Source of the DNA: Blastocystis sp. Blastoise
Lineage: Eukaryota > Protista > Bigyra: Opalinata
Length of the DNA: 64,000 nt
NCBI GenBank assembly: GCA_039096225.1
Contig: JBBPEB010000032.1
Span: 806,001 to 870,000 of the forward strand
Direction of reading: 5' to 3'
In this document: in pieces, positions 1 to 64,000 of the stretch
Layout of the letters: each line of letters opens with the position of its first letter
Position numbering within the stretch: position 1 is the first letter of the stretch
The notes under the pieces: model-generated
What the model was told of the DNA's origin: nothing
The model's input: only the letters and a program-made list of their open reading frames with translations
Database searches by the model: none
Translations under genes and position numbers: made by a program

Positions 1-2458
1 TTATAAATATACGACATATATTATAGAATACCAAATAGTCAGAATCAAGTGATTGATAATGTAGAGTATGTTTTTTCATATGAATTTATGATATATGAAT
101 ATATTCAAATAGGTCTACGACTCCGAATATATTGAGATTTGTTCGTAATGGAGTGGATTGTGCTGATCTTTTGTGTGATGTCCATTTTTTTCGAGGAGAT
201 ACGTCATTTCACTCAAATGTATTTATGCACACGACTGTACTTTGTGCTATTGCTGTTCCTTCTGATATGAGTATGGACGACTTCCTTGATTTCATATGTC
301 CTTATACAAATACGATTTCTTGTGTACGTTTCTTAAGGTAATTTTTACAAATAGATATGTTTTTATTGTTTATTTTAAAATATATTTTTAGAACAGGAAA
401 TGCAGAATATTACGGTGTTTTGATCGAATGTAAAAATGAAGATTATTGTAATTCGCTATATAGTTATATAAATGGAGCTGTTTTTCCTTATCAGAATAAT
501 AAGATATGCCATTTAGTGTTTGTGGATAGTATTAATTATCATGTATTGATTTTATGTTATATTTTTATTATAAATTTTTATTTCTTAATAAATGTATATA
601 AAGAAAAAAATCACTCAAGATACTCAAATAGATGTCGATAATGCTTCTGTGATTCCCGTGGATATTCGTACATTTAACAGTGTTTATTCTTCTTCTACTT
701 CTGCATTTGTTCTCCTTCGAGATCTCTACCCCAATATTCATGAACTTCCTCCTTGTTGTATATGCTTAGAACGAATGGATACAGCTATCACATGTCTTGC
801 TGTCACTTTTTGTATATATATACTTTTATATATGTATATATAATTATTTTTTATTATTTTATTATTATATTTTTTTTTATTGTTTATTGTTTTTATATGT
901 TTATATATTTAAATTGATATATTAATTGATGTTATAATATATATATATATATATAGGTGGTCATGTATATCATTGTGATTGTATTTCTCAATGGACTAAC
1001 CCTCATTGTCCTATATGCAAATGTCTACAAGGAAAAGAAACACATACTGTTTGTAGTGTATATTTTATTATTATTATATTTATTATTATATTTATGTTTA
1101 TTAATATATTTATTATTATGTTTATTATTATTTCTTATTATTATTTATTAGTATTATATACCTATTATTATTTATTATTATTATATTTATTATTATATTT
1201 TATTATTATTATTTATTATTATTATATTTATTATTATATTTATTATTATATTTATTATTATTATTATTATTATTATCTCTTATACTAATTATTACTACTA
1301 GGTGTGTGGTTGTTTGAATGATTTATGGATATGTGCTATATGTGGATATATAGGATGTAGTCGTTATAAAGGAGGACATGCTTATCAACATTATATAGAT
1401 ACTAAACATGTATATACTATAGAGATAGAAACACAGAGTATATGGGATTATAGTCAAGATCGATATATACATCGTCTTATCAGAAATCAAAGTGATGGAA
1501 AAATTATTGCGTTACCTTCAACAGATGAAGTAAACAGATTTTTATATATATTTATTATTTTATTCCTTTTATTTTCTTGTAATATTTCACTTTTCTTTAT
1601 GTTTTTCCAAGTTATTTTAACTGTTGTTTATATATGTTTAGAAAAATAATTTTATTACCGTCATTCTAATTATATAGAATATACATTATTATGTATATAT
1701 GTTTTATATAGGTAGTAGAAGAGAATTATCGAATGAGTAAAAAAGAAATGATACAAGCAGAAGAATTCGAAAAGTTATGTATTGTACAATTAGACTCTCA
1801 AAAAAGTTTTTATGATAATCAAATACAAACCTTATTAAGAGAAAAAGAAACCATTCAAAAGAAATATGAAGTATATATATATTATATATAATTAAAAATA
1901 ATTTATATATAAAAATCATTTATATATGATTAACAATCATTTATATATAATTAAAAAACATTTATATAGAACTCGAATAATGAGTCGATAACATTAAGAT
2001 CAGAAATGAATAGAATATCAGATATTCTTAAGGAAAATACCTCAAAAATAGAAACTACTTATGCGCAAATGGAACAATATCGAAAGAAATATGATGAAAT
2101 ACAAAAAAACAATACACATATGAATAAAAGAATTAAAGAACTAGAACTTCGAGTAAAAACAATGGAATCTGTTCATAAATATGAATTAGACAATAAAGAT
2201 AAAATTATTCAAGAACTAACGGATACAAATCAAGACCTTATGCGTCATTTCGATATGGAAGTATATATATATATATATTATATATATATTATATATAATT
2301 TATCATTTTATAAAAATAATAAATCATGATTTTAATAGTCAAAAATAAATGAACCTGTAGAATCTATTACTGTATCTTGTAACTCAATACCACCACCAAC
2401 ACCTTCAATAAATCAATTTTTATGTAAAGAAAAAGAAAAAAAGAAAAAGTCTAAATAA
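1..2458 (+). CDS. BRAP: BRCA1-associated protein / ETP1-like E3 ligase (BRAP2 + RING + ZnF-UBP + coiled coil), multi-exon, 5' end outside window
   Basis: Spliced exons give LCAIAVPSDMSMDDFLDF (BRAP2 domain), ELPPCCICLERMD...CGHVYHCDC...CPICK (RING-H2), CGCLNDLWICAICGYIGCSRYKGGHAYQHY...H...IWDYSQDRYIHRL (ZnF-UBP) and a coiled coil. GT-AG introns, TAA at 2456-2458. Confidence 0.9.
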
Positions 2459-3783
2459 TCGTGAACATTCTTATATTTTTTTACATTCCTATTGGTATAT
2501 AACTATATATATATGCGTAACTGCGTTTTGTTCCTATTTTCATTTTCATACATTCAAACTAATTAGTTTTTTTCATTTTCAACAATCATTTGTTATGGTT
2601 CTCCTGCATATTTAATTTTCTCATATAGTACAATTGATATTATTCCTTTTTAATCAACTAACTATTGCTACCATGATAGAGAACCATACAAAATAAAAAT
2701 TCTTTTAGAAAACGAAACTGTATTTATAGTGACGATTATTTATCAAGATTCTCTATCATTTTATATATAATCGTGATTTTCAATAAATAATTAAAAGTAT
2801 GTTTTCTTTATAAACTACAAAGATATCAAGTAAATATTCCTTGATACCTATTATTTCATGCTATTCAATACACTAATCAGTATTTTTAAATGGAAAAGAC
2901 CAAATTTAAAAATTGGATTCCATATTTTCCCACCAATATACATTTAGATATATACTCCATTTAATGATATAGCACGTTTCTACAAACTTGATCAATTCTT
3001 TCCTAATTAAATATAAACTACATGTACAAAATGTCACAAAAAATGTGTTTTACTAGGCTCAAAAATATATAAATATACTTCTATTTAATTTGATATGTTT
3101 AATAAATTAACAGTAAATACTGTGATATTACGAGTAATCAGTCAGTAAAAAAAGAACTGTAATTCTAAATAGGCACGTTTTTTTACTATATTCTAAATAC
3201 TGAACAGCTTTTAGTTGTATAGAAAACGAGTATACTAGGATAGAACATATTTAGCAAACAAAGAATAAATAGAATAGTAATCATAACAATAAGAAAACTG
3301 AAAGCAAAAGTGAACACAAGATTCTATGTTTTCTAATTTTGACCTCATAATTTTCCTGAAAAACGCAATCGAAGCAAAACGAAGACATTTCTATTGTAGA
3401 AAAGAATTAGGAATGAATAGAATCACGAGAACTGACGAGATATGACTGACAAGAAGAGAATAACTATGGGAAAACAATATTAAGAAATTTTTATGGAAAA
3501 AGAAAAAAAACCAAGGAATTCTTTCAGTAATATAGAAAAAAAATAGTTTAATAAAAAGAAGTGAAAAAGAAACGTCGTTGTTCTTAGAGTATGATTGACA
3601 GAGCAAATCGAGTTAAAATAAGCGAATAAATCTAGGTGTCAGTCCTGTTGGAGAGTTTTGATTGGATAGAAAATTCTAGATTATTCTTCAACAAATGTTT
3701 TTAGTGTTGAATTTTTTTTTGATGAAATGTCATCTATAGTTATATTTTTATTTATTTGATAAAAAAATATCTTATTTATTAAT

Positions 3784-4437
3784 ATGCTTTCAAATTACAA
3801 TTTATATGGTAATGCTGAAGATTCAGCATCATGGAGTTCTTACGGGAGTGTTCTTAGTCAGCACTCCTTAGAGTTGTTTCCAGAAACAGCTAGTTCAATT
3901 CCCTTTGGTACACCAAAGGTGCATAGTGGTATGACTATAGAAGAATTAAAAGACATAACAAGTCAGCGATTGAATAATCAAAAAATATATTATGAAATCC
4001 CTGCACCTGTTCTTGACGTATATGGTCGTAATATAGTGTATTTAAATCCTGAATCAGCTTATAAGATAAATTATTTTTCCTGTTATTTTAATGAGAATTT
4101 TGATGAAACTTCTACTGGTCGACGTCGATGGAGTTCTTACGATAGTGATACGATGTATGGTTATTCTGATAATTTATACTCTGATGATTCGTTTGAATTG
4201 GAAAATAGTCCTTCTTCGTCTTCAAGTTTAAGTGATAGAATTTCTGAAGATTATCCTTTAAGTGGTAGTAGTTTGTTTTCTGGAACTAATGACAGTTTAT
4301 TACTTGATGATTCTGATATCCGGTTTAATGACGAAATGGTGAATGAGATACATCCGTCTAATCCAGTTTCAAAAGAAGTCGATATCGATCATTTCTTTGA
4401 TTTTTCAACACCTTGCTATTGTAAGTGTTTTCAATAA
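3784..4437 (+). CDS. hypothetical Ser/Asp-rich protein, single exon, 217 aa
   Basis: Clean ATG-TAA ORF with coding-like composition; contains HSGMTIEELKDITSQRL; TGTTTGTT-type element at about 4687. Confidence 0.7.
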   Translation: MLSNYNLYGNAEDSASWSSYGSVLSQHSLELFPETASSIPFGTPKVHSGMTIEELKDITSQRLNNQKIYYEIPAPVLDVYGRNIVYLNPESAYKINYFSCYFNENFDETSTGRRRWSSYDSDTMYGYSDNLYSDDSFELENSPSSSSSLSDRISEDYPLSGSSLFSGTNDSLLLDDSDIRFNDEMVNEIHPSNPVSKEVDIDHFFDFSTPCYCKCFQ

Positions 4438-5247
4438 CTCTTCTAATCATGTACTATAATTTAATTTTCTTGTCTTTTATTTTATTTCGCTTCTGTGTCC
4501 TATGCTTTAAGAAACAAAAACTACTAATATAACTTGGGTTATTATTATATTTCAATTTCTTTTATAGTTGACATTTCGTCTCTCCAGTCTATGTCTGCTG
4601 CGGGTCTTGTAAGTGCCTAAGTTTTGTGTCATTAGAAATTTATTGTCTTGTACCCTATTATTATAATCTGATATTCGCGTGTCCATGTTTGTTCGTTTGT
4701 TTGTTTTTTTTTTCTTTTGTTTATTTGTTCTCTTATTTTGATTCTTCGTTGTAGTTTATTTGCATTTAAAAATGTGTTGAGTTTTTTTTTATTCATTAAT
4801 TTTTATTTAATTTTTAACATATTAATAATTTTTTTATAATTAAATTTATAATTTTATAATTGATAAGAAAATAATATAACTAAACATAGAAATAAGGATT
4901 GGACTAAAACATAAAATATTAAACTACTTTATAGTCAAACACATCTTATAGGAAGATATATTTATAACTATTAAATACAATTTAAAAAAAAAAGTGGAAA
5001 AGAAGTTGAAAAAGTAAAAAGAAAAGAGAAAATACTGAATAAAAATAGATCAAGGAAAATAATGTACATGAAACGCATATAATTTGACAAAGAACAAATA
5101 TTTGTTCTATCTAAAATAAATAATATATATGTAAACAATTGACTAACTCTGTAGGATCACAAATATATTCTACTAAAATAATAATTTTAAATATAGAATA
5201 TAATATGTGAATGAAAAGATTCTATATAAATTATAGTATTCCTAAAA

Positions 5248-5667
5248 TTAAAAGGAAACAGCTTCATCTTCATCTGTAGATAAATCGTTATCTTTTAAAG
5301 CTTGTTGATATAAAGGCAGAGAACATAAATTGGTAGAAACTGTTACGGAACGCTTTATACATGATACAGAATGACAACTATATATATATATATATATTAT
5401 TATTATTATTAAATATAACATATATATATTGTTTATAGTTTCTTATCAATAAATAATAATATAATTAAATATATATATACTTGTCTAATTTGTTAGTAGT
5501 AGTTTGGCATGATTTAGAGAGAGGTATATACGTAGAAGTACCTCCAAAATCATCTTTAAACATATCTACTATATACTGAGGATCACCCACCTGATTAGAT
5601 GTATTCTCTACATAACTATATATATATTTATAATTAAAGATGAAATTATTTATATTAGAATTAATAG

Positions 5668-5763
<96 letters not shown>

Positions 5764-7158
5764 TATAGCATACGATATGAATTCAGAGAGTGTGAAAGCT
5801 TCTTCGTGTGAAATCGAATAAGGTTCTAAAGCGGCTTTCATTTCCTCAAAGGAATAAGGAAAATAAGAAGCAACAGATATATATTCATATATCTGTAAGA
5901 AACTTAATAAACCATTCTGAGGATACATATTATTAAAGAAATCTATATATATATAATTAATATTATTGTTATTTTATATTATATACTTATTAAACAAATA
6001 TATATTTAAAAAAAATACTGTATAAAAAAATATTATATAATGGTAAACAAAAACAAAAACAAAAAATAAATAAATAGCAAATAAATAATAATATATATAT
6101 ACTTTCTAAGGAGTCGTGATTGGTAGACTGTAATATATGAAGGATTGAATGTTCAATATCTTCACTATTTATTGTGAGCGGGAAATTCACACTATGACGT
6201 TCATTATACACTCTATATATATAGTAATAGTATAATATTCTTATATAATAATAATAGAATGATGAATAAAACAAAGTCATTATATATATATATACTTTTT
6301 ATGTTGATATAATGCTCGTTTTTGTTTCAAATTACGTCGAATGTCTTTATACTGTTTATACATTCGAAATACCTTTAAATAAGGAACACCTTCAGAAGTT
6401 ATATAACTATATATATAATAATAAATATTTTTTTAAATAAAATATTCTTATATATATAAATATAGATAATTATATAAAATTGAAACATAGAATATAATTC
6501 ATCTTTATTCACTTTAATTCCCGCAAATTTACATATTCTATAAATATTATATTTAAATAATAAATAATATAAATATTATATTTAAATAACAATATAAATA
6601 TCACATTTAAATAACAATATAATATCACATTTAAACAACAATATAATATCATATTTAAATAACAATATAATATTATATTTAAATAACCTATATATACTCT
6701 AAGATATCGACTAAGGAAATAAATCCAGTTTCTTCAGGATCATGTTTAATAAATAAAGAACACATATAATTTGGTGTAACATCTAATTTTTCTAATATAG
6801 AAAAAGGAGATTGATTTGGAAGAAAAAAAGAAGAATGTTTCATTGGAGATGAGTTTGTTGGAGACAAAACTGAGTATGGAATCGTATCACAAGATGTGCA
6901 TATACTCAGAGAAGAAGGTTGATAAGATAATGAATCATTTGTTCCACTAACACGTAAAGACATTATAGAACTTGGAGATTCTATAATAATATATATAGAG
7001 AAACCTGAGATAATGAGTAACAATAAAATATTTACCACGTAGAGAAGACGAAGATGGAAAACCAGGAATAAACTAATGAAAATATAAATTGGAAAATAGT
7101 ATCAACATACTTCCTGCCTGTACTCACAAACGTCTAATTCAGATAAGCAAGGTTTCAT
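5248..7158 (-). CDS. EF-hand-like protein, multi-exon
   Basis: ATG at 7158 (MKPCLSELDVCEYRQE). GT-AG exons join in frame through LFIKHDPEETGFISLVDILE and MYPQNGLLSFLQIY (EF-hand-like loops) to TAA at 5248-5250. Confidence 0.6.
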
Positions 7159-8884
7159 ATTGGTAAAAAAAAAAATGTAGTAATTGACTATAGTTTATAT
7201 TAATAAAATCTCTTAAGGCATTCAACACTGATTTATGACTTTTATCCAATATATAAATATTGTAGATAATACTTGAAAATAAACAAAATATATAAGGTCT
7301 ATTCACCAATTCCACTTTAATGAAGGGAATGTGAGAAATTGTTTGTGTCTTAACGATTTTGTGTGGATCTCGATTTCAGATGGCGAATCCTGCGTCATTA
7401 TTGTTTTTATTAACTATTTCTCGAGTTCATTCTTATTGGACATTTAAAAATCAATCCATAACATTATCTTGTTATTCTATTGTGTCGATCCTCGACCAAT
7501 CAAATAGGAGATTTTTTGAGATGTTCCATTGCTTGATCTCCACGAAACAAATGGGCACCAGATACCGAAAAAAAAGCCAGATTGAGTTTCCTCTTTTAAC
7601 ACATAATATTCCCTTGATTATTTTCGACTTTTTTAAAAAGAGGAAAATTCTCTACTTATCTCCTGAGGAATCCAACATTGATTTCCACAAACATAAAAAT
7701 TCTCGGTTTCTCATTCATTTCCAACTTTGTTTCCCTATTCAGTTGATTTATTTAACGGCTTCTACGATAATCAATGGATAAATAATTTTTTAGAGAAACT
7801 GAATGGACATTTATTTAATTGGATACAGGGTTCGCCACGAAGACTCTCTTGGAGTACTAATTTCCTAAAAGAGCCAGTTTCATGGGTACTTTTAGGCGCA
7901 TAAGGCGTAGATAAAAACTCTCTTGGAGTACAGACCGTACTCAAAGTACAGTTTGGCGAACCCTGATTGGATATAAGTTGTGTTTTTTTTAAACAAATTC
8001 CACTCAAACGCAGAGTTCTTTAGAGATCTTTATCATTTACTTTGATTTTCTTCTCGATTATTCTTCTTGTTGATGTTTGTCATCGATCTTCTCTTCTCCA
8101 TATCAGAAATCACAACATATATACTATATTTACTCTCTTCCTCATAGATTGACTCGTCATAGGCTTTCCCGTATCTATTCAATCTATTGGATGCAGCGCA
8201 ATCACTCTAGATCTCTAATGTTTCTATTGCTATCACCATTAGAGCAGGAAAACATATTGATTATTCTATGAAATATACATGTTCTTTCCGTATTTTCTTA
8301 TAAACTATATGCAACGAAGCTCAGTCTTATTAAGTAATATTATTAGAGTAACCAGTGGATTTCGTTTATGGATTGATCATGATTTATAAAGTCATTTTTT
8401 TCGTAAAGTCACTTTTAAACTATTTGATACTTTGTATATTGATGGACTATTGATTTTCATGATCCATAGTATTAAATGAATGATGAGAAATGAATATTGA
8501 TAGTGAATCAATTGGAATGTTGTTGTTTTTAGAATAATTTATGTAGTTGAATCTCTTTATCATAATGTGTATTTTTATTGAGTAATAAATACATTGGATG
8601 TTTTTTATTATATATTTTTTTGAAAGAGTGAACATGATTTCTTATAAATTTTTATTTTCATGTAATTCTATATTTATATTTATTCTTTATAGATATACCG
8701 TGTTTTTTGATTTATTTAAATACATGTATTGATAGATTATTGAGAATATTAGGATACACATAATAAAAACTTGTTTTTATATTTTTAATCAACAATAACG
8801 TCTTTGAATCATTTATTAACTTGTTTATATATAAGTTTATAAACAAAACAAAATGTTAAATATACATATATATATATACATATA

Positions 8885-11800
8885 TTATAAAGGAGGTAAA
8901 CCGAAAAGAGTCGGATCAAATTCATTCAATGAAGAAATAACCTATAGAATCATATATATATATATATTATTTATGTTATTCTTATTGAATAAAAAAAAAT
9001 ATAAATATAATAATGTCTAAAGAAAGATTTTATTACAATCGAAAATAATAGACACTATGGACATTTTTTCAGGTTTCTGTCAAAAGGTCCAACGACTTTT
9101 TTGTTTTGGTTTCCCCAGTGGTGAGCAGTGAAAATTTTTAAATATGTAGCTGACAAAAGGTTATTTGATTTTTCTGTTTGGTTTCCCCAGTGGTGGAGCA
9201 GTGAAAAAATTTTAAAGGGTAGCTGACAAAAGGTCCAACGACTTTTTTGCTTTGGTTTCCCCAGTGGTGAGCAGTGAAATTTTTTGTCAGAGTTTCAGTG
9301 ATTTTATAAAATCGAAAAGCAGTGCAAAAGTATGACGCACCTTAAAACAATAATTGGCGAATAAAAATGGTTTTAAATATTCTCTATTTTTTCATTTATT
9401 GGTTTTTTTATTCTTTTTGTGGTGTAATAATAAACGATATAACAAAACAAACAAATTAAATATTATCAAATAATCATAAAAACAAATAATAGAAAACAAT
9501 AATAATAAATATATAAAAAAAAGATAATAAAACATATAATAAATAATATAATAAAATATATATAATATTTAATTTATAATATTTCAACCAGGACAGTTTC
9601 AGTCTTTAATTTGCATTTAAGCCTAAGCAACCTATATAAAGAGATGATATTAGTTAAGTATTACTAATAATAATATATATATAACATTTTAAAATAATAA
9701 TAAAATAAAAAATATATACCTTTTCTAATCATTACAAGACAGGCAAGGAATCAAAGACAAAGAACCATCCTATAAAAGATATATGATAAATAGTATAATG
9801 AATAAAACAATATAATTAAATATATATATATACTTTTTATAAACCATTCTCTCCAATTAACAACAACGACAGCAACGGAACCCCTGGAAACCTATATAAA
9901 GATAGAGTAAGTTATATAATATAATAATATATAATAAAGTAAATTAATATAGAATAATAAAATATAAATATATACATTAATGCTATATAAATATAAAGTG
10001 GGGTTAGTTATATAATATGTAATAGATAATATAGATGATATATACCTTCTTTTAACATTGATTCCTTCCATTCTAGACCTAAAGAACCCATCTATAAGAG
10101 AGCCACGACCACACACAAGAAGGACCAGAACGTTTAAGGAGACCAGCAAGTGTCAAAACACCAAGCAGAGACAGCTACAATAGAAAAATGAATGAATAGA
10201 GTAGAAAAAATAAAATATAAAGAAACAGCAAACACCTACCATCATAATAGTATCATATATAATAAAATAAAAATAAAATTTAATAATATATCATATTAAT
10301 CATATAAGATATAATAAAATAAATATGTGATAAGTCATGTAGCATTTTGTTTTGTTATAAAAGGGTGTAATAGGAATTTAGAAGATATAGCTGAAATAAT
10401 GAAAATAAACATGAATAATCTCATATCTACTAAATATAGAGAATCTTCATCATAAGAAAAATGAATGGTTAAGAATAAAAGAGAAAGAAAAATTTTATTT
10501 CTATGAGGAAAATGGATATTGTTATTGTTATTTTCAATTTATCATAATTATCATAAGTAATACAAAAATTGTTTTATTTTAAAGAATTATATAGTTATTT
10601 ATCATTATATCATTTTATAATCAGTTTTGACTATGGAAGAGTGATTTTTATCCTTAATTGTCAAAATTATTTTTAGTATCACTCAGTAAGTATAAGTCTT
10701 TTAAAAAATAAATATAGGTTACAATACAGACTTATAGAGAAGACTCTGAAACTTCTATTTCCAGAATAAAAGTCATTTATATAATCCAGAATGATTGCCT
10801 GAATCATTATTTAAAGAATCAGTTTTATCACATATCTTCAATAAAATTATAAAATAAAGAAAATGAAGATAAAAAGGTCTAGAGTCGAAAATGTTATGAA
10901 ATATTATCTTTTTAATGTATTTGTCCCGATTTTTTATTAATCTGTTATCATAATATGACAAAGAGAGTGGTAAAAACATTTTAAAAGTGAATTAAAGCAA
11001 TAATTGGAATCAAGTTAAAGTCTTCTAATACCTTTAAATAGACTTGAAATACATAGAGTAAGCATTTTTTCATGCAAATAGTGTTTTTCATTTAAATAAT
11101 ATCAAAAACAAATCAAAATAGTATTTTATAATTACTCAGCAAGAACTTTTTCTAGTATTCAAGGACTTACTATTATCAAATATACGTATAAACAAACAAA
11201 AATCATATTTTATATATTTTTAGTTGAATAGTCGGAGTCGTGTTGATAGTTTATTATAAAACAAATGCAAAAATCACTTTTTTGTCAAAAAAAGTCTTAT
11301 ATCGATATATAGTTTTATTCATAATTTATTTATTGTCTACAAACTCTGTGTATTCATTTTAAGTGATTTTTAGTAAAACTAAAATTATTTGAAATACATA
11401 TTCTAATTTCGAAAATGACAAAAACATATTATATTACATATTTAGTGTTTAAATGAAGTTTAAAAGTTATTAAAATATCAATTAGTTAAAAAATATAAAA
11501 TATTGAGAATCTCCATTTTTATGACTTGTCTTAAATCACGTTAAAGGTGTATAATTGAATAGTTGCATTGATTATTTGTATGATTCTAGTAATATTTTCT
11601 AAGAATTTTGTTTTTTAACAAGAATAAATTCTTAATTTATTGTTTATCAACTTAAAAATGTATTTAAATGATTATTTTCTTGTGTAAAAGGGTATAGTGG
11701 TTATATGAAAAAAAAATTACGCAGAATCATTTGATAATATAATTTTGAAAAATAGAATTATTATTTTGAACTAAACTAATTTTTCACATATACTCATTAT

Positions 11801-13895
11801 AAAACGACTTGAATAATCTTTTGAGAAGATTATTTTGTTTTATAATACACTTAAGAAGTAATTGAATGTTATTGTGTCTCTTTTTGTTAAAAAGATTATT
11901 TTGAATGCTATTTTTGATTGATCTATATATTATCAATGCATTCAATGATGAAATAAATACATATGTAAAGAAAAAATAGTAATTGATCTAATTTATCTTC
12001 ATCTATTTGAATAGATAATTTTTGAAAAAATTAATATAATATAATTATTGATACCTATATATAAAGAATTAGTTATGTAATTGACCTTAAGACAGGAATT
12101 GAACCTGTTTTCTATCATAAACTGATAGATACTTACCAATATAAGCTTAAGGATAATATAGAATAAAAATACATAAATGAAAGTAAAATAGTAGGAATAA
12201 TGAGTCAGTATGATGTGTAAGGATATATTTATATATGTATAAGTGAAAAAGGATGCTAGAAGAAGGGAAAAGAAGTAAAAAAGAATAAAAGAGAAAGAAA
12301 TATAAAGTAAATGAGATAGGGTCTTTAATTATTGAGATTAATAAAAAAAATGAAAAATAATTTATAATAAATGACAAAGATAGATATATAGAGATCTATA
12401 ATAATAAGGAATGCAGAAGAGAAGAGGATTAGAGGATAAAGAATAAGAAGAAGATAAGGAAGATAAGGAAGAAGATAAGGAAGATAAGGAAGAATAAGAA
12501 GAAGATAAGGAAGAAGATAAGGAAGATAAGGAAGAATAAGAAGAAGATAAGGAAGAATAAGAAGAAGAAAAGAAGAATAGGAAGAAGATAAGGAAGATAA
12601 GGAAGAAGAAGAAAAGAAGAATAGGAAGAAGATAAGGAAGAAGAAGAAGAATAGGAAGAAGAATAAGAAGATAAGGAAGAATAAGAAGAATAAGAAGATA
12701 AGGAAGATAAGGAAGAAGAAGAAGAAGATAAGGAAGAAGAAGAAAAGAAGAATAGGAAGAAGAAAAAGAAAAGAAGAATAGGAAGAAGATAAGGAAGAAG
12801 AAGAAGAATAGGAAGAAGAATAAGAAGATAAGGAAGATAAGGAAGAATAAGAAGAAGATAAGGAAGAAGAAGAAAAGAAGAATAGGAAGAAGATAAGGAA
12901 GAAGAAGAAGAATAGGAAGAAGAATAAGAAGATAAGGAAGATAAGGAAGAATAAGAAGAAGGAAATGAATAATGACAACAAGAAGATGAAGAATAAATAG
13001 AATAATGATAAGAAAGAATAAATAGATTAATAAGAGAACAAGAGGATGAATGTGAAGAAGAGACAAGGAAGGAGGTGAAAAAAAGAAAGAAAAGTAAGAT
13101 AAAGAATAGGAAGAAGATATACAAGAAAATGAAGAAGAAGAGAAAGAAAAGAAAAGAAGAATAAACAAGAAACATATATAGAGAAACAGAAAGATATAAA
13201 GAAATAAAAGAGATAGATAGATAGATAGATAGATAGAGAGAAAAAAAAATACAAAGATATAAATAGATAGATACACTAATAGATGAATAGAAAGAAAGAA
13301 GAAAAGAGAGACATAAAGAAGAAATTAGATAGAAAGAGATAGAATTCTATATAGAATGAGAGATATACAAAAGAAATCAAATGAAATAGAGAATAAGATA
13401 AAAATAGATACAAGAATAAAGATAAAAAGAGAAATAGAGGAGTAGGGAAGGTGTATAAAAAAGAAAGAATATAAAGATAGGTAGAGAGGAATTGAGAAGG
13501 ATAGAGAAGGAGGAGGAAAACAGATAGAATTGGAAGACGAAGAAAAGAAGATGAGACGAAGAAGGGAGAAAAAAGGAGCAGGAAGTGAATATCAAGAAAG
13601 ATAAATTTATATAGAAAAAAATTAGAAAGAAAAATACATACAAAGAAAACGATAGGGAATGATAGAGAGAATTATAATTTGAATGACATAGAGAGAAGGA
13701 GAGACAAAGCAAGATAAAGAAGTATAATAGAAAAAACAAAGAAGAAAAAAAGAAGAATAAAAAAAGAAAAGATAGAACAATAGTATATGAGAGAAGAAAG
13801 AGACAGAAAGAAAACGGGAAATAGGGTAGAGACATAGAAGGTAATAAAATATATAGAAGGGGAGAGGGGATTGAGATAAATAAATAGATAGATAT

Positions 13896-13968
<73 letters not shown>

Positions 13969-16900
13969 GATAGAAGAATACCGAAAGATATAGAGAAGGA
14001 GATAAATATTAATAAAAAGGAAAATATGGATAGAGAGGAGATAGAATCAAACAGAGAAGGAGAAGTAGATAAAAGTCGATTGAGGGAAGAGAGAAGTAGA
14101 TTAAAATAAAAACAAATAGCAAGAGTTAAAAGGAAGAAGGGAAGAATATAGAATGATTTGAAGAATGAGATGTATATAGAAGTGAATAGAAGGAAATAGA
14201 GAAGGAGAAGTAGATAGAAAAGATTAAAAATAGAAGGAGATAGAAAGATAAGAGAATGATATAGATACAATAGAATGAGATAGAGAAGATAAAGTAGATA
14301 GAAATGGATAGAAATAAGAAAAATAAATAGGATAAGAGAGAAAGAGAGATAAAAGGATATAAAAGGATATAGAAGGAGAGAAAACGGATTGAGATGTAGT
14401 AAGATGGAAGGATGTAGATGGAAATAGAGAAGTAGATAGAAGATGATGGAGAATAAAGAGGAGATAGAAGAGGAGATAGAAGGAGAAAAAGAAGAAGAGG
14501 AAGTAAATTAAGTTAGAAGGAGATATAATAAGATAGAGAAGTAGATATACGTAGATATAAGGAAATATACGAAGATATAAGTAGATAAGAGAAAATAGAA
14601 GGAAATAGAGAATGAGATTGAGACACATAAATGAGGTAGAATGAGATAGATAAGGATAGAGAAATATGAAGAGAAATATAGGAATACAGAGAGATAGAAT
14701 GATGTTGAAAGAGAAAGAAAAGGAAAGACTGAAGATTGAGACAGAAGGAGTAGCTGAGATAAAAGGAAGATAGAGAAGGAAATTGAAAGATGAAGGAAGA
14801 AGGAGAGAAGATGAAAGAAGAAGAATATAGAAGAAGATAGAGAATGAGATAATAGGGATAGAAAGAGAAAAATAGGAAAAAAGATGGTTAGAAGAAAATA
14901 GAAAAGGAGAAAGAAGGAGAGATAGAAGGAGAAATAGAAGGATATAAAAGAGATTAAGAAAGAAGTTAGAGACAAGAAGATATAGATATATAGAAAGAAA
15001 TAAAAGGATTAAATAGAAGATTAAGATAGAAGAAAAGAGACAAAATAGAAGTAGATATAACAATATAGAGAATGAAAGGATAGAAATAAAAATAGAAAAT
15101 AGATAACTAGAACATAAGAATATATAATAATAGAGAGAAGGAGAGAGAGAAAAAAAAGTAGATATAAAGTGGAAAAGGAGACATAGAAGGAAATATAAAA
15201 GGAAACAAGAAGGTAGAAAGAGACATATAAGATAAAATAGACAGGGACAGAGAGAAATAAATGGAAAAAGAATAAGGATAAAGATGGATACGAGAATAGA
15301 GAGGGAGAGAAGGAAGATTGAGATAGAATTATACAGAAAGAGGAGAGAAGGAAGATAAAGAAGGAAAATAGGGCAGTAAAAAAAAGGGAATCAGAAGGAG
15401 GAGAGAAGAAGTATGAGAAGAATAGAAAGAAGGAAGAGGAGGAAGGCAAATAATAGAAGAGAACTATATATATAATAAATAGTGATATAAATATAAATAA
15501 GAAGATGAAGATCTGAAAAAAGCAAAGAATTATATGGAGAAGAAGAAGAAGAAGAGGAAGAGGAAGAAAAGGAGGGTATACACTAATACATGTCGAGGAA
15601 AAAGAAGTATAGAATAAGGAGAAGAGGATAACAGGATAAAAGAAAAAGACATAACGAAATACAATGTAAATAGAATAGTGATTAAGAAAGAGTAATGAAA
15701 GAGTGATATAAAAGGGAAGCGAAGATAAGAGAGAGGTATAATTAAAAAAAAGAAAAATAAAGGAATTTAGATAGAAGAAAAAATAAAAGAAAAATGAAGA
15801 TCTGAGGAAGATAATGAATCAAAGGGAGAGACAAGGATATAGGCTGGAGACAAGGCATAGGAAGAAGTAATAAAGAAAGAAGATGAAGAAATAAGGAGAT
15901 AAAAGTGTAGAAGGAAGAAAATGAAGAAGAGAGAAGAAGGAATCATTTTGTGTAAGAAGAAGAAATAAAGAAGAACTAGATAATAAATAAATAAATAAAT
16001 AAATAAATAAACATACCTAATAGAAAAAAATGAATTTGGTGATGTTGAGTCATAGGGAAAGATAACCAACAGAAACAGTAGAAAACAACCTAAATAAATA
16101 AATAATAATAAATAAAAATATAAAAATAATGAAAATAAATAATAAAATGAATTAGATTCTAATTTAAGAAAAAACAAAAAGAAAGCTAATAATAGATAGA
16201 ATGAATATACGATAAGTACTCTATTATATAATACTTAAAAATATAACAAAGAAAAAAATTAGAGATAATTATAAAAATAAATAAATACATATATACTTTG
16301 AAAGTAGTTTGACATCATAGACGTTGTTGACATGGACTGAAGAGGACTCTTATAACCATGGACGAGCAGGAACCTATACATGCTAGAGAATGGGAGAATG
16401 TTAATATTGATAAAGAATAAAAAATAGTAATATACATACAAGAGAATAATCTGAAGTTAAAATCAACTTCTATTTTTTAAAATAACAGCTAATAAAAATA
16501 AAATAAAAATAAAGAAAATAAGTAACAAATGAAAATATTTTCTAAGTTAATAGGCTCAATAGCGTATGGGTGTATTCAGGTCTTAAAAGAAAAATCATTT
16601 TTGCGGGAATATCAAGAAACTCAAAAAAAGTATTTTTTCCCTCCTTTTTTCACTGTCACTTTTCTTTAATATTTTTGACTTTTTAGTATTAAAAACGATT
16701 CTTACAGGCATGTATAGAGACTCTATACCACTTTTGAGACTAAAAATCAAATATTTAAAAATGAGTGAAAAATCTTGACTAGCAAGAAAAACAATTATGT
16801 GAAGCTGAGTATGTTGTGTATACACATATCTAACAACAGAGATGATAAAAACACACAACTCCTCTTGGTTTAGGACATAATTATGAATTCTCTCAAAAAA

Positions 16901-17959
16901 GCTATTTTAAACCTTAAAACGATACCCTGAACTATAAATCAAGTCCTGAATGATATTCTAAAGTCATATTTTTAAAAACAGGTTTAATGACGATAATCAA
17001 TAAACAAAAACAAGAGCTTCCGTTTTACTTTTCTTTTTTGAATTTTTAATTGTTTTGACTTTCTAGGGTAGTTGGCTGAAAGAAATGTTGTCGTCTTTAG
17101 GCTAAAAAATGATGAATAAAAAAGTCAAGTCATTTTATTGTTTTTTCCTTGGGAAATAAAAAAGAAGAAATTTTTAGGTGTGTTTTGGTTTAGGCTGTAT
17201 AATGGTTTTTATTGTAAAAGGACTTGACGAGAATGATTGAAATGATAATACATCACTCAGAGAACACACAACTTTAAAAAATTTGTCACTCATGTAATCC
17301 ATTCCTGAATTATAGACTTCAGAGAAAAAATTAAAGTCTTTTTGGTTTTAAACAGTCATTTTAAATCATAAAACACTGTAAAATAGTCAATATTTAGAAT
17401 GTCTATGATTATATAAATAAACAATATATTTTGTAGAGTTATTTTTAAGTTTTTCTCGTCAAAAAGAGAGAAACTTGACAAGTTGGCGGACACTCTTTTC
17501 TCGAGTTTAGGCCAACGTATTTTTGATTAAAAAATCCCAGTCATTTTGTTGTTTCTCTTACGGGAAATAGGGTCAAAAAAACACAAAATGTCCATAGTGA
17601 GATATATGCATATATACACATGTGATTCCTTGGAATTGATTCATATCAAAAGACTGAGAAGGAACAGCAACAACTTTCATATCTATATAAAGTATAATAA
17701 ACAAATAGTATAATATAGTATATATAACATAAAAATAGAATACTATTATAACTAATTATATATATATATACTAGCAGCTAGTGCGGCTTTGATTCCATTT
17801 ATTGAGTCCTCAAAAACAATACATTCCTGCGGGGATTTATTCAGCTTTTTGGCTGCTACTAAAAATATATCTGGAAACGGTTTACCTATTTATATATATA
17901 TATAATAAATATATATATTTATTTAATAAAAGAATATATAAAACAATGATTCATTAAAA

Positions 17960-17995
<36 letters not shown>

Positions 17996-18820
17996 AAAGA
18001 ATATATAAAATAATGATTCATTAAAACTATATATATAATTAATATATATATTTATATAATAAAATAATAAATAAAATAATGATTCATTAAAACTATATAT
18101 ATAATTAATATATATATTTATATAATAAAATAATAAATAAAATGATGATTCATTAAATATATATATATAAACATATATATAATAAAATAATATATAAAAT
18201 AATGATTCATTAAATATATATATATATATATATACAATGAACAACTCCTGGTTCTGAAGATGAAACTAAATAAGACATTTTACTGAAAACTTCCTATATA
18301 TATATATATATTATATTATATATAAATTATATCTATTTAAAGAATTCTAAAGAATATACAGGATGTGTTTTTGCTTTCCCTTCTAAAATAATTTTAGAAG
18401 ACGATGTTGCAATAGCTTGTTTTATATTATTATTATAAAAATATTCAGTTATTCTTTCTGCACCTGGCATATATGGAGATTCATAATTAGTTTCATTCAT
18501 ATATTGACGATAAAGTTTCATCTATAGAAAATGAAATTTATGATTATCATTCCAATTCAAATCAGTTTTAATAATAGACATAAACTTACGTATTCTATAT
18601 CAGTTATTACTTCTTCTAAATGAAACTCTCTAATAATCATTTGTATAGCAGCCATAGCTGTTTGACCTGAAAACCTCCGTTTTATATCAGGACTTAATTT
18701 CCAATTATTTGGAGATACGATTTTCAAAACTTTCTCTTTACATATATTAGAGATTGATTCTGAATCAGTAAGTGTTCCATCCAAGTCCCATATAACTACC
18801 CATTCATTTGTAGATGTCAT
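8885..18820 (-). CDS. HAD-superfamily hydrolase, pseudouridine-5'-phosphatase (HDHD1/PUDP/GS1)-like; 6 exons, last exon 8885-8941 behind an 8.7-kb intron
   Basis: Motif I WDLDGTLTDSE, AIATSS, KPFPDIFLVAA, VFEDSINGIKAALAA. Exon 17682-17618 (MKVVAVPSQSFDMNQFQGITC) splices in phase 0 to exon 8941-8885 (VISSLNEFDPTLFGLPPL*), matching the family C-terminal SLxDFxPxLFGLP motif. Confidence 0.9.
9081..9285. repeat. left subterminal tandem repeat, 3 x 73 bp
   Basis: Unit CAAAAGGTCCAACGACTTTTTTGTTTTGGTTTCCCCAGTGGTGAGCAGTGAAA (copy 2 diverged) starts at 9081, 9154 and 9227. Confidence 0.9.
12084..12152 (-). ncRNA. tRNA-like cloverleaf (non-canonical; probably not a decoding tRNA)
   Basis: Minus strand reads CCTTAAG CTTA-TATTGG-TAAG TA TCTATCA-GTTTA-TGATAGA AA ACAGG-TTCAATT-CCTGT CTTAAGG T: four fully paired stems (7/4/7/5 bp) and a perfect B box GGTTCAATTCC, but no 8-9 linker and no U33 anticodon loop. 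Confidence 0.7.
12153..16010. repeat. ~3.9-kb purine-rich (A/G on +, C-depleted) low-complexity tract with GAA/GAT/AAG/TAA core (about 12440-12960) and (GATA)n runs (about 13210-13240, 13885-13970)
   Basis: Direct inspection: extreme strand asymmetry; the triplet phase of the core is broken by 2-nt slips, e.g. near 12570. Confidence 0.9.
17071..17570. repeat. right subterminal degenerate direct repeat (~90 bp x 2, at 17071-17158 and 17482-17569)
   Basis: GTTGGC...TCG..TTTAGGC...AAAAAA..C.AGTCATTTT.TTGTTT......GGGAAATA is shared by both copies. Confidence 0.6.
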
Positions 18821-19187
18821 TGAAAAAGTTGCAGAAAATTTTAATTAAAATTATTTTTTTTCTAATAAATTATAGTTGTTGGTAATAAACTCGTTTATTT
18901 ATAATTCTTAAAAAAATGTCGATTAGAATCTAGACCCTTATAGATCTTTGTTTTATATATTAACATAACTATATTTATTAGAATATAAGGAATAGAATAC
19001 AAAGACAATAAAAAATGTAGAATAAAATACAATTATTTAAAAAATCACTATACGTAGAATAAAAAGACTAGTAGCATATATAAACATATATAAATAAATA
19101 AGCCAAAATAAATATTAAAAATAAATGATTATAATGAATCTATTGATTGTTATATTGTATAAAAAGCTTTTATATTATATATATCAC

Positions 19188-23660
<4,473 letters not shown>

Positions 23661-24461
23661 AATCGTTTATGATATTAATATAAATTAATATATGCTTGAT
23701 GACTGTGAGAAAGACAAACAAACTTTATTTTTCATTCTTAAAATCTTTCTGTTTTCTAAATGACCTCCGCGATTCTATTGTGAAATCACCCACTATATGT
23801 CATTTATTCACGATTCTATGAAAACACATCTTTTTGAAAATAATTTATTTATAAAAACATGATTATTTTGTAAACAATATTGAATAGAAAACAAATCCAT
23901 TATTCGGCATATTCGTTCTGTATATTTGATATAGAAGATGGCAGATATAGGCGAAAGAACGAACTCATAAATTATAGTCAGAAGTTATGTGAAATGAAAA
24001 GATTTGGTTTCAATTCTGAGTGCATATATTCATATAAAGTATTCACTTTTCTTTTATAGCAGTACATATTACGTTACTCGTAAAATGATACCAAATTATT
24101 CTTTTTAATCTATAATTTTGTACAAATGACTTTTTTTAGATATATATTTTACTATATTCATATTAAACTGTAATTATTGTATATGTAAAAGAATAATCAT
24201 AAGTTAATTATTTCTAGATCTTTTATGTTTGTTGCTAAATGAGTGATTCACCTGTATCTATTATATATATACTGTATTTGATTATTTTGAATATAGTGCA
24301 TTGATCCATCTATCTTTTAAATAAAAAAGAAAGTAACTAAACATATAAAGAAAAAGAAAGCAAATAAAAACTATTTTTCAAAAATACACTAATTGAAATA
24401 AACAAAAGTAAAAACAAAAAAGAAGAGAAAAGAGTTCTAAATTGAAATATGAACAAATATT

Positions 24462-25895
24462 TTATATTTTAACAGGTTCAGAGTGTTTCTTTCCTAAGAG
24501 ATTATTCTTAATACAACAAAAAATGAGAATACTGACAAGAGCTGAAACCATTTCAGCACAAGGATATGCAAAGAAAGCTCCATAGAAATCTTTTCTCCAA
24601 TAACATATAATAAATTGGAATACTATAGGAATAATACAACTTCTTAAAAAGACAAGTATACCTCCAATATACCCTCTTCCTGTTGTTTGTAATATAGGTT
24701 GAAGTATATTATAAAAAGGTATAAATACAAGTGCAGAAGTAGAATAACGAATAGCAAATGTTAATATTTCGATAAATATAGGATCCCCTCCAAAAATAGT
24801 AGCTATACCACGAGCACCAAAATAACCAACAATCGTAAGAATAAAACTAATAATAATTTGTATATAGAAGCATGTTTTAGCAGTTGTTATGAAACGATCT
24901 TTTAAATTAGCTCCTTGACAATAAGCCATAATAGATGTGCTGCCTAGAGCTAATGCTTGTACTGGCATTAAACAAAATGAATTGATTTTAGATAAAGCAC
25001 CTGAAGCAGCAAGTGCCGCTGTTGTTTCTATAGATTCTGGATCTATAGAATATTGTAAAATAATACGATTTGTAACAACAGTTAATATAGAAGGCGCAAT
25101 TCCAAGTAATAAAGAAGCTAATCCTGCATTTAATATTTGACCTATTATGGAGAAGTCAGGAATAAGATCTTTAAATGAAGGAACAACAATAGAACGACCA
25201 CTTAAAAAGTAATAAAGACCTAATAAAGTAGACACAAATTCTGCAAATATTGTACTTGATGAAGCACCTCGTACACCTAAATTGAATGTATCGATAAAAA
25301 CAGGACATAACAATGCATTGAATGTAGCAGCTTCAACAACTAAAATCAACGAATACAATGCTGACCCTTCTGCTCTTACAATGCTATTTGCTGAACAAGC
25401 AGTATTCACAAAAAAAATACCATATACTAAAATCATAATGTAATCGTAAGCAAATTGAAATGTTCCTGTGATTTTTGATGCTCCTAAGACTAATAGCAAA
25501 GGTTCCATGAATAGCGGATATACTAAGGGTATCAGAACACCAAAGAAGATACAGAGAAACAATAAATTGCCTAGAATTCTCTTTGATAATTTTGAATTAT
25601 TTTGGCCTACAGCACTACCATAGACTGGATTCGCTCCATGAGCATACCAGAGAGCAACGCCATTCAATAAAGCAGAATCAATAGGCATTGCAAAAGAAAT
25701 GGAAGCTAAAGCAACAGATCGTTCTTCAGGAGTTTTTCCAACGAACTTTCCAATAAAAATAGCATCAACTACTGAAAAAAGACCCTCACAAACCTTACCA
25801 ATGAAAGCAGGGTACGTTAATTTCCAAATGACTGTACCTAATGGAAGTTTTCCAAGAAGATCTGCTACTCCCTTAGATTTCTCTTTGGATTTCAT
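24462..25895 (-). CDS. MATE efflux transporter, prokaryotic MepA-like, intronless CDS, 477 aa
   Basis: LGKLPLGTVIWKLTYPAFIG...VVDAIFIGKFVG, SIVRAEG, NALLCPVFI...LGVRGA motifs; about 12 hydrophobic segments. Confidence 0.9.
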   Translation of the reverse strand: MKSKEKSKGVADLLGKLPLGTVIWKLTYPAFIGKVCEGLFSVVDAIFIGKFVGKTPEERSVALASISFAMPIDSALLNGVALWYAHGANPVYGSAVGQNNSKLSKRILGNLLFLCIFFGVLIPLVYPLFMEPLLLVLGASKITGTFQFAYDYIMILVYGIFFVNTACSANSIVRAEGSALYSLILVVEAATFNALLCPVFIDTFNLGVRGASSSTIFAEFVSTLLGLYYFLSGRSIVVPSFKDLIPDFSIIGQILNAGLASLLLGIAPSILTVVTNRIILQYSIDPESIETTAALAASGALSKINSFCLMPVQALALGSTSIMAYCQGANLKDRFITTAKTCFYIQIIISFILTIVGYFGARGIATIFGGDPIFIEILTFAIRYSTSALVFIPFYNILQPILQTTGRGYIGGILVFLRSCIIPIVFQFIICYWRKDFYGAFFAYPCAEMVSALVSILIFCCIKNNLLGKKHSEPVKI

Positions 25896-26499
25896 GATTC
25901 TTTTCTAAAAGAAGAAGGTTTATTAATTCGATTTGTAAAGAAATGATGAAAAATAGGAGAAAAATTGCATAAACATTATATATTTTGATAATATATGTAA
26001 GAAAATAAAAGAGTATATAAAGTATACAATAAAAATATACCTTGATATAGAATAAATAGCAAAATGAAATGGAAAGAAAAATGGATGATGAAATTTTATG
26101 AATGAATAAATGTATTGGTTGTAGCGAAGTTTTTTTTGAAATACAGAAATTTAGATGGAACTCAGAGGAATTTTGTTTTTTTACATAAATATATATATTA
26201 TGTAGAGATACGATGCAGTTATGATGAATACATGGATATTGGTGAAAGGAATGAGTGGTACTGTTGATAGAATGTGAAATGATGAATAGAAAATGTTAGA
26301 AAAGTGATTTCAATTGAAATTATGTTTTACACATATATTTATAAAATTGAGATCTAAAACAGTATTTTGAATTATTATTATTTGAGAAAATGATATTTGT
26401 TGAATGATATTTTACACGATTGTAATGTATAAAATGAAATCATAAAAAAAACAACAACAAGGTATTCGAAGAATATAAAAAGATGTTTTATGGATATTA

Positions 26500-26580
26500 T
26501 TAATAAGTATTGAACATTTTATTTTTTAATAATTTCATTTGTACCTTATTTCTCATCTTTTGACCAAGATAAGAATCATC

Positions 26581-26624
<44 letters not shown>

Positions 26625-27445
26625 GAAGAAGAAGAAGAAGAAGAAAAAAAAAAGATATATATAATTAGTAGACTAAATAATTATACCATATATATTATAA
26701 TTATGTCTAATTAATGATTTTAAGTATGTAATAGAAGGGGTGACATATTTTAATATTTGTTTTCCATAAGGGTCACATGATAATTTTTTACTCTCTAAAT
26801 ATTCATCTACTGAAATATTAACTAATTCTTTTATTACCTATATATATATAATTATTATTAAATTAATATATAATGGAAATTTTATATATAGATAATGAAC
26901 TATGGCAGATAAAAGATAGATATTGTAAATTATATATATATATATTTAAATAAATAAATATAAATATAAATATAAATACTTGTTTTGCTTTTTCATTATC
27001 CCCATTATACATGTCATCTTCTTCTAGAAGGTTCTTCTTACAGAGATCAAGAGGTAGATAGGTATGATGTTGCGCAAAGTGAAATGGCAGACCTCGAGTA
27101 TAAGTGGTAATAGATATAGTATGACTAATATGTCTACATATAATATAGATCATTATATAATATATACTTATATATTATATATCATATACTATAATGAATA
27201 AAATATTCTATATATCATAATAAGATATATATGTATAAAAGTTATAGAAATATACTATATAACATAACATATACATAAATAAATTTTAAAAATATAATAA
27301 TATATAATAACTAATATATAGATATAGGATACTTAATTGCTTGTTCTAAATTTGTATCTTCAACTTCCATACATTGGCTAAGTATGTAGTATTATTAAGA
27401 AACGGATATATATATATAGAATATCAATTAAATAATAAATATAGA

Positions 27446-27543
<98 letters not shown>

Positions 27544-28294
27544 AAATAAAAATAGAATAATAAAAGATATATTAAGAATAGAAGCATAAATATTTTCTCC
27601 ATGTTCAAAAAAGAAATGAACTGACTCTGGCTGACTTATATTCATCTCATTTTCCTATATTCAATATATATATATATATACATTAAATATAATTCATAAT
27701 ATAACTGAGTTTAAAATATATATAAATAAGAATATATATATAATAATAATAATCGTTAAACATAATAATATTTACTCTTGCTTCAATAATTCGATCTAAG
27801 AAAACAGGATTAAATGAATAATGTTCATATACATCCGTTAAACATTTCATTACAGGATTTGATAACACAAAATGATCCTAAATATATATATATATTTAGA
27901 ATTTAAATAAAGTAAAAACAATAAAAAAAAGACAAAAAAATACGTTGACCATTTCTTCAACACGATCTCTCCACCATTGTAATCGAACTCTTCCTGAAAG
28001 AATATTTCCATGAGCATTATCGATGGATTGAGCAACTTCAATATTAAATGCTTGAAGAACCATATAAGGAACCTTAACCTCTTCAGGTAATAGACAACCA
28101 ACATAATAATTATCCCAACTATGCTTTCTACAAAGAGAATGTCAGAAACTTTGATGAATTCAAGAATTATGAATTAATATATACTTTACAGAATCAAGAA
28201 CATAATCATAATCAGCATCCATACTATTCGCTACAAATCTTTTTGCAAATGTCTGTATGGGGAACTTATATAGTCTTCTCGCCACAGCCAACAT
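26500..28294 (-). CDS. NDUFAF6: complex I assembly factor NDUFAF6 (squalene/phytoene synthase-like), multi-exon, N-terminal presequence-like leader
   Basis: MLAVARRLYKFP leader; DNYYVGCLLPEE...LQAFNIEVAQ...RVRLQWWRDRV; NPV...LDRIIEARE; HIS...RGLPFH...YLPLDLC; TAA at 26500-26502. Confidence 0.85.
27386..27570 (-). other. U12-type AT-AC intron in NDUFAF6 (185 nt, phase 0)
   Basis: 5' ATATCTTTT, branch-like TTTCTTAAT 8 nt before AC; spliced product ASILN|ILSQCMEV; no GT donor near the exon end. Confidence 0.75.
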
Positions 28295-28950
28295 ATGAAT
28301 AGAAAATATCAATTAATGGGATAGATACTCGATATTAAAACGTAATCAATTTTTTCAAGAAAAACTCTCATTCTACAGAGAATCATTATAAAAGAATCAT
28401 TATTTTATTCTTTTCACATTTTTTATACTCACTAATAAATTAATCGTAATAACAACATCATAAATGTCATCATCATCACATATATAGATTTCTTTTTAAG
28501 ACATGGTACTCTATAAAACTATTCTAATGAACCTGAAAGTGTTGTTTCAAAAAAATTCTTATGTTATATCACCTATGAGAACATGAACTCTGTCTGTAGT
28601 CCATTTACTTTTTTAAATAAATAGACTGCTGAGTCGTTGTTAACAAAAGAACATAAACACATCGTTTCTAGAAACTCCCGCAAATATTACTCTTTTTTCT
28701 CGGATTTCTTTTTTATTTCGTTTCCTCTTCGCTTCACTATGGAAATGTTCCTCCATTTTGAATCATTTTTCTGAATCCCCGTGTTTATCAGGAAGAATCA
28801 CAAAAATCTTTTCCTTGATACGTTCATTCTATTGGATGAACGAGATGAGAAAAGGAGTTCGTTCAAATGAAAGAGAAACCTTTAGAGAAATTCCAATTTT
28901 TAAAGTAACAAAAAGATTATTTATTTGACTATATATAAATCAATATCAAT

Positions 28951-30000
28951 ATGAGCATGAATAAAATTGAAGAATCTGCTGCTGAAGAAATCCAAGATAC
29001 TTTTCAACCCGTCGAACCTCCGAAACCTACCGGTCAAAGATGGCTAGTTCCTATTGATTTCTCTCCTCAGTCCTATGCTGCCTATATGTGGACTCTCAAA
29101 ACCATGAAACCTAACGATTTCTGTTTATTACTTAACGTTATGAACTTAAAAGCTCCTACATACGCTCATGATATTGCTCGTAACGATAGATTACAACAAG
29201 AAAGTAGAGATAAATTATCAAGTCTCACTAAACAAGCTAAGGATAAAGGAGTATGTTCTCTTTTTTTTTAAATATTTTACACATTTTTTACTATTGGTTC
29301 TCATTTCTAGCTTAGCTTTGTTCAACAATTATGTATTCTTGGTGAACCCTCTAAGATATCCTTATTGCTATTTTTTTTATATAGTTTATATCGAAATATA
29401 TATATATATAATTTCTTAATAAATGTACCAGATTGTAAAGATCGCCGAGAAAGAATCTATTGATGTTATTGTAATGGGAAGAAGAGGCATGTCTCAATTA
29501 AAGAGGTATTTATTATATTTATATATTTATTGTGTTTATTATATTTATTATGTCTATTATATTTATTATGTCTATTATATTTATTATATTTATTATATTT
29601 ATTATATTTATTATTATTATGTTTATTATTATTCATTTATTTCTATATTTTCATTCCAGTATATTTATATAATATTAATATTCTATGTATGAATCTATAT
29701 ATAGAATGTTAACTGGTTCTGTGTCACAATTTGTTTTATCTAATGCTCCTTGCGCGTATATATTATATATATATAATATAACATATAATACTATTCTATA
29801 TATATTATAGTGTGTGTTTAATGGGACCAGGTATAGCTGCAAAGATAGAAATGGAAGAAGATGAACGAAAAGATCGTGAAATTGATAGTGCTTTAAGTCA
29901 ATCTGATGCTGAAAATACAAAGATTCCCGTGTTTTTACCACGTCGTCATAGTATTAAAGATTTCGATGCTTCGGGCTCTGATGAAGATATTGTTATTTAA
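28951..30000 (+). CDS. universal stress protein (UspA domain), multi-exon
   Basis: WLVPIDFSPQSYAAYMW ... ILGEPSKQIVKIAEKESIDVIVMGRRGMSQLKRMLTGSVSQFVLSNAPCAVCL. Confidence 0.9.
29356..29428 (+). other. U12-type AT-AC intron in USP gene (73 nt, phase 0)
   Basis: 5' ATATCCTT (U12 consensus), branch-like TTTCTTAAT at 29412-29420, 3' GTAC; spliced product GEPSK|QIVKIAEKE. Confidence 0.9.
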
Positions 30001-30436
30001 ATATATAAAACAGTTATTATATTATTTATATATATAAAACTATATTTAAAACAATCCAATTCAATAATTTTTAAAAATCTTCTTAATTTTTTTTTATTTT
30101 ATTTACATACACATTTCTATATTATATAAATATATATCTTTCTTTGCTATTCATTACATATGTATCATAGCTTTTTCCTAAATATTTTTAATAATAATAA
30201 ATGCTATCAATATTAATGTATATTGTTTAATTTTCTTATTCATTTTTGTTATGAATAAAATTTGTTTTTTTAAATCATAATATAAAACATGAATAGCAAC
30301 TGTTTATGTAGACTAAAACACAAAAATCATGTATAGGTTCATAAATAGGATAATAATAAATATATAGAGAAACAGATATTTGTATATCACAATAATATAT
30401 ATATATGTAGAAATAAATAAATAAAACAATTATAGT

Positions 30437-34585
<4,149 letters not shown>

Positions 34586-35194
34586 TTTTTTCGTAACTAT
34601 ATACGATATGATTAAGTGAATAATATAGTTTCATCCTATACGTATGAATCAACGAGATAAAGGATTCTTCAAGATATTATGTTGAAATACTGATTGTTCA
34701 AAGACAATTTTTTTTTTTCAGATTTCCAGTGATTCTACAAATTTTTCCTTGATTATTTCAAATATTTGAAAAAATAATTATTTTTATCTACAACTGTTCA
34801 GAATAAAATACATATGTATTAAAAAAGGTTGAGCATGGTTTGTTATCTTTGGATGCATTAAATTAAAAGAAAATATATTTAAAAAAAAATAACAAAACAA
34901 TCAAAGCCCCTATAACTATTACAACTAAATCTAGAAATACATTCACATAATAGACTATTTTAGACACAGAAACAATAATGAATAATTTCATATAATATCT
35001 GATATATAAGTATTTTAATAACTATCATTGTAGAACCAATGACAAAAGAAGAAGAAAAAATGAATTTGAAAAGCATTAAAAAAAAGGAAAATGTTATTGA
35101 AAAACAAATAAATAAATATAGATATATATATATAATGTAAAATAAGAAAAGGATATATAATGTAATAAACTCTAATAACGTAAAAAATTCTTTC

Positions 35195-35597
35195 TTATTT
35201 ATTTTTTTCTCGAATATATTGATGTTTCATCGAAGACAGCCAATTGAAAAATGGTGCACAATAATCTAAATACCTATATAGAAAGTATATATAGTATATA
35301 AGTATTATATAGTATATATATATTATATATATATATAGTATATAACTTTCTAACACACAGATAATGAAAGAAAAAATATAAGAATATATATATATATATT
35401 TACCACAGTAAGGATATAACGAAGAGAAAAAGTAAAAATGATGAAATTTCTATATATATATAAATAATAATAAATATAATAATAACAATAAATATAATAA
35501 TAATTAATAATAATAAATAAAAATATACCTTGTGAATAACGGTAAACAGAAGATAATTTATCATGCATTTCAATAATATCAATACAGCTCTATATTA

Positions 35598-35631
<34 letters not shown>

Positions 35632-36185
35632 TTCAGGTATATTATCAAATGTATGAATTACACCCTTTTCAATCTATATATATAAATATATATACATATA
35701 CATATAATACATATATATACATTTTCACATTCATAGCTAGCATAAATATGTGTTAAAGACATCAGAAGAAGAAAAAATGACATATAAATATTGATCTATA
35801 AATGCAATAAATAGTATAATTTTATTTATAATATCAATGAAAATATTATTATTTTAATACAATTAAAGATTGACGTTTAAAATTAAATAGTTTGACAATA
35901 GAATCTATAAAGAATACAATCTGACTAGAAAGAATCAAAGAATTTGGTGGAAGACGAAACGAGACCTAAGAAAAAACACATTTATATTATATATCAAATA
36001 ACTCAATAATGGAAATGAAATAAAGAAATATATACATCATGATTACACATCATCTCATGCCTATCTAGAATAACATTATATACTCCGAAGTGATAATGTG
36101 ATAGTAAGGGTATAATCATCATTGATCCTTGCATTAAGAGAATGATTAAACAAACATAAAATTTATAATTGTAAATATTTTCCAT
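35195..36185 (-). CDS. hypothetical multi-pass membrane protein, multi-exon
   Basis: GT-AG exons join in frame from MENIYNYKFY to ...WYLDYCAPFFNWLSSMKHQYIREKNK*; several hydrophobic segments; no family recognised. Confidence 0.5.
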
Positions 36186-36619
36186 ATCATTAATTCTTTT
36201 CAAGTTTATTTTCACACTCGAGGACTTTATTAATGGTATATTGTGAATTTTAATGACTTAGAATAAAAATGGATGGAATGAAAACTAAAAGCAATAGAAA
36301 AATGAAAAAGAGAATAAAAAAATAAGACGGATTTCGTTTATCCTTCAAATTTGAGCGGAAATTCTAATATTCCCATGATTCTTGCAATTCCAACTAAAAA
36401 CATTTCGATCAAGATATGTACATTCTTTAATAAGAATCTTAAACTAAGAATAAGCTGTTTAAAATGGTTATGATGAAAACAAAACAAAACAATTTAATTT
36501 TGCACAAATAAGAATTACAATTAAAGTATTATAGTATAGAAGAAAAAAAGAAAATGAAAATATGTATAATATACACGAGAATCAAATAATAAAGTATGAA
36601 AAAGAATATATGTTTCTAT

Positions 36620-38303
36620 TTAGAAAGCGAAAAGATCATCTAAGTTATCATCTTGAGGTGTAGTAGGTTTTTTAGCAGCCTTCTTAGCAACCTTCTTCTT
36701 AGGTTTAACTTCTTCTTCTTCTTCTTCTTCTTCTTCATCTTCAGAAACAACTACCTTCTTAGTCTTCTTAACTACTTTCTTAGCAGCCTTCTTCTTAGGT
36801 TTTTCTTCTTCTTCTTCTTCTTCTTCTCCTCCAAAGATATCATCATCATCTTCATCTTCAGAAACAACTACCTTCTTAGCCTTCTTAACGACCTTCTTCA
36901 CAGCCTTCTTCTTAGGTTTTTCTTCTTCTTCTTCTTCATCATCATCACTATCATAAGAAACCTTCTTAGCCTTCTTTACAGTCTTCTTCTTAGGTCTTTC
37001 TTCTTCTTCATCATCATCATCACTATCATCTCTAAATTTAGAAGATTTCTTAGTACTCTTCTTCTTTGGCATATCATCTTCATCATCGCTATCATCTCTA
37101 AATTTAGAAGCCTTCTTCTTCTTAGGTAATTCTTCTTCAGATTCATCATCAGAATCAGCAAACTTAGACTTCTTCTTAGTAGCCTTCTTCTTACCACTAT
37201 CCTATATAATATATAGAATAGAGTATTAATGGGATAACAAAGAAAATCAAGTATATTTATATTAGTAGATAAATGTTTTATATAATAATAAATAATATAA
37301 TAATAAATAATATATAATAAATAAATATAATGATAATAATATATATATACCATATCAGTAAGTGTTTCATCAATGAAGTCGTCGTCATCATCCTCATCAT
37401 CACTTCCATAATTTTCTTTAAATTTAGGAATACCTATATTATTATTAAATATATATATAAAAACAATAATAATAATAAATATATAAAACAATAAATAATA
37501 TATCGAAAGAAATTATTTAAAATAACATTATAATAAATGAATAAGTATTTCTTTCTTTCATATATGTACCATATAAATATATACTAGTATCTTCTTCAGC
37601 AGCAGGAAGCCAAGTAGGTCTTCTAGCAGATCTCTTACCAAGTTTAGATTTAATGAGTTTAAGAGCATCAGCAGCAGTAATTCTCTTACTTTGTTCAGGA
37701 GTAAGCATAGATTTCATTAAATTAAGAAGTTCAGAAGAATAGTTATTACGAGGAGGAGGAGGATATTTACCACCAAGAATAGCTAATTTATTACCGGTTT
37801 GGAAAGGTTGTTTCATAAACATTAATGTATATAAAATACAACCTAAAGCCCACATATCTACTTTTTCATCTACTTTAGAAATACCAAAGAAATCGACAAG
37901 TTCAGGTGCACGATACATTTGAGTCGTAGTTTTAGCGATTTCATCTTCAAGAGCAGTAATAGTCTTCTTATCTTTCAATTCAACTGCACCAGCATGGCAT
38001 GAACCAAAATCAATAAGTTTCCATGTATTATTCTTGGATAAAAGAATATTTTCTAACTTTAAATCACGATGAGCAATAGCAGGCTTTTGTTTATGTAAGA
38101 AAGCAATAGCAGAAGTAATATCATACATAATTTCCCAAATACCACTTTCAGGAATAGACTTCTTTTCTTTTTCCATCTTTTGAAGTATACTAATTAAAGC
38201 TTCAGGACAATGTTCCATAAGAACACGATATTCCCAACCTATATATATTATTAATATTATTATTATTAATATTATTATTAACATTATTATTATTAATATT
38301 ATT

Positions 38304-38353
<50 letters not shown>

Positions 38354-38867
38354 GAATACTAATATTGCTATTCTTATATTTATAATAACAATAATAAGAA
38401 TACTAATATTGCTATTCTTATACTTATAATAACAATAATATATATAATCACTTAAACATACCACCAAAAATCTTCTTCTTTTGAAGACCATAGATCTTAG
38501 CACAAGAAGGAACATTCTTAACAAGTCTAAGAACTTTAAATTCATTATCCATCATAGGTTCAAGTTCATCTGACTATAAATATATATATATATATATATT
38601 AATATATTTATATTCATGAATCTTTAATATTTATGAATATTATTTAAAAAAAAATCAACTTCTTAATGATATAGAAATATCAAACAAAAGAATATAAAGG
38701 CATACTTTGCATTCCATACGTTTAATAACAAGAGGTCTTCCACTTCTGTCCTCAGTAACAAGCCATACAGAACCATAACCACCTGTACCGATCTTCTTTT
38801 CAACCCAAAAGGTTTTATCACCTAAGATCATCTTAGGCTTAGCTTTAGTTTCAGCAGCCTTGCTCAT
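36620..38867 (-). CDS. NAK-family (AAK1/GAK/BIKE-like) Ser/Thr kinase with Lys/Glu/Asp repeat tail
   Basis: IGTGGYGSVWLV, AIAHRDLKLENILL, KLIDFGS, EDEIAKTTTQMYRAPELVD, EKVDMWALGCILYTL (NAK-type activation segment). Confidence 0.9.
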
Positions 38868-39706
38868 TCTAGTGTATTATATATATATAAAGAATAAAAC
38901 AAAATATTTGTTTGTCAAAAAGAACAAAAATTAATGCATTCATTTATACATGTTTTAAGAAATGAGAATGATTTTGAAATGTCGTGAACTTTATTCACGA
39001 ATATTTAGTATCTCTATGTCGACTCACAATCAATAACCATTATTATTTTTTCAGATATCACGACAGAATCTAGACCTCCCAAGATCTTTTTCTTTTAACC
39101 ATGGGAATTCTCATAAAAAAAATAGAAAAGAAGAACTCAATTATTTCAAAAGAGTTTATTCTTTATTTTCTATAATTTAAAATAGAGATAACATAATCTG
39201 ATATATTTTTCATCTCTATACCATGCTGTAGTAATCTTGATATAATTAATAAATACTAAAGTCAGAATTCACTAACATTTTTACAATTATTATTGTTGAA
39301 TTGATTTAATTCTTAATTGACTGCTTATTATCATGGTTTTAAATAGAAGACTAATGATTTCTTCATAAAAATCAATAAATAGAAAAGAATGAACTACAGA
39401 TTGTGAATAATATTTGAATTCATCTAAAATAGAATATCCTCAACATGAGGAGTGTCATTCAATAATTATTTCAGAACAAGATATTCAGCTATGATTGATG
39501 CATACCTTATTAAACTGAATGTTTTCTTGGTTTCATTCATAATCACGGTTATTCCTAGAGAAAAAGAGGTTTTCTATAGGAATCTCTCTTTTTTATATCG
39601 AAAATTCTATACGTTTAAGAGTTTGTTTTTTCTTGAGAGAATTTGTTTGATATGTTCTTCTCTCTTTTTGATAAAAAAAGTTTTATTTTATCATTAATTT
39701 AAATAA

Positions 39707-41395
<1,689 letters not shown>

Positions 41396-41925
41396 ATGAT
41401 TCTACTATTCTTTATATATCTTATTTTTCTTTCACTTTTTTTTTATATACATTTTAATAATATACATCTATTGTTAATTCTATTTTTTTATCATTCTCTC
41501 TTTTTCATTTTTTTTCTTTTGTTTCATTTCTTTTTTTATTATTACTCAATCAATTTGATTTCTTTTGTTTTCGTATCGTAGAATTCATCAATAGTTTCTT
41601 TCTATCTACTTATATCATTGCTTTTGTTTGCTATATTTTCTATTATAATAGTCTAAACCATAAGTATCACAAACAACAATTCTAACAAATTATTAATTTA
41701 ATAGAATTCTTATACAAAAAAGAGTAAAAACACCATTTTTGTTTTTATACATCAAAAACCGAATTGAAAACAAAAATCTCATTGAAAATCCAAACTAAAA
41801 TCACTCAAAACTCAAAATAACCCTGAATCAGGAAACGACAACATTTTTTTCTAAGGAATTCTTCCGTCAACATTTTAATTACAATTCATGTTTCATCTTT
41901 TTATTTCTTTTTATCTTAACGAATT

Positions 41926-43395
41926 ATGAATTATTTATGTACTTTTCTTGTATCCATACTTTTCATAGTAGGAGCCCTATTCTTTCTCAGTGGATTTTCG
42001 TCATCAAATACCAATAAATCTGTCAATGGAAACAAGAAATCCAAAAACTCTAATGCTTTTGATAAAATATCTAATTTCGTTAACGATAATCGTGCTCTAT
42101 TATCATCAAAAAGATTTAATCAACGTTCCAAAAAGTATCATTTAATAGGCACAAACCATGAGATGTTCTCATTTCATCTTATGGAAGAAAAAGTACTACC
42201 TACGTCATTAGATAATTCTATCACAAAAGAAATTAATACTATTCCAGATATTCATACTGATGATGTCAATAAGACTATAAGTATTGAATCCATTAAAACT
42301 CCTCCAGTAACGAAAATTAATGTACCAATCCCCAAAATATCTTCAACTGTCTCTGTAAATTCAACTTATCCTATTTTCTATGGCTCTTTATCTTATGGAT
42401 ATCTTGATGGTACAATTCCTAATCTATTTGAAGAAAAGGATGTTGCTTTACCAGAATCCATCTATAAAAATGTAGATTTAAAACGAATTCAACCTTTCCG
42501 TTTTCAATTATCTCATAGTGCAGTTCCTGAAGATCCATCTCCTAATGCTTATGTTCCAAGAACTTATAATATTCCCATAACTCGCCATTTCTCCTTTTAT
42601 AGTTTTCCTAAATTTGAAAATCCTAAACATCCATTTGATGATTATATGGTTGTTGCATTTATTAAAACAACTTGGAAGAGAATTCAAAATCGAAATGTCA
42701 TCCGTCAATCGTATATGAATCTTGATAAAGCACCTATGCTAAAGAATAAGATGAAGTTTTATTTTATTGTTGGTTTTAATCCTAGTTATATCAATCCTCC
42801 TGAATTAATAAAAGAACAAGAAACTTATAATGATATGATTATTGTTAATGTTATAGATCAATATAATAACTTAACAATTAAAACTTTAATGTTAGAAGAT
42901 ATGTTTGTTGCATTAAATTCAACTGCTAAATATTATATGTCTATAGATGATGATGTTTGTATTGATCCTTACAGAATCTATAAACATTTATTAACTGCTC
43001 CACGTACTAACTATTATATAGGTAAAAAAATATATGAACATCCTTCTAAAGAACTTACAAAGAGTCATTCTATTCCTGAAGATGTATTACCTATTGAATA
43101 TACATTTGCATATGGTCCTGCTTATATAATGTCAAGTGATATTCTTTATTGCCATATACAACAAATAAGAAAAGTGAATGGATTCTTTCATGTCGATGAT
43201 GCTTTTGTAGGTTATTTAACTACTTTATGTAATGTACAACTTCAACCGATTAATCGATGGATGGGAGATGCACAAAAGATGTTAGGACATTCTCTTGAAT
43301 TCTCAAAACGTGAGTATTTCACTGCTCATCATCTAGGCAGACCCGAACAACTCAATGAAGTCTGTATTAGTGTTTATTCTAGAACATTTGATTAA
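41926..43395 (+). CDS. GT31 beta-1,3-galactosyltransferase-like type II membrane protein, single exon
   Basis: N-terminal TM; RNVIRQSY, FIVG, EQETYNDMI, DQYNNLTIKT, DDD motif, YGPAYIMS, VDDAFVG. Confidence 0.9.
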   Translation: MNYLCTFLVSILFIVGALFFLSGFSSSNTNKSVNGNKKSKNSNAFDKISNFVNDNRALLSSKRFNQRSKKYHLIGTNHEMFSFHLMEEKVLPTSLDNSITKEINTIPDIHTDDVNKTISIESIKTPPVTKINVPIPKISSTVSVNSTYPIFYGSLSYGYLDGTIPNLFEEKDVALPESIYKNVDLKRIQPFRFQLSHSAVPEDPSPNAYVPRTYNIPITRHFSFYSFPKFENPKHPFDDYMVVAFIKTTWKRIQNRNVIRQSYMNLDKAPMLKNKMKFYFIVGFNPSYINPPELIKEQETYNDMIIVNVIDQYNNLTIKTLMLEDMFVALNSTAKYYMSIDDDVCIDPYRIYKHLLTAPRTNYYIGKKIYEHPSKELTKSHSIPEDVLPIEYTFAYGPAYIMSSDILYCHIQQIRKVNGFFHVDDAFVGYLTTLCNVQLQPINRWMGDAQKMLGHSLEFSKREYFTAHHLGRPEQLNEVCISVYSRTFD

Positions 43396-44017
43396 TATTT
43401 ATTATAAAGAATTATTAAAAAGATTTTCATATTATTTTCTTATTTATATATATATATTATTTTTATATCTTATTTCATATTTATTATTAATTTCATTTTT
43501 TTTCAATTGTTCTAATTATATGAATTATTTAAATTTTTCGTATATACTTTTGATACTATTATATATATTCATATAAATAATTCTTATTATTATTCCTTTG
43601 AGTTCTACAAATATTCTCAAAAGTTTTATTTATTGTCAATATCCTATAACTTATTAACAATATTCTATATTATTATATTTCTACATGATTTCTCCATATT
43701 CTTTTTTGATATATCTAAAAAATAATTTCTCAAGATATAACATGTCTCTCATGATTTTTTTTTCATTCTATTATATTCATATCTCTATTATATATATATA
43801 TTATATGTAATTCTATTTATATTTTTGTTTTATTGACTACTGGAATGATACTAAAAATGGTTTAAAAAAAAACAAAAGAAAACATTCAGATAAGCAAGAC
43901 AACAACATTATTGAAAAACATAAATAATTAACAAAGCAACCTATGCATATACATAATACAACTTTAATAGCCAATATAATGCATTCTTTATTCTCTATAA
44001 AACACATAAAAAGAATA

Positions 44018-44366
44018 CTACGAACGACGTCTTTGACTTGATGAACTCCTATTTTAAAAAATAAAATATCAGATTTAAAAGAAAAATACATTATATTTGT
44101 ATCATTGGCAGCTCTTTTCATAGACTATATATACATTTAATTATTCAAATTGACGAATAAATAAGAAATCTAGCAATTACTCCTTGATTCTTTATATCGC
44201 GCAAAGCTTTTATTAAAAGACTAGTTCTATCGAACTCAAATTTCATTAAGGGTGTTGTATCATCTGTTGTATAATATAACAAAAATTGTCGCTTTTGAGC
44301 CTTTTCAGGTATCTGAGAAAAACGAGCGGGGTTTTCACATGGAAGGTTTTGAAGGATAGAAGTCAT
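44018..44366 (-). CDS. DDA1: DET1- and DDB1-associated protein 1-like, 3 exons
   Basis: MTSILQNLPCENPARFSQI...YYTTDDTTP...FDRTSLLIKAL matches the DDA1 pattern LP..N..NFS...Y..T...P...T..LLR.L; spliced end SMKRAANDTNIMSSSSQRRRS*. Confidence 0.65.
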
Positions 44367-45558
44367 TTCTGCTAATTACTCGTTTGCTACGATGATAAGG
44401 ACTTGAATGAAGTTATATAACTAGATAAATAAAGCTTCTAACACTACAAAAACTCAAAAAAAAATTAAATCAACAAAAACAGAAAAACAAAAAGAACAAA
44501 AATAAAAATTACCATGTAAATTGTTTTCTTCCTTCTCATTGGAGAACGTATTCATGATGACCAATAAATTGAATGATCAATAGATGAAACAGCTTCTTTT
44601 TCGTTTTTCTTTTCTTTATTTGGGATCTAGTTTTCTCATTTTTAGCACGAAGAATGAATAGTACATACTCTAATGTTTAATTATCATTTAAACACATTAT
44701 TTATAGATATATTTTCAAATAGCATATAGATTATATTAAAAAGTTTGAATTATTATCGAGGAATTATGGTTTTTATTTGCAATCATTTTAGTTTTTTCTC
44801 TTTAAAACGATACGCACATATCTTATGTGTATCGTAATATGTAAATCTATTTCAAATAGTGATCAAATGGCCATAATTACTTATTAGTTCTGTTTTTAAT
44901 CATTCTAGGTCGAGTGATTATTTTTTCAAAATCTCTATTTATTCATACTTTCATAAGCAATCTAAAAAAAGAAAAAAAAAATAGGTGAAAAGAAAAGAGA
45001 CTTTGTATTAAATATGCAAAAATAATACTATATATGGTTTCTTATTTGTTTATTATGAATATATATGTAATTAAAGTATTATTTTAACATAAAAATCAAT
45101 TATTTATTTTACTGTCAGTATATCTATCATAATTGTTTTAATAAATAATATATCATTTACAATTCTCTATATAGTATAATTATTCATCAACTGTTAACCA
45201 TAATAAAAGTAACGAATTCTAATCTTCTTTAAAGATAACAAAAAAACGTTTTCTTTTAATAATAAATAACAAACAATAAGATATTTAAATATAAGATAGT
45301 AGAATGAAACAATAAATAAAGAAATATAGAAAACAGATACATTTAATATAATAAAAACAACATGAATAAAAAACATAGTAATCGTATAAAAAATTATAAA
45401 CAAATATATATAAAGAGAAAGCAATAAATAAAAACTTAATAAAAGAATAGTATATATATAGAATGAAAAATGAATATAGACATAGATTTATAGATATAAT
45501 CAAATAGTGATTAATAATAGTATAGAATATCGTTTATTCTTTATAAATAGTGATATAT

Positions 45559-51752
<6,194 letters not shown>

Positions 51753-52699
51753 AGCAATGTCTATTTTTTAAGAGGAATAGAACCAAAAATAGAATTAAAA
51801 TATACTATTTATCTATAACAACGGTTCTTTGATATAGTGATCAAGATAAATATGATTTGCAATGAAATTTACAACCAAATTAATTTGTTTTAAATAATTT
51901 ACTAAAAAGAGGAAAATCAGTATTATTTCCATAAATCCAGCCGAGAATTCTGGCCTTATTATAGTAAAACTGGATTTTCAGCTACTCTTCAGAAGATCTT
52001 TTAAAACTTGTTTTGTGTTTCCTATTTGATAATGTAATTTCTTTTTAGCGAAATAAGAAAATAATTATTTCTCAACAGTCACAGCGTCTATCAGACTTTA
52101 GTAAACACTCTTTGACCCAGAATTATAAAAACTTGTTGCTAATTCTAAGATTAGCCAATCTCGTTAATTCAATGGTTTTCAATTTATTTATTGATGTCCT
52201 GATTTTTAGTACTATAAAATGTATACAAAAATGTATATTTTTTAATTTCACAGTAAAGAAAATAAAAAGATTTTTTCTATCAACAACTAATATATCAAAA
52301 CTCGATTCTCTAAATCTAACTGCATGTGATACTTACACTAAAACTGTTTTTAAATAAAGATAAATGAAAGAGAGAATAAAAATCTAAAAGAAATAGATAA
52401 AAAAAAAAGATTCTCATCATTTGTGATTTTGGGTGTATTTCATAGTTTAAGAAAAAGAAATAATAATATAAAAAATAGAATATATAGTTAAATAAGATAA
52501 TAATAGAAGAGATTACTCATAAAGAAATCATTTATGGATATATATATATATATATATAAATGAATAGAAATAGCTAATTTAAAAAAATATATAGATATAT
52601 ATATAGATATATAGGAATAACCCTTAAGAAAATATATATACTTAAAGAACACAAATAATAAAAAGAATGGGGAAAATTGTGACAAAATAGAAAGAATAT

Positions 52700-52736
<37 letters not shown>

Positions 52737-55693
52737 TTAATTTGAGTTCGAATTGATGTCTAGAGATAGTTTTTCTAATTTCTGAATAATCACGGGAAAT
52801 GATGGCCTTAATTCAGGATTTGTTTGCCAACATTGAGTCATTATTTGTATATATTCTATATATATAAGTATTATTACGGTTATAAAAAAATCGATAGATA
52901 ATTATATATATTAATTAACTGTATATATAATATAGAATACCTTGAGGGCAATCCTGGGGAATTGGCGGTCTTAATCCCCGCTTTAGCACAGAAACAGCGG
53001 CCTAATATATATATAAAGTCAATCCTTGAATAAATTATATAATATAGATAATATTAGCATATATATTTATGAAGAGAGTAGATATATAGTTATATAAGAT
53101 TAAAATGATCATGTAATATATAAGAATCATTGATTCAATAGAATCAATACTAATAATAAAATGAATAATATATATATATATATATACTTGTATTCCTGAT
53201 TTCCCTTCATAAGGAAGTTTCCTAGTATATAACTCCCATATTAATATACCAAAACTATATATATCAGCTTTCTCTGTATATCTCTTATTATCAAGAACTT
53301 CAGGAGCCATCCTATATATATATAATTATATATATATACACTTATTCAATCATCATTATTATTAATATACATAATTATATATACACCTATTCAATCATTA
53401 TTATTATTAATATACATAATTATATATATACACTTATTCAATCATTATTAGTATATATACATATATAATCATAGCATTTATTATTATATATATAATAAAT
53501 CATAATAGTATTCATAATATATATAACAATAATAAATATGATGATTGTTTTATATATAATTCTATTCCTATTACTACATATATATACCATTGATAAGTGC
53601 CACAATTCCCGGTCATTGTTTCTGTTCTTGCCTTCACACGCGCTAGACCAAAGTCAGTAATCTTCGCTCTAAAGGCTACATCTAGTAATATATTAGCACT
53701 CTTAAGATCTCTATGTAATAAAACAGGTTTTCGTGTATGTAAATAAGCCATTCCATAAGCGATATCTAAAGCTATTTGAACTTTCAATCGAGTAGAAAGA
53801 GGAATAGCATCCGTATGTAGAACATCCCATAGAGACCCTCGTGAAGCCAGTTCGGAGACGAGACACAAATGAGGAGGAGTGACGCATGCCGAGAGGAAGA
53901 GAACAATGTTAGGATGACGCAGAGAAGCTAAAATACCAACTTCCAACTGGAAATCCTGAACAATATCTAGATGAAGAAGGAATAATAAGAAGTATAAGAA
54001 GTATTATATAAGTATAATAATATAAATATAATAAATATAAAGATAATGTCGTGATTATTTCATTATATATAAAAATGTATAAAATTAACAATAATTATAT
54101 ATATATATATAAATACCACTTCCTACATGGCAATTAAGGACTTTAATTGCTACCGGTGTTCCTCGCCATCTTCCCTTATATACACGGCCATAGGCTCCCT
54201 CCCCAATAGAGTCACCTACTTCTAATTCCTCCCAAGGAATAGCAAACTCTGGAGGTAGGGAAAACTATATATATATATATATAGGAATAATTTTTTATCA
54301 AGAAATAATATACTAACACAATATACCAATTCTAGTTATATATATATATAGATATATATTTATTTATAGATATAGATATACTTCTGGTTGTTCATTTTGA
54401 GGTATAGCTGCATTTGGTGAATTAATTCGAGTATATCGAAGAACCACGGGAGCTTCTGCTTTTACAGCGTCATCCGCTTGAACTCCCACGGGAGGAGGTC
54501 GACGAACAAAAGGATTATATGCATTCTTCTATATATATAAGGAAATAGACAGTATAGATATGTATATATAATACAAGTAGTTTTCTTATTATTATTAAAT
54601 ATATAATTATTATATAATGTAATATATAAAAAAAAATAATATATATATATATAATAATTGAATTTGAAATACTTGGTTTTCTTGTTTTTCAGGCACGTGA
54701 TCCGTTAGATCGGATTCCGATTGATAACGTTGTTTCACAAATGGGTTGTGCATCATAGGGGGTTTGTGTTCCTCATGATCATCAGATTTGGGGGATTGGA
54801 GTGGATTTGGTGCAATAACTACATTATCCTGAAGATGATCATCAGTTCTTTCTTGATTCTCTTTTGGATTATTCATATTCACTTCATTATTATTGTTATT
54901 TACATTATCAGACTTATTATAGTTATTTATATTCACAGCACGATCATTATTATTTATGATTACGGGAAATGGCATATTTCTATTGAATCCAATTCGTATG
55001 TTTCGATTTTGGTTGTATAGAATATGGTTTTTAATTTCATTATCTATAATCATAGCATTATACTCCATAGGAGGAGGTTCTATTGGAATTTGCGGATCAT
55101 AAGGAATGTCATTTTGTACGAGATTTCCGTACATATCGTTAGGATTATTTACATATGGATTGAATGGAAGGGGTTGATTGGCGTTTGGTGTATCAGAAAT
55201 AGCCAATGGAGAATGATTATAACGTTCATTTGGTTGTTTACGTATAGGGTCAAAAAGTGGGCTATTTCTGACAAACAGTTTATCATTTGCTAGAATAATA
55301 GGGTATAAAATTCACATATAGTATAAACAAACCTTCATTTCGTCGTTGACGATTAACTACAATATTATCATGCACAGGATGATTTTGAAAGTATCCAGGA
55401 GGGGACATCGGTCGAAACTATAGAATAAGAGTATAGAGGCAATCATTTATGTGAAAATAAGGAACAAACCTGTTTCAATTGTTCTGGATCACCAATAGAT
55501 ACCAAGCTATATAGATAGAAATTTCTGATGAATGACTTACCTGTCATCTTTGAACTTTTGTGGATGATAGAACAATTTTGCAACAATGGCGACAATTCCG
55601 AGTCTTTAGAATAGAATAGTCTCCTCAAGAAGGTGTTATATACAGTGTTATTGTACCAACAAAAAGACAAGCAAATGCATAGAGGAAGGTCAT
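52737..55693 (-). CDS. tyrosine-kinase-like (MLK/CTR1-type) kinase with N-terminal hydrophobic anchor, multi-exon
   Basis: IPWEELEVGDSIGEGAYGRVYKGRWRGTPVAIK, LRHPNIVLF, HRDLKSANILL, DFGLAR, GTYQWMAPEV, ADIYSFGI; spliced N-terminus MTFLYAFACLFVGTITLLGIVAIVAKL. Confidence 0.9.
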
Positions 55694-56063
55694 TGTGATA
55701 TTTCTACAACAAAAAGTTAAAGTCCATTTTTTTTATAGGAAAACGATGGTTTCTGTGTTTCAATGTCATTTTTTTGATAGATATTACAGGATCATTGATA
55801 TTTAAAACTCAAAAGTATTTTAATTCATTAGATTAAAGTAGTACACAACTATTTGTAAATAATTTAACAATTAAGAACGAAATGATTCAAATTGAACCAA
55901 AAAGGAATTAATCAATATATACATAAAATTTCTACTAGTTTACAAGAAGAAAGAACTCTCTATATGAATAGTGTATATCGGATAATGAATGATAGAAAAA
56001 GTGAAAAATATGAAAAATATATATATCTATAATATATAGAGATGTAAAAGAGAATCAAATTAT

Positions 56064-56332
56064 TTATCTTCTTGCTTCGTAAAGAGCAACACATGAAACA
56101 GCCTATACATATAAGAAGAATAAGAAGAATATGAAATATATGAGAGTAAATAGAATTATGAATAAGAATTATGAGAATTAATAGAATTAATAGAATAAAA
56201 TAAATAGAATCAGTATAGTATAATAAATAGACTTATGAACAAGAATCACAATACTTTTTCATGTCCCAAATAATGACGAAGTGTTTTGGCGGATGATAAA
56301 TCCCAAAGGCGGGCAGTCTGATCTGAAGAAGC

Positions 56333-56365
<33 letters not shown>

Positions 56366-56407
56366 TATTCATGAATATAATTAGAATAAGAGCAATAGTA
56401 AAAAGGA

Positions 56408-56446
<39 letters not shown>

Positions 56447-56690
56447 AGTGACAAGCATTTTACTATCTGATGAAAAAGAGCAATCCCAAACATATTTCTA
56501 TATATATATATATATAATAATAATAATATGTATAATAATAATAATAAGTATAATTATATGTATATATATATATATACCTCATGTCCATAGAGAATGGATG
56601 TGTTTTCGAGTGTGTCACTATCCCATATCTTAACGGATTGGTCAGCAGAAGTCGTACAGAGGAGTCTAAATTGGAGGGAAAATAAAGCGG

Positions 56691-56762
<72 letters not shown>

Positions 56763-56841
56763 TTGGAGTTAGGACTGAATTTACAATTTAATATATATTT
56801 ATTATGACCGTCAATCACTTTTTCAGGTATTAATTCATGCT

Positions 56842-56879
<38 letters not shown>

Positions 56880-58009
56880 ATTATTATACTCATTATATGA
56901 CCATTTATATATATTTCCTTTTTTATTACAAGCCACAAACTATATATATAAACATGTATATATATATATATAAACATGTATATATATATATATATACATG
57001 TTTTCCATTAGGAGAAATAGCACAGCAGTGTATAGGAGTGTGAAATGAAGGACACTATATAGATATATATATATATATAGTAACATAGACACAGTAGCAA
57101 TATATAATCATAAACATAAATAAACAATAATAAATATAAAATAAACATATAATAAACATATAATAAACATATAATAAATATATAATCCATATATATACAA
57201 GTTGAAGCCTGCAGGTAGAAGTCAATAGGTCCCACACTCGTATATATCCTTCTTCATCTACCGATATCAACTCACTCTATATATATATATAGATCTGAAG
57301 ATATATATCAATAATATAATATAAGTAGAATCAATATAAATTGATTATATATATAACTATTAAACGCACATATTAATAATAATAAAAACATTAATATATA
57401 TATATATATATTTACCTGATCTGGATTCAAAGAAACATCATTGACGCAAAATGAATTCGAAAAATTACGAATGTATCCTGTTGTTCTAAAAAACAATACA
57501 TATACATATATAAATAAAAAAATATTAAAAAAAGAAATTAAACTAAAATAATAACTATTATTATACCGAATATCCCAGATTTTGATAGTTGTATCTTCAG
57601 AACCTGTATATATCCACTTTGTTTCTTTATTGAATCCAACAGTACATATGCCTGCCTTATGATCCTCACGACTGAATATCTATTTTAATAATTTTAATAA
57701 AATCCACATAAATATTCTTTTAAAATATGCATACTTCATTAGCTTTGATTGTTTCTGCATCGTATACCTTCAATGTACGTATACCTCCAGCAGCTAAATA
57801 TCTTCCATCAGAAGAAATAGCAATTGTATTAACAGGCTATTTGAATAATATATCAATAGTATCTAAAATAGGCATACTGAAGGTTGTTTCTTCGTTACAG
57901 ACTTTTCATCAAACTTAATAGTACGAGTTGTATGGCCGCCAGAAGCATCCCAGAAACGAATCGTACTATCGTAACTTCCTGTGACAAGATGAACACCGTT
58001 TGAAGGCAT
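56064..58009 (-). CDS. LST8: TOR complex subunit LST8 (WD40), multi-exon
   Basis: [82 protein letters not shown]. Confidence 0.9.
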
Positions 58010-58260
58010 TTTGACTCAAGCAATTAGATTTTAAACAAAAATCTCAGTGATAACAGAGACTAAATATCTTTCAAACGAAAAACAAAAAAAAACTCGAATC
58101 TTTTTGAATTTTCTACTTACTAAATGGAATTAATCATGAAATTCTTTTGATTAAACAATTCTTACATAACTTCTTCTTTTGAATACTACACTATATAAAG
58201 TATGTGACTTAATACTTTATTCATTTTTTATATTAGTATTTGTCTTTAGAAAACAAAAAA

Positions 58261-59794
58261 ATGAGTTTCTGGAATATAGCACATCTGATTACACAAAACT
58301 TTAATTCAATAGTTACAAATCTAATTGATTCAAATAATAATGAAGAAGGTGCTCTGAATGATTTCAAAACATACTGGACTTCTTTTAAAGATTGTATAGT
58401 AGAATTAAAGCAAAAAGAAAATGAATTACCTGCTGATTGGGAGAAACAAACTCCTGCATCTTCTTATCTTGGAGACATGTTCCGTATCATGCTTGAAGAA
58501 GAAAGTCGTGCTATGGCTAAACGAAAGACTGGTGAACCTCCAGTAGAAGCTGGTTTATGTTTAGAATATTTCCTTCAAAACAAAGTAATGGATGAATTAT
58601 CCCAATATGCTATCGATAATAATCCAAAAGGTGTTACAAATATTGTCATTGAACAATTAACGATGCTCTTTAAAAAACTTCGATATTCATTATTATCTAG
58701 TAATAAAGTTCATGAATGTATTTCTAAATTGATTGATTATTGTGTTAATTTATATTTAACTGAAAATATTGACAAAGAATTTGAAAAGAATATTATTTTC
58801 TTTATTCAAGTATATATATGTTGTTATAATTTTTTGATTGATTTTATTATTATTATTATAACTTATAATAATCATATAAAAACTAATAATAATATTTCTT
58901 CCCCTCTATATCTATATATAGGTGATATGTGATAAAGTGAGTGAGAATCCATTAATGATTAACTTCTTCTTCCATCAGGGTGACGACAAGATCTCTACCT
59001 CTTTTCCTCTCGTTGAACCTCTACTCTCTCATATGTATATATATTTATTTATATATTATTATATATTTATTAATATATTTATTATTATTTATTAATATAT
59101 TTATTATTAATATATATTTATTATTATCTTATTCATAATTACAGATATAATGTTACTTCTCTTGGTTTAACTGCTCGAAAGACAATTCTCCTCTTAGCTG
59201 CATTCCCTGACACACAATTATCTGTGTTCCTCGCCACTAAAACACAATTACCGAAATATCTATCTCTTGGTTTATTAGATATCGTTCAACAAGTTGGGGA
59301 TTTATCTTTCAATTCCCGCGGGGATCCTGAATATGCCAATAAAGAACAAGAATCGATATTATCCACTTTTCAAAATCGTGTTATTTTCATTAGTGAGTTA
59401 TTATCAATATGTGAAAGTACAGCCATGTATAAAGAAGAAGGAACAGAAGAAGAAAAACGTGTATTATTATATGCCATTTTAAAAGCTATTTGGACCAATG
59501 TATTGAATGATCACGTTAAAACTGAATTACTTGCTGTACAGTATATAATCTTTTTATTAATATTTTATTTATATGTATAATCATTTATTATTTGATTATT
59601 TATATATATATATGTAGATTTTATTTCTTATATATATATGTTATTTATATATTATATGTATCTATATATATATATAGTAATGTTCGTATTGAGCATGCTA
59701 CTTATACTCTGAATGCCCTCTTCAAACTACTTCGCAATTCCAATAGTCCTCTCACCTCCATTCTTTTAGAATTCTTATTCAAGAATCCAGTATA

Positions 59795-59845
<51 letters not shown>

Positions 59846-60376
59846 GTTTATTATGTTTATTATGTTTATTATGTTTATTATTATGTTTATTATTATTATT
59901 ATGTTTATTATTATTATATTATATCCCCTAAGTATGATTACCCTATATATATAAATAGGAGGATACAGGATTATTAACGGATTCCTTAGTAAATCGTATA
60001 GACGCCGTCGGGGAGTCAATATCGATTTCTACTATGCAGTTATTCTCCACTGTACTACAACTACAACATCCTTTCGTATTCAAATATCTCATCAATTTCA
60101 ATGAAGGTATATATATATATATATATATAGTTATATATTATTTATATCATTTATTTCTATAGATAATGCACAATCAAGTGTACAAGGTATATATATATAT
60201 ATATATATTTCTTATCTTCTATATAGATCCTTCTTCATTCACACGTACCTCTTTCCTTTCCCGCCTTTCTCTCCCGCCATCTTCCATCAATCCCTCAATG
60301 ACGACCACAGATATTGATGCTCCATCAGCCAATCAAATCACAGCCCTCTCTGTACTTAACGCTGACACTACTAATG

Positions 60377-60413
<37 letters not shown>

Positions 60414-60936
60414 TAATAATAATACCAAAGAAGTATCTGATGACAAGAAGAATTCTGATAATACAAATATTACTGATGAGAAGAATGAATCAATTCAGTA
60501 TATTCCAACCAATTTCAGTCAATTGAATCCCTCTGAATTTGCTTCTTATCTTAAAGATGCTGAATATAAATATACATTCTTAGAATTAGAACATTCTCGA
60601 AAGAATAAGGATTATGTTCTTTATGCTCCTCACTTCGCTACTTCAATAGAACAAAATCAGTCTGACAATCAATCTACTTTAAGCCAGAAGTTCCTTCAAG
60701 TTCTCTGTAACCGTCTCTCTCGTTCCCTCAGACAATCTTGTCAACTTAACTTGGAAGTCTCAAATCTTCTCTCTCTCCTTACTTATATTCTCTCTGAATC
60801 TCAACTCTATTATATATATGTAGTTAATGATGAATATCATATATCTATTACAAATATACTCAGAACTGTATTTATTTACATATATATATATATAATATTT
60901 TTATTCTTATATATATTTAGTGTTTATATTTATATT

Positions 60937-60988
<52 letters not shown>

Positions 60989-61450
60989 TCTTAGAGGAGA
61001 CAGTTCACAGTAGTACACAATATACTGGATATGATAAGTATCTTCTCTATACACGTCAATCCCTCCATATTGTAAATACAAAGGAATTCCTTCCTATTGA
61101 CCAACCCTTGGCGAACCATGCATTCACTATAGCGCTACAAGGGTATATACATATATAAATATACTCTATTACTTCATATATATATCTCATTAATGTATAT
61201 ACTTTTTATATACATACTCTAATAATATATGAAAACTCTTAATCAATTCTTCTCTATTTCTTTATATACTCTGTCAAAATATATAAAAATTCTATCAATT
61301 CTACTTCATTTCTTTATATACTCTATTAATATATATAAAACTCTTAATCAATTCAATCTCTATAGACATGCTGTTATTGAAGAATTTATTAAGGAATTAG
61401 CGTCTATTCTTCAAGTTCGAGAAAACTATGAAATAATGTCTATCGAATAA
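58261..61450 (+). CDS. FHIP/FAM160 (FTS-Hook interacting, RAI16-like) protein, multi-exon
   Basis: GLCLEYFLQNKVMDELSQYAIDNNPKG and C-terminal HAVIEEFIKELASIL are FAM160-family motifs. Confidence 0.8.
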
Positions 61451-61707
61451 GCAATCATATTTATTTAATACTTTTTCATCTTTTTTTCATTTTTCTTATT
61501 ATTCATACTGTCATATTCACACATTATATTTAAATTATTTCAGGTGGTATTGTTTGGTTGTGGATAATATATATATATATATATTCTATGACATTATCTG
61601 AAACTAATAAAATAACTAATAAAAAGTTGTATATCGTGATTCTATTACAAATAAGCTAAACACAATCAAACCAGTTTCTTATGTGTTATACATCAAAAAC
61701 AAATTGT

Positions 61708-62541
61708 TTACCAGATGGAACTAGCAGCAGAAGCGACTTTAGGCCATAAATCAGCAGCTTCCTTGGCAACAGGTCCAGTAATACCAGATCCCTTCATTTC
61801 ACCCTTAGGGTTGACGACGACACCAGCGTTATCTATATTTATATTAATATTTAATTATATTCTTATTATATTAATATTATAATAAATAATATAATTAATA
61901 TTGAAATATCATTATAAAATAGAGAATAATTTTGAATATAAAAAAAATTGTTGAAAAAAGTCTATATTCATTCATATATGTTAATCAAATTGAACTTTTC
62001 AAAAACATAATGAAATTGATATTGCTTTCCAATAACTATAAATAATATTAATAAATGTAAAATACCTTCGAAATAAAGATAAACACCGTTCTTTCTTCTC
62101 CAGGATTTACGTTGTCTAACGACAAGAGCAGGAGTAACCATATAAAAATATCACACATAAATAGTTTAATATGTAATTACGAACAAAAATAAGCATATAA
62201 AAAATAGGAAGATAGATTTCTTCTTATAAAGAACTCAAAAAAAAAGAAAATATAAATAAAAGGAGTAACCTTCTTACGAAGTTCGGGAGAACCCTTCTTG
62301 ACAGAAGCCATGAACATATCACCGACAGAGGCGGAAGGAAGCATGTTAAGTGTACCCTTGACACCAGTAACGGAAATGACATAGAGATTCTTGGCACCAG
62401 TGTTATCAGCACAATTTAAGATAGCACAGTTGGGTAAACCAAGAGTAGTTCTGAATTTTTGACCAGTAGCACCAGCACGACCACGACATAATATTACCTA
62501 CAAACAAGTAATTAAGCAAACATACCACGTTTAGAAGACAT
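61708..62541 (-). CDS. RPL23: 60S ribosomal protein L23 (uL14), 4 exons
   Basis: [22 protein letters not shown]...[12 protein letters not shown]...[76 protein letters not shown]. Confidence 0.95.
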
Positions 62542-63004
62542 TGTTATGTATTACACAGAAACTATGGAAAAGTAATAAAAGGTTTTTCTTATAATTTTTC
62601 TTAGAAGTCATTCAACAAATTTTGAGAAAGAGATGGCCCTTTTTAGAACTTATATACCTTTTATTACTATAGAATTAGGATCCATATATTCTTTTTGTAG
62701 GGAATTATTTAGGGTCCCTCCTCTTGTATAAGAATAGTGCCAAAAAGAAAGCAGTTTCATGGTTATTCATTTTTAAGCCTAAAAACCGAAGAAAACAAAT
62801 TGGACTTTTTTTGAAAAACCATGGTTTTTTTACAATTCCTAAAAAGTGGGCATTACCCAGAAAAGACATATTCCATGATTATATTAAAAATGTATTGAAA
62901 TAAATACTGTTTTCCTTAATTATTTCTGTTTGGTCTTTAAAGAACAATAATTATTTATAGATACATGATTTGGAATAGTTAAGTACTAAGTTATTAATCC
63001 TGTA

Positions 63005-63867
63005 ATGAATGCCAAAGAGAAAGAAAAAATTGATAAATTTTATGCAATTATTGATGGAATTAATTCTGAAAACCAAGTAGTTCCAGAGATAAAGGTATGT
63101 TTTCTAATATTTACTATTATAATATGATCATTTATAGCCTTATCAAAGTAAAAGAAAAACAAAAGATGCTAAGAATGGTGTGTCTAGTGATGAAGATAGC
63201 GATTCTGATGTTGAAATACCGATATCTTTGCCTTTGACTTCAACTGAAGAAAATGAAACCGTAGAAAACATGGAGACGAGTCATATTCAGCAATGTGTTG
63301 AAATCGAAGAAAAAAACAATACCAATTCGACTAATAATGAGGTAAAGAATACAGATGTTGATGAAGAATTAAAAAAAGAAATCGTTTTATCCATACGAGA
63401 AAAACTGAAGAAGAAAAATAAAGATAAATTACAAAAATAGTATCTATCTCCAATTAGTGACTCTATCCTTTTACTTATATTAATTATGATTCAATATTAT
63501 GAATACTTTCATTTTGTCTATCATTTTATATATATATATATAGTAAGCCTGTATTACCCGAAAAGCATTTCGTTGACCCGCTAAGTAAATTAGATGTGGA
63601 TGAACAAAAAAGAATACAAAAAGAAGCTCCAAAAGTCACTTTTTCTAGAATAGGATATGGAGTGACTAAAGAGCAAGCACAGAAAGCACAAGAATACACA
63701 CAGAGAAAGTATGTTTCATTGATATTTATGTTTATAATCATATAACGGTTTAAGTGTACATAAATTAATATTTATTTTCCTTATTTTTTTTTAATATTTT
63801 TTTGTTTAGAATGATGCAAAGAATGTGTGGAAGAGATTGGAGACAGAATAATCAAAGGAGGCGCTAG
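63005..63867 (+). CDS. hypothetical charged protein, 4 exons
   Basis: ATG at 63005; GT-AG exons join in frame to ...MMQRMCGRDWRQNNQRRR* (TAG 63865-63867). Confidence 0.6.
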
Positions 63868-64000
63868 TATTATGAAATTATTAACAAAATTCTATTCATT
63901 TTTCCATTTCTCTTTTTTAATCACTTTTCTCCTTTTCAAATTACTTTTATGAAAATACTTAGATACTTTTAAATAGGTTATATTTCTAAAATACCATTTT

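Follow-up and report, generated by a model that had tools for sequence, protein, structure and literature searches.

The window, a 64,000-nt stretch of contig JBBPEB010000032.1 (assembly GCA_039096225.1) from Blastocystis sp. Blastoise, contains a HAD hydrolase gene whose last intron houses an 8.5-kb element (9053 to 17599). The insertion point lies 18 nt into this intron, which, with the element included, is 8676 nt long. The features of the gene and of the element, in window positions, are as follows.

8885 to 8941, minus strand: last exon of the HAD hydrolase gene, VISSLNEFDPTLFGLPPL and a stop
9050 to 9052, unstranded: left target-site duplication, AGA, a 3-bp copy
9053 to 9067, plus strand: left terminal inverted repeat (TIR), CACTATGGACATTTT
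9077 to 9279, plus strand: left subterminal repeats, a 73-bp unit present 2.8 times, with GGTTTCCCCAGTGGTG in each unit
9441 to 9455, minus strand: motif TTTGTTTGTTTTGTT, a candidate 3'-end signal for a minus-strand transcript
9590 to 9631, minus strand: island L4, acceptor ...TATATAG/GTTGC; its 3' side is nominal, with 9532 to 9578 left out of the reading
9720 to 9769, minus strand: island L3, TATAG/.../GTATATAT
9834 to 9891, minus strand: island L2, with a net 1-nt indel between subfamilies A and B
10046 to 10174, minus strand: island L1, 129 nt
10241 to 12084, unstranded: the "spacer," confined to this family and its relatives at 77 to 100% identity
12085 to 12152, minus strand: tRNA-like module (cloverleaf), 68 nt, with linker-free stems
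12153 to 16010, unstranded: low-complexity tract of 3858 bp, purine-rich on the plus strand and pyrimidine-rich on the minus strand
16017 to 16089, minus strand: island R3, TTTAG/.../GTATGTTT
16297 to 16382, minus strand: island R2, with two possible acceptors and the donor GTATATATG
about 16440 to 16469, minus strand: island R1, AATAG/.../GTATGTAT
16603 to 16609, minus strand: TTCCCGC (GCGGGAA on the plus strand), a putative E2F-like word upstream of R1
17118 to 17570, minus strand: right subterminal region, two ~45-bp direct repeats TATTTCCC..AAAATGACT..TTTTTTA
17585 to 17599, minus strand: right TIR, CACTATGGACATTTT, complementary to the left end at 15 of 15 positions
17600 to 17602, unstranded: right target-site duplication, AGA
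17618 to 17682, minus strand: HAD hydrolase exon, ending in NMKVVAVPSQSFDMNQFQGITC, with the donor GTATATATG 18 nt before the element

The ends are those of a CACTA, or En/Spm, element: TIRs that begin with CACTA, a target duplication of 2 to 3 bp, and arrays of subterminal repeats. The right-end direct repeats (at about 17525 to 17570 and 17118 to 17163) are unlike the 73-bp repeats of the left end, and repeats of the latter type are common to the left ends of all copies and of a 15.5-kb element that bears a transposase. Genome-wide, the TIR was matched exactly 61 times and with one mismatch 5 times; its reversed control gave no exact match and 3 with one mismatch, so that the ends occur far above chance.

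The 61 exact matches form ~32 pairs, mostly spaced 8.4 to 8.84 kb apart. The same cargo is found in 36 copies, spread over 21 of the 34 contigs with at most 3 per contig; the remaining 13 contigs have no copy. In an alignment of 21 copies, those of subfamily A are 99.6 to 99.99% identical, and those of subfamily B share 92% overall identity with A. Perfect 3-bp duplications flank 14 of 21 copies, and 2-bp duplications flank the other 7. One insertion is nested within the end of another copy (CAC TAT/copy/TAT GGACATTTT), the outer copy having its own GAT duplication, and from this arrangement both the filled and the empty state of the target can be read; no excision event or empty allele was seen. 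Signs of mobility thus comprise dispersed near-identical copies, an individual duplication for each, and one copy lodged in the end of another.

Identity between A and B is distributed in blocks, being 100% at 9053 to 9850, 10300 to 10545, 13250 to 16150, and 17350 to 17599 and 80 to 95% in between. Judging from this alignment, the two subfamilies are recombinant mosaics of each other, and the fully identical blocks are attributable to recombination rather than to constraint.

One element in the genome, 15.5 kb long (C23:362896 to C23:378401, on contig 23), has the same 15-bp ends and, between them, a Transposase_21 frame that stays open for at least 721 aa and is single copy at the DNA level. 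The Pfam score of this frame for Transposase_21, 28.1 bits, is right at the cutoff, and a match to DUF4218 is weak; its look-alikes in the Atlas bear Transposase_21 and Plavaka. A second transposase lineage in the same genome is 53% identical to it over 716 aa, with 2 gap positions. Sequence common to this partner and to the element under study is limited to ~512 bp on the left (85.6% identity) and 164 bp on the right (90%). When both transposase lineages and all ORF pieces of the partner were used as tblastn queries (sampled proteins), none matched within 9053 to 17599; the element encodes no transposase and is therefore nonautonomous. The partner appears to be the best candidate for the transposase source of the family, its competence and its role relative to the second lineage being read from the shared ends only.

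Taken together, the data indicate that 9053 to 17599 is, with high probability, a young, nonautonomous CACTA/En-Spm (CMC superfamily) DNA transposon, a subfamily A copy moved in trans. As the shared ends suggest, a Tnp2-type DDE transposase made elsewhere, with the contig 23 element as its best candidate source, would excise the element and reinsert it, and insertion would generate the 3-bp, at times 2-bp, target duplication. This fits much of what the earlier note had proposed, namely, a transposase-less element with 15-bp CACTA ends, a 3-bp duplication, and subterminal repeats. The checks that it put forward gave the outcome expected of a mobile family: many copies, a cargo common to them, and a candidate autonomous partner that encodes Transposase_21. 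Two of its epithets fell away: CACTA elements are ordinarily of such lengths, so that 8.5 kb is not "giant," and a family of 36 near-identical copies that behaves as a normal nonautonomous CACTA family is not a "new system." The same note had also suggested that the element might have been domesticated for a structural role in the chromosome, whether as a centromere, as a boundary, or as an origin of replication. The strand-asymmetric 3.86-kb tract could adopt unusual DNA structures, and many copies of the family lie less than ~130 kb from contig ends. However, a locus present about once per chromosome does not match the contig distribution given above, and near-identical copies with intact ends and fresh duplications, one of them inside the intron of a gene, make domestication of this kind extremely improbable. 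A centromere or one-per-chromosome locus was rejected on the same counts.

Several known systems come close. One is En/Spm of maize, together with the defective elements derived from it, dSpm/I. These share with this family the CACTA ends, the 3-bp target duplication, and subterminal arrays that differ between the two ends; dSpm/I copies are likewise nonautonomous and moved in trans by the Tnp2-type transposase of a longer element, and the interior of En/Spm likewise resembles one long transcription unit, in which small exons lie toward either end and several kilobases separate them. In contrast to dSpm, which arises by internal deletion of En/Spm, the present element shares only its ends with the partner, and its 7.9-kb interior is unrelated to the readable parts of the latter (~7.2 kb of the 15.5 kb was read). 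One-third of the insertions here have a 2-bp duplication, and the family resides in a gut protist of the stramenopiles.

Within the interior, all of the parts listed in the earlier note are found in the minus-strand order that it described: the TTCCCGC word, seven islands, the tract, the cloverleaf, the spacer, and the TTTGTTTGTTTTGTT motif. The islands have a GC content of 0.26 to 0.44, compared to 0.09 to 0.22 between them, and their borders (...TAG/ and /GTATRT) match the consensus of host introns within the window. The absence of a protein-like open reading frame (ORF) was borne out. Most islands contain stops in every frame; apart from frames that the tract owes to its composition, no credible ORF was found in the element, and the 288 substitutions between A and B displayed no codon periodicity. 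The net 1-nt indel indicates that L2 is not coding. The spacer, too, lacks an ORF, and its substitutions show no codon periodicity.

The tract is composed of degenerate AAG/GAA, AGAT, and 9- to 30-bp repeats, and its length in the family copies and relatives ranges from 3.9 to 5.2 kb. On the plus strand, it is 57% A, 26% G, 15% T, and 2.4% C; on the minus strand, G accordingly accounts for 2.4%, and the dinucleotide AG occurs only 14 times in the 3858 nt. Open frames of 142 to 304 aa run along the minus strand and could be taken as a sign that the element is cryptically autonomous, with its transposase hidden in these frames or in small exons. We consider this highly unlikely: the frames follow from G poverty (8 to 18 stops per frame in 3.9 kb) and encode only L/F/S/P/Y/I-rich strings, and the tblastn searches described above, which covered both lineages, found no match.

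The module folds into a cloverleaf with an acceptor stem of 7 bp, a D stem of 4 bp, an anticodon-like stem of 7 bp, and a T stem of 5 bp. The D loop ends in TGG, the anticodon-like loop has 5 nt, and the T loop is TTCAATT. As had been claimed from the first reading, the cloverleaf is fully paired, with 23 standard pairs, and it is the minimum free energy structure (−20.8 kcal/mol; z-score, −3.1). A tRNA has a 7-nt anticodon loop with U33 and a two-base linker after the acceptor stem. A canonical tRNA gene was rejected, since the module has no 8-9 linker and its anticodon-like stem of 7 bp closes a loop of 5 nt; ARAGORN found no tRNA at the module, and Rfam, including the tRNA and mascRNA-menRNA models, gave no match at the gathering threshold and, in a 351-bp search, none at an E value of ≤10.

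A covariance-model search of 1930 candidates returned at least 150 full-length matches, and this CACTA family accounts for 36 of these; 226 genome matches have the correct CC-to-T-arm spacing, and the exact T-arm 13-mer occurs 236 times (controls, 0 in both cases). Thus, at least 226 to 236 copies exist, in several sequence families and several unrelated repeated contexts, always with a length of 66 to 68 nt. Comparison with the listed variants of two other module families revealed 6 and 9 double-sided pair changes, and stem variants also include G-C/G.T/A-T series. Between subfamilies A and B, 5 of 68 positions differ, including one compensatory pair, and the flanks differ by 18 to 25%. The T arm GGTTCAATTCC and the GG of the D loop are invariant between families. 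Compensatory substitution is seen in the acceptor stem as well as in the anticodon-like stem and argues that an RNA fold is maintained, and not merely a DNA site. On these sequence comparisons, the module is the only part of the element that shows evidence of selection.

Under the transposon reading, the seven islands with host-type splice sites would be the frame of a spliced noncoding transcript, or a relic of one, and the remainder of the cargo, the module apart, is most likely passenger DNA. It is conceivable, though doubtful, that the cargo is instead a working, organized RNA system that the element needs. In the layout that this would require, itself improbable, a promoter at ~16.6 kb would drive a minus-strand transcript in which R1 to R3 are spliced to L1 to L4; the G-poor pyrimidine tract might then be one giant intron free of AG, or else make up the body of a long noncoding RNA (lncRNA), and the tRNA mimic could, by a tentative analogy to the MALAT1 3' end, set the RNA end via RNase P. 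That such an RNA would help the family, e.g., by evading silencing or aiding transposition, is also speculative. All 36 copies retain the parts in the same order, as do relatives at 77 to 97% identity, each with its long tract, and the donors and acceptors fit the host consensus. L1 of subfamily B is interrupted by an extra 41-nt GT..AG segment that is exactly absent from A, as for a genuine intron; scarcity of AG on the minus strand of the tract and structural selection on the module point the same way. However, between A and B, the islands change at least as rapidly as their introns do and contain a frame-breaking indel. The 40 to 100 nt upstream of the module are ~75% identical between A and B, with indels including a 17-nt gap, and no MALAT1-like stabilizing element is evident there; upstream flanks of the other module families are AT-rich and unrelated rather than pyrimidine-rich, and the blocks of complete identity reflect recombination.

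The full 8.5-kb cargo was kept by all amplified copies and by relatives diverged by up to 23%, and a 4.4-kb deletion derivative of the element did not amplify, being present as one copy in the genome. This is a point against passenger DNA, in that a useful cargo predicts retention of 8.5 kb better than a pure passenger does; failure of the derivative to amplify also speaks for an organized RNA system.

Another explanation, somewhat more plausible than a working RNA system but still unlikely, is a Pack-CACTA chimera of decaying captured gene fragments, a captured Pol III unit, and an expanded microsatellite, none of them useful to the element. The islands, with their exon-intron look and their stops, would be pieces of a captured host gene or older element gene, which we regard as possible at best, and the module, occurring as it does in unrelated repeats, could with similarly low probability be a tRNA-derived SINE-like head or a TFIIIC site spreading among repeat families. 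Its T arm fits the B-box consensus of type-2 Pol III promoters, and oligo-T follows at 6 to 15 nt (T5 to T7) in the two commonest other module families and at 17 nt (T4) in subfamily B. In tortoise isolates, low-complexity DNA makes up ~12% of the genomes (PMC12129017). Against a chimera, DNA searches with the islands and spacer matched only family copies and relatives, with no host parent among the scored matches (for the islands, 40 of 266 candidates); in subfamily A, the first 50 nt downstream of the module lack a T4 run, the A box is imperfect, and stem covariation favors an RNA fold. Pack-CACTA elements of soybean (Tgm), rice, and Arabidopsis resemble this family in being large and transposase-less, with an exon-intron interior that amplifies with the element. 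Unlike them, this family has islands without a reading frame and no parent gene in that sample, and a structured small-RNA module is part of its cargo, as is a homopurine/homopyrimidine-like tract of 3.9 kb. tRNA-derived SINE heads and TFIIIC tDNA-like sites are likewise multicopy and tRNA shaped, with a B-box-like T arm and oligo-T in several families; they differ in that the unit here resides in cut-and-paste DNA transposons, has a fixed size range, covaries as folded RNA, and in subfamily A has no nearby terminator.

RNase P and RNase Z act on the tRNA-like folds of mascRNA and menRNA, which come from the 3' ends of MALAT1 and NEAT1. Like the module, these folds are compact cloverleaves set in noncoding sequence, and they have an acceptor arm, a T arm, and an anticodon arm that does not decode. 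In contrast to them, the module is carried in repeats in hundreds of copies, and a mascRNA/menRNA-type assignment was rejected because of the absence of an Rfam match and of a conserved upstream triple-helix-type stabilizing element. From the fold, we infer that transcripts across the module may be cut by RNase P and RNase Z, the tRNA-end enzymes, a possibility to which we give slightly less than an even chance. A bolder and rather improbable extension is that DNA transposons of this protist recruited the module, which is spread over several repeat families, to serve as a built-in signal for RNA processing; on the same long-shot reading, its task in this CACTA family would be to terminate or free a G-poor pyrimidine RNA of 4 kb from a spliced noncoding unit. 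If true, the large conserved cargo would not be junk but would work as a functional RNA device, and the family would provide a transposon counterpart of the MALAT1/NEAT1 3'-end mechanism with an independent origin in a stramenopile.

The T arm and the GG of the D loop are the parts that form the tRNA "elbow." Since the T arm is a good B box, its constancy may also be explained by reading at the DNA level by TFIIIC instead of by RNA cleavage. With respect to the candidate 3'-end signal, a downstream motif of the TGTTTGTT type is not enriched after genes of tortoise isolates (PMC12129017). The 11-mer TTTGTTTTGTT that forms part of the motif at 9441 to 9455 recurs within the spacer (10346 to 10356, plus strand) and is also located immediately 3' of two of the host genes that the window contains.

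The CACTA element at window positions 9053-17599 lies in AT-rich DNA (window GC content, ~25%) on contig 21 of a 33.34-Mb genome assembled in 34 contigs. An earlier note had described terminal inverted repeats (TIRs) with a 3-bp target-site duplication, an ordered series of interior parts, and no protein-like open reading frame (ORF). This description held throughout, with all of the parts found as follows.

9053-9067 and 17585-17599: perfect 15-bp TIRs, CACTATGGACATTTT, as inverted ends
Both sides of 9053-17599: target-site duplication AGA
Subterminal: 73-bp repeat, 2.8 copies
9441-9455, minus strand: 3'-end-type motif, TTTGTTTGTTTTGTT
12085-12152, minus strand: 68-nt cloverleaf module
12153-16010: low-complexity tract, 3858 bp, C 2.4% on the plus strand
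16603-16609: GCGGGAA
Seven GC-richer exon-like islands (L1 to L4 on the left, R1 to R3 on the right): bounded by TAG before and GTATRT after

The words that bound the islands are the splice consensus of host introns within the window. No credible ORF was present in the element; where the tract shows long open frames on the minus strand, these arise because it is G-poor.

The element is inserted in a gene for a HAD-family hydrolase on the minus strand (start, ~18818; extent, 8885-18820), the exons of which match the HAD_2 and Hydrolase profiles in order. Two of these exons enclose it.

17618-17682, minus strand: HAD exon ending at the GTATATATG donor
8885-8941, minus strand: last HAD exon, ...FGLPPL*, beyond the element

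The element begins 18 nt past the GTATATATG donor, inside the last HAD intron, which the insertion has lengthened from ~126 nt to 8676 nt; its islands and the HAD gene share orientation. The gene is split by this fresh insertion. A 66-bp tandem repeat (4.5 copies; 90% matches) is also present in HAD intron sequence at 17895-18192.

The earlier note had proposed a genome search for further TIR copies and shared cargo, and both were found. Across the whole genome, the TIR sequence had 61 exact matches (reversed control, 0 and 3), which form ~32 pairs spaced mostly 8.4 to 8.84 kb apart. We retrieved 20 further copies and compared them with the focal copy (21 in all). They fall into subfamily A (~8.55 kb), which is 99.6 to 99.99% identical to the focal copy, and subfamily B (~8.83 kb), with an overall identity to A of 92%. 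Flanks were unique to each of the 21 copies, and the duplications were perfect 3-bp ones in 14 copies and 2-bp ones in 7. On contig 13, one copy is nested within a neighboring copy's end, reading CAC TAT, copy, TAT GGACATTTT, and a separate GAT duplication flanks the outer copy; the nest is a filled site, with the normal end sequence as its empty state. The cargo is carried by 36 copies on 21 of the 34 contigs, with at most three per contig, and the suggestion that the element is a structural locus present about once per chromosome is therefore ruled out. The element is a genuine CACTA transposon of an ordinary kind, non-autonomous and recently active. Mobile elements of Blastocystis have so far been tallied without description (PMC12129017), and the present data record a recently active CACTA family in this organism plus a candidate autonomous partner.

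A 22-kb TIR pair (C24:351410-373427) is a B-type copy in which the right arm is split by an insertion of ~13 kb, and a single 4.4-kb copy is without 11745-15688. This 4.4-kb deletion derivative is itself devoid of the module; a module of another sequence family lies 315 bp past its end (C22:33429-33496, next to locus L045), so that a separate, module-bearing repeat adjoins it. Among metagenome contigs, the module pattern gave no matches, and 12 matches to the end pattern were dismissed as chance, the subterminal motif being absent from them.

Transposase_21 (Tnp2) matches were found at four places in the genome. One of them, at C23:375 kb, lies inside ends with the same TIR at C23:362896 and C23:378401; this 15.5-kb element answers the earlier proposal to look for an autonomous partner carrying that domain. 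The partner's transposase frame runs without a stop over at least 721 amino acids (aa), and its DNA sequence occurs only once in the genome. In Pfam, it scored 28.1 bits for Transposase_21 (cut-off, 28.6) with an additional weak DUF4218 match, and its look-alikes in the Atlas bear Transposase_21 and Plavaka. A second CACTA transposase lineage comprises three near-identical copies (C5:500192, C19:220920, and C23:205345; loci L051 to L053) with a frame open for at least 718 aa. Aligned over 716 aa, the two transposases show 53% identity and no more than two gap positions, for which reason both look intact.

Partner and element have their ends in common: ~512 bp on the left at 85.6% identity, a stretch that takes in the subterminal repeats along with a word of the TGTTTGTT type, and ~164 bp on the right at 90% identity. 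No further relatedness between the partner and the element interior was detected at either the DNA or the protein level in the ~7.2 kb of the 15.5-kb partner that was compared (three pieces; L054, L055, and L057), and none of the 150 scored covariance-model matches to the module lies in the partner. Since the two share only their ends, with an unrelated interior in the ~7.2 kb compared, the family is a non-autonomous one with its own cargo and not a deletion derivative of the C23 partner. The shared ends point to this partner, rather than to the second lineage, as the probable source of the enzyme. A decayed transposase in the element interior was considered and rejected, as protein-level comparison with the transposases found none. 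Adjoining open frames of 86 and 152 aa, divergent from the partner's transposase gene (L055 1883-2583, plus strand; C23:376793-377493), may represent an accessory gene and have no match in the element.

For its kind of element, the cargo is unusual in both size and stability. With queries taken from positions up to 9531 or from 9579 onward, the spacer between islands and module (10350-12060) and the left islands matched nothing but copies of the family and relatives with 77 to 97% identity on contigs 2, 7, 24, 25, 28, 33, and 34. Left ends differ in some of these relatives; all of them keep a tract of 3.9 to 5.2 kb that separates the module from the right arm. A coding role for the spacer was rejected: the 288 substitutions between the A and B spacers displayed no codon phase, and neither spacer contains an ORF. 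Read one by one, the islands are either interrupted by stops in every frame or distinguished between A and B by a frame-breaking indel. Island L1 of subfamily B holds an extra 41-nt GT..AG segment that is exactly absent from A. Such a difference would look like the gain or loss of a real intron, and it lends indirect support to the notion that transcripts of the island strand are made and spliced, or were in the past. A search of sequencing-run records turned up a single run of unclear type containing the sequence and no RNA run.

Subfamilies A and B are 100% identical at 9053-9850, 10300-10545, 13250-16150, and 17350-17599 and 80 to 95% identical between those blocks. Constraint cannot explain 2.9 kb of identical low-complexity DNA; A and B are thus mosaics produced by recent recombination between elements. 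Selection on the 10300-10545 block was considered and dropped, since the 4.4-kb copy belongs with the B-type relatives and does not represent a lineage of its own; recombination accounts for this block as well.

The TTTGTTTTGTT motif occurs four times in the window, compared to 0.07 expected.

8842-8852, minus strand: TTTGTTTTGTT
36478-36491, minus strand: TTTGTTTTGTT
9441-9451, minus strand: TTTGTTTTGTT
10346-10356, plus strand: TTTGTTTTGTT

The last two of these sites are inside the element. The first two lie a short distance 3' of host genes, on the strand that encodes them, which hints at a variant of the 3'-end motif. The classical motif is reportedly not enriched after genes of tortoise isolates (PMC12129017).

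The part most worth following is the module. As the earlier note had claimed, it folds as a tRNA-like cloverleaf, and no unpaired linker follows its acceptor stem. Assignment to tRNA or to any Rfam family was rejected, because ARAGORN and Rfam returned no match, even at an E value of ≤10 in a 351-bp search. With a covariance model built from the A and B sequences, we found at least 150 full-length matches in the genome, 36 of them in this CACTA family; within the window and the retrieved loci, the model detected no variant besides the focal copy. A spacing-pattern search of the genome gave 226 module matches, and the T-arm 13-mer GGTTCAATTCCTG has 236 exact genomic copies (controls, 0).

Pair changes were counted by reading the listed variants against the focal copy. 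The CCTTAGA... family has six double-sided changes (pairs 6-63, 7-62, 10-19, 24-42, 26-40, and 45-61), and the CCCCAAG... family has nine; series of G-C, G.T, and A-T occur inside module families. The A and B modules differ by one compensatory pair and at 5 of 68 positions overall, whereas their flanks differ by 18 to 25%. The T arm and the D loop ending in TGG are invariant in all module families. Together, the compensatory pairs, the invariant elbow, and the low A/B divergence relative to the flanks show that the fold is under selection. The T arm and D-loop TGG make up the elbow, which in tRNAs is recognized by RNase P, RNase Z, and further tRNA-handling factors; the T arm is a B-box-like word too.

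Module flanks vary by family, and the upstream pyrimidine tract is found only in this CACTA family. In the most abundant of the other families, runs of T5 to T7 lie 3' of the module, as does a T4 run in B; in A, there is no T4 run within 50 nt past the module. The module may mark a site of cleavage within long transcripts, or it may be a small unit transcribed by Pol III. It is a tRNA mimic that selection has maintained and that is common among the repeats of this genome, with a fixed length, no linker, an invariant elbow, covarying stems, and hundreds of copies in unrelated repeats. Cutting by RNase P or RNase Z, or binding by TFIIIC, would show how cut-and-paste elements use the host tRNA machinery, with RNA ends at fixed positions as a simple handle for testing this. 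The commonest module family, with acceptor CTTTATG/CATGAAG and (TA)n flanks followed by T5 to T7 runs, clusters near contig ends as repeated units a few kilobases apart (genome G000 contigs C6, C7, C10, and C11, first ~70 kb; C1:121-150 kb; and C1:409-418 kb).

Follow-up and report, generated by a model that had tools for sequence, protein, structure and literature searches.

Is an 8.7-kb stretch between the last two exons of a protist phosphatase gene a giant intron that is actually removed by splicing, or the trace of a transposon that arrived only recently? The question is raised by a window of 64,000 nt (the whole stretch of DNA that was analysed) from the tortoise-gut protist Blastocystis sp. 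Blastoise, positions 806,001 to 870,000 of contig JBBPEB010000032.1 in assembly GCA_039096225.1; positions given below are those of the window. [quoted passage not shown] An earlier note, made from the sequence alone, had proposed that an apparent gene desert in this window is an 8.7-kb intron of a HAD phosphatase gene split by a CACTA insertion. The finding described here is an ordinary transposon insertion. We consider it very probable that the last intron of a single-locus HAD-IA phosphatase gene, then 126 nt long, received a transposase-less CACTA element of 8547 bp only very recently.

A HAD phosphatase gene of six exons

The gene occupies 18820-8885 on the minus strand and, judged from the translations of its six exons, is a HAD-IA phosphatase of the pseudouridine-5'-phosphatase type with 228 amino acids. 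Protein analyses were run exon by exon. Exon 1 (18590..18820, minus strand, as for all exons; 77 codons, ATG at 18820) contains motif I as IWDLDGTLTDS, corresponds to positions 1-63 of the Pfam HAD_2 profile and aligns with the family N-terminus in the family alignment A1. No matches were returned when the PDB was searched with exon 1 alone, and phmmer found six weak matches to this exon among 1.84 billion representatives, including the paralogue model P0004. Exon 2 (18360..18521; 54 codons), which reads SPYMPGAERITE and, further on, AIATSS, covers HAD_2 positions 65-110; it is 50% identical to P0004 in A1, and tblastn HSPs from 106 homologues fall on it. Exon 3 (18236..18293; 58 nt, ending in phase 1) encodes EVFSKMSYLVSSSEPGVVH between GT-AG borders and shows 58% identity to P0004 at the expected columns of A1.

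Exon 4 (17772..17885; 114 nt) runs from KPFPDIFL to CIVFEDSINGIKAALAA and carries motifs III and IV. Pfam Hydrolase matches it at 1.5e-9, and by itself it scores 45.2 bits against TIGR01509 (HAD-IA variant 3), for which the cut-off is 29.4; pseudouridine-5'-phosphatase and HDHD1A are among its best PDB matches. The motif III lysine is preceded by Cys, from a split codon (T/GT), at a position where most homologues have Gly. Exon 5 (17618..17682; 65 nt), with (N)MKVVAVPSQSFDMNQFQGITC, is likewise aligned in A1. Its last residues, ...QGITC, reach 17618, and the donor GTATAT begins at the next position, 17617, exactly as the earlier note had described. Exons 1, 2 and 4 match Pfam profiles in collinear order, the NCBIfam matches are collinear too, and the exon translations tile A1 with no gap and no overlap. 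The catalytic motifs DxDGT (as DLDGT), ATSS, the lysine (KP) and FEDS are visible in this alignment. A profile search with A1 filled its best 120 listed matches with generic family members, and neither the protein of the window nor P0004 appeared there.

The distant last exon

The C-terminus of the protein had been suspected to lie far away, behind a TATAG acceptor and in the same phase, and this suspicion was borne out. Exon 6 (8885..8941; 57 nt) opens at 8941 directly after TATAG, is in phase 0 with exon 5, and encodes VISSLNEFDPTLFGLPPL followed by TAA (18 codons and a stop). In tblastn, 71 of the 121 homologues gave a minus-strand HSP that has its start precisely at 8941 and is paired with their own last ~18 residues, which places the identification beyond chance; the same search found no rival match for this C-terminus elsewhere within 8001-20000. 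The exon fits the tail pattern of the family, (V/I)(L/I)xSLxxFxPxx(W/F)GLP, and the human enzyme ends in the same tail, LNSLQDFQPELFGLPS. The last residues of PDB entries 9m7l and 3l5k also align with exon 6, via P0015. These alignments identify exon 6 as part of the HAD gene, encoding the C-terminus conserved among pseudouridine-5'-phosphatases. The possibility that it is a piece of another transcript was ruled out by its exact start at the AG, its phase and its match to the family's own tail.

The inserted element and the geometry of intron 5

In its present state, intron 5 extends over 8942..17617 (minus strand; 8676 nt), with GT at 17617-17616 and AG at 8943-8942, and thus has the length given in the earlier note. 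These borders restore the reading frame, with phase 0 on both sides. Most of the interval is taken up by a non-autonomous CACTA (En/Spm, CMC-type) transposon at 9053..17599 (8547 bp; minus strand). Judged from the direction of the transposase in a 15.5-kb relative, its orientation would be the same as that of the HAD gene. It is bounded by perfect 15-bp terminal inverted repeats (TIRs), both reading CACTATGGACATTTT, at 9053..9067 on the plus strand and 17585..17599 on the minus strand; the window contains no further match to this sequence, and chance alone would predict 0.01. Outside the TIRs stand the two copies of a 3-bp target-site duplication (TSD), AGA on the plus strand and TCT in gene sense, at 9050..9052 and 17600..17602. 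The earlier reading of a HAD phosphatase gene split by a CACTA-type insertion is supported.

Removal of the element and one TSD copy leaves 8676 - 8547 - 3 = 126 nt, so that the proposed excision to a 126-nt intron holds arithmetically. Introns 1-4 measure 68, 66, 350 and 89 nt, in keeping with the range of tens to about 300 nt noted before. Between the TIRs and the splice sites there are 18 nt on the donor side and 111 nt on the acceptor side; 15 intron nucleotides separate the donor G from the TSD, as had been counted. Both authentic splice sites are intact, and so is the 111-nt tract in front of the acceptor that is expected to contain the branch site.

In the element, Tandem Repeats Finder detected 2.8 copies of a subterminal 73-nt repeat at 9077..9279 (plus strand) and no comparable array at the right end. 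The core (12000..16000, plus strand) is strand-asymmetric and of low complexity, purine-rich with tandem arrays and a GC skew of 0.77-0.89; read in the direction of the HAD transcript, it is ~82% pyrimidine with 2.6% G. No credible ORF was found in this core. Over the whole element, the plus strand has no ORF of at least 70 aa and the minus-strand ORFs are low-complexity only, and tRNA and Rfam scans of the element gave nothing.

Element family and age of the insertion

Approximately 29 full-length copies of the element, 8.4-8.9 kb long and with ends 98-100% identical, are present in the 33-Mb genome. Right-hand flanks were read for 17 copies. Perfect 3-bp TSDs of varied sequence flank 13 of 16 usable copy pairs, and two more have a one-base mismatch. 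A genome scan for PF02992 (Transposase_21) gave four matches, each just above the cut-off and none inside the window's copy. One of them, a weak match of 30.8 bits at G000:C23:375036-375410 (minus strand), falls within the 15.5-kb relative; this contig-23 element has ends 92-95% identical to those of the window's copy. The transposase for the move would have been supplied in trans, probably by this relative.

Nanopore assemblies can be mis-joined at such near-identical 8.5-kb repeats, and it might be supposed that a repeat copy was misplaced here between unrelated flanks, or that the 57-nt exon comes from elsewhere. We regard such an artefact as hardly credible: the flanks complete one gene in phase with the exon exactly at the AG and carry a matching 3-bp duplication, neither of which a mis-join would give, and there is no other C-terminal candidate in 8001-20000.

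Compared over 7.0 kb with two copies on other contigs, that of the window shows no substitution against one and a single substitution against the other. Because of this near-identity, the insertion is taken to be very young. On contig 25, an open frame of 569 codons or more is interrupted by a sister copy; Pfam assigned this frame no family. Between the two possibilities offered in the earlier note, a giant intron that is spliced or a recent insertion, the low divergence and this sister copy thus speak for a recent insertion. Since the insertion would be too young for decay to have set in, the intact exons are uninformative on splicing.

Paralogues and the single locus

Contigs 24 and 4 of the same genome each carry a paralogous HAD locus. 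In the model P0004 of the contig-24 locus, the protein ends in GLTQIHI and a stop at the alignment column of intron 5 of the HAD gene. An F-D-x-x-x-F-G-L-P motif lies 335 nt downstream of this model on the same strand, and there are only four such matches in 33 Mb. It may mark a last exon overlooked in P0004, behind a putative intron of ~325 nt (G000:C24:161,230-161,620). Either flank of the insertion is present once in the assembly. A search of the assembly for an empty site or a second copy of the locus found none, the other matches being to the AT-rich 66-nt tandem repeat of intron 3.

The genus is reported to be diploid (PMC12129017), and heterozygosity is one possibility for this insertion; another is that only a fraction of the culture carries it. 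In that case an empty allele with the 126-nt intron would make the normal protein, and the assembler would have kept the filled allele. The family is so young that many of its insertions should still be unfixed, and a single copy of each flank is expected of a collapsed diploid; against this stands the lack of an empty site in the assembly. We hold this as a tentative possibility, and it is compatible with a very recent insertion rather than opposed to it. A heterozygous insertion or a dispensable paralogue accounts for the intact gene just as well as splicing of the 8.7-kb interval would.

Is the element removed by splicing?

Correct splicing is physically possible, because neither splice site nor the 111-nt tract before the acceptor has been touched. 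Sites that might compete for the donor were looked for: plain consensus strings (no trained model) mark 18 donor-like and ~45 acceptor-like hexamers in the element in gene sense. Counted from the HAD donor, acceptor-like hexamers first occur at 242 and 313 nt, distances inside the usual intron range of the gene, and translation from the eight nearest leads in every case to a stop within 4-16 codons. If the intron is retained, read-through of the donor translates to VYMHISHYGHFVFF and a stop, so that the ORF ends just inside the element, as had been predicted.

It is conceivable that 17618 is joined efficiently to 8941 and the normal 228-aa protein is made from a true giant intron, with pairing of the TIRs perhaps looping out the element and restoring ~126 nt. 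The old intron has kept its donor, its acceptor and its entire 3' part, and the perfect 15-nt TIRs near both splice sites allow a duplex of ~-30 kcal/mol to be computed between the two intron ends. However, complementarity of the element ends stops at 15 nt, the interval is 25 times as long as the longest other intron of the gene, and many nearer acceptor-like sites stand in the same orientation. The integrity of the exons is void as support at 0-1 substitutions per 7 kb. In addition, a search with P0004 returned no full-length model of the HAD gene among the best 120 listed despite ~43% identity, a weak and ranking-dependent point. Efficient joining across the element is therefore considered doubtful. 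It also seems quite improbable that the Blastocystis spliceosome, perhaps helped by TIR pairing, accurately removes an 8.7-kb transposon-filled intron in a genus whose human-associated members have introns fixed at 30 nt.

From the sequence, removal of the 8.7-kb interval as a giant intron appears to be the less likely outcome, and the description of the gene desert as an 8.7-kb intron stands as genomic geometry only. In most transcripts from the HAD promoter, exons 5 and 6 would probably not be joined over the 8.7 kb between them. Such transcripts might be spliced to acceptor-like sites in the element, terminate within it or keep the intron, and each of these fates would swap the conserved 18-residue tail for a few unrelated residues. 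The cell may tolerate this through heterozygosity of the insertion, through the two paralogues or through some correct splicing. Nanopore and RNA-seq data of the tortoise-gut isolate are described in PMC12129017.

Comparison with known systems

The element resembles non-autonomous CACTA/En-Spm (CMC) transposons in its CACTA termini, 3-bp TSD, subterminal repeats and lack of a transposase in the copy; a longer relative carries a weak match to Transposase_21 (PF02992). In maize dSpm insertion alleles, the phenotype depends on how the host transcript is processed. Like these, the element of the window lies within a gene in the sense orientation. In contrast to them, its host is a stramenopile gut protist, it contains a 4-kb strand-asymmetric low-complexity core instead of a deleted transposase gene, and it landed in a pre-existing intron and not in an exon.

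Introner elements are intron-creating DNA transposons of Micromonas, Aureococcus and other protists; they are ~0.1-0.3 kb long, bring or co-opt splice sites and form a new intron in an exon. The present case shares with them a cut-and-paste element with TIRs and TSD as intronic sequence of a protist gene. Unlike introners, however, the 8.5-kb element enlarges an existing intron, 15 nt from the donor, and supplies neither splice site. The host gene itself resembles human PUDP/HDHD1A (PDB 3l5k, 9m7l; HAD-IA variant 3) in its HAD_2 and TIGR01509 matches, catalytic motifs and C-terminal tail.

Implications

The model of the HAD gene is corrected by this analysis; automatic annotation likely stops at exon 5. 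The locus provides one clean and datable case in which a transposon stretches an intron ~70-fold in a lineage of short introns. With both splice sites untouched, it is also a cheap natural test of the intron length that the spliceosome tolerates. If splicing of the giant intron proved true, young CACTA insertions would form a natural series for the limits of intron-definition splicing.

Structure of the HAD Gene and Its Distant Last Exon

The HAD-IA phosphatase gene of pseudouridine-5'-phosphatase type is on the minus strand of the window (18820-8885), and its borders were assigned by reading GT-AG in the minus-strand sequence, which gave six exons. The gene starts with an ATG at 18820, and exon 1 (18820-18590) opens with MTSTNEWVVIWDLDGTLTDS..., containing the DxDGT motif of HAD phosphatases. 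It is followed by exons 2 (18521-18360), 3 (18293-18236), 4 (17885-17772), 5 (17682-17618) and 6 (8941-8885, stop included), for a coding length of 684 nt, or 228 amino acids. Introns 1-4 measure 68, 66, 350 and 89 nt, and intron 5 fills the 8676 nt from 17617 to 8942. As described in the earlier note, exon 5 ends in ...QGITC at 17618 before a GTATAT donor, and the C-terminal exon, VISSLNEFDPTLFGLPPL and a stop, comes directly after TATAG, 8676 nt away and in the same phase. Reading through the donor gives VYMHISHYGHFVFF and a stop, the alternative C-terminus proposed there. Intron 3 (17886-18235) is nearly all a 66-nt AT-rich tandem repeat (5.3 copies, 17894-18234), and similar sequence has well over a hundred matches in the genome (149 listed). 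The codon split between exons 3 and 4 (18236/17885) is TGT (Cys), preceding the motif III lysine; most homologues have Gly there (VVHGKP vs. VVHCKP in the HAD gene).

Protein comparisons were made separately for each exon. Exons 1, 2 and 4 fall at positions 1-63, 65-110 and 135-171 of the Pfam HAD_2 profile, and exon 4 by itself exceeds the NCBIfam cut-off for HAD-IA variant 3 (45.2 vs. 29.4 bits). A search of representative proteins with exon 1 led to P0004, a 214-aa paralogue encoded in the same genome. Using P0004 for a word search yielded ~120 full-length relatives, many of which are named pseudouridine-5'-phosphatase, and these relatives have in common the C-terminal tail (V/I)(L/I)xSLxxFDPxxWGLPP. 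When 121 relatives were compared with window positions 8001-20000 by tblastn, 71 gave a minus-strand HSP that begins precisely at 8941 and pairs with the C-terminal ~18 residues of the relative itself (e.g., VLNRLTEFDPSALGLPPL against VISSLNEFDPTLFGLPPL), and no competing C-terminal match was found elsewhere in that interval. In the alignment with the family (A1), the six exon pieces tile it with zero gap and zero overlap, and human pseudouridine-5'-phosphatase structures (9m7l, 3l5k) end in LNSLQDFQPELFGLPS. By these placements, the 57-nt exon 6 is part of the HAD gene. The possibility, raised in the earlier note, that it belongs to another transcript is ruled out by the family-tail match starting exactly at 8941.

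P0004 ([quoted passage not shown]) is encoded on contig 24 with 99% identity. Its public model ends in GLTQIHI and a stop, at the exact A1 column where exon 5 of the HAD gene ends. The back-translated pattern F-D-x-x-x-(W/F)-G-L-P has four matches in the genome and zero in a reversed control; one is exon 6 of the HAD gene, and another, coding for FDATMFGLP, lies on the P0004 strand at C24:161580-161605, 335 nt downstream of the last codon of P0004 (paralogue span G000:C24:160177-161605). The end column and the downstream motif make it very probable that the paralogue has the same last intron, of ~325 nt, and that its annotation misses the last exon. The P0004 model probably reads into this intron, with a missed terminal exon of ~57 nt.

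The Inserted Element

The interpretation of the gene as split by a CACTA insertion is borne out by exon tiling, 15-bp TIRs and AGA TSDs. The 8547-bp element (9053-17599) has the TIR CACTATGGACATTTT at 9053-9067 (+) and 17585-17599 (-), the only matches in the window (0.01 expected by chance), and is flanked by AGA at 9050-9052 and 17600-17602. Just as predicted, the right-hand TSD is 15 nt from the donor, and removal of the element and one AGA leaves an intron of 126 nt; the 111 nt 5' of the acceptor are all intact.

A 73-nt subterminal repeat occupies 9077-9279. The element interior has no ORF of at least 70 aa on the plus strand and only low-complexity ORFs on the minus strand. Its 4-kb core shows extreme strand asymmetry (GC skew up to 0.89): read in the direction of HAD transcription, it is 82% pyrimidine and 2.6% G. 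The CACTA transposase family PF02992 has zero matches within this copy, and ARAGORN and Rfam scans of it for tRNAs and RNA families found nothing. PF02992 has four weak matches in the genome, one of them within a 15.5-kb relative (C23:362896-378401) with ends 92-95% identical to those of the element, which makes this relative a candidate helper. This match lies on the strand equivalent to that of the HAD gene; thus, the element and its host gene have the same orientation. The element is of the CACTA/En-Spm type and non-autonomous.

In the 33.3-Mb genome (34 contigs), ~29 copies are full length (8.4-8.9 kb) and 98-100% identical at their ends, and there are a few diverged or longer relatives. 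Among 16 copy pairs compared at both flanks, 13 have perfect 3-bp TSDs of unrelated sequence and two more are off by one base. By length, the full copies form two groups, with roughly 17 at ~8.55 kb and roughly 11 at ~8.83 kb; where compared (L033, L034, L037), the groups differ mainly in the low-complexity core. Two copies abut on contig 13 (L061/L031, G000:C13:909068-926219); the first sits within the left TIR of the second, right after CACTAT, with the target TAT duplicated, which is a nested insertion. On contig 23, 62 bp (L040, G000:C23:362833-362896) separate the right end of an 8.8-kb copy from the left end of the 15.5-kb relative, head to tail.

Age of the Insertion

Over 7.0 kb, the element differs from the copies in L038 and L036 by 0 and 1 substitutions and a few repeat-length indels, and from two slightly longer copies by ~0.4%. 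A sister copy on contig 25 (L049/L015, G000:C25:60392-68940; TSD TCC) splits an open frame that spans at least 569 codons; 70 of them precede the insertion, and 499 or more follow it up to the end of the sequence examined. Pfam gave no match on this frame, and the copy is likely a knock-out of a serine/threonine-rich coding exon. Near-zero divergence and this interruption indicate that the family enters coding sequence more quickly than selection or decay can respond. The earlier note had inferred from the two intact exons that either a giant intron is removed or the insertion is recent. The choice resolves in favor of recent insertion. The exons do not serve as evidence of splicing: since the insertion is so young, their intactness is uninformative on whether the stretched intron is spliced.

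Fate of the HAD Transcript

The authentic donor and acceptor of intron 5 are both preserved, so its correct splicing is possible. Read in the direction of the gene, the element contains 18 donor-like and ~45 acceptor-like consensus strings, as plain string counts and not from a trained model. Counting from the HAD donor, the first acceptor-like sites come after 242 and 313 nt, distances that fall in the normal intron range of this gene, and all of the eight nearest sites, when translated, reach a stop in 4-16 codons. The majority of transcripts would probably lack the conserved tail. Such a loss may be tolerated through the two paralogues, one locus each on contigs 24 and 4, through possible heterozygosity of the insertion in a diploid, or through residual correct splicing. 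Every isolate in the published genome study has a strong diploid k-mer signal (PMC12129017). In the assembly, each flank occurs once and an empty site is absent, as expected of a collapsed diploid assembly either way. That study demanded RNA-seq-supported introns of gene models and does not mention CACTA elements (PMC12129017). A full-length model of the HAD gene is absent from the best 120 P0004 matches, where ~43% identity should rank it near the top; this hints weakly that the public, RNA-guided annotation lacks a complete model of it.

Comparison

The observation in the earlier note is confirmed; its interpretation holds for the anatomy and is unproven for function. Non-autonomous CACTA insertions into genes are well known from plants, and beside these the HAD gene case is a standard one. 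It is unlike introner elements, as these are short sequences that give rise to introns de novo.

Follow-up and report, generated by a model that had tools for sequence, protein, structure and literature searches.

A few long non-coding RNAs of vertebrates, plant organelles and RNA viruses are known to contain tRNA-like processing modules. For mascRNA, RNase P and RNase Z are established as the processing enzymes (PMC8457004). In plant mitochondria, t-elements, like organellar tRNA punctuation in general, serve as tRNA-like RNase P/Z signals that define mRNA ends (PMC1920247), and in dicistronic tRNA-5S rRNA and tRNA-snoRNA genes a tRNA-type promoter combined with RNase P/Z cleavage releases linked RNAs (PMC2566860). 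Our literature searches uncovered no description of a tRNA-like module in Blastocystis or in a DNA transposon; the paper describing the genomes of tortoise isolates of Blastocystis does not mention tRNAs and reports transposon content only in percent of the genome (PMC12129017).

The locus described here lies in a 64,000-nucleotide stretch of Blastocystis DNA that was analyzed as a whole (the window), and it can be set against each of these systems. Like mascRNA and MEN-beta (MALAT1, NEAT1; RF01684), it is a non-decoding cloverleaf whose acceptor/T-arm half is intact and whose anticodon arm is reduced; it lies where a long non-coding stretch ends on its 3′ side, and by analogy RNase P and RNase Z would be expected to process it. 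Unlike them, it has a polypyrimidine tract upstream in place of an A/U-rich triple helix, and whereas mascRNA/MEN-beta represents one conserved host locus, the mimic exists in about 290 DNA-transposon copies, many with their own T-run terminator. It shares with tRNA-derived SINE heads a tRNA-related sequence with a B-box, a multicopy and dispersed distribution, and AT drift relative to real tRNAs, but SINE heads need no compensatory upkeep, whereas the mimic keeps its whole cloverleaf by compensatory change and occupies fixed places within CACTA, MULE and helicase-linked DNA elements. Units in which a 4.1- to 4.3-kb segment has a mimic at both ends recall tRNA punctuation, although the mimics are nuclear and transposon-borne and have Pol III-like features. 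Dicistronic genes combine a real decoding tRNA with a known RNA partner, whereas here the tRNA part is a mimic. The element that hosts the mimic resembles non-autonomous CACTA elements (EnSpm/CMC; Pack-CACTA, PMC6379663) in its termini, 3-bp target duplication, subterminal repeats, lack of transposase and foreign cargo. Pack-CACTA cargo consists of host exon fragments, however, whereas this cargo is a non-coding polypyrimidine tract plus a tRNA mimic, a module that is also found in other transposon superfamilies.

A linker-less cloverleaf beside a polypyrimidine tract

The mimic and its surroundings comprise the following features.

12153–16010, minus strand: polypyrimidine tract of ~3.9 kb, immediately upstream of the mimic on the RNA strand and purine-rich on the plus strand
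12084–12152, minus strand: tRNA mimic, a linker-less 68-nt cloverleaf (12152–12085) plus discriminator T (12084)
12146–12152, minus strand: acceptor stem, 5′ strand CCTTAAG, pairing with 12085–12091
12132–12145, minus strand: D arm CTTA-TATTGG-TAAG, abutting the acceptor stem
12109–12131, minus strand: non-decoding anticodon-like arm, 7-bp stem TCTATCA/TGATAGA with loop GTTTA, preceded by TA and followed by AA (T22-A44 extension)
12092–12108, minus strand: T arm ACAGG-TTCAATT-CCTGT, with the B-box-like GGTTCAATTCC inside it at 12095–12105
12085–12091, minus strand: acceptor stem, 3′ strand CTTAAGG, assigned from sequence and family covariation
12025–12030, minus strand: first downstream T-run (T6), 54–59 nt past the discriminator
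9053–17599, unstranded: host element, an 8,547-bp transposase-less CACTA-type DNA transposon, assigned from its terminal inverted repeats and target duplication
17573–18820, minus strand: HAD-family phosphatase exons, assigned from open reading frames, on the same strand as the mimic and upstream of the insertion

All 23 of the 23 pairs in the four stems (7+4+7+5) are Watson-Crick, and T22-A44 could form a 24th. There are no linker residues 8-9, and the D arm directly adjoins the acceptor stem. The middle-arm loop has 5 nt, or 7 nt once its closing A-U pair opens; the T-loop reads TTCAATT, and the D-loop ends in GG. RNAfold returned exactly this cloverleaf as both the minimum-free-energy and the centroid structure, at −20.5 kcal/mol compared to −9.6 ± 2.5 in 200 dinucleotide shuffles (z = −4.37; no shuffle equaled it). 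The original prediction of a fully paired 69-nt fold, with a canonical T-loop and D-loop GG but with no 8-9 connector and a nonstandard anticodon loop, was thus borne out by the sequence and by folding.

The mimic retains only some of the traits of a canonical tRNA. A 7-bp acceptor stem, a 5-bp T stem, a TTCRANN T-loop and the D-loop GG are present; the 5-bp anticodon stem, the 7-nt loop with U33, and linkers 8-9, 26 and 44-48 are absent. ARAGORN called no tRNA gene in the window, nor in loci L043 and L044. A search of the window against Rfam gave nothing at the gathering score and nothing tRNA-like at an E value of ≤10 in 11950–12300, and the mascRNA-menRNA model (RF01684) gave no match even at an E value of ≤10. 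These checks, which had been proposed along with the prediction, called no known family, and the mimic is therefore neither a tRNA nor a member of the mascRNA family. The best member of the mimic family reached 19.7 bits against the Rfam tRNA model (RF00005), for which the cut-off is 29. We rejected a canonical, decoding tRNA on the basis of these negative results, the 5-nt loop, and an anticodon-like loop that varies between families; the nuclear tRNAs of this genome are G+C-rich, fully canonical and recognized by ARAGORN. Identity to an organellar tRNA, the outcome that had been named as counting against the prediction, was looked for on organelle contigs C9 and C12. BLAST with an 86-nt query found no match there, and their tRNAs are normal, reaching at most 24 bits against the covariance model (R1) compared to 45 to 101 bits for members of the mimic family and 100.8 bits for the window copy. 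The idea that the mimic is an organellar tRNA copied into the nucleus was accordingly rejected.

The pyrimidine tract predicted beside the fold is real by composition. On the plus strand, positions 12001–16000 show a GC skew of +0.77 to +0.89 and an AT skew of +0.53 to +0.59, and the 1 kb upstream of the mimic is 69 to 93% pyrimidine on the RNA strand. In agreement with this composition and with the original reading, there is no A-rich tract of the kind found in a MALAT1-type triple helix (U-rich/A-rich) within 1 kb upstream of the mimic. A polypyrimidine tract followed by a mimic recurs in the same order at L044 and L230, which represent two other element types.

The CACTA element that carries the fold

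The host element is bounded by perfect 15-bp terminal inverted repeats (CACTATGGACATTTT; 9053–9067 and 17585–17599) that start with CACTA and by a 3-bp target duplication, AGA, at 9050–9052 and 17600–17602. It also has subterminal repeats. At least 20 CACTA copies contain the module and its flanks unchanged. The five that we checked fully occupy different target sites, with exact 3-bp duplications in four of five (AGA, ATG, TTA and AAT), and copies are 99.1 to 99.9% identical over about 8.55 kb. We found no non-repetitive open reading frame longer than 85 amino acids in 9053–17599, longer frames occurring only in the low-complexity tract, and so the element is non-autonomous. Transposase_21 (PF02992) frames of 744 to 758 amino acids are present at four other loci in the genome; we sought an autonomous partner among these four, and none could be tied to the host-element family.

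A covarying family in several transposon types

The D-loop-to-T-arm pattern matched 290 times genome-wide, compared to no match with a reversed control, and the covariance model gave at least 150 matches. One family alone (B) is represented by 100 exact 21-mers in the genome. Across 33 distinct mimic sequences, 95.5% of cells pair, compared to 82% in shuffles and 36 to 44% in slid controls, and double (compensatory) changes occur at 17 of the 25 pairs, a level reached in none of 500 shuffles. Covariation among genomic copies had been put forward as a check on the prediction; the changes in the stems proved compensatory rather than disruptive, consistent with the claim that the fold is not a decaying tRNA pseudogene.

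The changes are distributed unevenly over the fold. Double changes affect six of seven pairs in the acceptor stem and eight of nine in the anticodon-like arm, which also varies between families in stem length (7 to 9 bp), loop length (about 4 to 8 nt) and loop sequence. The outer CT/AG pairs of the D arm are invariant while its inner two pairs covary; G at column 16 of the D-loop is invariant, and the adjacent G17 is present in at least 90%. Within the T arm, the inner three stem pairs (CAG/CTG) and the loop TTCAA are near-invariant, the outer stem pair covaries between A-U and U-A, and pair 46:60 is broken in 1 of the 33 sequences. Mimics contain at most two unpaired junction residues.

Individual lineages record the path of some of these replacements. 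In the CACTA lineage one pair passed from T-A through A.A (in L025) to A-T, and 5 of the 69 positions of the module differ between CACTA subfamilies whose overall identity is ~75 to 78% (p about 0.001). The B family retains a C-G to U.G to U-A path whose U.G intermediate is itself multicopy, which fits an RNA made from the mimic strand. Among the mimics compared, G.U occupies 15 cells and A.C 9, a count that does not fix the strand by itself, and the A.C mismatches are singletons only. There are also decayed mimics, one with two acceptor mismatches (L080) and one truncated (L079). The comparison of copies shows that the mimics are kept under selection for the RNA fold; covariation between families could in part mirror constraint on an unseen master gene and not on each copy.

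We found mimics in CACTA, Mutator-like (MULE) and helicase-linked (Helitron-like) elements, as well as in other repeat units, at fixed internal positions of 3- to 12-kb repeats. In a MULE transposase element, the mimic lies at 11.9 to 12.2 kb in all seven of seven copies; units with two mimics hold them at a constant spacing of 4.1 to 4.3 kb, and one mimic-bearing element contains an SF1-helicase fragment. Each of the roughly ten loci, from six sequence families, at which we inspected the flanks sits within a longer repeat, the host context for most families being taken from samples of 109 nt to 6.6 kb. When metagenome contigs were scanned with the T-arm/acceptor pattern, no family member appeared among the 80 loci scored (all ≤34 bits), and the matches that were checked, among those listed, were ordinary tRNAs.

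Several features of the family resemble those of Pol III genes. The B-box GGTTCAATTCC, which is the T-loop as DNA, is the most invariant part of the mimics; the A-box they match only in part, as CT..A.(T)GG. A run of five or more T residues lies 10 to 13 nt downstream in 22 of 36 distinct copies, compared to a background of 7%, and the nuclear tRNA genes of this genome likewise have a run of at least four shortly downstream. The window copy has no such run at +10 to +13; its first T6, at +54, is a possible distant Pol III stop. T-runs and TATA-like (TA)n stretches stand beside many copies. In some families (L080, L078 and B1), T4 to T5 runs lie within the fold, where they would hinder Pol III. 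The suggestion of a SINE-like Pol III promoter thus survives in part: the B-box and the downstream T-run of most families fit such a promoter, but each mimic has a fixed place inside a large DNA transposon, and for this reason a classic tRNA-derived SINE is not supported. We saw no short independent unit with a body, a tail and its own target duplication.

Candidate roles and competing explanations

Because the mimics cannot read codons, they most likely exist to be recognized by the machinery with which the cell makes its tRNAs. The conserved parts are those that this machinery reads, namely, the 12-bp acceptor/T-arm stack, the T-loop/B-box and the elbow-forming GG of the D-loop; the linker-less four-way junction may fail to adopt the tRNA L-shape. 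We consider it somewhat probable, judging from sequence and predicted structure, that the fold in the window belongs to a family whose members are non-decoding tRNA mimics, travel as DNA-transposon cargo and would be handled by Pol III/TFIIIC and RNase P/Z.

In the mechanism that we propose, the module would be transcribed by way of an internal promoter of Pol III type or, for the CACTA copy in the window, as the tail of a long polypyrimidine transcript. The RNA would then fold as a pre-tRNA does, and RNase P would be predicted to cut between 12153 and 12152 and RNase Z after 12084. Cleavage would free a small RNA of ~68 nt and would fix where the upstream RNA ends (3′) and where the following RNA begins (5′). 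We infer transcription and cleavage of the mimics, and some benefit of these to the transposon, from the features described above. A broader proposal, which we advance tentatively, is that at least three DNA-transposon superfamilies (CACTA, Mutator-like and Helitron-like) may have in common, pass among themselves and maintain under selection a single RNA module. This module, a linker-less tRNA mimic that often has a polypyrimidine tract before it and a T-run after it, would co-opt TFIIIC/Pol III, RNase P and RNase Z so that transposon RNAs are produced or terminated.

The explanation that competes best, although we think it unlikely, is that the mimic rides along neutrally: different transposons would have acquired a Pol III gene or SINE-like head of tRNA origin several times, and its covariation would stem from a functional master gene elsewhere. 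Most copies are indeed young and near-identical within families, and the decay seen in L080 and L079 and the singleton A.C mismatches fit such a passenger. It accounts poorly for a compensatory replacement inside the CACTA lineage and for a module far better conserved than its non-repetitive flanks. Nor does repeated neutral capture sit well with the residence of every flank-examined copy within a longer repeat, with the fixed position in the seven MULE copies or with the constant spacing of paired mimics.

Less likely again is a purely DNA-level element in which TFIIIC/Pol III, brought in by the B-box, would serve as a chromatin boundary or an open-chromatin mark against silencing and the RNA fold is irrelevant. 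That tRNA genes can act as boundaries is established, no part of the family varies less than GGTTCAATTCC, and the T-runs and (TA)n stretches that flank many copies would suit this role. A- and B-box function needs no stem complementarity, however, yet all four stems covary, and a wobble intermediate was tolerated.

A role in the neighboring HAD gene, as an intron-hosted small RNA or as a processing site regulating its pre-mRNA, is very improbable. The HAD_2 profile matched the exons below threshold, over its positions 1–64 (19.5 bits) and 65–114 (14.6 bits; cut-off, 23.8), and the mimic lies on their strand. GT at 12172 and AG at 12055 had suggested an intron-hosted small RNA, and cleavage at the fold had been expected to cut the HAD pre-mRNA. 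Both ideas lapse as incidental: the fold is mobile CACTA cargo lying 3 kb inside an element with target-site duplications, and the same module and flanks recur in at least 20 other copies, of which the five checked fully lie at different target sites, so the association with HAD is an accident of insertion. It is scarcely credible that the mimic is an unusual tRNA that decodes, or an organellar tRNA copied into the nucleus, since the cloverleaf shape, the canonical T-loop and the one member at 19.7 bits are outweighed by the short, family-variable loop, the negative ARAGORN and Rfam searches, the unrelated organellar tRNAs and the canonical nuclear ones.

If the broader proposal of a module shared among superfamilies is true, it would represent a new transposon strategy and a mascRNA-like processing that has arisen independently of vertebrates. 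A covarying family on both cut-and-paste and rolling-circle DNA transposons would mean that mobile DNA recruits the tRNA machinery too. The about 290 natural variants could define what RNase P/Z or TFIIIC needs in a substrate with neither linkers nor an anticodon loop, and the family would account for part of the non-coding “cargo” that inflates the genomes of tortoise-clade Blastocystis.

Structure and covariation of the mimic

The linker-less tRNA-like cloverleaf (hereafter the mimic) occupies window positions 12152 to 12084 on the minus strand and reads, segment by segment, CCTTAAG CTTA TATTGG TAAG TA TCTATCA GTTTA TGATAGA AA ACAGG TTCAATT CCTGT CTTAAGG T. The fold set out in the original prediction was correct as written: each of the 23 proposed pairs is Watson-Crick, nucleotides 8 and 9 are missing so that acceptor and D stems abut directly, the T-loop is TTCAATT, and the D-loop ends in GG. 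The middle arm pairs over 7 bp around a loop of 5 nt. RNAfold returned the cloverleaf as both minimum free energy and centroid structure (-20.5 kcal/mol; z -4.37), and every one of 200 dinucleotide shuffles folded less well.

A covariance model of the family (R1), built from five variants, found at least 150 full-length matches in the genome, scoring 40 to 101 bits. A pattern that spans the D-loop GG through the T arm matched 290 times, compared to 0 with a reversed control, and one 21-mer of the B family, the largest, occurred 100 times. We aligned 33 distinct sequences, drawn from about 40 diverged copies, and scored the cloverleaf together with the extra pairs 22:44 and 23:43 (25 pairs in all). 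Paired cells made up 95.5% of this alignment, compared to 82.1 ± 0.8% in shuffles and 36 to 44% with slid partners. Seventeen of the 25 pairs had changed on both sides, a number that 0 of 500 shuffles equalled, so that the compensatory changes sought among genomic copies were indeed found. Double changes fell in 6 of 7 acceptor pairs, 2 of 4 D-stem pairs, 8 of 9 middle-arm pairs, and the outer pair of the T arm. Invariant or nearly so across the family were the T-stem core and T-loop (CAGGTTCAAYTCCTG), the D-loop GG, the CT/AG pairs opening the D stem, and the missing linkers; the middle-arm loop varied both in sequence and in length (about 4 to 8 nt).

Elements that carry the mimic

An 86-nt query spanning the window mimic matched the window's own assembly (34 contigs; 33,340,088 bases, or 33.3 Mb; about 24% GC) 38 times, with 20 of the 38 matches 100% identical, flanks included. 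Comparison with six other copies placed the boundaries of the surrounding repeat at window 9053-17599 (8,547 bp). Five of the six are 99.1 to 99.9% identical to the window element over about 8.55 kb, and the sixth, on contig C34, is 96% identical. Its ends are 15-bp terminal inverted repeats without a mismatch (CACTATGGACATTTT). The 3-bp target duplications match exactly in four of five copies (AGA at the window copy; ATG, TTA, and AAT elsewhere), and apart from the low-complexity tract no open reading frame exceeds 85 aa. These features identify the element as a non-autonomous CACTA-type transposon. The mimic lies 3 kb inside it, directly downstream, on the RNA strand, of a polypyrimidine tract of about 3.9 kb.

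Next to the left terminal inverted repeat, on its inner side, a subterminal repeat unit about 70 bp long that contains CCCCAGTGGTGAGCAGTG occurs three times (window 9081-9330); these units are probably transposase-binding repeats. A head-to-tail pair of copies lies at C13:910701-926222 (L041/L042), one full-length and the other partial at the start of the sequence examined. Stop-free Transposase_21 (CACTA-type) frames of 744 to 758 aa, at C5:500192, C19:220920, C23:205345, and C23:375036, are possible trans-acting sources for this family.

The main CACTA family and its relatives carry 36 mimic copies. Features of other carriers in the same genome (G000) are as follows.

C8:23982, C13:1285511, C14:1316345, C19:198797, C20:55491, C23:134815, and C31:614933: MULE transposase copies
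C16:807298-807618 (stretch L044, 2-322): SF1 (UvrD/Pif1-like) helicase C-terminus frame
C1:132935-137319 (stretch L230): two-mimic unit, mimics at L230:1136-1204 and 5454-5520

The superfamily labels of these carriers (MULE, helicase-linked, two-mimic units) are putative and partly tested. All seven MULE transposase copies (PF10551; open frames of 668 to 692 aa) have a C-type mimic 11.9 to 12.2 kb downstream on the same strand, and this fixed distance implies that the Mutator-like element is very large (>12 kb) and bears noncoding cargo. Two copies of the L044-type mimic lie 1.7 kb downstream of the helicase C-terminal fragment, with a pyrimidine-rich tract between; the frame may be where a Helitron Rep/Hel gene ends. 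Many units hold two mimics of different subtypes in direct orientation, 4.1 to 4.3 kb apart, a spacing that recurs on C3, C5, C6, C7, C8, and C10. In L230, the one such unit examined, the second mimic has a polypyrimidine tract, about 600 nt long, ahead of it and T7 after it, and no open reading frame lies between the two mimics, an arrangement that looks like tRNA-style punctuation of a noncoding unit. Adjoining its first mimic, 25 nt ahead of a B-type copy, a GC-rich palindromic hairpin (L230:907-955, minus strand) stands in AT-rich surroundings with CTAG about 11 nt beyond it, a combination that resembles a Helitron 3' terminus. Tandem B-type units are also present, spaced by about 3.16 kb (C4) or about 6.8 kb (C1).

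Selection and alternative origins

Might the mimic be a neutral, hitchhiking relic of a master gene? This reading is weakened by the fixed position of the mimic in each carrier, and by compensatory changes and excess conservation within the CACTA lineage. There, pair 26:40 passes from T-A in the main family through A.A in a single copy (L025) to A-T in an 11-copy subfamily. Two CACTA subfamilies share about 75 to 78% identity overall, compared to 5 differences in the 69 nt of the module (binomial p of about 0.001), none of which breaks a pair, and a sliding-window comparison ranked the module among the best-conserved nonrepetitive segments. In the B family, pair 29:37 passes from C-G through U.G to U-A, the U.G form being multicopy; since U.G would be an A.C mismatch on the opposite strand, an RNA of the mimic's polarity is favored.

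A role at the DNA level only, as boundary or promoter, does not explain the covariation, which extends to all four stems. Readings that tied the mimic to a host gene are effectively excluded by its mobile, multicopy carrier. HAD-family exons do lie on the same strand just outside the CACTA element, a neighborhood that is incidental given that mobility and copy number. These HAD_2-like exons (window 17573-18820, minus strand; DLDGTLTDSE motif) end no more than a few codons from the insertion point at 17599/17600, so that the element may lie in a terminal intron, in the 3' UTR, or past the end of the gene.

A decoding tRNA is effectively excluded, in line with the original prediction: ARAGORN called no tRNA in the window, Rfam gave no match there at gathering score and none tRNA-like at E ≤ 10, and the nuclear tRNAs of the genome, unlike the mimic, are G+C-rich, fully canonical, and called by ARAGORN. 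NUMT origin is likewise effectively excluded, as the 86-nt query and R1 searches of organelle-type contigs revealed no identity to an organellar tRNA, and the tRNAs there are ordinary and unrelated to the mimic. These contigs, C9 (33,309 bp) and C12 (19,368 bp), encode at least 23 ordinary tRNAs along with bacterial-type SSU and LSU rRNA, the rRNAs lying in an inverted repeat; C12 looks like part of C9 assembled a second time in reverse orientation.

Related systems and a proposed processing model

Functionally, mascRNA/menRNA come closest. The mimic has no match to that Rfam family, lacks the triple-helix element, and is found in an entirely different genomic context. With SINE heads it has the B-box in common, but not the maintained cloverleaf or the location inside DNA transposons. 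Other analogues are the t-elements of plant mitochondria and dicistronic tRNA-linked genes. Literature searches turned up no account of such modules, either for DNA transposons or for Blastocystis, and among the 80 metagenome loci scored, those checked were ordinary tRNAs. The Blastocystis Rus-B genome paper leaves tRNAs unmentioned and gives transposons only as genome percentages (PMC12129017).

The invariant GGTTCAATTCC of the mimics fits the B-box consensus and is similar to what the real nuclear tRNA genes of the same genome contain. A T5+ run follows the discriminator by 10 to 13 nt in 22 of 36 distinct copies, compared to 7% of random 20-mers, and the intervening sequence differs among families; all 14 real tRNA genes sampled have a run of four or more Ts close downstream. 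Both the B-box and these runs suggest Pol III-type genes. Three observations speak against a plain Pol III account: the window copy has no downstream T-run before +54, some families have T4-T5 runs inside the fold, and the A-box match is partial.

tRNA enzymes and TFIIIC read the 12-bp acceptor/T stack, the T-loop/D-loop elbow residues, and the B-box. The parts conserved in the mimics are those that this machinery recognizes, while the decoding parts vary freely. In three carrier types a polypyrimidine tract precedes the mimic, which fits the earlier idea of an RNase P cut that forms the end of a C/U-rich RNA. Because of the Pol III-type features, the adjacency to polypyrimidine tracts, and the conservation of parts used by tRNA machinery, the module is most likely a selected tRNA mimic that would be transcribed, from its own promoter or by read-through, and processed like a pre-tRNA, with cuts expected in the window copy between 12153 and 12152 and after 12084.
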